A stretch of 51,971 bases of DNA from Gemmatimonadota bacterium (GCA_046729675.1 JBKPGZ010000223.1:1-51971); one strand, 5' to 3'. Positions 1-51,971 are shown, counted from the first letter of the stretch. Notes: generated by a model not told the origin, from the letters alone. Translations and numbers: made by a program.

Positions 1-26
1 ATCCCTCGCTCCGCTCGGGATGACAG
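1..26. repeat. REP-like ~25-nt element, family 1, solo copy (may be cut by the window edge)
   Basis: atccctcgctccgctcgggatgacag abuts the TAG stop (27-29, minus strand) of the MATE gene. Its reverse complement ctgtcatcccgagcggagcgagggat matches the copy at 47709-47736 and the inverted pair at 41323-41397. Confidence 0.6.
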
Positions 27-1424
27 CTAGGCCGGCCCGATGTCCACCGCGATCTCCCGCCACTTCCCCTGGTTGAACCGTAGAATGCTGAGCGCGCACC
101 GCGTCGCGTGGCCCACCAGAATCGCGATCCAGATGTCGATCGGATCCAGCCGCTCCGTCCGCTGCACCACGAAGCAGATGCCGAGCGGCACGATCACCTG
201 CGAGATGATCGAGATATAGAGCGGGCTTTTCGTGTCCCCGGTCCCCTGCAGACCCCCGGTGTAGGTGAGCGCCACCGCGATCAGGAGCCCCGAGAGGCTG
301 AGCACTCTGAGCAGTTGCTCACCGATCTCCACCGCCGCGGGCTCGTTCATGCCGAAGATCGCCAGCAGCTGCTGCGGCAGGAACAGGTAGAAAAAGCCGA
401 TGAACGCCGCGCCGGCGAGCGCGAACCGGGCGGCGATGTGGACCGCCTGCTCCGTCCGATCAGGATGATTCGCGCCCAGATTCTGGCCCGCCACCGCGCC
501 CGCGGCGCCCATCAGCCCGAGCGACGTCCAGGTCACCAGCGAGAAGAGCTGGGTGTACACTACCGCGTAGGCCGCCTGGGCCGCGGCACTCTGCGCCAGC
601 GAGCCGATGAAGCCCAGCATGAGCACGCCCCCGACGTTCATCGCGATGCCCTGAATCCCGGTCGGCAGGCCGAAACGGAACAGCTCGCGGATGATGCCCC
701 AGTCCGGCGCGTAGGCACGGCCCCTGGGGAAGGAGACCACCCACCCGCCACGCCACAGCTTCACCATCGAGTAAAGCGCCACCAGCCACGAGGCGGTCAC
801 CGTTCCCATGGCCGAGCCGGCGGTGCCGAAGGCAGGGATCGGGCCCAGGCCCGGGATGAGAACCAGGTTGAGCACCAGGTTCAGCACCGTCGTCGCCACA
901 CCTAGGATCATGGGAGTGCGGGCGTCCCCGGCCGACCGGAGCGCCCCGCTCAGCATGTAGAACACCAGCATACCGCTGCTGAACAGGAACATGATGCGGA
1001 GGAAGGGGAGCGCCTCCGCCTTCACGGTGGCCTCGGCGTTGACCAGGTCGAGCAGGGTGGGGGACAGGACGTACCCGAGCGGCGCGATGACCAGCACCGC
1101 CAGGCCGATGGCGGTGAGGAACGCCTGGTAGACGGTGCGGTCCACCTTGTCCGGATCGCCCGCACCGGCGAAGCGGGCGACCAGCACGCTCATCCCCACG
1201 AACAGCGAGTTGATGAATATGATGACGACGATGATGAGCTGCCACGCCACGCCGATCGCGGCGTTGCCGGTGTAGCCCACGAGGTGGCCCACCAGGACGT
1301 GATCCACGATGCCCTGGAGGCCACCCACGATGTTGGTGAGCATAGACGGCCAGGCGAGCTTCCAGACCGCCCGGCCGAGCGGCCCCTGAACGATGGAGCG
1401 ATCGTAGCTCCCGGTCCGGGTCAC
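27..1424 (-). CDS. MATE family efflux transporter
   Basis: Polytopic hydrophobic protein with a MATE/NorM-like N-terminus ([35 protein letters not shown]). Start set to GTG 1424-1422, which overlaps the TGA stop of the upstream gene (GTGA). The 73 codons upstream in the ORF track are Arg/Gly-rich and overlap that gene. Confidence 0.85.
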
Positions 1425-2413
1425 CTGCCGGTCAGCTCGAGCATCTCGGGACTGTAGCGCTCGCCGGCGGCCGCGCCTCGGGGCGCGACCCGCTCGATCC
1501 CGTCCAGGTCCTCCGCTGTGAGCTCGACACCGGCCGCGGCCACGTTCTCCTCCAGTCTGGTGATGTTGCTCGTGCCGGGGATCGGAACGACGTTCCCGTG
1601 CCGGCGGATGAGCCACGCGAGGGCGAGCTGGGCCGGCGTGCACCCTTTCTCGGCCGCCAGTTCCCGGACGCGATCGGCGAGGGCGAGGTTTCTCCGGAAG
1701 TTCTCGCCGGTGAAGCGCGGGTTGTTGCGGCGCCAGTCGTCGGGAGCGAGGTCGTCCGGGCTCCGGAAACGCCCGGCCAGAAATCCGCGCCCCAGGGGGC
1801 TGTAGGCCACCAGGGCGATGCCCAGCTCGCGCAGGGTGGGCAGCAGGGCCTCCTCGGGATCGCGGGTCCAGAGCGAGTACTCGTTCTGGACCGCCGCGAT
1901 CGGGTGGATGGCATGGGCGCGCCGCACGGTCGCCGGGCTTGGCTCGGAGAGTCCCAGGTGCCGCACCTTGCCCCGGCGCACCAGATCACCCATCGCGCCG
2001 ACGGTCTCCTCGATCGGCACCCGCGGGTCCACCCGATGCAGGTAGTACAGGTCGATGCGTTCCACGCCGAGCCGCTTCAATGAGGCGTCACAGGCCCGCC
2101 GGACGTAGGCGGGGCTGCCGTCGATCCGCTCCTCCTGCCCCGGTCGCTCGTTGACGAACCCGAACTTGGTGGCGAGCACGACCCCGTCGCGGCGCCCTTT
2201 CAGCGCCTTGCCCACCTGGACCTCCGAGTTTCCGTAGACGTCGGCGGGGTCGATCAAGGTGACGCCCAGATCGAGGGCGCGGTGGATGAGGGCCACGCCC
2301 TGGTCGTCGTCGCGTACGCTGCTGGTATAGACGTCGGCGATGCCGATGCTCATCGCACCAAAGCCGATGGCGGACACCTGTGGTCCGCGGCTGCCGAGTT
2401 GTCGCGTTTCCAT
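1421..2413 (-). CDS. aldo/keto reductase
   Basis: 330 aa, ATG start verified. Typical AKR sequence: [24 protein letters not shown]..., [22 protein letters not shown]. Confidence 0.9.
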
Positions 2414-2417
2414 CGCT

Positions 2418-4289
2418 CTATTCCTTCCTCGAACCCGTGTGTTCGGTCTCAGTGCGGCCCGCGCGACTCCCCAGCCAGGCAGCTCGGAAGGCCCGCTGAG
2501 CCTGTGTCAAAGATGCCCCGGTGAGTTCCGCCGGACGCACTTCCAGCCGCGGATCGGGCTTGAGCCGCAGCACCGCCCGGACCTCGCGCCCCCGCTGCAG
2601 AAAGACCAGCGGAAGCGAGTCGCCCGGCGCCCGCTTGGCCAGCAAGGCGGTCCATTCCTCCTGCCCGGCGATTGGCCGACCGTCCGCCGAGACGAGACGG
2701 TCGCCCCGATCCAGGCCGGCCTCGTACACGGGAGTTGCCGCCAGCGTCGCAGCGGTCACCATGGTACCGGCCGAATCCGCGGCGAGCGAGAGCGGCCCCG
2801 CCCACGCAGCCCGCGGCTGGGCCGGACGAACCAGGAAGCCGGCCCGCGCCAGGAGTGGCGCGTAGTCCGGCACGTTGCGGCCGCGCACATAGCGCGAGAA
2901 GAAGTCCCGCGCAAAGGTCGCGTCGCCCGCGTACTCGCCCAGGGTGCGCTCCAGATCGCCAAGGCGGTAGAGGCGACGGAGTGCGTAGGGCTTCTCCGGT
3001 CGGCCGAACCGCTCCCACATGAGGCGCATGTAGCCATCCAGGGTCCTGCCGTCGCCGCGCCCGCGCAGTGTCAGATCGAGGCCGAGGCCGATGCCGGCCC
3101 CCCAGGTGTAGTAGGAGAGAAAGGTGTTGGGGAAGTTCACCGGATCGATGGCCGCCGCCGCGTCCACGAACGGGGCGAGCAAACTCATGTCCACCGGGCT
3201 ATGGAAGCGGCGGCCCGGCGCGGCCAGCACCGCGTTCACGGCTTCGGCGACCGTCTCGGCATAGGCCGAATCGGACATGAGGCCGGCACGACGGACCGCG
3301 AGGCGGTCGAAGTAGTTGGTGAATCCCTCGCCGAACCACAGCTCGGGAGACGGGTCGGCCCGGGTGAAGTCGAACGGCTCCAGCTCGGCCGCGCGGATCC
3401 GTTCCATGTTCCAGGAGTGGAAGAACTCGTGTGACGCGGTGAGCACCAACCGATCGAACGTGGTCGCCAGGGAGGCGCTCGAGCTGAGGACGGTCGAGTT
3501 GCGGTGCTCCATTCCGTCACCCGACGCCCAGGGCAGGTAGTCGGCCAGGAAGGTGTAGGTCCCGTGGTCGAAGCGGGCGGCCTCGCCGAAGATCCCCACC
3601 TGCTCCGCGACGATCTTCCGCACCGCCTCGGCGTAACGGTCGAGCTCGGCGTCGGTGCCCTCGTGGTGGAGCGCGATTCGCACGGTGTCCGTTCGACCGC
3701 CGGGTCCCGACACGGTCCAGCTCCGCAACGCGAACCGGCTCAGCTCGGTGGGGCTGTCCATGAAGTAGGCCAGATCCGGCGCCGCCCAGGCGAGCGAGTC
3801 GGCCCCGGCGACGAGCTGGGTCGCCACTCGCCAGCCGCTGCCGGTCGGAGGGGTGAATCGCACCAGTACCGGCCGCGTCTCCAGGCCCCGCGCCCAGGCA
3901 AAGGTGGCCGGCATGTTGAGATGCGCGTGGGTGGGATCGATCTGGGCGTAGGTGCCGTCGGCCCGGTCGGCGTACAGGGTGTAGGTGAAGCGCACCGGCC
4001 GGCGTCCCGCCACCACGAGCCAGCGATAGGGATCCCTTCGCACGATCGGAACCGCTCGGCCCGCACGGTCGGTTGCCTGAACGTCGTACACGTTCTTGGC
4101 GAACTCGTGCAGGGCGTACCGCCCGGGCGACGAGCGGCTCATCCATACCTCGAGCGTGTCGCCCGCCGCTGGGAAGTCCACCGCGACCCGGGCCTCGTGG
4201 TGCACCGGATTGGGGAAAGTGACCGCGTAGCGCACCGTGTCGACCGATGCCGGAGTCGTGAGGGTCAGGACGAGGAGCAGGAGCGACAT
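2418..4289 (-). CDS. M61 family metallopeptidase with C-terminal PDZ-like domain
   Basis: 623 aa, ATG verified. Signal-like N-terminus [16 protein letters not shown], HExxH zinc motif in [12 protein letters not shown]-terminal PDZ-like segment ([12 protein letters not shown]). Confidence 0.8.
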
Positions 4290-4394
4290 GGCGGCTCTGG
4301 TTGAGGTCAGGAGAAAGCTAGTCCGGTCCGGGATGTACGCTGGCCTTACGAGTCACCCCGCGGCATATTCCCGCCATCCCGATCAAAGGCTCTG

Positions 4395-7043
4395 ATGGAC
4401 GAGCTGCGCGGCCGGCTGGAGCAGGCGCTCGCGGGTCTCTACGCGTTCCAGCGTGAGCTGGGAGGCGGGGGCATGTCCCGCACCTACCTTGCGGTCGAGA
4501 CGGCACTCAATCGTCGCGTCGTCGTGAAGGTGCTCGCGCCCGAGCTGCTGGCGGGTATCTCGGTCGAGCGGTTCCGGCGCGAGGTCCTGCTGGCCGCCCA
4601 GCTGCAGCATCCGCACGTGGTGCCTGTGCTCACCGCCGGCGACGCCGGCGGGCTCCCCTGGTTCAGCATGCCGTATGTGGACGGCGACAGCCTGCGCCAG
4701 CGTCTCGAGCGGGGCCCACTGGGCACCGGCGAGGTGATCAGCATCCTCCGGGACGTGGCCCGCGCGCTGATGTACGCTCACAGCCATGGCATCGTGCACC
4801 GCGACATCAAGCCCGACAACGTCCTCCTCTCCGCGGGCAGCGCCACGGTCACGGACTTCGGCATCGCCAAGGCGATCACGGCGGCGCGGACCGACGGCGG
4901 CGGGCGGCCAGCGACCCTCACCCAGGTCGGGACTTCCATCGGTACGCCGACCTACATGGCCCCCGAACAGGCGGCGGCGGATCCCAATGCGGACCACCGG
5001 GTGGACATCTACGCGTTCGGGGTCATGGCCTACGAGCTCATCGCGGGGCAGCCGCCGTTTCAGGGGGCCTCGCCGGCGCGGCTGCTGGCGGCCCACCTGA
5101 GCGAGCCCCCTCGCGACCTCCGGGTTGTCCGCGCCGATCTCCCGGCTCCCCTCGCCGACCTGGTCATGGCGTGTCTCGCCAAGGATCCCGACAATCGTCC
5201 GCAACAGGCCGCCGACCTGGTCCGGGTCCTGGAGACTGTCACCACCAGCGGGAGCGCCGCCGCTGCGCCGGCGGCGCTGCGGGGAGGCCGGATCCCGATC
5301 GCCAAGGCGCTGGGACTCTGGGCCCTCGCGACCGCGATCGTCGGGGTCACGGCGTGGGCAGCCCTGGACGTCATCGGGCTGCCGGACTGGGTCCTGCCGG
5401 GCTCACTGGGGGTGATGCTCGCGGGGCTGCCGGTCATCGGCATCACCGCCTTCGTGCAGAGGGCCGCCTACCGGGCGTATGCCGTCACGCCGCAACGGAC
5501 CCCGGGCGGCGGCGTTCCCGCCGCGGGGACTCTCGTGACGCTCGCGCTCAAGGCGAGTCCGCACGTCTCCTGGCGCCGCACCATGCTCGGCGGATGGGTG
5601 GCGCTGGGTGCTTTCGCCGCTCTCGTCGTCGGCTTCATGGTGACGCGGGCGTTCGGCATCGGGCCGGCCGCATCACTTCGGGGCAAGGGCGAGTTCGGCG
5701 CCAGAGAGACGGTAGTGGTCGCCGACTTCCGGGCACCGGCAGGCGACTCCGCCCTCGGTCCCACGGTGGCGGAAGCGTTGCGAACCGACCTGGCCCAGTC
5801 CAGCTCGCTCAACGTGCTCACCCGCGCATCGGTACGCGAAATCCTGGGCCTGATGCAGCGGCCGTCGGAGAGCATCGTGCCCTTCGAGCTGGCGCGGGAG
5901 ATCGCGACGCGGGAGGGCGCCAAGGCGGTGCTCGACGGCGAGATCGTGCGTCTGGGGCAGAGCTACGTCGTGTCCGCCCGGCTGGTCTCCGCCCTGGACG
6001 GCGCCGAGCTCGCAACCTTCCGCGAGACGGCCGGGAGCGAGAACGAGCTCATTGGCGCCATCGGCAAGCTCTCGCGGGCGGTGCGGGCGAAGGCCGGGGA
6101 ATCGCTGCGGACCATCCGCGCCAGCTCCGAGCTGGAGCGGGTCACCACGCCTTCCCTCGCGGCCCTCCGGAAGTACGTCGAAGGCTCCGCGCTCGCGGAC
6201 GAGGCCGGCGAGGGTGACCGCGGCCTCGCCTTGCTCGAGGAGGCCGTCGCGCTCGACACCGGATTCGCGATGGCCTGGCGCAAGATCGCGGTGCTGCTGG
6301 GGAACGACGACCGGAATCGGGAGCGCAGTCTCGCCGCGATCTCGACGGCCTACCGCCACCGCGAGCGGCTCACCGAGCTGGAGCGGCTCCTCACCGAGGG
6401 CTACTACTACACGCGCGGTCCACGGCCCGATCCCGACCGCGCGCTCGCCGCCTACGAGGAGGTGATCCGCCTCGACTCGAACAGCACCAGCGGGCTCAAC
6501 AACGCGGCGGTCATCTACGGCGACAAGCGGGACTACGAGCGGGCGGAGCAGTTCTACCGCCGCGTGGTCCGGCTGCCGCGCACCTTCGGCGGCGCCTTCA
6601 CCAACCTGATCCAGGAGCAGATCCGCAACGGCAGGGTGGAGGCACTCGACTCCACCGTCGCCGCGTTTCGGGCCCGGTTTCCGGAGAGCAACGACCTCTG
6701 GGAGGCGGAGTGGTATGCCGCATGGGGCAAGGGCAGCGCCGACGTGGCGGACAGCATCAGCCGCGCGGTCTTCGCGCGTGCGCGGACGACGAGACAGGCA
6801 CTGCGGGCAGCCTTCGCCACCGGGCTTCCTGGCCTATCTGCACGGCCGCCGCGACGAGGGTCTCCGCTGGATGACTCAGTGGTCCGAGGCGACGGTGCGC
6901 GCCGCCCCCACGCCGGAGAGTCGGATCACCTTCGCGCTGGACACCGCTTACGACGCCGCGATCCGCGGGAACCGCTCCGCAGGCCTCGCCGCCGTCAGTC
7001 GCGGACTCGACCGCCACCCGCTGGACTCGATGCCACCGGGTGA
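4395..7043 (+). CDS. Ser/Thr protein kinase with transmembrane region and periplasmic/TPR-like domains; reading frame breaks near 6822
   Basis: Kinase motifs HRDIKPDN, DFGIAK and TPTYMAPE. Hydrophobic segments around aa 300-420. From ~6822 onward the translation becomes Arg/Pro-rich nonsense, while the +1 frame continues protein-like. Confidence 0.85.
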   Translation: MDELRGRLEQALAGLYAFQRELGGGGMSRTYLAVETALNRRVVVKVLAPELLAGISVERFRREVLLAAQLQHPHVVPVLTAGDAGGLPWFSMPYVDGDSLRQRLERGPLGTGEVISILRDVARALMYAHSHGIVHRDIKPDNVLLSAGSATVTDFGIAKAITAARTDGGGRPATLTQVGTSIGTPTYMAPEQAAADPNADHRVDIYAFGVMAYELIAGQPPFQGASPARLLAAHLSEPPRDLRVVRADLPAPLADLVMACLAKDPDNRPQQAADLVRVLETVTTSGSAAAAPAALRGGRIPIAKALGLWALATAIVGVTAWAALDVIGLPDWVLPGSLGVMLAGLPVIGITAFVQRAAYRAYAVTPQRTPGGGVPAAGTLVTLALKASPHVSWRRTMLGGWVALGAFAALVVGFMVTRAFGIGPAASLRGKGEFGARETVVVADFRAPAGDSALGPTVAEALRTDLAQSSSLNVLTRASVREILGLMQRPSESIVPFELAREIATREGAKAVLDGEIVRLGQSYVVSARLVSALDGAELATFRETAGSENELIGAIGKLSRAVRAKAGESLRTIRASSELERVTTPSLAALRKYVEGSALADEAGEGDRGLALLEEAVALDTGFAMAWRKIAVLLGNDDRNRERSLAAISTAYRHRERLTELERLLTEGYYYTRGPRPDPDRALAAYEEVIRLDSNSTSGLNNAAVIYGDKRDYERAEQFYRRVVRLPRTFGGAFTNLIQEQIRNGRVEALDSTVAAFRARFPESNDLWEAEWYAAWGKGSADVADSISRAVFARARTTRQALRAAFATGLPGLSARPPRRGSPLDDSVVRGDGARRPHAGESDHLRAGHRLRRRDPREPLRRPRRRQSRTRPPPAGLDATG

Positions 7044-7563
7044 CCGGCCCTGGGAGGAGTTGTCCCACCTCGCTGTCGACCTCGAGGCTCCGGACCTCGC
7101 CAGGCGGGCGCTCGCGGGGTTCGAGCGCGACCAGATGGCAAGCGCCCGCGATCCGGCCGGACGCCAGGCATTCTACGGGGCGCAAGTGGCGCTGGCCGAG
7201 CGGCGATGGGACCAGGCGATCAGGCTGTTCCACGAGGCCGATGCGCGAACCGCCGTGCACCCCCGGTACGCCATGGTCAGGATCGGGCAGGCCCACGACC
7301 TGGCCGGCCGGGGCGACTCGGCGATCGTCTACTTCGAGCGATTCCTCACGACGCCCGATCCCCAGCCAGAGCAGGATTCCCGCTGGCGGGCGGAGGTCCA
7401 CCGCCGGCTGGGCGAGCTTTACGAAGCCAAGGGGGCGAAGCGGGAGGCTGCCGAGCAATACCGCAAGTTCGTGGATCTATGGGCCCGCGCCGACGCCGAT
7501 CTGCGGCCGCAGGTGGCGGAAGCCAGGCAGAGGCTGGAGCAGTTGGGAGGGAAGGGCGGGTAG
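6715..7563 (+). CDS. TPR-like C-terminal continuation of the kinase in the +1 frame (fragment; only ~6826-7563 looks genuine)
   Basis: From FLAYLHGRRDEGLRWM... to ...LGELYEAKGAKREAAEQYRKFVDLWARADADLRPQVAEARQRL the sequence is TPR-like and joins seamlessly to the upstream frame if one G of GGG 6822-6824 is removed. Confidence 0.7.
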   Translation: MPHGARAAPTWRTASAARSSRVRGRRDRHCGQPSPPGFLAYLHGRRDEGLRWMTQWSEATVRAAPTPESRITFALDTAYDAAIRGNRSAGLAAVSRGLDRHPLDSMPPGDRPWEELSHLAVDLEAPDLARRALAGFERDQMASARDPAGRQAFYGAQVALAERRWDQAIRLFHEADARTAVHPRYAMVRIGQAHDLAGRGDSAIVYFERFLTTPDPQPEQDSRWRAEVHRRLGELYEAKGAKREAAEQYRKFVDLWARADADLRPQVAEARQRLEQLGGKGG

Positions 7564-7580
7564 ACCGGGAGGCGTAAAAC

Positions 7581-7642
7581 GTGAAGGGTAAAAAGTGAAA
7601 GGGATCCACGATGAACGGATCCTTTTCACTTTTACCTTTCAC
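7581..7642. terminator. AT-rich long hairpin, candidate bidirectional terminator between convergent kinase and gyrB genes
   Basis: gtgaagggtaaaaagtgaaagggatcc (7581-7607) pairs with ggatccttttcacttttacctttcac (7617-7642), giving a ~26-bp imperfect stem and 9-nt loop. It is the only AT-rich stretch in the window. GTTTTAC follows it on the gyrB strand. Confidence 0.55.
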
Positions 7643-7654
7643 TCATCTCGGGTT

Positions 7655-9613
<1,959 letters not shown>

Positions 9614-9651
9614 TTAGAGATTCACTGCCTGGGCCGGGCTCCGGTGGCTCG

Positions 9652-9852
9652 TTCACCACAGAGGCACGGAGGGCTGGAGCGGCTCCGTGCGTGTCCCGGC
9701 ATTCGTCCCATTCCGCGCGACACAAGTCCGGTCACTCTTTTTTCTCTTGTGTGCGTTCCCTGTCATCTCTTTCCTCGGTTCTCCTGGAGCGGAATGAGAC
9801 GATCCCAAAGGCTCCAGGGAGATCCTCCAGCCCTTCGTGCCTCTGTGGTGAA
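9652..9852. repeat. ~200-nt element bounded by 28-bp inverted repeats (candidate MITE or structured gyrB leader RNA)
   Basis: ttcaccacagaggcacggagggctggag (9652-9679) is the reverse complement of ctccagcccttcgtgcctctgtggtgaa (9825-9852) with one mismatch (G-U compatible). Internal sub-hairpins: ctcctggagc/gctccaggga at 9781-9820, and acacaag/cttgtgt around 9720-9755. Confidence 0.5.
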
Positions 9853-9870
9853 AAGGCACCGGCGCTCTCT

Positions 9871-10191
9871 CTAACTACGAGGCCGGTCGAGCGGCCCCGG
9901 AACCCACCGGATCTCCTTCACTCTCCCCTGTCGCCCGTCGTTCACACGAGCGAGGATCCGCGGCGTCATGAGGCTGAGCTCATTCGCCCAGGCCGCGGTG
10001 GCGACCCGGACCCGCAGGACGCCGTCCTGGGTCACCGATTCGGGTGCCGTCACCGCAGCGATCTGCGGGCCCACCAGTTCGGGCCAGGCCTCGATTACCC
10101 CCGCCTGCTGGATCCGCTTGGCGTAGCCGGACCGGCGCAGGTAGCTCGCCAGTGCGTCGGCCAGGGACGAGGGTCGGCGCGGCTCGCTCAC
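9871..10191 (-). CDS. DUF721 domain protein (DciA-like)
   Basis: Sequence LADALASYLRRSGYAKRIQQAGVIEAWPELVGPQIAAVTAPESVTQDGVLRVRVATAAWANELSLMTPRILARVN sits in the classic recF-gyrB position. GTG start 10191-10189 overlaps the recF TGA (GTGA). Confidence 0.75.
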   Translation of the reverse strand: MSEPRRPSSLADALASYLRRSGYAKRIQQAGVIEAWPELVGPQIAAVTAPESVTQDGVLRVRVATAAWANELSLMTPRILARVNDGRQGRVKEIRWVPGPLDRPRS

Positions 10192-11270
10192 GCTTCGGGG
10201 CCCCGCACTCGTCCCTCCGTCACGCTCCACACCTCCAGCTCCAGCCCCCGCGGCAACTCCTCGACCCGCGGGGCGGTGAGAAACACCTGCCGATCCTGCG
10301 GACCGACCAGCCGGGAAGCGAGCCGCTGCCGTCGCTCGTCGTCCAGCTCGGCGAAGACGTCGTCCAGGAGGAGGGCGGGCTCCGTCTCCCGCGCTTCGCG
10401 CAGCGTCGCGAGCTCCAGGAGCTTGAGCGCCACCGCCGCGCTCCGCTGCTGCCCGGTGCTGCCGAACTCCCGGATTGGACGGCCACCGATTTCCAGCCGA
10501 AGGTCGTCCCGGTGCGGCCCCACGGTGGAAGCCCCCCTCGCACAGTCCGCCGCCTGGGCCGCCGCCAAGGCCTGCGCCCAGGCACCTGGGTCGGCCAGCT
10601 CCGGCGCCCCCCGATAGGCCAGTGTTGCAAGGCCGCGCTCGCCTATGCAGTCGAACTCGGCGGCAAACCGGGCAGCCGCATGGCGCGTCCAACGCTCCCG
10701 TGCCGCCACAATCTCCGCGCCCGATGCGGCGAGCGGCCGGTCGAACGCCCAGGCCAGCTCGGGCCGCCCCTGCCGCAACGCGCTGTTTCGCTGGGCCAGC
10801 GCGGCGCGGTAGCGGGCCAATGCCCGGAGGTAGCCGCGGTCGGCCAGCGAGAGCAGCCGGTCCAGGTACTGCCGGCGGAGCGCGGCCGGTCCCGAGGCGA
10901 GCTCCACGTCGCCCGGAAGGAAGACCACCGCGAGCCAGCGGCCGACCGCCTCGGTGAGCCGCTCCGACTCCGCCCCGTCGAGCAGGATCCGCTTGCGCCG
11001 GCCCGCGGGAACGTACCCGGCGGAGAGCGTGCCCACGCCGGCGTCCACGACTGCGGCCTCCACCTGGAAGGCGGCGGCGCCGAAGGCGGCGACTTCCTGG
11101 TCCGGCGCCCCCCGGAAGGATCGGAAGAGCACCGGGTAGTACACTGCCTCCAGAAAGTTCGTCTTGCCTTGCGCGTTGGCGCCGAGAAGGGCGACGCCGC
11201 GCGCCGGCACGTCGCAGTCGAGGTCCGCCAGATTCCTGAACCCTCGAGCCGCCAGCCGCTGGAGCCGCAC
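10188..11270 (-). CDS. recF: DNA replication and repair protein RecF
   Basis: Begins V-RLQRLAARGFRNLADLD... with Walker A GANAQGKTNFLEAVYY and a C-terminal SMC-like signature (SGQQRSAAVALKLLE, LLLDDVFAELD). GTG 11270-11268 overlaps the TAG of the upstream lipoprotein gene. Confidence 0.9.
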   Translation of the reverse strand: MRLQRLAARGFRNLADLDCDVPARGVALLGANAQGKTNFLEAVYYPVLFRSFRGAPDQEVAAFGAAAFQVEAAVVDAGVGTLSAGYVPAGRRKRILLDGAESERLTEAVGRWLAVVFLPGDVELASGPAALRRQYLDRLLSLADRGYLRALARYRAALAQRNSALRQGRPELAWAFDRPLAASGAEIVAARERWTRHAAARFAAEFDCIGERGLATLAYRGAPELADPGAWAQALAAAQAADCARGASTVGPHRDDLRLEIGGRPIREFGSTGQQRSAAVALKLLELATLREARETEPALLLDDVFAELDDERRQRLASRLVGPQDRQVFLTAPRVEELPRGLELEVWSVTEGRVRGPEA

Positions 11271-11665
11271 TACTGGATCGTGAAGCGGCGGGTGATCGTG
11301 GGTCCGACGTTGCCGATCACGTCGACGCCGTGCACACCGATCGTGATCGTTCGACCGAAGAGGCCGCGGGTCGGCAGGCTGATCGAGAAGTTGAGGGTAT
11401 CCCTGCCTTCGCCGTCGAGCGGCAGGTAGCTCAGGTTCGCCCCACCGACCTCGATGTAGAGCGTGTCCACCCCGCTGGGGTCCACCGTCCGGCCCCCGAT
11501 CACGAAGGGGTCTCCCTCCAACAGAGTCGTGTCCCGCGATGGCGGGTCGATGTGGCTGATCGGACCTTCCTGGTCCACCGGCTCGGGCTCGAACACCAGC
11601 CGCTCGCGCTCTTCGCACCCCATGAGCAGCGCCAGCAGGACCCCCCGCACGACCTTTCCGGGCAT
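11270..11665 (-). CDS. small lipoprotein, unknown function
   Basis: ATG 11665 verified. MPGKVVRGVLLALLMGCEERE has a lipobox-like signal, followed by a ~110-aa beta-rich domain. The stop overlaps the recF start. Confidence 0.55.
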   Translation of the reverse strand: MPGKVVRGVLLALLMGCEERERLVFEPEPVDQEGPISHIDPPSRDTTLLEGDPFVIGGRTVDPSGVDTLYIEVGGANLSYLPLDGEGRDTLNFSISLPTRGLFGRTITIGVHGVDVIGNVGPTITRRFTIQ

Positions 11666-11719
11666 CGCACAAAGATAGTCAACCGAGAGGGCGAAATGCA
11701 GTCCAGCGTTTGGACTTAC

Positions 11720-11762
11720 GGCGGTCGGACGGACCGGCGGACCGGCGGTCCGTCCGACCGCC
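11720..11762. repeat. REP-like hairpin, family 2 (GGCGGTCGG-type)
   Basis: Perfect 17-bp stem: ggcggtcggacggaccg (11720-11736) / cggtccgtccgaccgcc (11746-11762), 9-nt loop. It lies just downstream of the enoyl-CoA hydratase stop. Related copies are at 46483-46586 and 51796-51845. Confidence 0.65.
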
Positions 11763-11771
11763 CGACCGCCA

Positions 11772-12554
11772 TCACTCCCCCCGAAACACCGCCTTCCGCT
11801 TCTCCCCGAACGCCGCCGTGCCCTCCCGCATGTCGGCCGTTCCGGACAGCAGCCCGAAGAGATTGGCCTCCAGCAGCAGCGCCTCGTCCACTCCGGTATC
11901 GAGCCCCGTGTCCACCGCCTCCAGGCAGGCCCGCACGGCCAGCGGTCCGTTCTCCAGGATCGTTCGAAGGATGGCTTCACTCTCGATCAGCAGACGGTCG
12001 GCCGGGACCACGCGGTTGACCAGGCCGATTCGATGGGCCTCCTGCGCGTCGATCATCTGGCCCGTCAGGAGGAGCTCCAGCGCCCGGCCGCGGCCCACGA
12101 GACGCGGCAGCCGCACGGTGCCTCCGTACCCGGGGCCGATGCCGAGCTTGACCTCCGGCTGCCCGAAACGGGCGCCCTCACTGGCGATGCGAAGGTGGCA
12201 GGCCATGGCCAGCTCACAGCCGCCGCCCAGGGCAAAGCCGTTGACCGCGGCGATCACCGGCTTCCCGCAGCGCTCCAGCGCGCGGAAGACGCGCTGGCCT
12301 TCGAGCGAGCGCGTCTTCCCGTCCACCGGGCCCTGCGCCGCGATCTCGCCGATGTCCGCGCCGGCGACGAAGGCCTTCGGTCCCGCTCCGGTGAGGATTG
12401 CGCCCTTGATGTCGCGGTCGTTCCGGAGCCGGGCAGCCGCGTCGCCCAGCTCGGCGATGACGGTGCCGTTCAGGGCGTTGAGCTTCTCGGGGCGGTTGAC
12501 GGTGACGGTCGCGACCGCGTCGCGGACCTCGAACAGCAGCGTGCTGTAGGCCAT
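11772..12554 (-). CDS. enoyl-CoA hydratase/isomerase (crotonase) family protein
   Basis: 260 aa from ATG 12554 (verified). MAYSTLLFEVRDAVATVTVNRPEKLNALN, AFVAGADI and NGFALGGGCELAMACH are crotonase hallmarks. The ORF-track extension to 13382 overlaps mtnA and looks spurious. Confidence 0.9.
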   Translation of the reverse strand: MAYSTLLFEVRDAVATVTVNRPEKLNALNGTVIAELGDAAARLRNDRDIKGAILTGAGPKAFVAGADIGEIAAQGPVDGKTRSLEGQRVFRALERCGKPVIAAVNGFALGGGCELAMACHLRIASEGARFGQPEVKLGIGPGYGGTVRLPRLVGRGRALELLLTGQMIDAQEAHRIGLVNRVVPADRLLIESEAILRTILENGPLAVRACLEAVDTGLDTGVDEALLLEANLFGLLSGTADMREGTAAFGEKRKAVFRGE

Positions 12555-12599
12555 GTCGATGCTCGGGCTGGAAAGGTGGGATAAGAGTATCTTGTCCCC

Positions 12600-13628
12600 A
12601 TGCGACTTCCCAACCCCATCGCGTGGTCTCCGTCCGGCGGAATCCGTCTGCTCGACCAGACGCGGCTGCCGGGTGAGGAGCGGTACCTCGAGTTGGAGAC
12701 GGTGGAAGCGGTTGCCGAGGCAATCGCTTCGCTCCGGGTGCGCGGCGCACCCCTCATCGGGATCGCGGCGGCCATGGGCGTGACGCTCGCGCTCAGAGAA
12801 GACGCCGCGCCTGCGCCCGAGCCGCTGGACGCGGTGCGCCGCGCCGCCTCGAGCCTGGGCGCCACTCGTCCCACGGCCGTGAACCTGCACTGGGCCCTCG
12901 CCCGCGTGGTGCGCCGGGCTGAGCGCGCCGTCGAGACAGGTGAGCCGCTGGGAGCGGCGCTCCGAGCGGAAGCCCAGGCCATCTGGGATGAAGACCGTGC
13001 CATGTGCGATCGCCTCGGCGCGCTCGGCGCGGCGCTGATCCCGGCCGATGCCACCGTGGCGACGATCTGCAACGCCGGCGTGCTTGCCACCGGCGGCATC
13101 GGCAGCGCGCTCGCCCCCGTCTACCATCTGCACCGGCTGGGCCGCGCACCCCGGGTGATCGTGCCCGAGACCCGGCCGCTGCTCCAGGGAAGCCGGCTCA
13201 CGGCCTGGGAGCTGAGTCGCGCCGGCGTCGAGTGCACCGTGATCGCCGATGGCGCGATCGCCACTCGCTTCCGCCGCGGCGACGTGGCTTGCGCGCTGGT
13301 CGGCGCCGACCGGATCGCCGCCAACGGGGACGTCGCCAACAAGCTCGGCACCTACGCGCTGGCGCTGGCCGCGCGGGCGCACGGCGTTCCGCTCTACGTG
13401 CTCGCCCCCAGCTCGACGATCGACCCCGCGACGCCCGACGGCAGCGCGATCCCGATCGAGCTCCGCGCTGCCGACGAGGTCACCGCCTGGCGCGGGGTCC
13501 GCGCCGCGGCCGAGGGCGTTCCCGCCTGGAATCCTGCGTTCGACGTCACCCCCGCGGAGCTGGTGAGCGCGATCGTGAGCGACCGCGGGGTCGTGCCGCC
13601 CGGACAGCTCTCCCGGCTCATGGACTGA
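12600..13628 (+). CDS. mtnA: S-methyl-5-thioribose-1-phosphate isomerase
   Basis: 342 aa, ATG verified. IRLLDQTRLPGEERYLE, IASLRVRGAPLIGIAAAMG and GADRIAANGDVANKLGTY are typical of the MtnA/eIF-2B family. Confidence 0.85.
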   Translation: MRLPNPIAWSPSGGIRLLDQTRLPGEERYLELETVEAVAEAIASLRVRGAPLIGIAAAMGVTLALREDAAPAPEPLDAVRRAASSLGATRPTAVNLHWALARVVRRAERAVETGEPLGAALRAEAQAIWDEDRAMCDRLGALGAALIPADATVATICNAGVLATGGIGSALAPVYHLHRLGRAPRVIVPETRPLLQGSRLTAWELSRAGVECTVIADGAIATRFRRGDVACALVGADRIAANGDVANKLGTYALALAARAHGVPLYVLAPSSTIDPATPDGSAIPIELRAADEVTAWRGVRAAAEGVPAWNPAFDVTPAELVSAIVSDRGVVPPGQLSRLMD

Positions 13629-15109
13629 TGCCCTCGATCCTCGCGCTCGACCAGGGCACGACGGGATCCACCGCGCTGGTCATCCAGCAGGACGGCACGG
13701 TGCTGGGACGAGGCTATCGCGAGTTCACCCAGTACTTCCCGCAGCCGGGCTGGGTCGAGCACGACCCGGAGGAGATCCTCAAGGTTTCACTCGAGGCGAT
13801 CGCGGATGCGCTGGCCGGAGCCGGCGAGCGGCCGATGGGTCTGGGGATCACCAACCAGCGCGAGACGGTCGTGCTGTGGGATCGCCGCAGCCTGCGGCCG
13901 GTGGCGCCAGCGATCGTGTGGCAGGACCGTCGCACCAGCGAGCGCTGCCGCGAGCTGAAGGAGACCGGTGTCGAGGCGCTGCTCCGCCGGCGCACCGGGC
14001 TGGTGGCCGATCCCTACTTCTCGGCCACCAAGCTGGAGTGGCTGCTGCGCGATCCCGAGCTGCGCCGCCGGGCGGGCAGAGGCGAGCTCGCCGCCGGGAC
14101 GGTGGAAAGCTGGCTGGTGGCGAAGCTCACCGGTGGGCGAGTCCACGCGAGCGACCACACCAACGCGAGCCGCACGCTGCTGTACGATCTCGCGGCCCGC
14201 GATTGGCACCCCGAGCTGCTCGGGATCTTCGGGGTGCCGCGGGAGGTGCTCCCGACCATCACCCCCTCGTCCGGAATCGTTGGAGAGACCGAACCTTCGC
14301 ACCTCGGCTTTGCGCTGCCCATCGCCGGGCTCGCGGGCGATCAGCAATCGGCCCTGTTCGGCCAGGGGTGCTGCACCGACGGGCTGGCGAAGAACACCTA
14401 TGGGACCGGTGCGTTCCTGCTGGTGTATCGTGGCACTCGAGTGCCCGAGCCGCCCCACGGCGTGCTCGCGACCGCAGCCTGCGGTCCCCGTGGGGAGCCG
14501 GCCTACGCGCTCGAAGGGAGCGTGTTCATCGCGGGCGCCGCGGTCCAGTGGCTGCGCGACGGGCTGGGCATCATCGCGACCGCGCCCGAGAGCGAGCGGC
14601 TGGCTCGCAGCGTCGAGGGCACGGATGGCGTGACGTTCGTGCCGGCGTTCGTGGGGCTGGGCACGCCGCACTGGGAGGCGGAGGCGCGTGGAACCATCGT
14701 CGGACTGACCCGCGGCACCGAGCGCGCGCATCTCGTGCGGGCGGCGCTGGAGGCGATCGCATTCAGCAGTGCCGAGCTGCTGCACGCCATGACGGGCGCG
14801 GGCAAGGTCGACGTCGCGGTCCTGAGGGTGGACGGCGGGGGCGCGGCGAACGACTGGATGATGCAGTTCCAGGCCGACGTGCTCGGCCTGCCGGTGGAGC
14901 GGCCCGACATGGTGGAGACGACGGCGCTCGGCGCCGCCGCGCTCGCCGGACTCGCGCTCGGTGTGTGGAAGCAGCCCGGCGAGTTCCTGGCCGGACGCCG
15001 GTTCACGCGGTTCACGCCCTCGATGGGTGCGGTGGAGCGGGGAAGACGGGTGCGGCAGTGGGAGCGGGCAGTGCGTGCGGCGCTGGTCTGGGCGCGGGGA
15101 GCCGAATGA
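13628..15109 (+). CDS. glpK: glycerol kinase
   Basis: 493 aa from ATG 13628, which overlaps the mtnA TGA (TGATG). MPSILALDQGTTGSTALV, FPQPGWVEHDPEEI and GDQQSALFGQ are FGGY/GlpK motifs. Confidence 0.9.
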   Translation: MPSILALDQGTTGSTALVIQQDGTVLGRGYREFTQYFPQPGWVEHDPEEILKVSLEAIADALAGAGERPMGLGITNQRETVVLWDRRSLRPVAPAIVWQDRRTSERCRELKETGVEALLRRRTGLVADPYFSATKLEWLLRDPELRRRAGRGELAAGTVESWLVAKLTGGRVHASDHTNASRTLLYDLAARDWHPELLGIFGVPREVLPTITPSSGIVGETEPSHLGFALPIAGLAGDQQSALFGQGCCTDGLAKNTYGTGAFLLVYRGTRVPEPPHGVLATAACGPRGEPAYALEGSVFIAGAAVQWLRDGLGIIATAPESERLARSVEGTDGVTFVPAFVGLGTPHWEAEARGTIVGLTRGTERAHLVRAALEAIAFSSAELLHAMTGAGKVDVAVLRVDGGGAANDWMMQFQADVLGLPVERPDMVETTALGAAALAGLALGVWKQPGEFLAGRRFTRFTPSMGAVERGRRVRQWERAVRAALVWARGAE

Positions 15110-15121
15110 CTCCGCTTCCGG

Positions 15122-17083
15122 TCACACCGCTTCGGACTTTCCCTGCTGCAGTGGCTCCGCCGCCCGCGCCTTCGCCGCAGCGTCCAACACCTCTCGCACC
15201 TTCTTGAGCAGTCTCTCGGGGCCGAACGGCTTGGGCAGGAACGTCGCGCCGGGATCCAGCCGGCCGCCGCGAACCACCGTCGTGTCGGTGTATCCCGACA
15301 TGTAAAGCACCGGGAGGCCCGGCTGTTGGGCGGCGAGAATCCTCGCCAAATCGGGTCCGCTCATCTCGGGCAGCATGACGTCGGTGAGGAGCAGGTCCAC
15401 CTGCCGGCCCTGCTCGCCCACCAGCGCGACCGCCTCACCGGGGCTCGCGGCCGCCAGCACACTGTAGCCGCGCTTGAGCAGCACCCGCTGGGCCAGGTCC
15501 CGGATGCTGGGGTCGTCTTCGACCAGGAGGACCGTCTCCCGACCGGGCTGAGCCCGGCTTTCCTGCCGCGTATCACCGGCCGCCGGCGCGCCGACCGCAC
15601 GGGGCAAATACACCTTGACCGAGGTCCCGCGCTCGGGCTCCGAATAGACGTAGATGTGCCCGCCGGATTGCTTCACGATGCCGAACACGGTGGAGAGCCC
15701 GAGCCCGGTGCCGACGCCTCGAGGCTTGGTGGTGAAGAAGGGCTCGAAGATCCGGGCCTTCACGTCAGGGGGCATGCCGTGGCCCGTGTCGCTCACGGCC
15801 AGCTCGACGTAGCGGCCGGGGTCCACGCCCAGGTGAACGCGCGCATACTCGTCGCTGAGCCGCACGTCGCGGGCTTCGATCGTCAGGGTGCCCCCGTCCG
15901 GCATCGCGTCGCGGGCGTTGATCGCGAGATTGAGGACCACCTGGATCAGCTGCGCCCTGTCCGCCAGGACCGGGCTCAGAGGCGGGGCCGCCTCCACCTC
16001 GACCTTGATGTGCTCGCCTATGAGCCGCCGCAGCAGGCGACCGGCTTCGCCGAGCACCTCGCGCAGATCGAGGACCGCCGGTTGAACGATCTGTTTTCGA
16101 CCGAAGGCCAGCAGCTGCGCGGTGAGCGCGGCGGCACGGTCGGCCGCTTCGCGGATGCCGGCGAGGTCGCTCTGCTCTGGTGCGTCGGGCGGCAGGCTGG
16201 CCGACACGAACTCGGCGTAGTTGTTGATCGCGGTGAGGATGTTGTTGAAGTCGTGGGCGATTCCTCCGGCCAGCTGGCCGATGGCCTCGAGCTTCTGCGC
16301 CTCCCGGCGGCGCTCCTCGATCTCCAGCCGCGCCCGAAACCACCGATCCATCTTCGCGCCGAGGAGGCCCAGCGCCAGGATCAGGAGCGTGCCGAAGGTG
16401 ACGGCCAGGGTGAGCTCGCGGGTGGCGACCAGCCCGCCGAGGGCGTGTGCCGGATGGCCGTCTGGGGTGAACGTGACCGCCGCCATGCCGGTGTAGTGCA
16501 TCCCCGCGATCGCACCGCCCATGACCGTGCCGCCGATGAGGCGGCGGAAGCCCGCGTGGCGGCTCTCATCGGCCCGGAACCGGTAAGCGAGCCAGAGGCC
16601 GACGAAGGAAGCCACCACCGCGATCGCGACCGATGCGCCTACCAGCCGGAGCTCGTAGTGCAGCCGCGCGTCCACCCGCATGGCGGCCATGCCGATGTAG
16701 TGCATCCCCGCGATGGCGGGACCCATCCACAGCCCGCTCAATGCCAGCGCCCACCAGGTCAGAGTCCTGCGGCTCACGACGTGGAAGGCCAGGGCGGACG
16801 CGGCCACCGCGACCAGAACCGACAGGAGGACCAGCTCGGCGGCGTAGGTGATCGGGACCGGCAAGTGCAGAGCGAGCATGCCCACGAAGTGCATGCTCCA
16901 GATCCCGACGCCCATCGCGATGGCGCCGCCCGCGACCCACGCGGGGCGCTCCCGGCCGTCGGCGAGCGTGATGCGGCCGGCGAGATCGAGGGCGGTGTAC
17001 GACGCCAGGATCGCGATCAGGACCGACAGAACGACGATCAGGGGACTGTACCATCCCTCGAGCACTATGGACGCCTCTTGCAT
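15122..17083 (-). CDS. hybrid sensor histidine kinase with N-terminal MHYT membrane sensor domain and C-terminal receiver
   Basis: Repeated MHF/MHY motifs in TM helices (WSMHFVGM, GMHYIGMAAM, GMHYTGMAAV). HisKA H-box GGIAHDFNNIL. HATPase G-boxes (DTGHGM, GTGLGLS). Receiver domain (VLLVEDDP ... DLLLTDVMLPEMSG ... KPF). Confidence 0.9.
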   Translation of the reverse strand: MQEASIVLEGWYSPLIVVLSVLIAILASYTALDLAGRITLADGRERPAWVAGGAIAMGVGIWSMHFVGMLALHLPVPITYAAELVLLSVLVAVAASALAFHVVSRRTLTWWALALSGLWMGPAIAGMHYIGMAAMRVDARLHYELRLVGASVAIAVVASFVGLWLAYRFRADESRHAGFRRLIGGTVMGGAIAGMHYTGMAAVTFTPDGHPAHALGGLVATRELTLAVTFGTLLILALGLLGAKMDRWFRARLEIEERRREAQKLEAIGQLAGGIAHDFNNILTAINNYAEFVSASLPPDAPEQSDLAGIREAADRAAALTAQLLAFGRKQIVQPAVLDLREVLGEAGRLLRRLIGEHIKVEVEAAPPLSPVLADRAQLIQVVLNLAINARDAMPDGGTLTIEARDVRLSDEYARVHLGVDPGRYVELAVSDTGHGMPPDVKARIFEPFFTTKPRGVGTGLGLSTVFGIVKQSGGHIYVYSEPERGTSVKVYLPRAVGAPAAGDTRQESRAQPGRETVLLVEDDPSIRDLAQRVLLKRGYSVLAAASPGEAVALVGEQGRQVDLLLTDVMLPEMSGPDLARILAAQQPGLPVLYMSGYTDTTVVRGGRLDPGATFLPKPFGPERLLKKVREVLDAAAKARAAEPLQQGKSEAV

Positions 17084-17184
17084 CGGCTCGGTCCGTCGAA
17101 GGGCTGGGTTGGGTTGTGGTGGTTGACTGGAAACTAGGGCCTGGACGCGGGGAGGGTAGTGGGAACAGTCTGTGACCGCGGCCT

Positions 17185-17370
17185 TCAGCGCGGACCGCGC
17201 GTCGAGTCGGTGCCGCCTCCCCGCGGGGGCGGAAGGTCCAGAGGGTCGTTCGCGTCCCCCGGATAGCTGACCGTATCGCTGGTCGTGGGCGTCGCCGGGC
17301 CGTCGCGGCCCGGCTGAGACGCGCAGCCCGTCGCGCCGAGCAGCATGACTAACAGCCCTATCTCTCGCAT
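17185..17370 (-). CDS. small lipoprotein, unknown function
   Basis: ATG 17370 verified, AGGAG 5-6 nt upstream. MREIGLLVMLLGATGCASQ lipobox. 61 aa, Pro/Asp/Thr-rich. Confidence 0.5.
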   Translation of the reverse strand: MREIGLLVMLLGATGCASQPGRDGPATPTTSDTVSYPGDANDPLDLPPPRGGGTDSTRGPR

Positions 17371-17377
17371 GGGTCTC

Positions 17378-18022
17378 CTATCTCCCGAAACGCTCGAATC
17401 GGTAGGCGAGCTCCGGGCCCCCTTCACCCTCGTACGCGAGCTGTGCGACGAGCAGGCCGAAGGGCTCCATGTACCGGGCGATGCGCAGTGACCCCGCGTC
17501 CACCGGATCGAAGCCCACATCACTGATCAGGCGGGCGGTGGCTTCCTTGCTCCTGGCGTCGTCGCCGCAGTAGACGAGGCTGGGCCGTGAGGCATTGCCC
17601 CGTCCCTCGAACACGCTGAAGAGGACCTCGCTCGGCACGGTGTTGAAGGCGGCCACCACGCGAGCTCCCGAGGCTCGCCTGGCCAGCTCCTCCGCGCCCG
17701 AGGACGTGTGGGCCACGACCAGCTCGGTGTCGTCGGCGTTCATGGGGAGCGTGCAGGAGAGGATGAGCTTCCCCACGAGATGGCCCGCCTGCTTCAACAC
17801 GTCGTCGACCCGGGACCAGTGCACCGCCAGAAGCAGGACGTCCGCTTGCTGCGCCGCCTCGCGCGGTGTCCCTGCACGCGCCTTTCCACCGGCATCTCGC
17901 GCCAGGCCTTTCAGCTTCTCCTGGCTGCGCGCGTAGCTGAACACGACGTCATGGCCGGCACGCGCGAACAGCGTCCCGAGTTTCCCTCCCATGAGGCCCG
18001 AACCCAGTATGCCGATGTTCAT
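17378..18022 (-). CDS. NADP oxidoreductase, coenzyme F420-dependent family (NADPH-dependent F420 reductase-like)
   Basis: 214 aa, ATG verified. Rossmann N-terminus MNIGILGSGLMGGKLGTLFARAGHDVVFSYARS and overall similarity to the F420_oxidored/NpdG type. Confidence 0.7.
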   Translation of the reverse strand: MNIGILGSGLMGGKLGTLFARAGHDVVFSYARSQEKLKGLARDAGGKARAGTPREAAQQADVLLLAVHWSRVDDVLKQAGHLVGKLILSCTLPMNADDTELVVAHTSSGAEELARRASGARVVAAFNTVPSEVLFSVFEGRGNASRPSLVYCGDDARSKEATARLISDVGFDPVDAGSLRIARYMEPFGLLVAQLAYEGEGGPELAYRFERFGR

Positions 18023-18105
18023 CGAACGGCTCCTATCGGCGCGGTCATGCCAACGACATCGCCGCGCCGCCTTGCCAAGGGATGGGACCCTCCCAACCTT
18101 AATGC

Positions 18106-18504
18106 GTGCGAACAGTGCTGCTGCTGCTGATCTCCTGGGCTGCCGGTCTGGCCGCCTACGGCATCGCGCTCGTGATCGTGCGAGGGGAGGTCCTCTCCCT
18201 CGACAACTGGATGATCATCGGGTCCATCACGCTCGTCGCTTGGCTGGTCGGCTCTGTGCTCGTCACCTTCCCGATTCTGCGCCTGATGCTTTCGAGTCGC
18301 TCGGTCCAGGCGGGCAAGGGGCTTCTCGCACTCACTGCGGCGGCGCTCGCGATCGTGCCGGTCTGGCTCAACATCGGGTTCTGGTACGGATGGCACCCCC
18401 GCCATCTGCTGCTTGGCGAGGCCGGATTCCTGGGTCTGCACTATGCGACCAGCGGCCTGGTGCTGAGCCTCTCGCTGGCGCGTCGTGAGCGCGGGCGCAG
18501 TTGA
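18106..18504 (+). CDS. integral membrane protein, unknown function
   Basis: 132 aa, GTG start. About four hydrophobic helices (LLLLISWAAGLAAYGIALVIV, MIIGSITLVAWLVGSVLVTFPIL, ...). The stop overlaps the next ORF. Confidence 0.5.
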   Translation: MRTVLLLLISWAAGLAAYGIALVIVRGEVLSLDNWMIIGSITLVAWLVGSVLVTFPILRLMLSSRSVQAGKGLLALTAAALAIVPVWLNIGFWYGWHPRHLLLGEAGFLGLHYATSGLVLSLSLARRERGRS

Positions 18505-18518
18505 GCCCGTCCTCCGCC

Positions 18519-19370
18519 ATGCACGTCCAGATCATCCTCGTCCCTTACGATACCGCCCGCCGCGGCTGGCGCAGTGGGGCCGGCCCCGAGCACCTGCTGC
18601 GCGCCGGCCTCGCCGAGCACCTCCAGGGCAACGGGCACTCCGTCGCCGAGGTGGAGGTGATCGAGGCCGATCCCACGCAGCCGCCGGCAGAGATCGCCAC
18701 CGGGTTCGAGCTGATGCGGAAGGTTGCGGTCGCAGTGCGCGCCGCCCGTGGCGCGGGTCGGTTTCCGCTCGTCCTCAGCGGCAACTGCAATGCCTCGGTC
18801 GGCGCCCTCAGCGGCCTCACTCCCTCCCGTCGAGCCGTCTTCTGGTTCGACGCCCATGGCGACCTCAACACGCCCGATACCACCACCAGCGGCTTCCTGG
18901 ACGGGACGGGCTTCGCGACCGCGTTGGGTCTGTGCTGGCACGGGCTCGCCTCCGGCATTCCCGGATTCGAGCCGGTCGATTCCGAGGCGGCGTTCCTTCT
19001 CGGAGCTCGGGACCTCGATCCGCCCGAGGCGGCGCTGCTCGATCGCGGACCGATCAAGACCGTCTCCAGCGCGCGGCTCTCGGCCGAATTGCCGGGGATG
19101 CTGAGCCGCGCTCGGCTGGAGGGGGCCCTCGGCCACGTGCACTTGGACCTCGATGCGCTCGACCCCGCCCGGGTGGGTCGTGCCAATAGCCTGCCGGTGC
19201 CGGACGGGCTCTCGGTCGAACAGCTCACGGGGGCCATCGCCACCATCCGAGCGCGCGTCACGCTCGGCGCGGCCGCGCTCGCATCCTACGCGCCGGAGTT
19301 CGACTCGGGAGGGAGTGTCTGCCGGGCGGGGTTCGCGGCCATTGATTCCCTGCTGTCAGAGCTGCCCTGA
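18519..19370 (+). CDS. arginase/ureohydrolase family protein with altered first metal-binding motif
   Basis: WFDAHGDLNTP and HVHLDLDALDP are ureohydrolase motifs. The usual LGGDHS motif reads LSGNCN. ATG 18519 (MHVQIILVPYD) is preferred over TTG 18501. Confidence 0.75.
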   Translation: MHVQIILVPYDTARRGWRSGAGPEHLLRAGLAEHLQGNGHSVAEVEVIEADPTQPPAEIATGFELMRKVAVAVRAARGAGRFPLVLSGNCNASVGALSGLTPSRRAVFWFDAHGDLNTPDTTTSGFLDGTGFATALGLCWHGLASGIPGFEPVDSEAAFLLGARDLDPPEAALLDRGPIKTVSSARLSAELPGMLSRARLEGALGHVHLDLDALDPARVGRANSLPVPDGLSVEQLTGAIATIRARVTLGAAALASYAPEFDSGGSVCRAGFAAIDSLLSELP

Positions 19371-19381
19371 CTTGCGCCCCG

Positions 19382-19969
19382 TCAGCGTCCGTGACGGCGT
19401 CCCATGACGGACGTCTGTATCCCCGCGTTATCGCAGTTCACCCTCGGGTTCCAGGTGGCGACGATCCCGCTCGGGTTGTGCTGCCCCACATAGATATGCA
19501 GGCCCCAGAGTCCTGCGTCCGGCACGGCCTCGAACGCCTGGCCGAGCAGGGTCGGCGGTGCCTCGGTCGCGGGATGATCGCTGAACAGCACGATGTACTC
19601 CACGCCGATGAACCGCAGCTGACCGTTCTTCTGCGGCTCGTACAGGAGAAGCTCAGGTTGGAGCAGGTTGACCGCGCCGCCATCCTCGACGTACGCCGGG
19701 TTGCTGTAGTGAAACCCCATGCCGCCGAGGCCGGGCACCTCGAGACAAGGCGTGAACTGGACCGACCATCCCGCATTCACGGCGGCCTGGAACTGGTGGA
19801 ACGGCGCGACCAGCCGGCGCAGCTGGGCGATCTCGCTGGCGGTCGAGGCGTCGGCGCTGGCGTGCGCGGAGGCCAGGGACGGGCTCTCCGGGGCGACGGC
19901 GCGTGATCCGTCGTCGCACGCCAGCAGCAACGCGGCGAGGGAGAGGGTGATGGCAGCGCGTCTGTGCAT
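19382..19969 (-). CDS. lipoprotein, unknown function
   Basis: ATG 19969 verified. MHRRAAITLSLAALLLACDDG lipobox. 195 aa. Lies directly downstream of the cytochrome operon on the same strand. Confidence 0.6.
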   Translation of the reverse strand: MHRRAAITLSLAALLLACDDGSRAVAPESPSLASAHASADASTASEIAQLRRLVAPFHQFQAAVNAGWSVQFTPCLEVPGLGGMGFHYSNPAYVEDGGAVNLLQPELLLYEPQKNGQLRFIGVEYIVLFSDHPATEAPPTLLGQAFEAVPDAGLWGLHIYVGQHNPSGIVATWNPRVNCDNAGIQTSVMGRRHGR

Positions 19970-20106
19970 TTGGACCCCCCAGGGGGAGGAGTTGGAATGC
20001 GTGTGGGATAGACCTGCGTCGGCACCGAATCCCAACGTAAGGAGGGCAGAGGGTCACGCAAGTAGGGGACGCAGCCGCCTCGACGTCCTCCTGCGCGCTC
20101 ACTGCT

Positions 20107-21540
20107 TCAGCCGCCCGGGATGTTCGCGCCGTGGCAAGCCGTGCACATCGAGGGATTCTTGCGGCGCAGGGTTTCCGGATCGAACCCCGGGCCGTGAGGA
20201 TTGAACCGGCGACCTCCTTGCGCGGAGTGGCAGCTGAGACAGTCCCGCTCCGAGTGACACGAGACGCAGCTCTCGAGATTCTGCCGGGCAGCCTGGCCGT
20301 GGTTCAGGAGGAACTCTGCCTTGGCGTCGTGGTACCCCGCTCCACGCAGGCCGTCCCTGGAGCCGAGACCTGAGCTGACATGGCAGTTGGCGCAGAACTG
20401 CGACTGATTGTGGCAGTCGGAACAGGACTGGTCGCGCGTGTACGCGGCGGCGGGGTGAGTCGTGAGGAAGCCAGCGGGATGATATCCGGGACTCGGATCC
20501 GCCGCGTTGGGCCGGTGGCAATCCAGGCACTGGGATCGCGCGTGGCATGCCCCGCAGCTCTGTGGTCTCGAGGACGCCAGCTCGGCGTGGTTGTCGGAGA
20601 AATCGATGCCGTGCGAGTCGGGACGCTTCCGCTCCACCCGGGCGCCCGGGCCGCGGCCTGGTCCCGAGGCATGCACGGCCAGGGCCGCCGTCGGCGAGGC
20701 CTGGTGGCAGTCGAGGCAGCTCTCCTGAGTATGGCAGGTGGCACACCGGAGAGCGTCCTTCCGGGCCGGGTCCCCGTGACGGAAGAGGAACGAGGGATCC
20801 GCGTGACTCGCCGGCGCGCGAAGCTCGGCCTGGATCGCCAACGATCGCGGATCGGACTCGAGGGCCTGGATGGCCGCCACCTCGGGGGCGTCGACGTGAC
20901 ACTCGGTGCAGAAGTCGCGCGCGTGGCAGGTGGCGCACGAGGCCGCGACGCCACGATTTCCTGCCCGCGCCTGAGCGCCGTGGCCCTCCTCCACGAAGCC
21001 GGGAGCCCGGTGCGAAGCCGGAGCGGGGAATCGGCTCACCTGGGTGCGGGTCAGGCCAACAGCCTGCGCCAGGGGCACGTGACAGGTGACGCAGGCGCTG
21101 TCAGGCGCGTCCAAGTGCCCGGCGCTGATGCCGTGGCAGTCGAGGCAGGTCCGGACCACGGCAAGGCGTACCTGCATGGGATCGGCGCCGGCCTCGGTGT
21201 GACAGACGCCGCACCGGAGCGCGGAATCGGGAGCTGCCTGCAGGAGCCCGTCGGCGTGACTCGAGTGGGTGAACTTCAGGTTGCTGGCCCGCGGGCCCGG
21301 CGGCGGGGACCAGTCCACTTTCTTCTGTATGGCGCCATCGTGACAGTCGGCGCAGTTCGTCTGGGCGGGCCAGAGCGATGCTTCAGGCTCGGCGGCACCC
21401 GCGTGGCACCCGACACAGGAGGGAAACAGCTCACGATGCTCCCAGTGGTCGAAGCGTTGCTGCGCCACCCAGGCAAGCGCGGAGCCGCTGGCGAGCGCGC
21501 CGATGAGGAGCACCAGCCCCGACCGCGATCCGAGCGTCAC
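20107..21540 (-). CDS. 16-heme c-type cytochrome (doubled-CxxCH type), secreted
   Basis: 16 CxxCH motifs counted, many as doublets (CATCHARDFCTECH, CATCHTQESCLDCH, CGACHARSQCLDCH, CSDCHNQSQFCANCH, CVSCHSERDCLSCH). GTG 21540-21538 overlaps the TGA of the barrel gene. Signal/anchor GLVLLIGALASGSALAWV. Confidence 0.85.
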   Translation of the reverse strand: MTLGSRSGLVLLIGALASGSALAWVAQQRFDHWEHRELFPSCVGCHAGAAEPEASLWPAQTNCADCHDGAIQKKVDWSPPPGPRASNLKFTHSSHADGLLQAAPDSALRCGVCHTEAGADPMQVRLAVVRTCLDCHGISAGHLDAPDSACVTCHVPLAQAVGLTRTQVSRFPAPASHRAPGFVEEGHGAQARAGNRGVAASCATCHARDFCTECHVDAPEVAAIQALESDPRSLAIQAELRAPASHADPSFLFRHGDPARKDALRCATCHTQESCLDCHQASPTAALAVHASGPGRGPGARVERKRPDSHGIDFSDNHAELASSRPQSCGACHARSQCLDCHRPNAADPSPGYHPAGFLTTHPAAAYTRDQSCSDCHNQSQFCANCHVSSGLGSRDGLRGAGYHDAKAEFLLNHGQAARQNLESCVSCHSERDCLSCHSAQGGRRFNPHGPGFDPETLRRKNPSMCTACHGANIPGG

Positions 21541-23045
21541 CGGCTTCCCGCCCGCGGACGGGTTCGCAACGCCGGCGGGAGGCGGAACACGTCGGTCTCG
21601 CTTCGCAGCAGCAGGGTCACCCTGGCGTGCAGCCGGGTCTGATTCCAGTCGAACGCCGCCGCGTCCGGCCGCTCCCGAGACTCCCAGTACCTCGCTCCGC
21701 CGACCCCGAGGCGCAGGCGGCTTCCCGGACTCCATTCCGCATCCACGCCCAGCACGTCGACTGAGGCATCGTTGAACCGAAACTCCAGCGGCCGGTCGAG
21801 GGTGGACCCATACCCGGTGATCGCGAGCACGGTCGTCGGGGTCCAGGTGACGAAGGCGTCGAAGCCATGGGACGACGCGCCGGGGCCGTACTCCTCACGG
21901 TAGCCCGCATCGAAGCGCCAGGCTGACCCGAGGCTGTAGGTGGCGCCCACGCCGAGCCGCCAGCCGTCATCGTCCACATCCACCAGCGGGGTTTCCGTTT
22001 CGGTGTCCGAAAAGGCGTAACGCTCTCCCCGGGCACGAAGCTCGAGCGAGCGGATGGGTCGCACGAAGACCGCGGCGTCCGCCGCGTGATACGGAACGGG
22101 GCTGAAGACGCCCCACAGGGTCCACAGATCGAAGTGGGGCCGGTATTGACGGAGTCCGCCGGTCACCGTGATCCGTGGCGCCGTGTACCGGACCACCGCG
22201 TCGGCGTTGCCGAACCAGGTATTGGCCAGGTCGTAGTCCGCCCCGGCGGCGAAGCTCCAGTATCGGCTCGGACGGAAATCCAGCGAGAGCGCCGCCCGCT
22301 CCGAAACGAAGTTGCGGCTGTCGCGATCGACTTCGCGCTGGTAGTCCAATCGCGCATTCCACAGACGCCCCTGGTACCCGAGCGCGCCGCCGGCGAGGAT
22401 CTGTCGACTCCGAGGCTGGAACTCGTCCAGCGGGTCGAGCGCGGGGCTGGTCGGTGTCAGCGCGGTCGCCCGCGCGAGCCCCAGGCCCGCGTATGCGTCG
22501 ACCTCGATCCCGCTGCGGCCGACCCGCACGATCCCGCGGCCGCCGTCGAAACCCACGATGCCGAGCCGATGGACCAGCAGCTGCCGACCACCGCGCACGG
22601 TGAACTGGCGATGTCCGTACTCGGCGTAGGCCTCGAGCAGCTGCGCCGCGGGCTCGGTGCCGGGCCAGGTCTCGTCACCGTCGAGATCGAGGCCAAGCCT
22701 CCCGTTCACGCGCACGCTGACGCCCGGGATGCCGAACCCCCAGAGCGTGAGGTCGGCCGTCGTCACCATCGGGCCGCCGGTGAGCTCCGGCCCTCCACGG
22801 AAGTAGAAGCAATAGGCGCTGCCGGGAGGGCAACGCACCGCGAAGTTGTCGGGTGTCCGCGGACCGCCCGTCGGGCCGGTGACGACCTCCCCGACGGGGA
22901 TGCTGTCCATCTCGACACCGCGAAAGGTCGCCCGCTGCACCCGCGAGTCGAGTCGCAGGCGATAACCCTGCGCCTCGACAGGACCCGAGCCGAGCCCGAG
23001 CAGGGCGATGCCCAGCAACCCGGCGACGCACCGGAGACGACTCAC
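21537..23045 (-). CDS. predicted outer-membrane beta-barrel protein (porin-like partner of the cytochromes)
   Basis: 502 aa, GTG start overlapping the upstream TGA. Signal peptide MSRLRCVAGLLGIALLGLGSGPVEAQG. No heme motifs. Repeated amphipathic beta-strand patterns rich in G/Y/W/R/D (RLGVGATYSLGSAWRFDAGY, AFVTWTPTTVLAITGYG, LGVDAEWSPGSRLRLGVGG). Confidence 0.65.
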   Translation of the reverse strand: MSRLRCVAGLLGIALLGLGSGPVEAQGYRLRLDSRVQRATFRGVEMDSIPVGEVVTGPTGGPRTPDNFAVRCPPGSAYCFYFRGGPELTGGPMVTTADLTLWGFGIPGVSVRVNGRLGLDLDGDETWPGTEPAAQLLEAYAEYGHRQFTVRGGRQLLVHRLGIVGFDGGRGIVRVGRSGIEVDAYAGLGLARATALTPTSPALDPLDEFQPRSRQILAGGALGYQGRLWNARLDYQREVDRDSRNFVSERAALSLDFRPSRYWSFAAGADYDLANTWFGNADAVVRYTAPRITVTGGLRQYRPHFDLWTLWGVFSPVPYHAADAAVFVRPIRSLELRARGERYAFSDTETETPLVDVDDDGWRLGVGATYSLGSAWRFDAGYREEYGPGASSHGFDAFVTWTPTTVLAITGYGSTLDRPLEFRFNDASVDVLGVDAEWSPGSRLRLGVGGARYWESRERPDAAAFDWNQTRLHARVTLLLRSETDVFRLPPALRTRPRAGSR

Positions 23046-25099
23046 GGCTCACCGCCGATCAGCCTGGTGCGGTACTCGCCGGGGGAGGCCTGCAGGTGGC
23101 AGACGGTGCACTCCTTCTGCTGATAGTGATCCGTCTCGCTCGAGTGGCAGGCCAGGCAGAACGACCGGGTGGGCTCCAGAGCGGCGACGGTCGTGGCGGT
23201 ATGGCATTGGTCGCAGGCGCGATGGGCATCGACCGGAGGCGCGTGCGCCTGGATGATGCCCCCGGTGCGGTGGCACGCGGCGCAGTCGAGCCCCGCGGTG
23301 TGATGGTTGTCGTGGCAGGAGGTGCAGGTCGCGACGGATTCCTTGGGTTCGAGAGTGACCGGAGTGACGTGACACTCCGTGCAGGCGACGTCGGCGTGCC
23401 GCGCGTGCTCGAACTCGACTCGCCGATCCCGGGGCGGCTCCTGAGCGACGCTCACCTTGACCGTCACAGATCGCGCGGGCTCGATCTCCCCGGCCTGGTG
23501 GCATGAAGCGCAATCCGCCTTCGTGGGGCGCTGGTGGTGGCAGATCTGACACCCACGGGGCGGCTGGAACGTGAGGTTGCTCGTCTGCGATGTGGTGCTG
23601 TGGCAGGTGATGCAGGCGAGTTTGCGATGGGTTCGATGGGAGAAGGTGTCGGCGAGAGCGGCGGTTCGGGCGATCGGCCTCCCGGGTGGCTCGTCGGGAA
23701 ACGGTGCGTCGCCTCGCCCCCGGGCGCGCCCCGGCTCGACCAGCCCATGGACACGGGGCGCCATGCTGTCGGACGGCGGCTGCGGCGGAAGTAGACTTTG
23801 CCGCAAGGCCTTCAGCGTATCGAACGGCAGCGGCGGCTTGTTCCGGCCACCCTGACGGACTGCGGTATGGCATCCGGTACAGTCGCTTGCGTCCACCCGG
23901 GCCGCGTGCGGCTGATGACAGGTCCGACACTGGTCCGCCACCTTCCGGTGGGCCTTGCCGGCGTGGAAGGCCATACTGCGCCAGTCGGCATGACAGCCGC
24001 CGCCGGCGCAGGATTTCAATGCGTCCGTGGGCTTGACGTCGGTGTGGGGATTGTGGCACATCCCGCAGCTCCCGCCATGGGGATCCTTGGCCGGGTCGAA
24101 CGTGGCGAACAGCACCCGCATCTCGTGGCAGCCGAAGCACTGCCCTTGGCCCGGGCGGAGGGCGCCGCCCGCGGAGTCGAGAGTCACGAACTGGGCGTCC
24201 GCGGTGAACTGGTGGCAGGAGTTGCAGTAGAGCTGCTCCTGGTTGGGATCCAGGTTCTCCCGCGAGAACCGGGCGGCCATGCTCCCGAGCCGGATCTTCA
24301 CCTGGTCGGTCAGATGGCAGCCCTTCTGCGCGCAGGTCGTGTCCGCCGGCTGGAATCGGTGAGCTGACCGTGCGTGGCAGGTGAGGCACTCTACGTCCTT
24401 CAGCGCCGACGAGTCCGACTCGAAGTGAATGCGATGTCCGGCGGTGGAGGCGATGCGCTGCCAGGTATCCTTGGCCTCCCCGTGCTTGTGACACTGCTCG
24501 CAGGTCTCCCTCGGCACCTTCGCGTGGGGCGGCACCTTTTCCGGGCGCTCGGTGATCCAGTAGTACATCTCCTTGGTCTGCGCCTCGAGCTCGAAGGGGT
24601 GGCAGGCGTGGCAGGAGAGACTGTCGTGGGCGCCCTCGACCTTGTTCACCAGCAGGTAGTGGCCGGTATCCGGCCGCACAAAGGCCTGCCCGCTGGGCAC
24701 GAAGATGTGGCACCCGCGGCAGAAATCGTTGTCATGCATCATGTAGTCGTAGGCCTTCACCCCCGTTCCCACCACCAGCAGAAGCACGGCCCCCAGCGCC
24801 CCGGTGAGCCCGAGCTTGACCCCGCGATCCCGGGTGACCAGCCACGTCCATATCGCCCACCGGCGGCGCCACAGGAAGACGGCAAGCACGATCGCCACGA
24901 TGGCGCCCAGCACGATGCCGCCGCCCATGACCCAGCCCGGCTTCTGGAATAGCCATTGCACGATGGGAACCATCGGGTCGGGCAGGGGGGAGTCGACCAC
25001 GACCGAGTCGATGAATTGCCCGGTCAGCGTGTCCTGGGCGGCCTGCAGCCAATCGGCCCCGGTGCTCAACACTGTTCCGGGGCCGATGTGACCTGGCAT
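23042..25099 (-). CDS. membrane-anchored multiheme c-type cytochrome (18 CxxCH + 2 CxxxxCH), NapC/NirT-like N-terminal module
   Basis: 685 aa, ATG verified. Two TM helices (GWVMGGGIVLGAIVAIVLAVFLW, LGLTGALGAVLLLVVGTG) followed by CRGCH, CHACH, CEQCH, CLTCH and 14 more CxxCH, plus CAQKGCH and CAGGGCH. Confidence 0.85.
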   Translation of the reverse strand: MPGHIGPGTVLSTGADWLQAAQDTLTGQFIDSVVVDSPLPDPMVPIVQWLFQKPGWVMGGGIVLGAIVAIVLAVFLWRRRWAIWTWLVTRDRGVKLGLTGALGAVLLLVVGTGVKAYDYMMHDNDFCRGCHIFVPSGQAFVRPDTGHYLLVNKVEGAHDSLSCHACHPFELEAQTKEMYYWITERPEKVPPHAKVPRETCEQCHKHGEAKDTWQRIASTAGHRIHFESDSSALKDVECLTCHARSAHRFQPADTTCAQKGCHLTDQVKIRLGSMAARFSRENLDPNQEQLYCNSCHQFTADAQFVTLDSAGGALRPGQGQCFGCHEMRVLFATFDPAKDPHGGSCGMCHNPHTDVKPTDALKSCAGGGCHADWRSMAFHAGKAHRKVADQCRTCHQPHAARVDASDCTGCHTAVRQGGRNKPPLPFDTLKALRQSLLPPQPPSDSMAPRVHGLVEPGRARGRGDAPFPDEPPGRPIARTAALADTFSHRTHRKLACITCHSTTSQTSNLTFQPPRGCQICHHQRPTKADCASCHQAGEIEPARSVTVKVSVAQEPPRDRRVEFEHARHADVACTECHVTPVTLEPKESVATCTSCHDNHHTAGLDCAACHRTGGIIQAHAPPVDAHRACDQCHTATTVAALEPTRSFCLACHSSETDHYQQKECTVCHLQASPGEYRTRLIGGEP

Positions 25100-25120
25100 G
25101 TGCGAGGTATGCTGGCTAGG

Positions 25121-26749
25121 TCAGCGGGAGCTGATCTTGCGCTGGTCACGAACCTTCAGGTGCCTCCTAACGCGATCCAGTAGTGCCTGGGTCTCGGGCG
25201 GAACGTGCAGGCTGAGACCGTAAGCGTCCTGCAAAGCATTGATGCTCGCACCGAGGAGCGACGTGCTCAGGCCCGGGTTGTGCACCCCTTTCGAGCGATC
25301 ACCATTGCTCGCACGTCCCTCGGCGATCAGTTGCACGTTGAACAGCACTCCCTCGGCGACACTGAGCGAGTCGTCGTTGGGGTTGAAGTTGACGGCCGGA
25401 TTCGGGATCTGGGTCAGAAGGCCGGTATCGCCAGGATCGAAGGCGCTAAAGGTCCCATCCTCCGTCGTCTCGTACAACACCTGGTCGCCGTCGGTGTCCG
25501 TCCAGATCTGATCGGCGAGCACGGCGATGTTGTTGCGGTGGTCGCTAAACGCGGATTGTACGACTTCGGCACTCCCGTGGCAGCCCGTGCACGCGCCCCA
25601 GTAGCGTGCGGTGGTGGTGTACTCGCAGGTGTTGTCCGACACCGGATCCCCCGTCGTCGGATCCAGGCACGGGACTGGTCTGAACAGGTGCCCCCTCGAC
25701 TCGATGGTCTCACCGGGGTTCAGCAGGTCCTCCACCTCGAAGTTGTTCACATGACACCCGGCGCAGAGCCGCGGGTTTGCTTCGGGAGTGCCATGGGTGG
25801 CGGCTTGCGCGGTGGTGTCGTAACCCGGCGGCCAGTACCCGGCCGTGCCCGTGAGCACGGCGCCCTGTGGGGCATGCGGCCCCCTCGAGCCGCTGGGCTC
25901 GTAGCGCCGGGTGTGGCACTTCATGCAGAGATTGCCCTCGAACGTGCCGTCCGAGATCGAGTAGCGGAGCTGACCCTCGTACTGACCGTTGTGGGGATCG
26001 TGGCAGACGGCGCAGGTGACACCCAGGTGGAGGTCTGCGGCAGGGACATCACGCTCGACATAGTTCTCCGTGACCCCCCAGGCCCTGAGCGCGGCGCGGC
26101 CTTCGTGACACGTCGCGCAGTTCTCACCGTGGTCCGCGACGAAGCTTCCATCCTCCGGATCGATCAGGGCTCGCGCGTGGCCGGACGTCCGCCACTCGTC
26201 GACGAAGGGATGGTGCGACCCACTGTGACACTCGGCGCAGGAGCCCGAGACCGTCGCCGTATCCGCGTTGACGTCCCCGGTGGCGACGTCTGACGCCAGC
26301 ACCTGGACCCGTGCCAGCGGGGGTGCCGTCGCGTCCGGGGTCTCGACGTGATCCACGCCGGGTCCATGGCAGCTCTCGCACTGCACGTCGTGGTAGGCTG
26401 TGTCCTGGACCGCGTTCCAGCCGGCAGGCTCGCTGACCTGGTTCCCGCGCTCGCTCACCGTGTGGCAGCCGAAGCAGGATTCCTTCTCGTTTCCACTGGC
26501 GATCAGGCTGTCATAGGCGGCCGCGTGGGCCGTCTCCACCCATTGGTTCTCGTGATCCACGTGGCAGTTGCCGCACGTGGTCGACTTGTCGCTGGTGGTG
26601 AAGTAGCCGACGAAGCCTGCCTCGGCATCCGGCGGGGGATTGAAAGGCTCGCGGTACACGATCTTCTCGTCGGTGCAACCCGCCGAGAGGAGGGAGAGCA
26701 GGCCGAAGCTCGCGAGGAGACGAAGGGCTGGGACCGGACGAAGGCGCAT
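25121..26749 (-). CDS. 9-heme c-type cytochrome, probable lipoprotein
   Basis: ATG 26749 verified. MRLRPVPALRLLASFGLLSLLSAGCTDEK has a lipobox-like signal. Nine CxxCH motifs (CGNCH, CFGCH, CESCH, CAECH, CATCH, CAVCH, CMKCH, CAGCH, CTGCH). Confidence 0.85.
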   Translation of the reverse strand: MRLRPVPALRLLASFGLLSLLSAGCTDEKIVYREPFNPPPDAEAGFVGYFTTSDKSTTCGNCHVDHENQWVETAHAAAYDSLIASGNEKESCFGCHTVSERGNQVSEPAGWNAVQDTAYHDVQCESCHGPGVDHVETPDATAPPLARVQVLASDVATGDVNADTATVSGSCAECHSGSHHPFVDEWRTSGHARALIDPEDGSFVADHGENCATCHEGRAALRAWGVTENYVERDVPAADLHLGVTCAVCHDPHNGQYEGQLRYSISDGTFEGNLCMKCHTRRYEPSGSRGPHAPQGAVLTGTAGYWPPGYDTTAQAATHGTPEANPRLCAGCHVNNFEVEDLLNPGETIESRGHLFRPVPCLDPTTGDPVSDNTCEYTTTARYWGACTGCHGSAEVVQSAFSDHRNNIAVLADQIWTDTDGDQVLYETTEDGTFSAFDPGDTGLLTQIPNPAVNFNPNDDSLSVAEGVLFNVQLIAEGRASNGDRSKGVHNPGLSTSLLGASINALQDAYGLSLHVPPETQALLDRVRRHLKVRDQRKISSR

Positions 26750-27042
26750 GAGGACCGCCTTTTGGATGATTCCGGACTGCCTGATGGCCAATCTGGCTGA
26801 CACATAGTTGGATCATCCGTAGAAATGCGCAAGTGCACCTTCGTAGAGGTGCTATCGCCTTTCTCGTGTTGCCGATTTACATCGGGCCACTCCGACGAAT
26901 TCCTGAGGTTTCCTTCACGTGCTCCGCGCGGGTTCGCTTCTTGTCGGGTATCTCCCGCGGGATTGAAACTCCGAAAGTAGGACCCGTCCTCCAGCTGATG
27001 CGGAAGGACGACCCGTTGGCCTCGACCTGCTAAATTACGACC

Positions 27043-27780
27043 GTGACCTCACCCGGCTCTGGATTCTGCAGTTTCTGCGGCACCGCGTTTGCACCCAGCG
27101 CTCGATTCTGTTCTGGCTGCGGCCGCACCCTCGGTGCGGCGCCCGTAAGGACGGTTGCGGTCGGATCGGCGGACCGCGTTCCGTGGCTCATCGCGGGCGG
27201 GGCGCTGGCCGGCATGCTCGTACTCCTGCTCGTTCTGGTCGTCCGGGGGTCCGAAACGCCGGCGGCCAGCGCGGCCGGTCCGGGTCCGGCGCCTGGGGAG
27301 ACCGGCATGGTGGCGCCCGACATCAGCCAGCTGTCGCCCGAGGAGCGCTTCGACCGGCTCTACAACCGGGTGATGCAGGCGGCCCAGTCGGGCGACCAGG
27401 CCACCATGAGCCGGTTCATGCCCATGGCACTCGGCGCGTACGATATGCTGGACTCGGCCGATGCCGATGCCCGTTATCATGCGGCGCTGCTCCGGGTCCA
27501 CAACGGGGACGTCCAGGGCTCCCGTGCCCTGGGTGACTCGATCCTGGCCGCACAACCCGGTCACCTGCTTGGGTATGTCGTGCTGGGGACCACGGCACGG
27601 TGGGCGAAGGACGAGGCCGGACTGGCCAGGGCCTACCAGGAGTTCCTGGCCCACTACGATGCCGAGATGAAGGCGGACCGCCGGGAGTACGGGGAGCACC
27701 GGGCCTCGATCGACGGGTTCCGGCGCGAGGCGCTGGCCGCCGAAACCGGCGCCGGCCAGGCGCCCCGGCGCGGGTCTTGA
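27043..27780 (+). CDS. zinc-ribbon / single-TM protein with helical (TPR-like) C-terminal domain
   Basis: GTG start. N-terminal FCSFCGTAFAPSARFCSGCG (CxxC-x10-CxxC), TM VPWLIAGGALAGMLVLLLVLVV, then a ~170-aa helical domain. Confidence 0.6.
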   Translation: MTSPGSGFCSFCGTAFAPSARFCSGCGRTLGAAPVRTVAVGSADRVPWLIAGGALAGMLVLLLVLVVRGSETPAASAAGPGPAPGETGMVAPDISQLSPEERFDRLYNRVMQAAQSGDQATMSRFMPMALGAYDMLDSADADARYHAALLRVHNGDVQGSRALGDSILAAQPGHLLGYVVLGTTARWAKDEAGLARAYQEFLAHYDAEMKADRREYGEHRASIDGFRREALAAETGAGQAPRRGS

Positions 27781-27844
27781 ACTCCGACGGCCGGGGGCCG
27801 AACATTCCTCAGGCTACTGGTTTCCCGTCTCTCCGGAGCACTCC

Positions 27845-28264
27845 ATGAAGGCCGGTCACAAGTTCCTGCTCGGCGCGAGCATCATCGTGGTGAGCGTGAT
27901 CCTCCTGATCACCCAGGGGGTACGGGAGACCGGGGTCTACTTCCTCACGCCGAGCGAGCTCGCCGCCAAGACCTCGGCCGATCCTTCCTTTTATGATGTC
28001 GGTCTCAAGATGGGCGCCAAGGTCGTGCCCGGCTCGGTCCGCCGCGACCCCAGCAACCGGCAGATCGACTTCGAGGTGAGCGACGGCGTTCGCTCCTATC
28101 CGGTCACCTATCGTGGGCTCGTGCCCGACACCTTCACCGACGCCAACGACATCGAAGTGATCGTGGAGGGCCGTCTCGGTCGGGACGGTGTCTTCCGGGC
28201 CACCGAGGTGCTGGCCAAATGCGGCTCCAGATACGAAGCCGCGGCCCAAGGGAAACAGGCCTAG
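27845..28264 (+). CDS. ccmE: cytochrome c maturation heme chaperone CcmE, CxxxY variant
   Basis: 139 aa. ATG with GGAG upstream. TM anchor plus OB-fold-like sequence (YFLTPSEL, LKMGAKVVPGSV, FEVSDG, VTYRGLVPDTF, EVIVEGRL). The heme-attachment motif reads LAKCGSRYE (TGC 28220-28222, TAC 28232-28234) instead of LAKHDExY. Confidence 0.85.
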   Translation: MKAGHKFLLGASIIVVSVILLITQGVRETGVYFLTPSELAAKTSADPSFYDVGLKMGAKVVPGSVRRDPSNRQIDFEVSDGVRSYPVTYRGLVPDTFTDANDIEVIVEGRLGRDGVFRATEVLAKCGSRYEAAAQGKQA

Positions 28265-28268
28265 TCCG

Positions 28269-30302
28269 ATGACCCTGCTGGGTGAGTTCTGCCTCTGGCT
28301 GGCGCTGCTGCTCTCGGCCTGGGCGCTGGTGCTGGGTTTCTCCGGGCGCTGGCAGGACCGCCCGGATCTGACGGCCAGCGTGCGCGGCGCGGTGTTCGCC
28401 ACCTTCGGCGCGCTGGCGGTGGCCGCACTTTCGCTGTGGAAGGGACTCGCGAGCCACGACTTCAACATCGAGTACGTGGCCGCATACACTTCGCGGAACC
28501 TGCCCGACGGCTACATCATCTCGGCCCTCTGGGCCGGGCAGAAGGGCTCGCTCCTCTTCTGGGCGGTGGTGCTCTCCCTCTTCGGCACCCTGGCGCAGCT
28601 GCTCACACCCCGCCGCTACGACGCCCTGATGCCGTACGTGGCCGCGGTCACCTCCGCGGTGGTCGCCTTTTTCGTCTGTACCATGCTGTTCGCGGCAAAC
28701 CCCTTCGAGCGGATGGCCTTCACGCCGGCCGACGGGAGAGGGCTCAACCCGCAGCTGCAGAATCCGGGGATGATGATCCATCCCCCCATGCTCTATCTCG
28801 GCTACATCAGCATCACCATCCCGTTCGCCTTCGCCATCGCCGCCCTGCTGTCGCGCAGTCTGGACAGCGGGTGGATCCACGCCATCCGGAAATGGACGCT
28901 GGTGAGCTGGCTCTTCCTCTCCATCGGCATCACGCTGGGCATGTGGTGGGCGTACGTGGAACTGGGCTGGGGTGGCTACTGGGCGTGGGATCCCGTCGAG
29001 AACGCCAGCCTGCTGCCCTGGCTCACGATGACCGCCTTCCTCCATTCGGTGATGATCCAGGAAAAGCGCGGAATGCTGAAGCGGTGGAACCTCGGGCTCA
29101 TCGTGGGGACGTTCCTCCTCAGCATCTTCGGCACTTTCATCACCCGATCGGGCGTGATCGCCAGCGTCCACAGCTTCACCCAGTCCAACGTGGGCTATTT
29201 CTTCCTCGCGTTTCTGGTGGTCTGCGGGATCCTCGCATTCACGCTCCTCTACACCCGTTGGCCCACCCTGAAGGCCGAGGTCCAGCTGGAGTCGGTGGTG
29301 AGCCGCGAGGCGGCCTTCCTCTTCAACAACCTCCTGCTGGTGGGCGTGGCGTTCTCGGTGCTGTGGGGGACGCTCTTCCCGATCCTTTCAGAGCTGGTAA
29401 GGGGCAGCAAGATCACGGTCGGCCCGCCGTTCTTCAACCGGGTGAACGTGCCCCTGGGGCTCCTGCTCCTCGCACTAACCGGCGTCGGCCCGCTGATCGC
29501 CTGGCGCAAGGCGTCTCCCAACAACCTCAAGCGCCAGTTTACCGGACCGGTTGCCGCAGGGGTGGTCACCGCCATCGGGCTCCTCGCCGCGGGCGTCCGG
29601 GGGCTGTATCCCGTGATGGCGCTGAGCCTGGCCGGGTTCGCCGCCGGCACCATCGTTCAGGAGTTCTATCGTGGCGTGAGGGCGCGGCGCCGGATGCACG
29701 GGGAGTCGGCTCTGGTCGCGTTCGGGCGGCTGGTGGCCCGCAACCGGCGGCGGTACGGCGGGTACCTGGTGCACGCCGGGGTCCTGATCTACTTCGTGGC
29801 GTTCTCCGGCATGGCGTTCAAGCGGGAGATCGAGGCGACCCTCAAGCCGGGCGACTCGGTCACCCTGAAGAGCCCGTTCGGGCACACCTACACCTTCACC
29901 CACGTTGGAGTGTCGCAGTTCGAGGCGCTGAATCGGATCGTGAGTGCGGCGACGGTGCAGGTAGCCAAGGACGGGAAGCCGCAGGGACTGATGAGCTCCG
30001 AGAAGCGGCAGCACGTGGACAGCTTCCGGCGCCCGACCTTCGAGCCCTCCACCGAAGTGGGAATCCGAAGCAACCTCCAGGAAGACGTCTACATCACCTA
30101 CGCGGGCTCGATCGGCGGGACGGAGGAGGCGGTGTACCGCTTCACCATCAATCCGCTGGTGTGGTGGGTCTGGTTCGCCGGCTTCGTCCTGGCGTTCGGC
30201 GGACTGGTCACCATGTGGCCGGGCGGCGGTGTGGTGATACCCGCGGCGCGCCGTGCGCCGGTGCGTCCGAGGCTGGCGGAGGCGGGAGCGCTGACCGAGT
30301 GA
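28269..30302 (+). CDS. ccmF: cytochrome c-type biogenesis heme lyase subunit CcmF
   Basis: 677 aa from ATG 28269, 4 nt after the ccmE stop. Polytopic, with WWD-type motif WGGYWAWDPVENASLLPWL and conserved His-containing loops. Confidence 0.9.
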   Translation: MTLLGEFCLWLALLLSAWALVLGFSGRWQDRPDLTASVRGAVFATFGALAVAALSLWKGLASHDFNIEYVAAYTSRNLPDGYIISALWAGQKGSLLFWAVVLSLFGTLAQLLTPRRYDALMPYVAAVTSAVVAFFVCTMLFAANPFERMAFTPADGRGLNPQLQNPGMMIHPPMLYLGYISITIPFAFAIAALLSRSLDSGWIHAIRKWTLVSWLFLSIGITLGMWWAYVELGWGGYWAWDPVENASLLPWLTMTAFLHSVMIQEKRGMLKRWNLGLIVGTFLLSIFGTFITRSGVIASVHSFTQSNVGYFFLAFLVVCGILAFTLLYTRWPTLKAEVQLESVVSREAAFLFNNLLLVGVAFSVLWGTLFPILSELVRGSKITVGPPFFNRVNVPLGLLLLALTGVGPLIAWRKASPNNLKRQFTGPVAAGVVTAIGLLAAGVRGLYPVMALSLAGFAAGTIVQEFYRGVRARRRMHGESALVAFGRLVARNRRRYGGYLVHAGVLIYFVAFSGMAFKREIEATLKPGDSVTLKSPFGHTYTFTHVGVSQFEALNRIVSAATVQVAKDGKPQGLMSSEKRQHVDSFRRPTFEPSTEVGIRSNLQEDVYITYAGSIGGTEEAVYRFTINPLVWWVWFAGFVLAFGGLVTMWPGGGVVIPAARRAPVRPRLAEAGALTE

Positions 30303-30916
30303 GCGACTGTTCCCGTCGTTCGTTCGTCGCAGGGCTCGGCGCCGCGGCACTGCTTCCGCTTCAGCAGGCAAAGGGGCCGCTCGCCGGCCAGGGCGAAGTG
30401 GGCACCTTGCGCGACCCTGGTGCCGCGGGGCGCCCGCGCGCACCTACCGAGATCGCCGATTACGACGAACGGATCAAGGTCATCGAGCAGCGGCTGGCCT
30501 GCAGCTGCGGCTGTACCCTGGACATCTTCACCTGCCGCACCACCGACTTCACCTGCACCTATTCGCCCCAGCTGCACCGCGAGGTTGTCGAGCTCGATCG
30601 GGCAGGGAAGACCGCACAGGAGATCCTGGACGCGTTCGTGGCCAAGTACGGCGAGAAGGCGCTCATGGCCCCGAAGCCGGAGGGGTTCAACCTGTGGGGC
30701 TACCTCCTGCCGGGCTCGGCGATCCTGCTTGCCGGAGGAGCGCTCGCCGCATTCATCTCGCGCCGGCGGGTGGCGGTGGCGACGGCGACCGGAGTCGGCA
30801 CCGCCTCCGGGCGGAGCGACATCCCGGCGCGGGCGCCTGACGCGTCTCCGTCCGTGAACGCCACGCCTGAGGAGATGGAGCGCCTCAGGCGTGCGCTGGC
30901 CGAGGTCGAGGACTGA
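30299..30916 (+). CDS. ccmH: CcmH/NrfF-like protein with twin-arginine signal and CxCxC motif
   Basis: GTG 30299 overlaps the ccmF TGA. SRRSFVAGLGAAALL is a Tat-like signal. RLACSCGCTLDIFTC...EILDAFVAKYGEKALMAPK plus a C-terminal TM aligns by eye with CcmH (LRCxxC ... YG ... TM). Confidence 0.7.
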   Translation: MSDCSRRSFVAGLGAAALLPLQQAKGPLAGQGEVGTLRDPGAAGRPRAPTEIADYDERIKVIEQRLACSCGCTLDIFTCRTTDFTCTYSPQLHREVVELDRAGKTAQEILDAFVAKYGEKALMAPKPEGFNLWGYLLPGSAILLAGGALAAFISRRRVAVATATGVGTASGRSDIPARAPDASPSVNATPEEMERLRRALAEVED

Positions 30917-31431
30917 TGCTGCTCGCGGAGACGGTCGCTGCCGCCCTGGTGGGCCTGCTCGCGCTCTTCGTGGTCCTGCGGCCGCTCATCTGGCCCGCGC
31001 CTCCCACGGAGCCGGTCTACGAGCCGGTCGAGCAGGAGGAGACGCCAAGGGGCGTCGCGCTTCTGGCCCTCAAGGAGATCGAGTTCGACCGGGAGACCGG
31101 CAAGCTGTCCGAGGAGGACTACCGGTTCCTGAAGGAGAAATACACCGTAGAGGCCCTCGAGGCCCTCCGCGCCGAGGAGCGGGCGGTGGCACCTGACGAC
31201 GTCGAGGCCCTGATCGCTCATAGGGTCCGCGCCCTTCGCTCCGCTACGGCATCGGCGCCGCCGGGCGCCCGGCTCTGCCCTCCATGTGGACCGCGGCCGG
31301 AGCCGCACGCGGTCTTCTGCTCCACCTGCGGCCGCAGGCTTCCGGCCGCCGCCACCTGTTCGCACTGCGGCACCGCCCTCAGCGCCGACAGCCGGTTCTG
31401 CGAAGGCTGCGGCAGCCGGGTGGCCGCCTAG
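30916..31431 (+). CDS. CcmI N-terminal-like membrane protein fused to a double zinc ribbon
   Basis: ATG overlaps the previous TGA (TGATG). TM AAALVGLLALFVVLRPL. LKEIEFDRETGKLSEEDYRFLKEKY resembles the CcmI/CycH cytoplasmic loop. C-terminus: CPPCG...FCSTCG and CSHCG...FCEGCG. Confidence 0.55.
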   Translation: MLLAETVAAALVGLLALFVVLRPLIWPAPPTEPVYEPVEQEETPRGVALLALKEIEFDRETGKLSEEDYRFLKEKYTVEALEALRAEERAVAPDDVEALIAHRVRALRSATASAPPGARLCPPCGPRPEPHAVFCSTCGRRLPAAATCSHCGTALSADSRFCEGCGSRVAA

Positions 31432-31441
31432 CCGGCGCGCG

Positions 31442-32053
31442 TCAAAGGCCGGTCCGAAGCCCCAAACCGACCAGAAACGTCCACAGGCCTCGCTCCTTCG
31501 CGACCTGGCCCAGGTCCGAGGCCTCGATGGGACTTCCGGAGAGGCCCATGCCGATCCGGTTCTCCAGGTCCACTGCTCCCAAGGGCAAGCGCAGCACCAG
31601 GCGACCCTCCGCCCCGGCCCGCGGCCTGTTGTCTCCGGTGACCGACCAGAGATCCAAAGTTGGGGCCAGCTCAAAGCCGAGCCGGCCCGTGGCAAGGGTC
31701 GTGAGGCGATGACCGACGGCCAGCGAAAGGCGGTATCGGGTCACGTCGGAGGTCAGGTCTCGGACCGACAGGACCTCGTTGCCGATCTCGATCTCCCCTT
31801 CCGCCCAGCCCGCTTCGAGCGCGACATCCCATGGTCCCGCCGTACGCCCGAGGCAGAGGCGGAGCCCGGCCCGGCCGGAGGGGCGTACCTTGGCTGCGGC
31901 GCCCGGTTCGGCATCGCTGACCGCCACGTGCCCGAAGTGCAAGGCATCAACGCCGCCGCCCAGGTGCCAGCCGTCTTCCACGGCGGGCGCCTGGGCAGCG
32001 GTGGGCGGAGCGGCCGCCAGGAGGGAGGCGAGGAGGGAAAAGCTCAACCGCAT
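31442..32053 (-). CDS. small secreted protein, possibly an outer-membrane beta-barrel
   Basis: ATG 32053 verified. Signal MRLSFSLLASLLAAAPPTAAQAP, then alternating beta-strand-like segments (RLSLAVGHRL, RLGFELAPTLDLW, RLVLRLPLG). Confidence 0.45.
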   Translation of the reverse strand: MRLSFSLLASLLAAAPPTAAQAPAVEDGWHLGGGVDALHFGHVAVSDAEPGAAAKVRPSGRAGLRLCLGRTAGPWDVALEAGWAEGEIEIGNEVLSVRDLTSDVTRYRLSLAVGHRLTTLATGRLGFELAPTLDLWSVTGDNRPRAGAEGRLVLRLPLGAVDLENRIGMGLSGSPIEASDLGQVAKERGLWTFLVGLGLRTGL

Positions 32054-32125
32054 GTCCGGTGCGCTCGATGATGGATGCTCAAGATGAGCCGGAACCGTCA
32101 ACCGATCGTCAAGCGCACCCGGATC

Positions 32126-33304
32126 CTATTTCATGACCAGCTTGACCCAAGCGTTGGTCTTGTTGCCGTCGCCTTTGATTACCCAGTTGGCGTTGGGGTA
32201 CACCTCGCCTACCACCGCACTCTCCACCGCGTTGCCGATCAGCTCATCGTTGGTCTTGATGACGGATGCCAGTGCCTTGATGATCCGCTGAATGGCGTTG
32301 GCCTTCTTGAAGATCTTGAGCGTCCCATTGGTGGTATCCCTGCCGCCGGTCATGAGGGGATAGGCGGCCTCGACCGCCTTGACCAGGTTGGCGAACCGAG
32401 CCGGATCCACCTTGATCTGGCACGGCGTGTCGTCGTCTTCCACCAGGAAGACCCGCAGGTTCTGGTTGGGGTGGGACGTCTTGTAATTGGTGAGGTTGGT
32501 CTGGGTCATCAGGAGGACACTGCCGCTCCAGTCCAACGAGTTCTGGTCGAAGTAGTAGTAGCCGGCCGCCGGCTGCGCCGCGCAGGAGTACGTCGTCAGC
32601 GAATCGGTCGCACCCGCCTGCCCCAGCATGTGCACCTCGATCTCGGGGGCGCCCTTGACCCAGCTTTCGAAGGTCTCAACCAGATGCGAGTTGGTCATGT
32701 ACAGCCCGGCTGGCGGCGTGGATGTTCCACCGCCCTCCCCGAGAAAGCCGGCCACGCGCCCGACGCTATCGAAATCCGTTTCCGCCGGCACCAGCGCCAG
32801 GACCGGGATGTCCGGCGGAGCGTTCCGGTCGAGCACGAGGCGCTCGCCCGAGGGTGAGAAGGCGATTGGCGCTTCGCGTTCATCGGCCGTGGTGGCGACC
32901 AGGATGCGCTTGTCACCCGTCCAGGCCGCGCGATGCGCCGGTACCGGAAGGTAGAGCTCCAGCGCCGGCGCCCGGGCCGCGTCAACGGAGACCGCACCGC
33001 CAGCTTCGCCCGAGGCCTGCGCCAGCGCGATCGTGGCTCTGGCGTGCGAGGCGGCGAGATACCGCTGGAAGTGGATTTTGCCCTCGCGCACAGGCGAGCG
33101 GTCGAGGTCCCGCTTGAGCTGGGCGCGGAACCGCTCGTCGCGGAGCGCGAGGGCAATGCGATGGGCCAGCCGCTCTCTCGCGGTGGTGGGAGTGTCGCGG
33201 CTGATCGGCGGCTGGTCGGATGAGGGCTCGGGACTGGTGCGGTCGGTACAGGCGGCCGCGGCCAGGACGACGGCGAGCACCAGTGGACGACGGGTGCGGA
33301 ACAT
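32126..33304 (-). CDS. lipoprotein, unknown function (compositionally atypical 3' half)
   Basis: 392 aa. ATG with AGGAGG upstream. MFRTRRPLVLAVVLAAAACTDR lipobox-like signal. The C-terminal third is Lys/Asn-rich, and its DNA is visibly less GC-rich than the surroundings. Confidence 0.6.
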   Translation of the reverse strand: MFRTRRPLVLAVVLAAAACTDRTSPEPSSDQPPISRDTPTTARERLAHRIALALRDERFRAQLKRDLDRSPVREGKIHFQRYLAASHARATIALAQASGEAGGAVSVDAARAPALELYLPVPAHRAAWTGDKRILVATTADEREAPIAFSPSGERLVLDRNAPPDIPVLALVPAETDFDSVGRVAGFLGEGGGTSTPPAGLYMTNSHLVETFESWVKGAPEIEVHMLGQAGATDSLTTYSCAAQPAAGYYYFDQNSLDWSGSVLLMTQTNLTNYKTSHPNQNLRVFLVEDDDTPCQIKVDPARFANLVKAVEAAYPLMTGGRDTTNGTLKIFKKANAIQRIIKALASVIKTNDELIGNAVESAVVGEVYPNANWVIKGDGNKTNAWVKLVMK

Positions 33305-33463
33305 GGGTCCTCCTTGGGTGGATCGCGCGCGAGTGCCGCGCGGGGTTCCGAAGGCGGGCCCAAGGTAGGCCGTGCGTTGTCGTGTCCCGGGACCGGGTTT
33401 ATGCGGGGGAGAACCGGAAAGAGCGAGGGCGGGGCCCCGGGCGCGGCCCCGAAAAGAGGAGGT

Positions 33464-34281
33464 TTACCGCGCGGTCGGCGGGACCAGCGCCACGATGCGA
33501 AGCGGTCCGCCGCTTCCGCCCTTGATCTTCATCGGAAGCGCGACGACGAACGCGCCGGTCGTGGGCAGGCGCTCGAGCCCCGCCACGTTCTCGAAAGCCG
33601 GGATGTTCTCGCCCATCAGGATCTGGTGGGTATCGAAGGTCTTCGATTGTCCGTAATCGATGCTCGGCGTGTCGATGCCCACCGACCTCACCCGCCGCTC
33701 GGCCGCGAGCCATCGGGCCGCGGCCGAGTCGATGCCGGGGAAATGGAGCTCCGCGACGCCGGCTTGGCCGGTCTTCGCCGTGCCGAGGTACCGGCTCTTG
33801 TCGGGCCAGCGGCTGGACCAGCCGGTGCGGACCAGCACGATGGAGGAGTCCGGAATCCGGCCGTTCGCGCGCTCCCACTCTTCCAGCGCAGCGCGATCCA
33901 GGCCGTAGTCGGCATCCGCGTCGGCCCGCTGGGTCACATCCACCACCACCGCCGGCCCGATCAGGCGCTCCAGCGGCACCTGGTCGGTCGTATTGCGTCC
34001 CTCGGCGAAATGGATCGGCGAGTCGAGGTGCGTGCCGCCGTGCTCAGAGGCGGAATAGTCGTTGGACGCGTAGTAGAAACCCGCGGGCGTCCGCTGCGCC
34101 GACACCGCCTTGAGGGAAAGGGCGTCGCGGTCGGCCACTAGATCGTCTCCTCCGAGAAGTCGTGGGAGAGGTCCACCCAGGTGCCCGGGCCGATCCCATC
34201 GGCATGTGAGTCGGTGCCGGTGGAGCGTTCCTGCCCCTGGCGGGCGAGAACGAAGAGCAGTGCGGGAGCGAATCTGTGCAT
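33464..34281 (-). pseudogene. cyclase family (kynurenine formamidase-like) gene disrupted by an in-frame TAG and a 1-nt frameshift
   Basis: The N-terminal piece MHRFAPALLF...GTWVDLSHDFSEETI ends at TAG 34140-34138, followed in frame by WPTATPF. The remainder (SLKAVSAQ...SEHGGTHLDSPIHF...) is in another frame, and the junction is at TTT 34119-34117. Confidence 0.7.
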
Positions 34282-34347
34282 GCGGCGACCGGGTGAGTGG
34301 GAGGGCCAACATGCCCGACCGCGGCTGCCGCGCAAGACGCCGATGTG

Positions 34348-35409
34348 TCAGCGGCGTGTCGAGCCCTCCACGGCGGCTCGAGCGGCCTCCAGTGCGCGCT
34401 CGATCCCGTCGGCCGGCACATCGAGGTGGGTCACTGCCCGAACGGTGGAAGGTCCGATGACACTGAACCGGACGCCGTGGGAGGCCAGGGTCCGGGCCGC
34501 GAACTGGTCGCCGGTCAGCCCGGTGGCGCGAATGTCGAAGATCACGATGTTGGTCTCGACCCGCGCGGCATCGAGGGCGATCCCCGGCAACTCCGACAGT
34601 CCCTTCGCCAGGCGCCGCGCTCGTACGTGGTCCTCGGCCAGTCGCTCCACATGGTGCTCCAGCGCGTAGAGCCCGGCCGCCGCGATGATCCCGGCCTGCC
34701 GCATGGCCCCGCCGAGACGCAGCTTGTGGATCCACGCCTCTTCGATGAACGCCCGCGAGCCCGCCAGCACCGCGCCGACCGGAGCGCCCAGGCCCTTGGA
34801 GAGGTCGAGCCAGACCGAGTCCACCTGGGCGCCGAATGCGCTCGCGGGAGTGCCCGTGGCGACCACGGCATTCATCAGCCGGGCGCCGTCCATGTGCACC
34901 GCGAGGCCCGCCTCGCGCGCTGCCCCGGCGACTGCCTCTACTTCGGACAAGGGCCAGCAGACGCCACCCACGATGTTGGCCGTCTGCTCGATGGAGACCA
35001 CCCGGCTGCGCGGCATGTAGTAGACCGCGGGACGCACCGCCTCACGCACCTGCGCGGCCGTGAACCGCCCCCGCTCGCCCGCCAGAGGGCGGAATACCGC
35101 TCCGATCAGCGCCGCCGGCCCGCCGGCCTCGTAGAGCAGCGGATGCGCGGTCTCGTGGAGGATGATCTCGTCACCCGCCCGGCAGTGGACCGAGAACGCC
35201 ACCTGGTTGCACATCGTGCCCGACGGCAGGAAGAGCGCAGCCTCCTTGCCCAGCAGCTGGGCGACGGTCTCCTGCAGCAGGTTGACGGTGGGGTCTTCCA
35301 GCTGCTGCTCGTCGCCCACCTCCGCGTCGCACATGAAGCGGCGCATCGCGGCGGTGGGGCGGGTGACGGTGTCGCTGTAGAGGTCCACCGCCGGTGCGGC
35401 GGGACTCAT
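34348..35409 (-). CDS. low-specificity L-threonine aldolase (beta-eliminating lyase family, PLP-dependent)
   Basis: 353 aa, ATG verified. DLYSDTVTRPTAAMRRFM, GDEQQLEDPTVNLLQ, LPSGTMCNQVA and DSVWLDLSKGLGAPVGAVL (PLP lysine context). Confidence 0.85.
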   Translation of the reverse strand: MSPAAPAVDLYSDTVTRPTAAMRRFMCDAEVGDEQQLEDPTVNLLQETVAQLLGKEAALFLPSGTMCNQVAFSVHCRAGDEIILHETAHPLLYEAGGPAALIGAVFRPLAGERGRFTAAQVREAVRPAVYYMPRSRVVSIEQTANIVGGVCWPLSEVEAVAGAAREAGLAVHMDGARLMNAVVATGTPASAFGAQVDSVWLDLSKGLGAPVGAVLAGSRAFIEEAWIHKLRLGGAMRQAGIIAAAGLYALEHHVERLAEDHVRARRLAKGLSELPGIALDAARVETNIVIFDIRATGLTGDQFAARTLASHGVRFSVIGPSTVRAVTHLDVPADGIERALEAARAAVEGSTRR

Positions 35410-37121
35410 TCCACGCCGCCCGAGGCGATCTCCATCCGCTCGATTCTCCGGGCGCTGAGCCGGAGCGGCAGGATCGTCGCGGTGACGAGAATGGCCACCA
35501 CGGCGCCGCCCGTGATCACGAGCCAGGGGGTGACGCCGAGCTTCTCCCCGCGGTGATAGGCTTGGAGCTGCTGGGCCACCGGCTGGGCCTCCAGCATGAT
35601 CACCAGCGCGAGCAGGCTCAGGCTCGCCATCATGTAGACCACTCCGCCGAAGCTGGTCGGGATCTGGGCCGCGTTCTCGGTGCCGAACTGGGGGTAGAAG
35701 ACGCCGAAGGAGAGCGCCAGCGCGCTCGCGGCGAGCGTGTACAGGAGAATCGTTCCCAGGCTCACGGCCATCATGAACACGCCGGCCTGGAGCAGCCAGT
35801 TCGTGAGTGTCGTGATCACCAGCGCGAGCAGCAGCAGGGGCACGGTGCCGGTCCAGTACTTACTCCACAGCATGGCCTGGGGATCCAGCGGGCTGGACCG
35901 AAGCAGCCACATCTGGCGTCCCTCCAGCGAGACCGTCGGAAAGATGAACCGGGCCGCCACGGCGGCCAGCACGAACCCCGCGAGGCCGAGGTTGAGGAAG
36001 GAGATGATGATCACGAGGCTGAAGGGAATTCGCTCGCCGGAGTGGATCGGCAGCGACTTGATGTTGAAGATGTAGATCAGCAGCAGCACGGCCAGCAGGA
36101 TCAGCTGGCTCCACTGGGTGTTGTCGCGGAAGAAGAGGCGCAGGTCCTTGTAGATGAACTCGCGCTTTGCCGCCGGCATGCTCCGCAGCAGGGCGCCCAG
36201 CGGTCCCCGAAGCGGGCGGCGGACCTTGCGCTCGGCGCCCTCCTGGGCCTTGGAGAAGCCCGAGTGGTAGAGCCAGCGGTGCACCAGCGCGCCCAGCGCG
36301 ACCGCCGCGATACCGACGCCCCAGAGCAAGGCGATCGGCTGCGGATCGGCCACCCGAAGAAGCCAGTTCATGACCATGTCGGCCGCCCATTCGCTGGGCA
36401 GCAGCGGGTGGGTCGGCGTGCGCAGCTCGGCCAGGTAGTCCACGAAGTTCTCGAACCCCTCGGGCCGCGCCAGCCGCTCGGGTCGCATGAATCGGAGCAC
36501 CATGACCACAGTCACCAGCGCGCCGAGCCCCACCAGTCCCAGGAGCTCACGGGTCCGGCGGGCGGGGAACACGTTGACCAGGAACATCGTGAGGATGACC
36601 CCGACGACCGCCGGCATCGCCAGGAACGGCACGAACGCCGCCACCGCGACCAGTGGGAAGAGCGGCCCGCCGGAATAGACGATGCCGTAGGCCGTGAAGA
36701 TTGGCAGTGCCAGTAGCGCCACCATCCACGACGAGTGGACCACGGTTTCGATCAGTTTCGCGAGATAGAGGCGCACGCCACCGACCGGTGCCGCCACCAG
36801 GAGATCGAGGTCCTTGGCTAGGAAGTAGGTGGACAGGGCCGTGATGACGTTGGAGAGCAGCAGGATCGACAGCAGCGCCAGCAGGATGACGCCGAGGACC
36901 TTGGTGGCGAGCAGGTCGCCGATGTCCTCCACCCGCTGGATGTAGCTCAGGACCCGGAAGGCGACCCCGAAGATCGCGGCCCAGAAGGCGCCGCCCACCA
37001 AGGTGAACACCAGGACCCGACCCCACGATCCGCGGCGCTCCTGGCGGAGACGGGCGAGCGCGCCGCGCCATTTGGGCGTAAGGAGGGTCCAGATGCCCGG
37101 CTGGGAGGGTGCGACCTCCAC
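35406..37121 (-). CDS. polytopic membrane protein, putative ABC exporter permease
   Basis: 571 aa, GTG start 1 nt after the ATPase stop. At least 10 hydrophobic helices. The stop overlaps the threonine aldolase ATG (ATGA). Confidence 0.65.
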   Translation of the reverse strand: MEVAPSQPGIWTLLTPKWRGALARLRQERRGSWGRVLVFTLVGGAFWAAIFGVAFRVLSYIQRVEDIGDLLATKVLGVILLALLSILLLSNVITALSTYFLAKDLDLLVAAPVGGVRLYLAKLIETVVHSSWMVALLALPIFTAYGIVYSGGPLFPLVAVAAFVPFLAMPAVVGVILTMFLVNVFPARRTRELLGLVGLGALVTVVMVLRFMRPERLARPEGFENFVDYLAELRTPTHPLLPSEWAADMVMNWLLRVADPQPIALLWGVGIAAVALGALVHRWLYHSGFSKAQEGAERKVRRPLRGPLGALLRSMPAAKREFIYKDLRLFFRDNTQWSQLILLAVLLLIYIFNIKSLPIHSGERIPFSLVIIISFLNLGLAGFVLAAVAARFIFPTVSLEGRQMWLLRSSPLDPQAMLWSKYWTGTVPLLLLALVITTLTNWLLQAGVFMMAVSLGTILLYTLAASALALSFGVFYPQFGTENAAQIPTSFGGVVYMMASLSLLALVIMLEAQPVAQQLQAYHRGEKLGVTPWLVITGGAVVAILVTATILPLRLSARRIERMEIASGGVE

Positions 37122-37122
37122 C

Positions 37123-37881
37123 TCAGCGCCCGAGTACGGCGTCGAGGTGGTGCTCCCGCGGACCGCCGGTCAGCTTGAGGAAGAGGTCCTCGAGGCTCAT
37201 GGCGGCCGACTCGGTCTGCTCCCGCAGCTCGTCCATGGTGCCGCTGGCCGCGATGCGGCCCTTGTACACGATCGCGATCCGGTCGCACATCACCTCGGCC
37301 ACTTCGAGCGTGTGGGTGCTCATCAGCACCGTGCCGCCGCGGTCCACGAACTGGCGGAAGAGATCCTTGAGCAGCCGCGCGCTCTTGGGGTCCAGGCCCA
37401 CCATCGGCTCGTCCACCACGATCAGCTCGGGGCGGTGGACCAGCGCGCCGCAGATGATGAGCTTCTGGCGCATCCCGTGGCTGTACGCTTCGGTGAGCTC
37501 GTGCTTCCAGGGGCCCAGGTCGAAGATCTCCAGCAGCTCGTCGATCCGGCGCTCCACGGCAGGGCCGTCCTGCCCGTAGAGCGCGGCCGCGAAGCGGAGG
37601 AACTCGCCGCCGGTGAGCTTGTCGTAAACGAAGGGGCGGTCGGGGATGAAGCCGAGGCGAGCCTTCGCATCCAGCGGCCGCGCCAGCATGTCCACACCGC
37701 CAACGTGGATGGTGCCGCCCGTCGGCTGCAGGATCCCGGCGATCATGCGCATGGTGGTGGTCTTCCCGGCGCCGTTGGGGCCCAGCAGCCCGAACAGCTC
37801 GCCGCGTGGGACCTCCAGCGAGATCCCGTCCACCGCGGTGAATTTGCCGTAGCGCTTCGTCAGGTTCTGCAGCCGGATCAC
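37123..37881 (-). CDS. ABC transporter ATP-binding protein
   Basis: Walker A GPNGAGKTT, signature-like YSHGMRQKL, Walker B LIVVDEP. GTG 37881-37879 overlaps the TGA of the macro-domain gene. Confidence 0.9.
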   Translation of the reverse strand: MIRLQNLTKRYGKFTAVDGISLEVPRGELFGLLGPNGAGKTTTMRMIAGILQPTGGTIHVGGVDMLARPLDAKARLGFIPDRPFVYDKLTGGEFLRFAAALYGQDGPAVERRIDELLEIFDLGPWKHELTEAYSHGMRQKLIICGALVHRPELIVVDEPMVGLDPKSARLLKDLFRQFVDRGGTVLMSTHTLEVAEVMCDRIAIVYKGRIAASGTMDELREQTESAAMSLEDLFLKLTGGPREHHLDAVLGR

Positions 37882-38375
37882 GCGGACCTCCGTAGAATCG
37901 CCTCCACCGCCACCCGCTCCTCCTCTCGCTCCACCACGATGCACAGCTCGGCCGGGGCCTCGCCCGCCTCGCCCCGGGGGAACGTCTCGACCAGCAACCC
38001 GACCGCCTCCTCCAGGCTGAGCCCGCCCCCGTCCACGCCCACCGGCGGGGCGGCGATCCGTGCCAGTCCCCAGGCTCCGGCCTGTTGCCAGGCAGAAACC
38101 AGGGCCCGACGAATCTTTGCACGGGCGACGGGGGAGGTGGAGTCGCGGATGACCGCGTGGATCACGAATGGTGCCACGAGGTCTCCACCGCCGGTCACGA
38201 CAGCGGCGCCCGCCTCCAGGGGGGAGGACACCCGGCGCTGGGCGATAAAGGCGTCGCCCGCCGCCTGGTCCAGCCGGGTGGCCGCGGCGGCGGCGGGCTC
38301 CAGGGACTCGCCGGCGGGGCGCACCACGGCATCCACCGCCAGCGCGGCGAGGTCCTCCACAGCCACGGTAATCAC
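37878..38375 (-). CDS. macro domain (ADP-ribose binding/processing) protein
   Basis: 165 aa, GTG start. DAVVRPAG ... AVVTGGGDLVAPFVIHAV is a macro-domain pattern. Confidence 0.65.
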   Translation of the reverse strand: MITVAVEDLAALAVDAVVRPAGESLEPAAAAATRLDQAAGDAFIAQRRVSSPLEAGAAVVTGGGDLVAPFVIHAVIRDSTSPVARAKIRRALVSAWQQAGAWGLARIAAPPVGVDGGGLSLEEAVGLLVETFPRGEAGEAPAELCIVVEREEERVAVEAILRRSA

Positions 38376-38481
38376 TGGTCCCCGGGAGAAGTGGTCATGA
38401 GGGCAGGTATATGGTAGAAACAGGCTCGCGAAACAGGAACCCGTTGACCCTCGGCGACAGCTTCGGGTACCTTTCGGGGCT

Positions 38482-41322
<2,841 letters not shown>

Positions 41323-41337
<15 letters not shown>

Positions 41338-41397
41338 ACGGAGTGAAGGGGACCATATCGAGCATGGCCCCCTTCGCTGCGCTCAGGGTGACACTGG
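41323..41397. repeat. inverted pair of REP family 1 units forming a 75-nt hairpin that includes the last codons and stop of uvrA
   Basis: CCAGTGTCACCCTGA (41323-41337) is the exact reverse complement of TCAGGGTGACACTGG (41383-41397). The inner arms acggagtgaagggg / ccccttcgctgcgc pair partially. Confidence 0.7.
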
Positions 41398-41474
41398 GGA
41401 CGGTGGAACTTCGGCGCCCGATACACGTATCCTTCCCCGGCCATGATACCTACACCCTCGACGCGAGTCTCAAC

Positions 41475-43757
41475 GTGAATCGTTTTTCCGCCCTGACGCT
41501 CCTTGCCATCCTGGGATTCGGCATTCCCGCGGCGGCGCAGCAGACCGACCCCTCCCGCCTCACGGTGCAGCGGATCTATGGCTCGCCGGAGTTCTCCGCC
41601 CAGCCGTTCGGTCCCTCGCGCTGGCTCGGGGACGGCAGCGCGTACACCACGGTCGAGCCCGCCGAGGGGAGCGGCCAGGACATCGTCCGCTACGACGTGG
41701 AGTCCGACCGGCGGGAGATCCTGGTGGCGGCCGGCCAAGTGGTACCCGAGGGCGCCGACGCGCCGCTGGACGTCGAGGACTACGCCTGGTCGCCCGACGG
41801 GAAGAAGGCGCTGATCTTCACCAACACCCAGCCGGTCTGGAGGCTCAATACCCGCGGCGATTATTGGGTGCTTGACCGCGAGGGCGGACGACTGCGCAAG
41901 CTGGGCGGCGCCGAGGCGAAGCCGTCCACCCTGATGTTCGCCAAGTTCTCGCCCGACGGCGGTCGGGTCGCCTACGTGCGGGAGAACAACCTCTACGTGG
42001 AGGACCTCGCCAGCGGCGCCATCACTGCGCTCACCACCGACGGCTCCCGCACGCTCATCAACGGCACCTTCGACTGGGTATACGAAGAAGAGTTGATGAA
42101 CTACTACGCCGACGGCTGGCGCTGGAGCCCCGACGGCAGCAGCATCGCGTTCTGGCAGCTCAACGCGGATTCGGTGAAGAACTTTCATCTGATCAACTAC
42201 ACCGATTCGCTCTACTCCAGGGTCATCCCGATCCAGTACCCGAAGGTGGGCGAGACCAACTCGGCCGCCCGGGTCGGCGTCGTCAGTGCCTCCGGCGGTG
42301 CGGTCCGCTGGCTGGAGATCGCGGGCGATCCGCGGGACCATTACATCGCACGGATGGATTGGGCTGCGTCCTCGTCCGAGGTCATTCTCCAGCGGCTCAA
42401 CCGGCTGCAGAATCGCAATGAGGTGATGCTGGGCGATACGAAGACGGGCAAGGTGCGCACCGTCCTCCTGGAGCATGACAGCACTTGGACGGACGTGGTC
42501 GATGATGTCGTCTGGCTGGACGGCGGCAAGAGCTTCACCTGGATGAGCGACCGCGACGGCTGGAACCACGTCTACGTCGTTTCTCGCGACGGGAAGAAGG
42601 TCCGGCTGGTGACCCAAGGTGACTTCGACGTGCTGGAGGTGCAGGGCATCGATCCGAAGAGCGGCTGGCTCTACTACATCGCGTCGCCCGAGAACCCGGT
42701 CCAGCGCTACCTCTTCCGCAGCCGGCTCGACGGCAAGGGGAAGCCGGAGCGCCTGAGCCCGGTGCGCGAGTCGGGCACCCACACCTACGACGTCGCGCCC
42801 AGCTACAAGTACGCCATCGAGACCTACTCCAGCCTGGGCAATCCCCCGATCATCCGTCTGGTCCGGCTCCCGGCGCATCAGTCGATCCGCACCCTGGTGG
42901 ACAACCAGCAGCTCCGGTCACGGGTCAGCGCCCTCCGGCGTGGACCGGTCGAGTGGTTCAGCGTCGAGGCGGAGGACGGATTGAAGATGCCGGGTGTCCT
43001 GATGAAGCCGGCGGACTTCGACTCGACCCGGAAGTACCCCCTGCTGTTCTTCGTCTACGGCGGACCGGGGAAGACCGAGGTGAACGACGTGTGGGGCGGC
43101 TACTGGCTCTGGCACACGATGCTGACCCAGAAGGGCTACCTGGTAGCCATCGTGGACAACCACGGCACGCCGGCCCCGCTCGGGAAGCGCTTCCGCAAGG
43201 CGGTGTACGGTCAGCTCGGCGTAGTGGAGACCCGCGACCAGGCGATCGCCGCGCGGACGCTCGCGGCCCGCACCTACGTCGATCCGGCGCGTGTCGGGAT
43301 CTGGGGCTGGAGCTACGGCGCGTTCATGGCCCTCAACTCCCTCTTCCAGCATCCCGAGCTGTACCGGACCGGTGTCGCGGTCTCGCCGGTGACCCACTGG
43401 GCCCTCTACGACAACGTGTACACCGAGCGGTTCAACGGGCTCATCACCGACAACCGCGAGGGCTACGATCGCGGTTCGCCCATCAGCTACGTGCGGAACT
43501 TCAAGGGCAATCTTCTGCTCATCCACGGAAGCGGGGACGACAACGTCCACTTCCAGAACTCGGAGATGCTGATCAACGCCCTGGTGGCCGCGGGCCGCCC
43601 GTTCGAGATGATGGAGTATCCCAACCGGACCCACTGCATCTGCCAGGGTAAGGGTACCCAGGCTCACCTGTTCGATCTGATGACGCGTTACCTCGACCGC
43701 AATCTGATGGGTGCGCCGTCCCAGCCTGTCCCGGAGCGCGCCGCCACGGGGCCCTGA
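41475..43757 (+). CDS. dipeptidyl-peptidase IV (S9B prolyl oligopeptidase family)
   Basis: GTG 41475 gives signal VNRFSALTLLAILGFGIPAAAQQ. DPP-IV N-terminal beta-propeller sequence (WSPDG repeats). Catalytic GWSYGAF, GSGDDNVHF and ...NRTH. The longer ORF from 41343 runs through the REP hairpin. Confidence 0.85.
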   Translation: MNRFSALTLLAILGFGIPAAAQQTDPSRLTVQRIYGSPEFSAQPFGPSRWLGDGSAYTTVEPAEGSGQDIVRYDVESDRREILVAAGQVVPEGADAPLDVEDYAWSPDGKKALIFTNTQPVWRLNTRGDYWVLDREGGRLRKLGGAEAKPSTLMFAKFSPDGGRVAYVRENNLYVEDLASGAITALTTDGSRTLINGTFDWVYEEELMNYYADGWRWSPDGSSIAFWQLNADSVKNFHLINYTDSLYSRVIPIQYPKVGETNSAARVGVVSASGGAVRWLEIAGDPRDHYIARMDWAASSSEVILQRLNRLQNRNEVMLGDTKTGKVRTVLLEHDSTWTDVVDDVVWLDGGKSFTWMSDRDGWNHVYVVSRDGKKVRLVTQGDFDVLEVQGIDPKSGWLYYIASPENPVQRYLFRSRLDGKGKPERLSPVRESGTHTYDVAPSYKYAIETYSSLGNPPIIRLVRLPAHQSIRTLVDNQQLRSRVSALRRGPVEWFSVEAEDGLKMPGVLMKPADFDSTRKYPLLFFVYGGPGKTEVNDVWGGYWLWHTMLTQKGYLVAIVDNHGTPAPLGKRFRKAVYGQLGVVETRDQAIAARTLAARTYVDPARVGIWGWSYGAFMALNSLFQHPELYRTGVAVSPVTHWALYDNVYTERFNGLITDNREGYDRGSPISYVRNFKGNLLLIHGSGDDNVHFQNSEMLINALVAAGRPFEMMEYPNRTHCICQGKGTQAHLFDLMTRYLDRNLMGAPSQPVPERAATGP

Positions 43758-43782
43758 TTCGCGCATGGCGACCCGGCTGGAC

Positions 43783-43797
43783 GGACCCTAGATTGCA
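43783..43797 (+). promoter_or_regulatory. candidate sigma54-type -24/-12 promoter upstream of the psp-like cluster
   Basis: cGGaccctagaTTGCA: GG (43783-84) and GC (43795-96) have the canonical 12-nt register and a perfect TTGCA -12 box. The -24 box is weak (CGGACC vs TGGCAC). It lies 27 nt upstream of ATG 43824. Confidence 0.3.
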
Positions 43798-43823
43798 AAG
43801 TCCACTCCCGCCCGGAGCCCTCC

Positions 43824-44039
43824 ATGACCTACGAAGACATCGTCGCGCTGCTTGGCTACGCAGGTGGGCATGAACAGAAGGTCCGCATCACCACCACCGA
43901 TCGGACCGAGGTCGTCGGGATCCCCATGAGCGTGGATACCCACGTCACCGCTCACGAGGTGTATTTGCGTCCGGCCGGCAGCGAGGACACCGAGATCGCG
44001 GTCTCCCTCGGCGCGATCGAGGCGGTCGAGCTGGCCTGA
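43824..44039 (+). CDS. small soluble protein, unknown function
   Basis: 71 aa. ATG with GGAG 6-9 nt upstream. Beta-rich sequence MTYEDIVALLGYAGGHEQKVRITTTDRTEVVGIPMSV... Confidence 0.5.
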   Translation: MTYEDIVALLGYAGGHEQKVRITTTDRTEVVGIPMSVDTHVTAHEVYLRPAGSEDTEIAVSLGAIEAVELA

Positions 44040-44107
44040 AACTCGCCCGTTTCTCATTGAAACACTCCCCGGGTCGGCTCCGTAGGGCCCGGCCTGAGGG
44101 AGGCGGA

Positions 44108-44371
44108 ATGGATATGGAAGGAGTCCTGGCAGTCACATTCATCTTCGGGGGAGGCACCGCCTTCCTTCTCGCCATCAGCCCCATCGGCAAGGCCATCGCC
44201 GAGCGGATCAGGGCTCATGGCGCCGTACCTATGCAGGATCCTGAACTCCTTGCGGAGGTGGACGCCCTCCGCCGCGACGTCTCGGAGCTGCAGGAGCGGG
44301 TGGACTTCGCCGAGCGACAGCTGGGGCAGTCGCCGGAGCGGCAGCAGGGAGGCCACGGCGGGGTGGGATGA
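44108..44371 (+). CDS. single-TM coiled-coil mini-protein, paralog 1 (C-terminal ERVDFAERQL motif)
   Basis: ATG 44108 after GAGGGAGG. TM GVLAVTFIFGGGTAFLLAISPIG, KAIAERIR, then ELQERVDFAERQL. 87 aa. Confidence 0.7.
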   Translation: MDMEGVLAVTFIFGGGTAFLLAISPIGKAIAERIRAHGAVPMQDPELLAEVDALRRDVSELQERVDFAERQLGQSPERQQGGHGGVG

Positions 44372-44712
44372 TGCTCCAGGGTGGCCCTCCCCAGATTCCC
44401 ACGCCCCCGTTCGATCCCAACCTCTTCATCATGAACGGCGGCGCGCCTGCGCTGGTGATGATCGTCTTTCTTGCCCTCGCCGCGACCACGCTCATTCTGT
44501 GGCCCGTCATGCGGGCATTCGGACGCCGGCTGGAGGGGAAGGCCCACGACGCGGCGCTGCGAGCCGAGGTGGAGCAGCTCCAGCACCGGCTCGGCGAGGT
44601 GGACCACCTGCAGCAGCGGATCGCGGAGCTGGAGGAGCGAGTGGATTTCGCCGAGCGGATGCTGGCCCGGCCTCCCGCGCCCGCCGTGCTCCCGGGTGAC
44701 CCTCGGCAATGA
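44368..44712 (+). CDS. single-TM coiled-coil mini-protein, paralog 2 (ERVDFAERML motif)
   Basis: ATGA overlap with paralog 1. Pro-rich N-terminus, TM APALVMIVFLALAATTLILWPV, then ELEERVDFAERML. 114 aa. Confidence 0.7.
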   Translation: MMLQGGPPQIPTPPFDPNLFIMNGGAPALVMIVFLALAATTLILWPVMRAFGRRLEGKAHDAALRAEVEQLQHRLGEVDHLQQRIAELEERVDFAERMLARPPAPAVLPGDPRQ

Positions 44713-45047
44713 CCCTGTTCCAGGTCCCGCTCCCGCCGGTGCCCCCGCAGGCACCAGGCACCGAGCTGTCCGTCTCGGGCAGCCTGGAGGACATGGCGGC
44801 CGTCGTGCTCCTGCTGGGCGTGGGCCTGATCCTCGCGACGCTGATCTGGCCCCTGATCAAGGCGATCGCGCGGCGGATCGAGGGTGGATCCGCAGGCGCG
44901 GAGGTCCAGGCGGAGCTGGAGGGCCTGCGCGAAAGGGTACGGCAGCTGGAGGAGATGCAGCCCAGGATGCTGGAGCTGGAGGAACGGGTGGATTTTGCCG
45001 AGCGGATCGTGGCCAAGGGCCGTGAGCCCGACCGGCTCGAGCGATAG
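44709..45047 (+). CDS. single-TM coiled-coil mini-protein, paralog 3 (ERVDFAERIV motif)
   Basis: ATGA overlap with paralog 2. Pro-rich N-terminus, TM MAAVVLLLGVGLILATLIWPLI, KAIARRIEG, then ELEERVDFAERIV. 112 aa. Confidence 0.7.
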   Translation: MTLFQVPLPPVPPQAPGTELSVSGSLEDMAAVVLLLGVGLILATLIWPLIKAIARRIEGGSAGAEVQAELEGLRERVRQLEEMQPRMLELEERVDFAERIVAKGREPDRLER

Positions 45048-45058
45048 GAGGCGAGGCA

Positions 45059-45313
45059 GTGGATCCAGCGCAGATGCTCGTTCTGATCGCCCTTACCGTG
45101 GGCATGGTGAAGTTGCTGACCGGGCCGATCGGCATCGCGATCGGAGACCGGATCCGGGGCGGTCGGCGCGAGGTGCCGAACCAGGAGCTCACGGCGGAGG
45201 TGGACCGGTTGCAGGCGCGGCTGTCGGAGGTGGAGGAGCGGTTAGATTTCGCCGAGCGCATGCTCGCTCGGGGCGGAGCAGCGGACCAGATCCAGGGGAG
45301 CGCCATTCGATGA
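45059..45313 (+). CDS. single-TM coiled-coil mini-protein, paralog 4 (ERLDFAERML motif)
   Basis: GTG 45059, 7 nt after AGGAGG. TM MLVLIALTVGMVKLLTGPIG, IAIGDRIRGG, then EVEERLDFAERML. 84 aa. Confidence 0.65.
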   Translation: MDPAQMLVLIALTVGMVKLLTGPIGIAIGDRIRGGRREVPNQELTAEVDRLQARLSEVEERLDFAERMLARGGAADQIQGSAIR

Positions 45314-45705
45314 TCACCCGGGAAGACATCCTGTCGTTCTTCGACCGGCTCTACGGCGGAACGCTCACCGTCGTGGAGCTGGAGCCGAACATCTGGCTGG
45401 TCCGGACGCCCGAGGACGCCGAGGTCGTCGTGCACTACGCACCGCCGGTGGTGATCCTTCGCGTCCGGGTGATGGAGCTGCCCGCCAGCGAACCCCGCCG
45501 GGGCGAGCTGTTCCGGCAGCTGCTGGAGTACAATGCCCGGGACCTGGTGCACGGCTCGTACGGGCTCGAGGGCGACCACGTGGTGCTGACCGATGCGCTG
45601 GAGCTGGAGAACCTCGACTTCAGCGAGTTCGAGGCAAGCTTCGACTCGCTGACCCTCGCGCTGGCCTCGCACCTTGGATCACTCGCCGCCTTCCGGGAAA
45701 GGTGA
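45310..45705 (+). CDS. YbjN-like / type III secretion chaperone-fold protein
   Basis: ATGA overlap with paralog 4. 131 aa. ILSFFDRLYG...VVELEPNIWLVR...VVILRVRVMEL...LFRQLLEYNARDLVHGSYGLEGDHVVLTDALELENLDFSEFEASFDSL matches the YbjN/CesT-like pattern. Confidence 0.6.
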   Translation: MITREDILSFFDRLYGGTLTVVELEPNIWLVRTPEDAEVVVHYAPPVVILRVRVMELPASEPRRGELFRQLLEYNARDLVHGSYGLEGDHVVLTDALELENLDFSEFEASFDSLTLALASHLGSLAAFRER

Positions 45706-45711
45706 TCATTC

Positions 45712-46482
45712 ATGGGAATCTTTGATCGCTTTTCGACCCTGCTGCGGTCGAACATCAACGACCTCATCTCCCGGGCCGAGAATCCCGAGAAGATGCTCAA
45801 CCAGCTGATCGTGGACATGAAGTCCCAGCTGGCCAAGGCCAAGCAGCAGGTCGCCTCCGCCATCGCCGACGAGAAGAAGCTCCAGGCGGATGCCGAGGCG
45901 ATGAAGAAGCAGGCCGAGGACTGGGAGCGGCGGGCGATGCTGGCGGTGCAGGAGGGCCGCGATGATCTCGCCAAGCAGGCGCTCGGCCGCTACAACGAGC
46001 ATCTGCACGGCGCGCAGCAGCTGCACGAGACTTGGCTCAAGCACAAGGCCGAGACCGAGGCGCTGAAGCTGTCGCTCCGCCAGCTCAACGACAAGATCGA
46101 AGAGGCCAAGCGGAAGAAGAACATCCTGGTGGCTCGGGCCAAGCGGGCCGAGGCGCAGCAGCGTATCCAGGAGACCATGTCCGGGATGTCGGACAAGAGC
46201 GCCTTCGAGTCGTTCGAGCGGATGACGGAGAAGATCGAGGCCAGCGAGCGCAAGGCGCTCGCGGCGGCGGAGATCCAGGAGGAGTTCTCGGGCGACCACC
46301 TCACCCGGCAGTTCGAGGCGCTGGAGTACAAGGGCAGCTCCGACCAGCAGCTGCTCGCGCTCAAGCAGCGCATGGGGCTCCTCCCGGGCGGGCAGGGCGA
46401 GAGCCGGCAGCTCAACCGAGGCTCCTCGGAGGACATTCACGACGCCGAGGTGATCGAGGAGGGCGAGTCGGGGAAGCAATGA
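45712..46482 (+). CDS. pspA: PspA/IM30 (phage shock protein A / Vipp1) family protein
   Basis: 256 aa, ATG verified. MGIFDRFSTLLRSNINDLISRAENPEKMLNQLIVDM..., long coiled coil, ARAKRAEAQQRIQETM and FERMTEKIE are characteristic of PspA. Confidence 0.92.
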   Translation: MGIFDRFSTLLRSNINDLISRAENPEKMLNQLIVDMKSQLAKAKQQVASAIADEKKLQADAEAMKKQAEDWERRAMLAVQEGRDDLAKQALGRYNEHLHGAQQLHETWLKHKAETEALKLSLRQLNDKIEEAKRKKNILVARAKRAEAQQRIQETMSGMSDKSAFESFERMTEKIEASERKALAAAEIQEEFSGDHLTRQFEALEYKGSSDQQLLALKQRMGLLPGGQGESRQLNRGSSEDIHDAEVIEEGESGKQ

Positions 46483-46586
46483 CGGTCGGGCGGTCAGGCG
46501 GTCAGGCGGTCGGACATGAGGGCCCGGGTAACGCCGGGCCCCCTTCATTACTGCCGTACCGCCTGACCGTCCGACCGCCCGACCGC
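46483..46586. repeat. REP-like composite palindrome, family 2, enclosing a GC-rich terminator-like hairpin
   Basis: Starts right after the pspA stop. The left arm cggtcgggcggtcaggcggtcaggcggtcgga faces accgcctgaccgtccgaccgcccgaccgc. The central stem is GGGCCCGG (46520-46527) / CCGGGCCC (46534-46541) with loop gtaacg. Confidence 0.65.
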
Positions 46587-46620
46587 TGTATATTCCCACC
46601 GCCTCTTACCTCCACGGGAC

Positions 46621-47697
46621 ATGGACGAGCCACGTTATCTGATCATCGCCGACGGCGACTTCGGTCCGATGACCTCGAAGACCGCCAACTCCATCATTCG
46701 CTACCACCCCGAACGGACCGTCGCCGTGCTGGACCGGCAGCACGCCGGCCGCACGGTGCAGGATGTGCTGGGGTTCGGGGGCGGCATTCCGGTGGTCGGC
46801 TCGATGCGCGAGGGGCTTGCCCTCGGGCCGTCGGCGGTGCTGATCGGTATCGCCCCCAAGGGCGGTCAGCTGCCCAGCGAGTGGCGCGCGTGGCTGGGCG
46901 AGGCGCTGGACGCCGGCTGTGACATCTGGAACGGTCTGCACACCTTCCTCGCGGATGATCCCACGCTGGCGGCCAGGGCCGGTGCGAAGGGCGGCAGGTT
47001 GCTCGACCTGCGCCGACCGCCGGCGGACCTGCCCATCGCCTCGGGGCTGGCCAAAGAGCTGGACCCGCTGGTCGTGCTGACCGTGGGGACGGATTGCAAC
47101 GTCGGGAAGATGACGGCGCAGCTCCAGTTGACGAAGAGGCTCAACGACCGAGGCATCCGGACCCGGTTCGCCCCTACCGGCCAGACCGGCATCATGATCG
47201 AGGGTTGGGGCATTGCCGTGGATGCGGTGGTGGCGGACTTCATCGCCGGCGCCGCGGAGTGGCTCACGGTGGAGGCGAGCAAGCACGCGGACGTGGTGCT
47301 GGTCGAGGGGCAAGGGAGCATCAACCACCCCGGCTACTCCGGGGTCACCCTGGGGCTGCTCCACGGCTCTTGCCCCGACGCGATGATCCTCTGCCACCAG
47401 AGCACGCGGCAGTACATCGGCGACTACCGCGAGGCGGCGTGGCTCCGGATCCCACCGCTGACGGAGTACATCCGGCTCTACGAGTCCATCGGCGCGGCGG
47501 TGCACCCCACTCGGGTCATCGGGATCTCGCTCAACACGTACGACCTGAGCGACGTGGAGGCTCGGCGGGCCTGCGACCAGGCGCAGCGGGAGACCGGACT
47601 GCCGGCCACGGACCCGGTCCGGTTCGACCCCTCGCCGCTGGTGAACGCGATCGCGGAGGAGCGGGAGCGGTACCTGCGCAGGCGCAAGGCGCAGTAG
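46621..47697 (+). CDS. DUF1611 domain protein (DgcN-like)
   Basis: 358 aa, ATG verified. LIIADGDFGPMTSKTANSIIRY, VGTDCNVGKMT and VEGQGSINHPGYSGVTLGLLHG are typical of DUF1611. Confidence 0.75.
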   Translation: MDEPRYLIIADGDFGPMTSKTANSIIRYHPERTVAVLDRQHAGRTVQDVLGFGGGIPVVGSMREGLALGPSAVLIGIAPKGGQLPSEWRAWLGEALDAGCDIWNGLHTFLADDPTLAARAGAKGGRLLDLRRPPADLPIASGLAKELDPLVVLTVGTDCNVGKMTAQLQLTKRLNDRGIRTRFAPTGQTGIMIEGWGIAVDAVVADFIAGAAEWLTVEASKHADVVLVEGQGSINHPGYSGVTLGLLHGSCPDAMILCHQSTRQYIGDYREAAWLRIPPLTEYIRLYESIGAAVHPTRVIGISLNTYDLSDVEARRACDQAQRETGLPATDPVRFDPSPLVNAIAEERERYLRRRKAQ

Positions 47698-47708
47698 GCA
47701 ACTCACCT

Positions 47709-47736
47709 CATCCCTCGCTGCGCTGCGGATGACAGG
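47709..47736. repeat. REP-like element, family 1, solo copy
   Basis: catccctcgctgcgctgcggatgacagg lies 12 nt downstream of the DUF1611 stop, in the same orientation as the copy at 1-26. Confidence 0.6.
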
Positions 47737-47758
47737 TAATGCGGTCGAATGATCCCAC

Positions 47759-48280
47759 ATGGCGCCTCGGCAGGCCCCATCGTGGGCCATGTTCCCCGGC
47801 TCTCCTGCCCGCATCCTCCCTACCTGGCCGCTCCAATCCATCCTCCCCCTGACCACGCGCGGCAGTCCGCTGGGCGTCTGGCTGCGTGGCTGCGTCCGGC
47901 CTCAGGCCGTCCGCTGCCGCGGCCCCAACGGCCCGCACCTTTTCCTGGTCTCAGACGATCTCGGCTACCTGCTGAGCCGCTGCGGCCGGGTGGCGCTGCG
48001 GGATGGCGAGGTGGTGCGAGCCGTGTCGGCCCGGGTGCTGGTCGGCTGCCGGGTGCTGGAAATCGTGCTCGCGACGCCCTACCTCCCGCCGCCGCACCAG
48101 CTCCGCCGCCTGTTCCCCGCAGCTCGTGTGGCCGAAGGCGTGGTCGCTCTCCCGCTCGGCCTGGGGTCGGCGGAGGAGGCGCTCGCGCTCTGCGCCGCCG
48201 AGCGGCTGGCGGTCTCCGCGACGCGAATCGCGTATCGTGGCCTCAGCGTTGACGCGCTCCCGGCGGGGTCTCTAGGTTAG
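47759..48280 (+). CDS. hypothetical protein (start uncertain)
   Basis: 173-aa ORF with strongly G/C-biased third positions. It ends 4 nt before the MscS GTG. No recognisable motif. Confidence 0.35.
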   Translation: MAPRQAPSWAMFPGSPARILPTWPLQSILPLTTRGSPLGVWLRGCVRPQAVRCRGPNGPHLFLVSDDLGYLLSRCGRVALRDGEVVRAVSARVLVGCRVLEIVLATPYLPPPHQLRRLFPAARVAEGVVALPLGLGSAEEALALCAAERLAVSATRIAYRGLSVDALPAGSLG

Positions 48281-48284
48281 GGCC

Positions 48285-49241
48285 GTGATCCGGCCTATCC
48301 TGACCTCGCTCGAGCTCGAACTGCAACGAAGTGTCGGCGACTTCCTCAGCCGCCTCGCCGAAATCCTCGAGATCAACGGCGAGACGCTGGTGCGCAACGG
48401 CGCGCGGGTCATCGGTATCTGGGTGCTCGCGTGGCTCGCGTACCGAGTGGTACGGCTGGCCGCCATCCGGATCGAGAAGGCGGTGGACGACGGTGACGAC
48501 TCGGTCACCACGCTCAGGGAGCGTCGCGGCAAGACCATCTCCCAGCTGCTCCGGAGCATGGGCCGAGTCGTCATCTACGCCATCGCCCTGCTCCTCACCT
48601 TCAACGTATTCATCGACATCGGTCCGATCCTCGCCGGCGCCGGCATCCTCGGCCTGGCGGTGTCGTTCGGCGCCCAGAGCCTGGTGAAGGACGTGATCTC
48701 CGGCTTCTTCATCCTGTTCGAGAACCAGTTCGCCATCGGTGACGTGATCGAAGCGGGGGGGAAGAGCGGTGTCGTCGAGAAGATGTCCATGCGGGTGGTC
48801 GTCCTGCGGGACATCCAGGGCGCCATGCACATCATCCCCAATGGCGAGATCAAGGTGGTCAGCAACATGACCCGCGGGTGGTCCCGGGCCGTGGTGGATG
48901 TCGGGGTGGGCTACGAGGAGGACGTGGACCGCGCGCTCGGGGTGGTCCGGGCGGAAGCCGCCAGCTTCTCCACCGATCCCGAGTGGGTTTCCCAGCTCGA
49001 TGGACCGGTCGAAGTGCCGGGCATCGAGTCCCTGGGCGACAGCGCCATGGTGATTCGCTCGCTCATCCGGACTCAGCCCGGATCGCAGTGGGCTGCCGCC
49101 CGCGAGTACCGCCGCCGGCTCAAGCTGCGCTTCGACCGGGAGAACATCGAGATCCCATTCCCGCAGCGGAAGGTCCACGTGCAGGTGGACGACAGCCCCC
49201 ACGACAGCCGTCTGAAGGCCGCCGGGGCGGCCGGCGGATGA
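48285..49241 (+). CDS. mechanosensitive ion channel (MscS family)
   Basis: 318 aa, GTG start. LAGAGILGLAVSFGAQSLVKDVISGFFILFENQFAIGDVI and VVLRDIQGAMHIIPNGEI are MscS hallmarks. Confidence 0.88.
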   Translation: MIRPILTSLELELQRSVGDFLSRLAEILEINGETLVRNGARVIGIWVLAWLAYRVVRLAAIRIEKAVDDGDDSVTTLRERRGKTISQLLRSMGRVVIYAIALLLTFNVFIDIGPILAGAGILGLAVSFGAQSLVKDVISGFFILFENQFAIGDVIEAGGKSGVVEKMSMRVVVLRDIQGAMHIIPNGEIKVVSNMTRGWSRAVVDVGVGYEEDVDRALGVVRAEAASFSTDPEWVSQLDGPVEVPGIESLGDSAMVIRSLIRTQPGSQWAAAREYRRRLKLRFDRENIEIPFPQRKVHVQVDDSPHDSRLKAAGAAGG

Positions 49242-50752
49242 GCCTCCAGCTCCACAACACCCTCACCCGCCGGATCGAGCCATTCGTCCCCCTGACGCCG
49301 GGGCGGGCCACGGTCTACACCTGCGGGCCCACGATCTACAACTACGCCCACATCGGGAACTTCCGGACCTTCCTGTTCGAAGACCTCCTCCGCCGGTGGC
49401 TGGAGGCGAGCGGGTACGAGGTCTTCCACATCATGAATCTCACCGACGTTGACGACCGGACCATCGACGCGGCGGTCAAGAAAGGCGTGACCCTCCGGCA
49501 GCACGTGGACCCGTTCGCCCGGGCGTTCGAGGAGGACCGGGACTGGCTCCGCATACGCCCGCCGCACGCCCAGCCGAGGGCCACGGAATACATCGGCCCG
49601 ATGATCGAGCTGATCACCGGGCTGCTGGAGAAGGGGGTCGCCTACAGGGGGGAGGACGGGTCGGTCTACTTCGCCATCGCGCGCTTCCCGGCATACGGCC
49701 GGCTCTCACAGCTCGATCGTCGCGAGCTCCGCGCCGGGGCCAGCGAGCGGGTCAGCACCGACGAATACGCCAAGGAGGACGCCCGGGACTTCGTGCTGTG
49801 GAAGGCGGTCAAGCCGGAGGACGAGGCCGTGGGTGCCGCGTGGGACGCGCCGTTCGGCCGGGGGCGCCCGGGGTGGCACATCGAGTGCTCGGCGATGGCG
49901 CTGGAGCTGATCCGGCGGAAGTGGGGGGTGGACGTTCTCGACATCCATGCCGGGGCGGTGGACCTGATCTTCCCCCATCACGAGGACGAGATCGCTCAGA
50001 GCTGTGCCTATACCGGCCGGGAGCACTTCGCCCGATACTGGCTGCACGGCGAGTTTCTCGACGTCGGCGGCACCAAGATGTCCAAGCGGTACGGCAATAT
50101 CCTGACCGTGCGCGACCTGCGGGAGCAGGGCGCCGACGCCGGTGCCGTCCGCCACCTCCTCTTCAACACCCACTACCGCCAGAAGCTGGACTGGCGCGAC
50201 GAGGCTCTCGCCGCCGCCCGCGAGGGCTCGGCCCGATTGGGCGCGTTCCGCGACCGGCTGGAGCTGGCCGCTGGGCCGGTGGACGACCCCGAAGCCGTGA
50301 CGGCCGCCGAGCGGTTCAGGGATGGGTTCGCGGGCGCGCTGGACAACGACCTCAACGCCCCTGAGGCCCTGGCGGCCCTGCACGTGCTCGTCCGCGAAGG
50401 AAACCGGCTGCTGGATGAGGGGCGTCGGCTGGGCCCCGCCTTCCGGGCCGCCTGGTCCCTGGCGGACGACGTCCTCGCCGTGGCCCCGACTACCCGGGCG
50501 AGGACAGTCGCCGCGGAGGTCCTGTCCGTGGCGGAAGAAGACGGCATACCGGTTCGCCCCCCCGAGGTGTCTCCGCCGGACGCCGCCGATGGTGAGGCCT
50601 GGGCGCTCCGGTGGGCCGCGGTTCGCGCCGCCGAGAAGCGGGCCCGGAACTTCGGAGAGGCGGACCGGATTCGGGATTTGCTGAAGGAGGCGGGGTGGGA
50701 GATCCGGGACCGACGAGATGGGGCGATCGAGGTCGTCAGACGCCCTCGATAG
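49238..50752 (+). CDS. cysS: cysteine--tRNA ligase
   Basis: 504 aa. ATG overlaps the MscS TGA (ATGA). YTCGPTIYNYAHIGNFRTF (HIGH), WHIECS and KMSKRYGN (KMSKS). Confidence 0.95.
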   Translation: MSLQLHNTLTRRIEPFVPLTPGRATVYTCGPTIYNYAHIGNFRTFLFEDLLRRWLEASGYEVFHIMNLTDVDDRTIDAAVKKGVTLRQHVDPFARAFEEDRDWLRIRPPHAQPRATEYIGPMIELITGLLEKGVAYRGEDGSVYFAIARFPAYGRLSQLDRRELRAGASERVSTDEYAKEDARDFVLWKAVKPEDEAVGAAWDAPFGRGRPGWHIECSAMALELIRRKWGVDVLDIHAGAVDLIFPHHEDEIAQSCAYTGREHFARYWLHGEFLDVGGTKMSKRYGNILTVRDLREQGADAGAVRHLLFNTHYRQKLDWRDEALAAAREGSARLGAFRDRLELAAGPVDDPEAVTAAERFRDGFAGALDNDLNAPEALAALHVLVREGNRLLDEGRRLGPAFRAAWSLADDVLAVAPTTRARTVAAEVLSVAEEDGIPVRPPEVSPPDAADGEAWALRWAAVRAAEKRARNFGEADRIRDLLKEAGWEIRDRRDGAIEVVRRPR

Positions 50753-51224
50753 TGGGCTGGATCCCGAGCATCCGCTGGGCTGCGCCGACCAGCGTCTCGG
50801 GGTTGTACGGCTTCGCCAGAAACGCCCAGTGCATCCGATCGAGTTGGGCAGGGTCGGCGAGACCGTCTACCCATCCCGAGACGAACAGCACGGGAATCCG
50901 AGGGTAGCGGGAGTGAATGCGGAGGGCCAGTTCCGGCCCCGACATGCCCGGCAGCCGGATGTCGATCACCATCAGGTCGGGGATCCGGCCGCCACTGAGC
51001 AACTCGAGGGCCTCGCCGGCATCCTGGGCGGGCAGGCAAACGTACCCCTCGAGTTCCAGCATTCGGCAGGTGGCGCGCTGGACGGTGGGCTCGTCCTCAA
51101 CGACCAGTATGAGTGGGGACACACCGAAGAATGTACGGCCGAGGGATCCTGGTAAATAGCCATTACCGCTCACCCTGTCGTTTGTAACATCAAGGCCGGC
51201 CCGCCGCCCTTCTGCTCTACCCAT
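50736..51224 (-). CDS. single-domain response regulator (CheY-like receiver); start uncertain
   Basis: ILVVEDEPTV ... DLMVIDIRLPGMSG ... VLFVSG ... FLAKPY. Either ATG 51224 or GTG 51122 (VSPLILVVEDE) is possible. The 3' end overlaps cysS by 17 nt (convergent). Confidence 0.8.
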   Translation of the reverse strand: MGRAEGRRAGLDVTNDRVSGNGYLPGSLGRTFFGVSPLILVVEDEPTVQRATCRMLELEGYVCLPAQDAGEALELLSGGRIPDLMVIDIRLPGMSGPELALRIHSRYPRIPVLFVSGWVDGLADPAQLDRMHWAFLAKPYNPETLVGAAQRMLGIQPTIEGV

Positions 51225-51281
51225 TGACGTGCCCTAACTTGCCTTCTATCATACGAGTCTGTCTTGGTTCGGCCTTTTTTG

Positions 51282-51354
51282 GCTGACGTAGCTCAATTGG
51301 CAGAGCACCTGTTTTGTAAACAGGCGGTTAGGGGTTCGATTCCCCTCGTCAGCT
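51282..51354 (+). tRNA. tRNA-Thr (anticodon UGU)
   Basis: Cloverleaf folded by hand: acceptor GCTGACG/CGTCAGC, D arm GCTC/GAGC, anticodon stem CCTGT/ACAGG with loop TTTGTAA, T arm AGGGG-TTCGATT-CCCCT. Confidence 0.9.
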
Positions 51355-51495
51355 CGGCGTATGCCGAAGCGCTGCATGCCCAAGGGCGCATGCCGAAGGT
51401 CAGTGCCGGCACTCGAATCCAATGTGGGACCCCGCTCCTGTTATCGGCGGGGTTCTGTCTCAGATGAGGGTGTGCGCAGGACCTCCTAGCGGTTG

Positions 51496-51580
51496 GGTGG
51501 GGTGACCGAGTGGCTAATGGTAGCAGACTGTAAATCTGCCGGGCTAACGCCCTACGTAGGTTCGAATCCTACCCCCACCA
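51496..51580 (+). tRNA. tRNA-Tyr (anticodon GUA), long variable arm
   Basis: Acceptor GGTGGGG/CCCCACC, anticodon stem GCAGA/TCTGC with loop CTGTAAA, long variable arm, T arm GTAGG-TTCGAAT-CCTAC. Confidence 0.9.
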
Positions 51581-51602
51581 TGGAGACGGGCGCCGGGCGT
51601 TC

Positions 51603-51675
51603 GCGGGTGTAGCTCAGTTGGTAGAGCATCAGCCTTCCAAGCTGAGGGTCGCGGGTTCGAGTCCCGTCGCCCGCT
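51603..51675 (+). tRNA. tRNA-Gly (anticodon UCC)
   Basis: Acceptor GCGGGTG/CGCCCGC, anticodon stem TCAGC/GCTGA with loop CTTCCAA, T loop TTCGAGT. Confidence 0.9.
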
Positions 51676-51720
51676 TCGTAGCGGAGGCGCAGCAGCAGTC
51701 GCAGGGAGCAGAGCGTCGTC

Positions 51721-51793
<73 letters not shown>

Positions 51794-51795
51794 TA

Positions 51796-51971
<176 letters not shown>

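What the first reader, a model, noticed from the sequence alone, without database searches (positions are those of the whole stretch)
23042..25099. Fusion of a NapC/NirT-like quinol-dehydrogenase module to a ~16-heme extension, with two CxxxxCH sites
Seen: a ~55-aa N-terminus, TM1, a short Arg/Trp-rich loop (WRRRWAIWTWLVTRDRGVK), TM2, then four closely spaced CxxCH (CRGCH, CHACH, CEQCH, CLTCH) as in membrane tetraheme quinol dehydrogenases. These are followed by 14 more CxxCH and two five-residue-spaced motifs, CAQKGCH and CAGGGCH. Inference: a single polypeptide could take electrons from the quinol pool and carry them across the periplasm, replacing the separate CymA plus periplasmic shuttle of Shewanella-type systems. 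The CxxxxCH sites may need special handling by the variant Ccm machinery encoded next door.
Basis: partly seen in the sequence, partly recalled or inferred. Interest (0 to 1): 0.6.

Follow-up and report, generated by a model that had tools for sequence, protein, structure and literature searches.

The report
Membrane-anchored 20-heme NapC-like cytochrome
This gene encodes an inner-membrane-anchored protein with 20 heme sites whose first four hemes resemble known quinol-oxidising enzymes; it lies in a four-gene cytochrome and outer-membrane-barrel cassette kept throughout soil Gemmatimonadota, probably a wire carrying respiratory electrons to or from the cell surface.

Summary
The ORF at 23042-25099 (-) encodes 685 aa with 18 CxxCH and 2 CxxxxCH motifs, and all 40 cysteines lie in these motifs. 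Two TM helices flank an Arg-rich loop.

The NapC/NirT reading holds as remote homology. Pfam misses this protein, but its family profile matches E. coli NapC (97-98%, TM helix and all four hemes in register) and TorC (96.7%). Of 91 relatives, 59 hit PF03264.

The architecture is modular: a NapC-like tetraheme, a CX4CH heme, a NrfB/MtrA-like stretch (hemes 6-11), a linker of variable length (37-151 aa), then three c7-type triheme units. It is therefore two rigid heme blocks on a tether, not a demonstrably continuous 20-heme rod.

The order 9-heme lipoprotein, 20-heme protein, barrel, 16-heme protein is kept wherever the flanks allow (65/65, 66/66 and 57/57 Gemmatimonadota loci).

The idea that a special Ccm handles the CX4CH sites is not supported. 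These ccm genes are the only CcmE and CcmF found in the genome. CxxxY CcmE occurs in relatives that lack this gene. CX4CH and CxxCH swap at the same heme positions.

Verdict: an uncharacterised variant of the NapC/NirT quinol dehydrogenases, the likely quinone-pool end of a porin-cytochrome conduit. The function is inferred.

The parts
23042..25099 (-). Whole gene: a 685-aa c-type cytochrome with 20 heme motifs (18 CxxCH and 2 CxxxxCH)
   Evidence: ORF listing and motif count. More than 800 homologues, the best 120 at 63-89% identity, named Gemmatimonadales where a name is given.
24935..25099 (-). N-tail, residues 1-55. The stretch from about residue 22 to 55 is conserved (DSVVVxSPLPDPxVPIVQWxFQKP). 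Predicted to be periplasmic.
   Evidence: Invariant columns D23 to W56 in alignment A1. Net charge -4 with a single K/R. There is no hydrophobic signal-peptide core.
24869..24934 (-). TM helix 1, residues about 56-77. NapC has no counterpart to this helix.
   Evidence: Hydropathy peak of 2.66. Modelled as a helix with pLDDT above 90.
24815..24868 (-). Cytoplasmic Arg/Trp-rich loop, residues 78-95 (RRRWAIWTWLVTRDRGVK)
   Evidence: 6 K/R, net charge +5. It aligns to the cytoplasmic N-terminus of E. coli NapC, LWKWWRTPSR.
24749..24814 (-). TM helix 2, residues about 96-117, equivalent to the single membrane anchor of NapC/NirT proteins
   Evidence: hhalign places it on the NapC TM helix. Hydropathy peak of 2.09.
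24350..24748 (-). NapC/NirT-like tetraheme module, residues 118-250, hemes 1-4. It carries a clade-specific 13-aa insertion (RPDTGHYLLVNKV) after heme 1, and CxxCHIF in place of CxxCHxM.
   Evidence: hhalign to NapC 97.3-97.9% and to TorC 96.7%. PF03264 hits in 59 of 91 relatives. The heme 1-2 spacing is 36 here and 23 in distant orthologues. F versus M after heme 1 is tallied.
24314..24334 (-). Heme 5, first CxxxxCH motif (C256 AQKG C261 H262)
   Evidence: CX4CH in 196 of 198 twenty-heme relatives. It always lies 18 residues after heme 4.
23867..24250 (-). NrfB/MtrA-like stretch, residues 284-411, hemes 6-11
   Evidence: hhalign to E. coli NrfB 93% over residues 286-379. Weak TIGR03508 (DmsE family) hit over 284-402, 28.6 bits. 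Weak match to PDB chain 6r2q_A.
23990..24010 (-). Heme 9, second CxxxxCH motif (C364 AGGG C369 H370)
   Evidence: CX4CH in 186 of 198 relatives and CxxCH in the other 12. It aligns to an ordinary CxxCH of NrfB with a 2-residue gap.
23645..23866 (-). Variable Pro-rich linker, residues 412-485, between heme 11 and heme 12. It contains conserved PPLPFDT and PGRxRGxG islands.
   Evidence: The heme 11-12 gap ranges from 37 to 151 aa (median 76) in 149 orthologues, while most other gaps vary by only a few residues. pLDDT is below 50 over 416-432 and 437-485. Conserved islands are seen.
23045..23644 (-). Three tandem c7/c3-type triheme units, residues 486-685, hemes 12-20
   Evidence: Pfam Cytochrome_C7 at 44.8 bits and Cytochrom_CIII at 40.1 bits, both above their cut-offs. 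Units A and B are 36% identical (E 1e-7), and each unit spans the c7 profile. PDB matches to c3 and c7 chains and to a 158-residue chain deposited as 'Cytochrome c family protein' (3oue).
25121..26803 (-). Upstream operon partner: a 9-heme putative lipoprotein cytochrome (560 aa, lipobox LSAGC)
   Evidence: Motifs and N-terminus. Present upstream in 65 of 65 loci with enough flank.
21537..23045 (-). Downstream operon partner: a 502-aa putative outer-membrane beta-barrel. Its GTG start overlaps the cytochrome's TGA stop (GTGA).
   Evidence: Weak OMP_b-brl hit. Signal-peptide-like N-terminus. Overlap read. Present downstream in 66 of 66 loci.
20107..21735 (-). Fourth operon gene: a 16-heme cytochrome. 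The listed start is probably too far upstream; a signal-peptide-like segment lies at residues 72-92.
   Evidence: 16 CxxCH. Pfam MtrC/MtrF domain II/IV at 49 bits. Present in 57 of 57 loci. Relatives align only from about residue 83-95 onward.
27845..30302 (+). Divergently placed ccmE (CxxxY type) and ccmF. This is the genome's general System I, not a dedicated lyase.
   Evidence: Pfam CcmF_C and Cytochrom_C_asm. A single CcmE and a single CcmF in the genome. AKCGSRY in 30 of 30 relatives inspected.

Best explanation
The gene encodes an inner-membrane c-type cytochrome. Its predicted topology is N-tail out, TM1, a cytoplasmic Arg-rich loop, TM2, then a periplasmic domain carrying all 20 heme sites.

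TM2 and hemes 1-4 form a divergent NapC/NirT-type module. By analogy with CymA, NapC, NrfH and TorC, this module exchanges electrons with the membrane quinol/quinone pool at heme 1, close to the membrane surface. Electrons then pass along hemes 5-11, a compact block whose distal part resembles NrfB/MtrA. From there they reach a second block of three c7-type triheme units (hemes 12-20), which is tied on by a flexible linker of variable length.

The protein is the membrane end of a conserved four-gene cassette: a 9-heme lipoprotein, this protein, a beta-barrel and a 16-heme cytochrome. The cassette most likely forms a porin-cytochrome conduit linking respiration to an extracellular redox partner such as Fe/Mn minerals or humic substances. 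The direction of flow is not determined.

Shown here: the motifs, their conservation, the remote NapC/TorC and NrfB homology, the c7 repeats, the variable linker and the conserved gene order.

Inferred: quinol reactivity, the path of electrons, the location of each partner and the physiological acceptor.
For: Motifs
- There are 20 heme motifs, and every cysteine of the protein lies in one.
- The motifs are invariant or nearly invariant in 43 homologues down to 31% identity.
- 19 non-motif His and 2 Met are conserved, enough for six-coordinate hemes, and there is no CxxCK or other catalytic signature.

Topology
- The charge distribution puts the loop inside and the heme domain outside.
- The TM hairpin is modelled with pLDDT above 90.

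NapC/NirT homology
- hhalign to NapC gives 97.3% over 148 columns, including the anchor helix and all four hemes, and 97.9% with a wider profile.
- hhalign to TorC gives 96.7%.
- BLASTP of the module against NapC gives E 3e-6.
- Controls: NrfA 14% and NapB 66%.
- 59 of 91 relatives hit PF03264.
- NCBI and JGI name some relatives 'NapC/NirT family cytochrome c' or 'nitrate/TMAO reductase-like tetraheme subunit'.
- K176, in the motif TKEMYY, aligns with the SKELY lysine of NapC.

Other modules
- NrfB-like stretch at 93%.
- c7 repeats.

Context
- The gene order is kept in 65/65, 66/66 and 57/57 loci, and in relatives with only 30-38% identical proteins.
- The GTGA stop/start overlap with the barrel gene suggests coupled translation.
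- No other canonical NapC/NirT protein was found in the genome, which is 85% complete.
Against: - This protein itself fails the Pfam PF03264 threshold.
- No structural match could be obtained. Foldseek found nothing for either model, and the VIA libraries were unavailable.
- The Met of CxxCHxM at heme 1, present in E. coli NapC and TorC, is Phe in this clade, and a 13-aa insertion follows it. The putative quinol site is therefore remodelled and could be inactive.
- The linker between hemes 11 and 12 means the heme chain may not be continuous.
- The full-length model is poor, with pLDDT 62.8.
- There is no expression or biochemical data.
- Distribution within the genus is patchy: 7 of 25 genomes, counting the window's own.
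Confidence: 0.6

Rival explanations
1. The protein is a membrane-tethered electron relay with no quinol chemistry. The NapC-like head has lost quinol reactivity and serves only as an anchor with its first hemes. Electrons come from, or go to, another quinol-oxidising complex encoded elsewhere in the genome, such as bc1 or alternative complex III.
For: The heme-1 Met of CxxCHxM is replaced by Phe, and a 13-aa insertion sits at the putative quinol site in this clade. Pfam's NapC/NirT model does not recognise this protein.
Against: More distant orthologues in the same cassette keep CxxCHxM (74 of the 198 twenty-heme relatives tallied), so the ancestral module looks canonical. The cassette contains no other membrane redox subunit. 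The region around hemes 1-2 is the most conserved part of the protein, which argues for a function beyond anchoring.
Confidence: 0.15
2. The hardware is the same but the direction is reversed. The cassette takes electrons up from extracellular Fe(II), Mn(II) or reduced humics, and the NapC-like head reduces quinone, as proposed for CymA/ImoA in iron oxidisers.
For: NapC/NirT proteins are discussed as bidirectional (PMC6295460). ImoA of Sideroxydans is proposed to be the inner-membrane end of the Mto pathway, which serves Fe(II) oxidation (bioRxiv 10.1101/2022.01.10.475773, abstract). From my own knowledge, cultured Gemmatimonadota are mostly aerobes or microaerophiles, and the genomes carrying the cassette come largely from soil-MAG series.
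Against: Nothing in the sequence fixes the direction. The low-heme-density lipoprotein partner resembles terminal reductases of the MtrC/OmcB type only in a general way.
Confidence: 0.15
3. The protein is a periplasmic multiheme enzyme or an electron store (capacitor) unrelated to the outer membrane, and the barrel neighbour has an independent role.
For: High heme density, about 28 aa per heme. Weak similarity to HmcA-type and c3-type periplasmic cytochromes in the cassette.
Against: There is no catalytic heme signature such as CxxCK or a missing-ligand site. The barrel gene is invariably adjacent, and its start overlaps this gene's stop. A lipoprotein cytochrome is always the first gene of the cassette.
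Confidence: 0.05

Closest known systems
NapC/NirT family quinol dehydrogenases (E. coli NapC and TorC; Shewanella CymA; NrfH)
   Same: A membrane anchor helix lies directly before heme 1. The four CxxCH motifs come in the same order, with matching FCxxCH, CxxCHxP, ECxxCH and CxxCH..AH contexts. The cytoplasmic W-rich pre-anchor segment also matches. hhalign gives 97-98% to NapC and 96.7% to TorC.
   Different: This protein has 685 aa and 20 hemes, against about 200 aa and 4 hemes (5 in TorC). It has an extra N-terminal tail and a second TM helix. In this clade CxxCHxM is replaced by CxxCHIF and a 13-aa insertion follows heme 1. It scores below the Pfam PF03264 threshold. It lies in a barrel/cytochrome cassette rather than next to a periplasmic reductase.
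ImcH of Geobacter sulfurreducens (an inner-membrane multiheme cytochrome with a NapC/NirT-like region)
   Same: The concept is the same: extra TM helices, a NapC/NirT-like region and additional hemes in one inner-membrane protein used for extracellular electron transfer (PMC6295460, PMC4251993).
   Different: ImcH has 3 TM helices, a CX3CH motif next to the membrane, 6 CxxCH and about 500 aa, and it is not found next to mtrAB-like genes (PMC6295460). Here there is no CX3CH, there are 20 hemes, and the barrel gene is always adjacent. Direct sequence comparison with ImcH was not done.
MtrA/DmsE decaheme family and NrfB
   Same: Hemes 6-9/10 align to E. coli NrfB (93%) and weakly to the DmsE-family model and to PDB chain 6r2q_A. 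The gene order lipoprotein cytochrome, this protein, barrel mirrors mtrC-mtrA-mtrB (the mtr gene order is from my own knowledge).
   Different: The TIGR03508 score is 28.6 bits against a cut-off of 192. MtrA is soluble, has 10 hemes and has no membrane anchor.
Tandem c7-type multiheme cytochromes (PpcA-type units; GSU1996-type polymers)
   Same: The C-terminal 200 residues form three triheme units, the first two carrying the FxHxxH-x4-CxxCH signature. Pfam c7 and cIII hits pass their cut-offs, and there are PDB matches to c7 and c3 chains and to 3oue.
   Different: Here the units are covalently tethered to a membrane-anchored 11-heme block instead of forming a free periplasmic protein.
Porin-cytochrome conduits (MtrCAB of Shewanella; Pcc/Ext clusters of Geobacter)
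   Same: A beta-barrel gene is flanked by multiheme cytochrome genes, one of which encodes a lipoprotein.
   Different: The quinol-dehydrogenase-like module is built into one of the cassette's own cytochromes rather than encoded separately. The barrel is only weakly recognised. Which cytochrome enters the barrel is not known.

Membership tests
NapC/NirT cytochrome c family (Pfam PF03264) | Score above the Pfam gathering threshold (24.1 bits) for Cytochrom_NNT | tested here: not met
   No PF03264 hit for this protein even at E<=0.1. However, 59 of 91 relatives do hit at E<=0.01, with a best E of 2.8e-11.
NapC/NirT cytochrome c family (Pfam PF03264) | An N-terminal membrane anchor directly followed by four CxxCH motifs collinear with NapC/TorC | tested here: met
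   hhalign of residues 81-249 to NapC residues 12-190 gives 97.3%; the wider profile gives 97.9%; TorC gives 96.7%. Controls: NrfA 14% and NapB 66%.
NapC/NirT cytochrome c family (Pfam PF03264) | CxxCHxM motif at heme 1 | tested here: not met
   This protein reads CRGCHIF. Among the 198 twenty-heme relatives tallied, 121 have F at this position and 74 have M.
NapC/NirT cytochrome c family (Pfam PF03264) | Quinol dehydrogenase activity | not testable with these tools
   This needs biochemistry. The only sequence hint is K176 aligning with the SKELY lysine of NapC.
ImcH family | Three TM helices, a CX3CH motif next to the membrane and about 6 further CxxCH motifs (PMC6295460) | tested here: not met
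   No CxxxCH motif, 2 hydrophobic helices and 20 heme motifs. No ImcH sequence was available for a direct alignment.
MtrA/DmsE decaheme family (TIGR03508) | Score above the NCBIfam cut-off of 192.2 bits; ten hemes; a soluble periplasmic protein | tested here: not met
   28.6 bits over residues 284-402 only. The protein has 20 hemes and is membrane-anchored.
Cytochrome c7 / class III cytochrome c (PF14522, PF02085) | Pfam score above the cut-off; triheme or tetraheme units with the FxHxxH...CxxCH signature | tested here: met
   PF14522 at 44.8 bits (cut-off 24.8) and PF02085 at 40.1 bits (cut-off 22.9), both in the C-terminal third. The three units each span the c7 profile, and units A and B are homologous to each other.
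Porin-cytochrome gene cluster | An outer-membrane barrel gene adjacent to multiheme cytochrome genes, including a lipoprotein cytochrome | tested here: met
   The gene order is kept in 65/65, 66/66 and 57/57 loci. The upstream gene carries the lipobox LSAGC. The barrel assignment rests only on a weak OMP_b-brl hit and a signal peptide.
Dedicated heme lyase system for non-standard motifs (NrfEFG / CcsA1 / SirEFG type) | A second, specialised maturation gene set that co-occurs with the unusual motif | tested here: not met
   Only one CcmF and one CcmE were found in the genome. The same CxxxY CcmE occurs in relatives with no match to this cytochrome. A ccm gene lies within the locus in 15 of 41 loci with enough upstream flank.

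The most novel reading that the evidence does not exclude
One polypeptide sits in both membranes. Its NapC-like head oxidises quinol in the inner membrane. Its C-terminal rod of three c7-type units, held on a flexible tether of variable length, is threaded into the barrel encoded by the overlapping downstream gene. The protein would then do the jobs of CymA, the periplasmic shuttle and MtrA in a single chain, with the tether allowing for changes in periplasmic width.
Probability: 0.2. Interest if true: 0.85.

Novelty: new variant of a known kind. Interest (0 to 1): 0.55.

Why it matters
In the studied extracellular-electron-transfer systems, the quinol-oxidising step (CymA, ImcH, CbcL), the periplasmic carriers and the outer-membrane conduit are separate proteins. 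How electrons cross the periplasm is still debated.

Here a NapC/NirT-type head is fused to 16 more hemes. The fusion is fixed in a four-gene barrel/cytochrome cassette across at least 80 Gemmatimonadota species genomes; 271 candidate stretches in the genome collection encode a relative. Related NapC-headed giants with up to 34 hemes occur in proteins labelled Myxococcota, Bdellovibrionota or Deltaproteobacteria.

If the head is an active quinol dehydrogenase, this is a compact, self-contained module. It could explain redox activity of abundant but poorly understood soil bacteria. It would also be an attractive part for bioelectrochemical engineering and a good test case for how tethered heme blocks bridge the periplasm.

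Tried and rejected
Searches that gave nothing
- Direct Pfam and NCBIfam scans gave no NapC/NirT hit for this protein.
- phmmer and a profile search against PDB sequences found only c3/c7 matches at the C-terminus; NrfH matched only spuriously at residues 607-646.
- Foldseek against the PDB found nothing significant for the full-length model (pLDDT 62.8) or for the N-terminal model (pLDDT 80.3).

Alignment A2 was used instead.

Limits of what could be measured
- Sequencing-run search: no RNA holder was listed, and only soil or rhizosphere DNA runs with small word shares (0.05-0.06) came up.

Ideas considered and dropped
- A stand-alone tetraheme form of this family. The short hits are contig-end fragments or are marked 'partial'.
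- A dedicated Ccm system for the CX4CH sites.
- A catalytic multiheme enzyme. There is no CxxCK, and enough axial ligands are conserved.

Literature
- Searches found no description of this family.

Full report
**Observation.** The minus-strand ORF at 23042-25099 is intact (685 aa, ATG start). Its third-position GC of 0.86 is typical of the real genes in this 69% GC window. A motif count finds 18 CxxCH and two CxxxxCH (C256-AQKG-CH and C364-AGGG-CH), and no CxxxCH or CxxCK. All 40 cysteines lie in these 20 motifs. Two hydrophobic segments (about 53-80 and 92-116) flank the loop RRRWAIWTWLVTRDRGVK.

**Topology.** The loop has 6 K/R and a net charge of +5. The 55-residue N-tail has one K/R and a net charge of -4, and the stretch after TM2 has a net charge of -2. 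By the positive-inside rule the loop is cytoplasmic, and both the N-tail and the heme domain are periplasmic. This is the only arrangement compatible with covalent heme attachment. The N-tail from about residue 22 is strongly conserved (DSVVVxSPLPDPxVPIVQWxFQKP), so it is a real part of the protein. The helical hairpin is modelled with pLDDT above 90.

**Family and distribution.**
- A word-indexed search returned more than 800 homologues. The best 120 are 63-89% identical and 616-715 aa long, and those that carry a name are Gemmatimonadales MAGs.
- A scan of one genome per species found 271 stretches that encode a relative. Of the best 80 loci, 79 are labelled Gemmatimonadota (Gemmatimonadales, Gemmatimonadaceae, or Gemmatimonas sp. 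MAGs). The exception is a 2-kb contig binned as Nonomuraea, which is probably a mis-binned contig.
- Within the window's own genus, only 7 of 25 genomes have the gene, counting the window's own. All 8 genomes sampled from a sister family have a homologue of 38-43% identity, most in open frames of about 550-575 aa.
- All 20 heme motifs are invariant or nearly invariant in 43 sequences down to 31% identity.

**Is the N-terminal part NapC/NirT-like?** Direct tests fail. Pfam PF03264 gives no hit at E<=0.1, NCBIfam gives nothing relevant, and the NrfH sequence in the PDB is not matched there. Profile methods succeed.
- The 43-sequence family profile aligns to E. coli NapC with 97.3% probability (E 2e-11) over 148 columns, residues 81-249 against NapC 12-190.
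- That alignment places the W-rich cytoplasmic segment, TM2 and all four CxxCH motifs in register. It also matches FCxxCH, CxxCHP, the TKEMYY/SKELY helix, ECxxCH and CxxCH..AH.
- A 91-sequence profile gives 97.9%, and TorC gives 96.7%.
- Pairwise BLASTP of the module against NapC gives E 3e-6.
- Two other E. coli c-type cytochromes, used as controls, score far lower: NrfA 14%, and NapB 66% over only 24 columns.
- An exhaustive HMMER search of 1.84 billion cluster representatives with residues 44-275 found only 236 proteins at E<=0.001. When 91 family members were scanned singly, 59 hit PF03264, with a best E of 2.8e-11.
- NCBI and JGI name some of these relatives 'NapC/NirT family cytochrome c' or 'nitrate/TMAO reductase-like tetraheme cytochrome c subunit'.

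The module is therefore a divergent NapC/NirT head. TM2 is the canonical anchor helix, and TM1 plus the N-tail are additions. No structural confirmation could be obtained: Foldseek found nothing for either model, and the VIA-align libraries were unavailable.

**Peculiarities of the head in this clade.** More distant orthologues have CxxCH[VIL]M at heme 1, as NapC and TorC do. The window's clade has CxxCHIF: among 198 twenty-heme relatives, 121 have F and 74 have M. The clade also has a 13-residue insertion (RPDTGHYLLVNKV) just after heme 1. This lengthens the heme 1-2 spacing from 23 to 36 residues, and the insertion is modelled with low confidence. The membrane-proximal heme environment, where NapC/NirT proteins bind quinol, is therefore remodelled.

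**The remaining sixteen hemes.**
- Heme 5 is the first CX4CH. It always lies 18 residues after heme 4.
- Residues 286-379 (hemes 6-9) align to E. coli NrfB at 93%. The same region gives a weak DmsE/MtrA-family hit (TIGR03508, 28.6 bits) and weak matches to PDB chain 6r2q_A. To my knowledge that chain is MtrA of the MtrCAB structure, although the table labels it differently.
- In the NrfB alignment the second CX4CH (CAGGGCH) pairs with an ordinary CxxCH plus a two-residue gap.
- In 149 twenty-heme orthologues most inter-heme spacings vary by only a few residues. The exception is the gap between hemes 11 and 12, which ranges from 37 to 151 residues with a median of 76.
- In the window's protein this segment (412-485) is 18% proline and has pLDDT below 50 over 416-432 and 437-485. 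It contains two conserved islands, PPLPFDT..AL and PGRxRGxG.
- The last 200 residues are three tandem c7/c3-type triheme units. Pfam Cytochrome_C7 (44.8 bits) and Cytochrom_CIII (40.1 bits) both pass their cut-offs. Units A and B are 36% identical (E 1e-7), and each unit spans the c7 profile. The PDB profile search hits PpcA-type c7 chains, c3 chains and chain 3oue.

The protein is thus an 11-heme block and a 9-heme block joined by a tether. It is not demonstrably one continuous rod. Nineteen non-motif histidines and two methionines are conserved. That is enough axial ligands for electron-transfer hemes, and there is no catalytic signature.

**Context.**
- The gene is the second of four co-directional genes: a 9-heme putative lipoprotein (25121-26803, lipobox LSAGC), this gene, a 502-aa putative beta-barrel with a signal peptide (21537-23045), and a 16-heme cytochrome (20107-21735).
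- The barrel's GTG start overlaps this gene's TGA stop (GTGA).
- Across the 80 loci, the lipoprotein cytochrome is upstream in 65 of 65, the barrel is downstream in 66 of 66, and the 16-heme gene follows in 57 of 57, wherever the flanks are long enough.
- The same order holds in relatives whose proteins are only 30-38% identical.
- No other membrane redox subunit belongs to the cassette, and no canonical NapC/NirT gene was found elsewhere in the genome, which is 85% complete.
- This makes the protein the best candidate for the cassette's link to the quinone pool.
- From my own knowledge, the order lipoprotein cytochrome, this protein, barrel mirrors mtrC-mtrA-mtrB. It remains open whether this protein or the 16-heme protein enters the barrel.

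**The CxxxxCH sites and Ccm.**
- The sites are genuine and conserved. Heme 5 is CX4CH in 196 of 198 relatives and heme 9 in 186 of 198. In the other 12, heme 9 is CxxCH. In 52 relatives heme 18 is CX4CH instead of CxxCH. The two spacings therefore interchange at homologous positions.
- CX4CH is also a standard motif of class III cytochromes: CMTEGCH is visible in the 1czj alignment.
- The neighbouring ccmE and ccmF are the only CcmE and CcmF found in the genome.
- CcmE was found in 40 of 41 related genomes. All 30 sequences inspected read AKCGSRY, the CxxxY type, including those from genomes with no match to this cytochrome.
- A ccm gene lies within the locus in only 15 of 41 loci with at least 6.5 kb of upstream sequence.
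- CxxxY CcmE is a known variant in archaea and Desulfovibrio (PMC9084895).
- The Ccm system here is thus the lineage's housekeeping machinery. Nothing points to special handling of these two sites.
- One of the relatives, G003, is an unpublished genome. It contributes one of the 30 CcmE sequences and one of the genomes without a match to the cytochrome.

**Wider superfamily and novelty.**
- A search seeded with a 30-heme relative of the module shows NapC-headed cytochromes of about 540-870 aa. Those with NCBI names come from MAGs labelled Myxococcales, Polyangiales or Polyangiaceae, Deltaproteobacteria, Bdellovibrionota or Bdellovibrionales, Longimicrobiales and Gemmatimonadaceae. Relatives with up to 34 hemes were counted.
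- The short family members are contig-end fragments or are marked partial, so no stand-alone tetraheme form of this family was seen.
- Known precedents for extended NapC/NirT proteins are TorC (5 hemes) and ImcH (3 TM helices, one CX3CH and 6 CxxCH; PMC6295460, PMC4251993).
- Literature searches found no description of this 20-heme family or of its cassette.
- I rate it a new variant of a known kind: an uncharacterised, widely conserved NapC/NirT-headed multiheme protein built into a porin-cytochrome cassette.

**Mechanism and confidence.**
- Most likely (0.6), the head exchanges electrons with the quinol pool. The 11-heme block and the tethered 9-heme block relay them toward the barrel and surface cytochromes, or in the reverse direction.
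- Rivals are a relay without quinol chemistry (0.15), the same hardware run inward for electron uptake (0.15), and a periplasmic enzyme or capacitor unrelated to the barrel (0.05).
- The boldest reading not excluded is that the C-terminal block of this same chain sits in the barrel, so that one polypeptide spans both membranes (about 0.2).
- Quinol activity, heme occupancy, continuity of the heme chain, partner locations and the direction of flow are all inferred and need experiments.

Noticed in passing
window 23645-23866 (-), residues 412-485: The only inter-heme gap of widely variable length in the family (37-151 aa) contains two conserved islands, PPLPFDT..AL and PGRxRGxG(D). These could be docking sites for a partner or for the barrel.
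   Followed up: partly
window 24659-24721 (-), residues about 127-147: Clade-specific changes at the putative quinol-facing heme 1: CxxCHIF instead of CxxCHxM, followed by a conserved 13-aa insertion (RPDTGHYLLVNKV). More distant orthologues lack both changes.
   Followed up: partly
window 20107-21735 (-): The first 70 or so residues of the 16-heme ORF are not conserved in relatives, whose alignments begin at about residue 83-95. A signal-peptide-like segment (LVLLIGALASGSALA) lies at residues 72-92, so the true start is probably downstream of the listed ATG.
   Followed up: partly
window 23042-23048: The stop codon of the 20-heme gene and the GTG start of the barrel gene overlap (GTGA), which suggests translational coupling.
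   Followed up: no
window 27043-27780 (+): Homologues of the zinc-ribbon/TM protein lie next to the cytochrome cassette in several loci where no ccm gene was found within the locus (for example L053, L058, L079, L116). It may therefore belong with the cassette rather than with ccm.
   Followed up: no
window 27845-28264 (+) and loci L018-L047: The CcmE heme-binding motif is CxxxY (AKCGSRY) in all 30 related genomes inspected, so this variant is a trait of the whole order.
   Followed up: yes
L055 (DASUCK010000195.1, 2071 bp): A 2-kb contig binned as Nonomuraea sp. carries a fragment 68% identical to this Gemmatimonadales gene. It is most likely a binning error in that MAG.
   Followed up: no
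PDB table rows for 6r2q_A: The chain matching the middle of the protein is labelled 'Cystathionine beta-synthase' in the tool's table. To my knowledge 6R2Q is the MtrCAB complex and chain A is MtrA, so the label looks wrong.
   Followed up: no
proteins P0207, P0209, P0218, P0224, P0230, P0251: Relatives of the N-terminal module carry 30-34 CxxCH motifs in 650-770 aa behind a single TM helix. These are extremely heme-dense NapC-headed proteins. Other hits of the search seeded with P0209 carry NCBI labels such as Myxococcales, Polyangiales and Bdellovibrionota.
   Followed up: partly
genomes G001-G024: The cassette is patchy within the window's own genus (7 of 25 genomes, counting the window's own) but was found in all 8 sampled genomes of a sister family. 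This suggests repeated loss or transfer.
   Followed up: no

Follow-up and report, generated by a model that had tools for sequence, protein, structure and literature searches.

Does the pspA locus of Gemmatimonadota bacterium GCA_046729675.1 encode PspA partners of a kind of its own, or are its components relatives of known Psp proteins in another arrangement? PspA, Vipp1 and ESCRT-III proteins are universal membrane-repair machines, and to our knowledge their recruitment and control are poorly known outside proteobacteria and Firmicutes. A literature search combining Gemmatimonas or Gemmatimonadetes with PspA returned nothing relevant. In a first-pass annotation the locus (43824-46482 of JBKPGZ010000223.1:1-51971; this whole stretch of 51,971 nt is called the window) had been described as a PspA module with an unrecognised set of partners. 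The features of the locus are listed in Table 1.

Table 1. Genes and regulatory elements of the pspA locus, in nucleotides of the window
Feature	Position	Strand	Description
Sigma-70-like promoter of S71	43766-43794	+	-35 TGGCGA 43766-43771, 17-nt spacer, -10 TAGATT 43789-43794
S71	43824-44039	+	71-aa acidic protein, predicted Sm/Hfq-like fold
ECF-sigma-type promoter TGAAAC-N17-CGTA	44058-44084	+	in front of P1
P1	44108-44371	+	87-aa PspB-like bitopic protein, short N-tail
P2	44368-44712	+	114-aa PspB-like bitopic protein, conserved Pro-rich N-tail (IPxPPFDPN)
P3	44709-45047	+	112-aa PspB-like bitopic protein, Pro-rich N-tail
P4	45059-45313	+	84-aa PspB-like bitopic protein, short N-tail
CesT-like gene	45310-45705	+	CesT/Tir-superfamily (YbjN-like) protein, soluble, acidic, 131 aa
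pspA	45712-46482	+	PspA/IM30, ESCRT-III-like effector, 256 aa
Compound hairpin	46483-46585	+	probable terminator, GGCGGTC-repeat palindrome, closes operon

All seven co-directional genes that had been proposed were found as open reading frames on the + strand, and the spacing given for them proved correct: 68 nt, -4, -4, 11, -4 (ATGA) and 6 nt from gene to gene, the first two 4-nt overlaps joining the stop of P1 to the start of P2 and the stop of P2 to the start of P3. All seven frames have a GC3 of 0.78-0.93 and a GC2 of 0.36-0.45, the usual coding signature in DNA of about 68% GC. Translation of P1 was assigned to the ATG at 44108, which is preceded by a GGGAGG ribosome-binding site and agrees with the 87-aa protein called by NCBI (P0117); the TTG at 44057 was rejected as a start codon, as it falls within the -35 box of the promoter. 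Since S71 has a promoter of its own and the 68-nt gap behind it holds a near-invariant ECF-type promoter, neither of them noted in the first-pass annotation, the unit is better described not as an operon of seven genes but as a single gene (S71) with an operon of six behind it.

Comparisons drew on the 80 best genomic matches out of at least 410, and on the 120 best proteins out of at least 4,934. All loci came from a single order, Gemmatimonadales, and nearly all from metagenome-assembled genomes. In these 80 genomes the order S71, P genes, CesT-like gene, pspA was present in 68 of 68 complete loci, which confirms that P1-P4 are conserved beside pspA in relatives. The number of P genes ranged from two to nine in complete loci and reached 13 in one partial locus. 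The subtype order P1-P2-(P3)-P4 was kept across loci, with P1 first in most and P4 usually last. The junctions were conserved as well: the 4-nt overlap of the last P gene with the CesT-like gene was maintained in 50 of 61 loci, the gap between the CesT-like gene and pspA was 6 nt in 61 of 70, and 147 of 242 junctions between P genes measured -4 or -1 nt. The genes of the module are translationally coupled, and the array grows and shrinks solely between the promoter and the CesT-like gene.

The motif TGAAAC-N17-CGTA in the gap before P1 is the sole match in the window, where 0.03 would be expected by chance. Of the 77 assessable loci, about 76 carry it at the same position, and 1.57 Mb of sequence contained one other match. 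Its boxes are those of the ECF-class/SigW consensus, -35 tgaAAC and -10 CGTA (PMC5758882); a -35 (tG)AAC, a -10 CGT(A/C), a spacer of about 16-17 nt and conservation upstream of the operon were all found. This conservation suggests that the operon from P1 to pspA is transcribed from an ECF-sigma-type promoter. No promoter was seen between the later genes of the operon. Neither pspC nor pspF was found in the operon or its flanks (UvrA, DPP-IV, DUF1611, MscS), and a search with RpoE revealed no ECF sigma gene in the window; one locus only has such a gene nearby. Control by sigma-54 and PspF had been considered because of a GG-N10-GC upstream of S71, but an alignment of 70 loci shows a sigma-70-like -35/-10 pair there instead. 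A -10-type TA[ACG]ATT lies 31-36 nt before the start codon of S71 in 63 of these 70 loci, and a -35-type T[GTA]GCG[AG] 17-18 nt further upstream in 52; this promoter was missed by a generic scan and is recognised by its conservation only.

At the other end, the strong hairpin said to close the cluster is indeed present. Its 28-nt arms (46483-46510, 46558-46585) enclose a further hairpin of 8 bp; the structure has a folding energy of -88.5 kcal/mol (z = -9.3) and lacks a T-run. It is one of a dispersed family of palindromes built on GGCGGTC repeats, with relatives at about 11720-11775 and 51796-51845. In many loci the sequence downstream of pspA is more structured than the background, and the hairpin is probably the terminator of the operon.

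Paralogy of P1-P4, as annotated, was borne out: they are 29-36% identical, all four contain the invariant motif E..ER.DFAER, and the HMM of the family matched exactly these four copies in the window (E 2e-26 to 3e-37). A 196-aa "fusion" of two P units (P0001) looked like a frameshift artefact and was left out. Hydropathy analysis showed in each P protein one hydrophobic stretch, with no K/R in the tail before it and 3-4 K/R directly behind it. This predicted topology, a single TM helix obeying the positive-inside rule, is the one expected of membrane anchors; the first-pass annotation had proposed them as membrane sensors or anchors. In the AF2 model of P2, residues 17-100 form a single continuous helix. 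This predicted architecture, an N-terminal TM helix followed by a cytoplasmic C-terminal helix, is also that of PspB, a bitopic protein of about 75 aa.

The resemblance to PspB was examined with hhalign against this one family rather than a full library. The PspB profile was built from a representative search, the word-indexed matches being unusable (all were enterobacterial sequences at least 82% identical). Aligned with 114 diverse PspB sequences, the P family scored 37.2 (probability 86.5%), compared with 17.6 and 21.3 for reversed controls and a mean of 9.7 (maximum 18.2) for 60 column shuffles. When the subtypes were compared separately, P1 reached 90.7% over 75 columns, P2 87.7%, P3 91.8% and P4 56.8% without gaps. 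The profile comparison with PspB, one of those that had been proposed for P1-P4, thus revealed a remote likeness, 57-92% against 6-22% for the reversed controls. All four alignments comprise 62-75 columns in one register, those of P1 and P4 being almost gap-free. They span the TM helix, the conserved Pro-Ile/Leu at its end, the basic juxtamembrane stretch and the C-terminal helix motif, to which the spacing also matches. The commonest weak family match of the P proteins was PspB as well (TIGR02976; 16 of 89 members at E <= 0.01, P3 at E 6.4e-4). By profile comparison and predicted topology, P1-P4 are distant PspB-like bitopic proteins oriented N-out/C-in.

Alternatively, the P proteins could be a truly new, lineage-specific family of PspA partners, whose likeness to PspB is convergent and reflects a short bitopic protein with an amphipathic cytoplasmic helix. 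In that case the claim of a distinct partner set would stand. No P protein reached the curated PspB thresholds (the best, P3, scored 20 bits against 51.7 for TIGR02976; for PF06667 it was 12.2 against 25.6), and identity to PspB in the hhalign match is only 9-18%. The C-terminal ending ILDxExPxWR of PspB is absent from the family, which has no PxWR and ends in ER[LV]DFAER[LM]LA plus a variable tail; ER.DFAER has no exact counterpart in PspB, and pspC is missing from the operon and its flanks. Convergence would, however, have to account for four subtypes that independently align with PspB in the same register, well above the reversed and shuffled controls, and for the shared Pro-Ile/Leu and motif spacing. 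We therefore regard a new family as unlikely. The description of the partner set as unrecognised was not upheld, for the P subtypes align with PspB, and both the CesT/Tir-PspA dyad and tandem PspB arrays had already been described (PMC11237479).

The 131-aa protein had been called YbjN-like or type III secretion chaperone-like. The chaperone part of this assignment stood and could be made more precise: residues 26-128 score 88 bits with PF22550 (CesT_Tir_1; cut-off 27, E 6.6e-25), which places the protein in the CesT/Tir chaperone superfamily, while the YbjN and CesT models themselves match below threshold. A sequence search of the PDB gave no significant match. PspA scores 166 bits with PF04012 (cut-off 33.9, E 1.3e-48) in a match that takes in profile positions 1-217 of 220, and is 31% identical to E. 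coli PspA (E 2e-20). As its score of 136.8 lies under the TIGR02977 equivalog cut-off of 242.95, it is a member of the family and not an E. coli-type equivalog. A dyad of the YjfI/YjfJ type was rejected; the CesT-like protein has no similarity to E. coli YjfI, and PspA no significant match to YjfJ.

The reading we favour, and consider fairly probable, is a Gemmatimonadales-specific variant of the Psp system in which an ECF-driven six-gene operon provides a platform of PspB-like P proteins, a CesT-like adaptor and a PspA coat. Its core would be the operon P1-P2-P3-P4-cesT-like-pspA. Given transcription from the ECF-sigma-type promoter, an unlinked ECF sigma factor, and not PspF with sigma-54, would turn the operon on under envelope stress, much as SigW does with pspA-ydjGHI in Bacillus subtilis. 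The P proteins may then hetero-oligomerise through their TM helices and the heptad repeats of their cytoplasmic helices, and their invariant C-terminal helix, ELEERLDFAERLL, would thereby be presented on the membrane's inner face. Linking these tails to PspA, as an adaptor or a holdase, could be the task of the CesT/Tir-like protein with its translationally coupled gene. PspA would finally polymerise into an ESCRT-III-like coat on the stressed membrane. All protein-protein contacts in this scheme are inferred.

The same genes could be read the other way round. The P proteins would then not be anchors but clients or membrane-active effectors, whose C-terminal helices the CesT-like protein would bind in the manner of type III secretion chaperones. 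PspA would shield the membrane from them as they insert or act like pores, so that the locus would form a self-contained stress-and-protection pair. CesT-family proteins do chaperone specific partners (PMC11237479), translation of the chaperone gene is coupled to that of the last P gene, and a copy number varying as widely as 2-13 is usual for effector-like genes. Yet the subtype order is ancient and conserved, the invariant cytoplasmic motif suggests a common partner and not diversifying effectors, the topology agrees with PspB, and there were no matches in defence or toxin libraries. This makes the effector reading improbable to our mind. A role in anti-phage defence was rejected separately, PADLOC having given nothing relevant.

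S71 stands apart from the operon. Its gene is present in 74 of the 80 loci; it has 815 homologs, which belong to no Pfam family and whose named sources are all Gemmatimonadales. The AF2 model (pLDDT 89.4, from a shallow alignment) consists of an N-terminal helix and five bent strands, and nearly all of the top 50 Foldseek matches in the PDB were Hfq, with TM-scores of 0.7-0.84 and an rmsd of 1.5-3 A. The Sm1-like spacing G32-x5-D38 is invariant. In contrast to Hfq, whose core has a pI of about 10, S71 is strongly acidic (pI 4.5, charge -8). Searches of Pfam and NCBIfam, which include the Hfq and LSM families, gave nothing at E <= 1, and the PDB yielded no significant sequence match, the best one being a Sm-domain protein (E 0.18). 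We take S71 to be an acidic protein with a predicted Sm/Hfq fold. The one tie between S71 and the Psp module is synteny, because the gene has its own sigma-70-like promoter.

The predicted fold, the invariant spacing and the Sm-domain protein as best, if non-significant, match would be in line with S71 acting on RNA. It might serve these bacteria as their functional Hfq-like RNA chaperone, or regulate the operon post-transcriptionally, with the mRNA as its target and not a protein of the Psp module. The acidity of S71 and the lack of a family match argue against this. With a promoter of its own and, in one subclade, a position directly against the upstream peptidase gene, S71 may lie outside the module altogether. 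We give such a role little credence.

Taken further, the favoured reading might amount to a control logic for a bacterial ESCRT-III-like protein that has not been described so far. In this extended form, an ECF-driven hetero-oligomeric platform of 2-13 PspB-like paralogs, two subtypes of which could sense envelope damage with their conserved Pro-rich periplasmic tails, would be read at its invariant cytoplasmic helix by the CesT-like adaptor, which would gate PspA polymerisation; the upstream acidic Sm-ring protein would add one more Psp partner, and a wholly new one. We put this forward tentatively and think it rather doubtful as a whole.

The whole region UvrA-DPP-IV-module-DUF1611-MscS is syntenic throughout the order, and for this reason conserved adjacency alone is weak evidence, especially for S71. 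The MscS gene noted downstream does exist (48285-49241), but is part of this general synteny and not evidence of linkage. That the mini-genes too are merely neighbours of pspA by conserved synteny and function independently of it is nevertheless very improbable, as the 4-nt and 1-nt overlaps, the 6-nt gap, the single conserved ECF promoter before P1 with none seen between later genes, the hairpin after pspA and the confinement of changes in array size to the stretch between promoter and CesT-like gene all speak against it.

The locus represents a sharply defined, order-wide system in an abundant and little-studied soil phylum. It indicates that PspB-like proteins reach well past proteobacteria, the P family comprising at least 4,900 sequence clusters and having no Pfam model. 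The near-invariant ECF promoter offers a handle for identifying the sigma factor that recognises it and the remaining regulon, and the paralog array, fixed in subtype order but variable in length, amounts to a natural experiment in PspA-anchor stoichiometry. Moreover, two themes earlier described apart, tandem PspB arrays and the CesT/Tir-PspA dyad, are joined here.

The PspF-PspABC system of enterobacteria (E. coli, Yersinia) has in common with the present locus the PspA effector and a small bitopic partner with an N-terminal TM helix and a cytoplasmic helix. PspB self-associates and acts together with PspC (PMC3068692). In contrast, the Gemmatimonadales window contains no pspC, no pspF and no sigma-54 promoter but an ECF-type promoter; 2-13 PspB-like genes, whose products stay under the PspB family thresholds, precede pspA, and the CesT-like gene lies between the array and pspA. 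A tandem array of PspB type within a pspA operon is known from Erythrobacter litoralis (AOL22920.1; PspA->PspB->PspC+PspB->4x SIG+PspB->PspB; Ravi et al. 2024, PMC11237479). That array, however, follows pspA, includes a PspC-PspB fusion and signal-peptide forms, is paired with PspF and has no CesT-like gene listed.

With the CesT/Tir-PspA dyads (PMC11237479) the locus shares a CesT/Tir gene immediately upstream of pspA and in the same direction. The dyads on record have as neighbours either band-7/flotillin, AAA+ and YqiJ genes or genes for spermine synthase, YjfL and a lipoprotein, and also occur with YjfJ-type PspA or DUF2170 (PMC11237479). The PspA found here, in contrast, is nearer to the classical form, and the CesT-like protein does not resemble YjfI. 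For the dyads, the text of Ravi et al. 2024 (PMC11237479) and the supplementary material consulted list no PspB-like array and no Gemmatimonadetes example. The pspA-ydjGHI operon of B. subtilis is SigW-controlled, and recruitment of PspA there requires the membrane proteins YdjG and YdjH and the soluble YdjI (PMC8581546). It works similarly and has an ECF-class promoter, the TGAAAC/CGTA boxes being of the SigW type; yet its partners are from unrelated families (zinc-ribbon TM, TPM, SPFH), pspA is its first gene, and the phylum is another one. Set against these systems, the locus is a new, order-wide variant of the Psp system, with an arrangement and probably a regulation not described before, and is made up of parts that are distant relatives of known Psp components.

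The seven plus-strand ORFs of the module are all present as described in the first-pass annotation: a 71-aa acidic protein (S71), four paralogous single-TM mini-proteins (P1-P4), a 131-aa CesT/Tir-superfamily protein and PspA. From S71 to pspA the intergenic spacings are 68, -4, -4, 11, -4 and 6 nt, and 7 of 7 frames carry the signature of high-GC coding sequence (GC3 0.78-0.93, GC2 0.36-0.45). P1 is taken to start with the ATG at 44108, which is served by a GGGAGG ribosome-binding site and yields the 87-aa protein that NCBI calls on this 51,971-bp contig; the mechanical ORF start TTG 44057 was rejected because this codon sits within a promoter box. The module is clearly biological, and the earlier observation is confirmed.

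Features of the psp region and related elements (window positions)
Feature	Position	Strand	Remarks
UvrA, DPP-IV-type S9 peptidase, DUF1611 protein, MscS-family channel	38482-43757 and 46621-49241		flanking genes
S71 sigma-70-like promoter	boxes 43766-43771, 43789-43794	+	T[GT]GCG[AG]-N17/18-TA[CG]ATT
S71	43824-44039	+	
CGTTnCG element	44042-44057		
ECF-type promoter	44058-44084	+	TGAAAC-N17-CGTA, exact motif, in the 68-nt gap before P1
P1	44108-44371	+	87 aa
P2	44368-44712	+	
P3	44709-45047	+	
P4	45059-45313	+	
CesT-like	45310-45705	+	131 aa
pspA	45712-46482	+	
Octamer-repeat palindromes	11720-11775, 46483-46585, 51796-51845		
tRNA cluster Thr(tgt)-Tyr(gta)-Gly(tcc)-Thr(ggt)	51282-51793	+	near window end

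The strong hairpin proposed to close the cluster was recovered 3' of pspA, where 28-nt arms flank an inner 8-bp hairpin (-88.5 kcal/mol, z = -9.3). Palindromes made of GGCGGTC(A/G) octamer repeats are dispersed over the window; the psp operon ends with one of them, and a second lies directly after the tRNA cluster. A 15-mer of the family has 12 matches, versus 0.8 expected. The palindromes resemble a terminator in general use in this genome, or a REP-like element.

A scan of one genome per species yielded at least 410 relatives, of which the best 80 loci were examined; all of these 80 are from Gemmatimonadales, one being labelled Bacillota. The order S71, P genes, CesT-like gene, pspA was found by local searches in 68 of 68 complete loci, so that conservation of the module beside pspA was borne out. 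The number of P copies ranges from 2 to 9 (mode 3-4), with 13 in a partial locus, and the subtype order is kept: P1 comes first, P2 next and P4 usually last. Large expansions, with 9-13 PspB-like genes in tandem ahead of the CesT-like gene, are seen in some genomes of Gemmatimonadales and Gemmatimonadaceae, at L071 (1707-5670), L048, L070, L072 and L074. A 4-nt overlap joins the last P gene to the CesT-like gene in 50 of 61 loci, the gap between the CesT-like gene and pspA is 6 nt in 61 of 70, and 147 of 242 P-to-P junctions measure -4 or -1 nt. The wider order UvrA-DPP-IV-module-DUF1611-MscS is likewise syntenic across most of the 80 loci; thus adjacency by itself proves little, and the case for linkage rests on the gene overlaps, on the promoter and on the way the array changes in size. 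For the same reason the MscS gene, which had been noted as a neighbor of the module, is syntenic with it without a specific link. One contig from a 'Bacillota bacterium' bin (L080, JBLMWC010000189.1) carries a complete module, and a P protein on a 1.5-kb contig (P0061) carries the label Solirubrobacterales. Both occurrences may reflect mis-binning rather than a true range outside Gemmatimonadota.

The ECF-type motif occurs once in the window, before P1 (0.03 matches expected). Its position is kept in about 76 of 77 loci, all but one of them with the 17-nt spacer, and elsewhere in 1.57 Mb of locus sequence it matched only once. The extended consensus is CGTTnCG-N3-TGAAACA-N15-CCGTA. Its -35 and -10 boxes are of the ECF class, specifically of the B. 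subtilis SigW type (PMC5758882). The CGTTnCG element, which begins the extended consensus about 10 nt 5' of the -35 box, is conserved in position across the loci and often pairs with this box as a GTTTC...GAAAC inverted repeat (GTTTC at 36 and GTTGC at 24 of 79 sites); it may serve as an operator or extend the promoter. An RpoE query found no ECF sigma gene in the window. Among the loci, only L042 has an ECF-sigma-like ORF (3198-3803, minus strand; RpoE phmmer E 2.5e-6) at a distance of up to 6 kb from the module. The sigma-70-like promoter of S71 retains its -10 box in 63 and both boxes in 52 of 70 loci. Since separate promoters precede S71 and P1, the unit is, judged by these motifs, S71 under its own promoter followed by a six-gene operon of ECF type.

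S71 has 815 close homologs and received no family assignment. Its AF2 model (pLDDT 89.4) consists of an N-terminal helix followed by five strands, and nearly all of its top 50 PDB structure matches are Hfq (TM-scores 0.7-0.84). S71 is very acidic (pI 4.5, versus about 10 for the Hfq core), which makes it doubtful that the protein acts as a canonical RNA chaperone. In one subclade (L059, L062, L063, L065, L066, L067, L076; at about 5,650-5,930 in each) S71 starts about 15 nt past the stop of the DPP-IV/S9 peptidase gene and lacks the sigma-70-like promoter. The two genes may share a transcript there, which further weakens the link of S71 with the Psp genes and calls its membership in the module into question.

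The four P genes are paralogs, as had been proposed: the proteins show 29-36% identity and have the invariant motif E..ER.DFAER in common, and the family HMM detects only these four copies in the window (E 2e-26 to 3e-37). Each has one hydrophobic helix. The N-tails lack Lys and Arg; those of P1 and P4 are short (4-5 residues), those of P2 and P3 longer and Pro-rich (25-31 residues). Because 3-4 K/R directly follow the helix, an N-out/C-in topology is predicted. The cytoplasmic part of 60-70 residues has a leucine-zipper-like a/d pattern and ends in ELEER[LV]DFAER[LM]L; P2 was modeled by AF2 as a single continuous helix (residues 17-100, pLDDT 80.7). In the protein collection the family makes up at least 4,934 clusters, and it has no Pfam domain; the named sources among the best 120 of these at least 4,934 proteins are Gemmatimonadales MAGs. 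An ENA entry of 196 aa (P0001) appears to fuse a P2-type and a P4-type unit with a garbled second TM segment, and is probably a frameshift or assembly error.

The commonest weak family match of the P proteins was PspB, below threshold in every case. Against a PspB profile of 114 diverse sequences, aligned from a 50%-representative search, profile-profile comparison gave the whole P family a probability of 86.5% and a score of 37.2; reversed profiles scored 17.6 and 21.3, and 60 column shuffles averaged 9.7 with a maximum of 18.2. Taken separately, P1 (90.7%), P2 (87.7%), P3 (91.8%) and P4 (56.8%) aligned with PspB over 62-75 columns each, against 6-22% for reversed controls. These alignments match the TM helix with a conserved Pro-Ile/Leu at the end facing the cytoplasm, then the basic stretch and finally the terminal helix. 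Since each subtype aligns in the same register and above the controls, we read P1-P4 as distant PspB-like proteins; they fall outside the curated PspB family, as thresholds are missed, the terminal PxWR is absent and no pspC lies in the operon or its flanks.

PspA itself belongs to PF04012 (E 1.3e-48) and is 31% identical to E. coli PspA, with no significant similarity to the paralog YjfJ. The 131-aa protein belongs to PF22550 (CesT_Tir_1, E 6.6e-25) and is unlike E. coli YjfI. The first-pass annotation had called it a YbjN-like protein and a candidate chaperone or adaptor; its matches to YbjN and CesT are below threshold. A chaperone-like adaptor for PspA remains plausible. Similarly, membrane anchoring by P1-P4 is plausible given their predicted topology, but the idea of an unrecognised partner set was not upheld: each component either belongs distantly to a known Psp partner family or resembles one.

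The proposed scheme is that an unlinked ECF sigma factor would induce the operon under envelope stress and that the PspB-like paralogs would form a hetero-oligomeric membrane platform; self-association of PspB is on record (PMC3068692). The CesT-like adaptor and/or PspA could bind the invariant C-terminal ELEERLDFAERLL helix of the P proteins, and PspA would then polymerise on the membrane. The family assignments, the predicted topology, the conservation and coupling of the genes and the promoter motif are shown here; the steps of the scheme itself are inferred.

Parts of this arrangement have precedents. Ravi et al. 2024 (PMC11237479) describe CesT/Tir-PspA dyads as well as 'PspB duplicates in the operon', e. 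g. Erythrobacter litoralis PspA->PspB->PspC+PspB->4x SIG+PspB->PspB. Their text and the supplementary material searched mention neither Gemmatimonadetes, nor an Hfq/Sm-like partner, nor a PspB array combined with a CesT-like gene, and nothing relevant was found in the literature on Gemmatimonas/Gemmatimonadetes and PspA. What is new is how the parts are combined, together with the ECF-type promoter, an array found across the order that varies in copy number but keeps its sequence of subtypes, and the adjoining acidic S71 with its predicted Sm fold. The closest functional analogue is found in B. subtilis, where YdjG/YdjH as anchors and YdjI as soluble adaptor act with PspA, and where the pspA-ydjGHI operon is under SigW control (PMC8581546).
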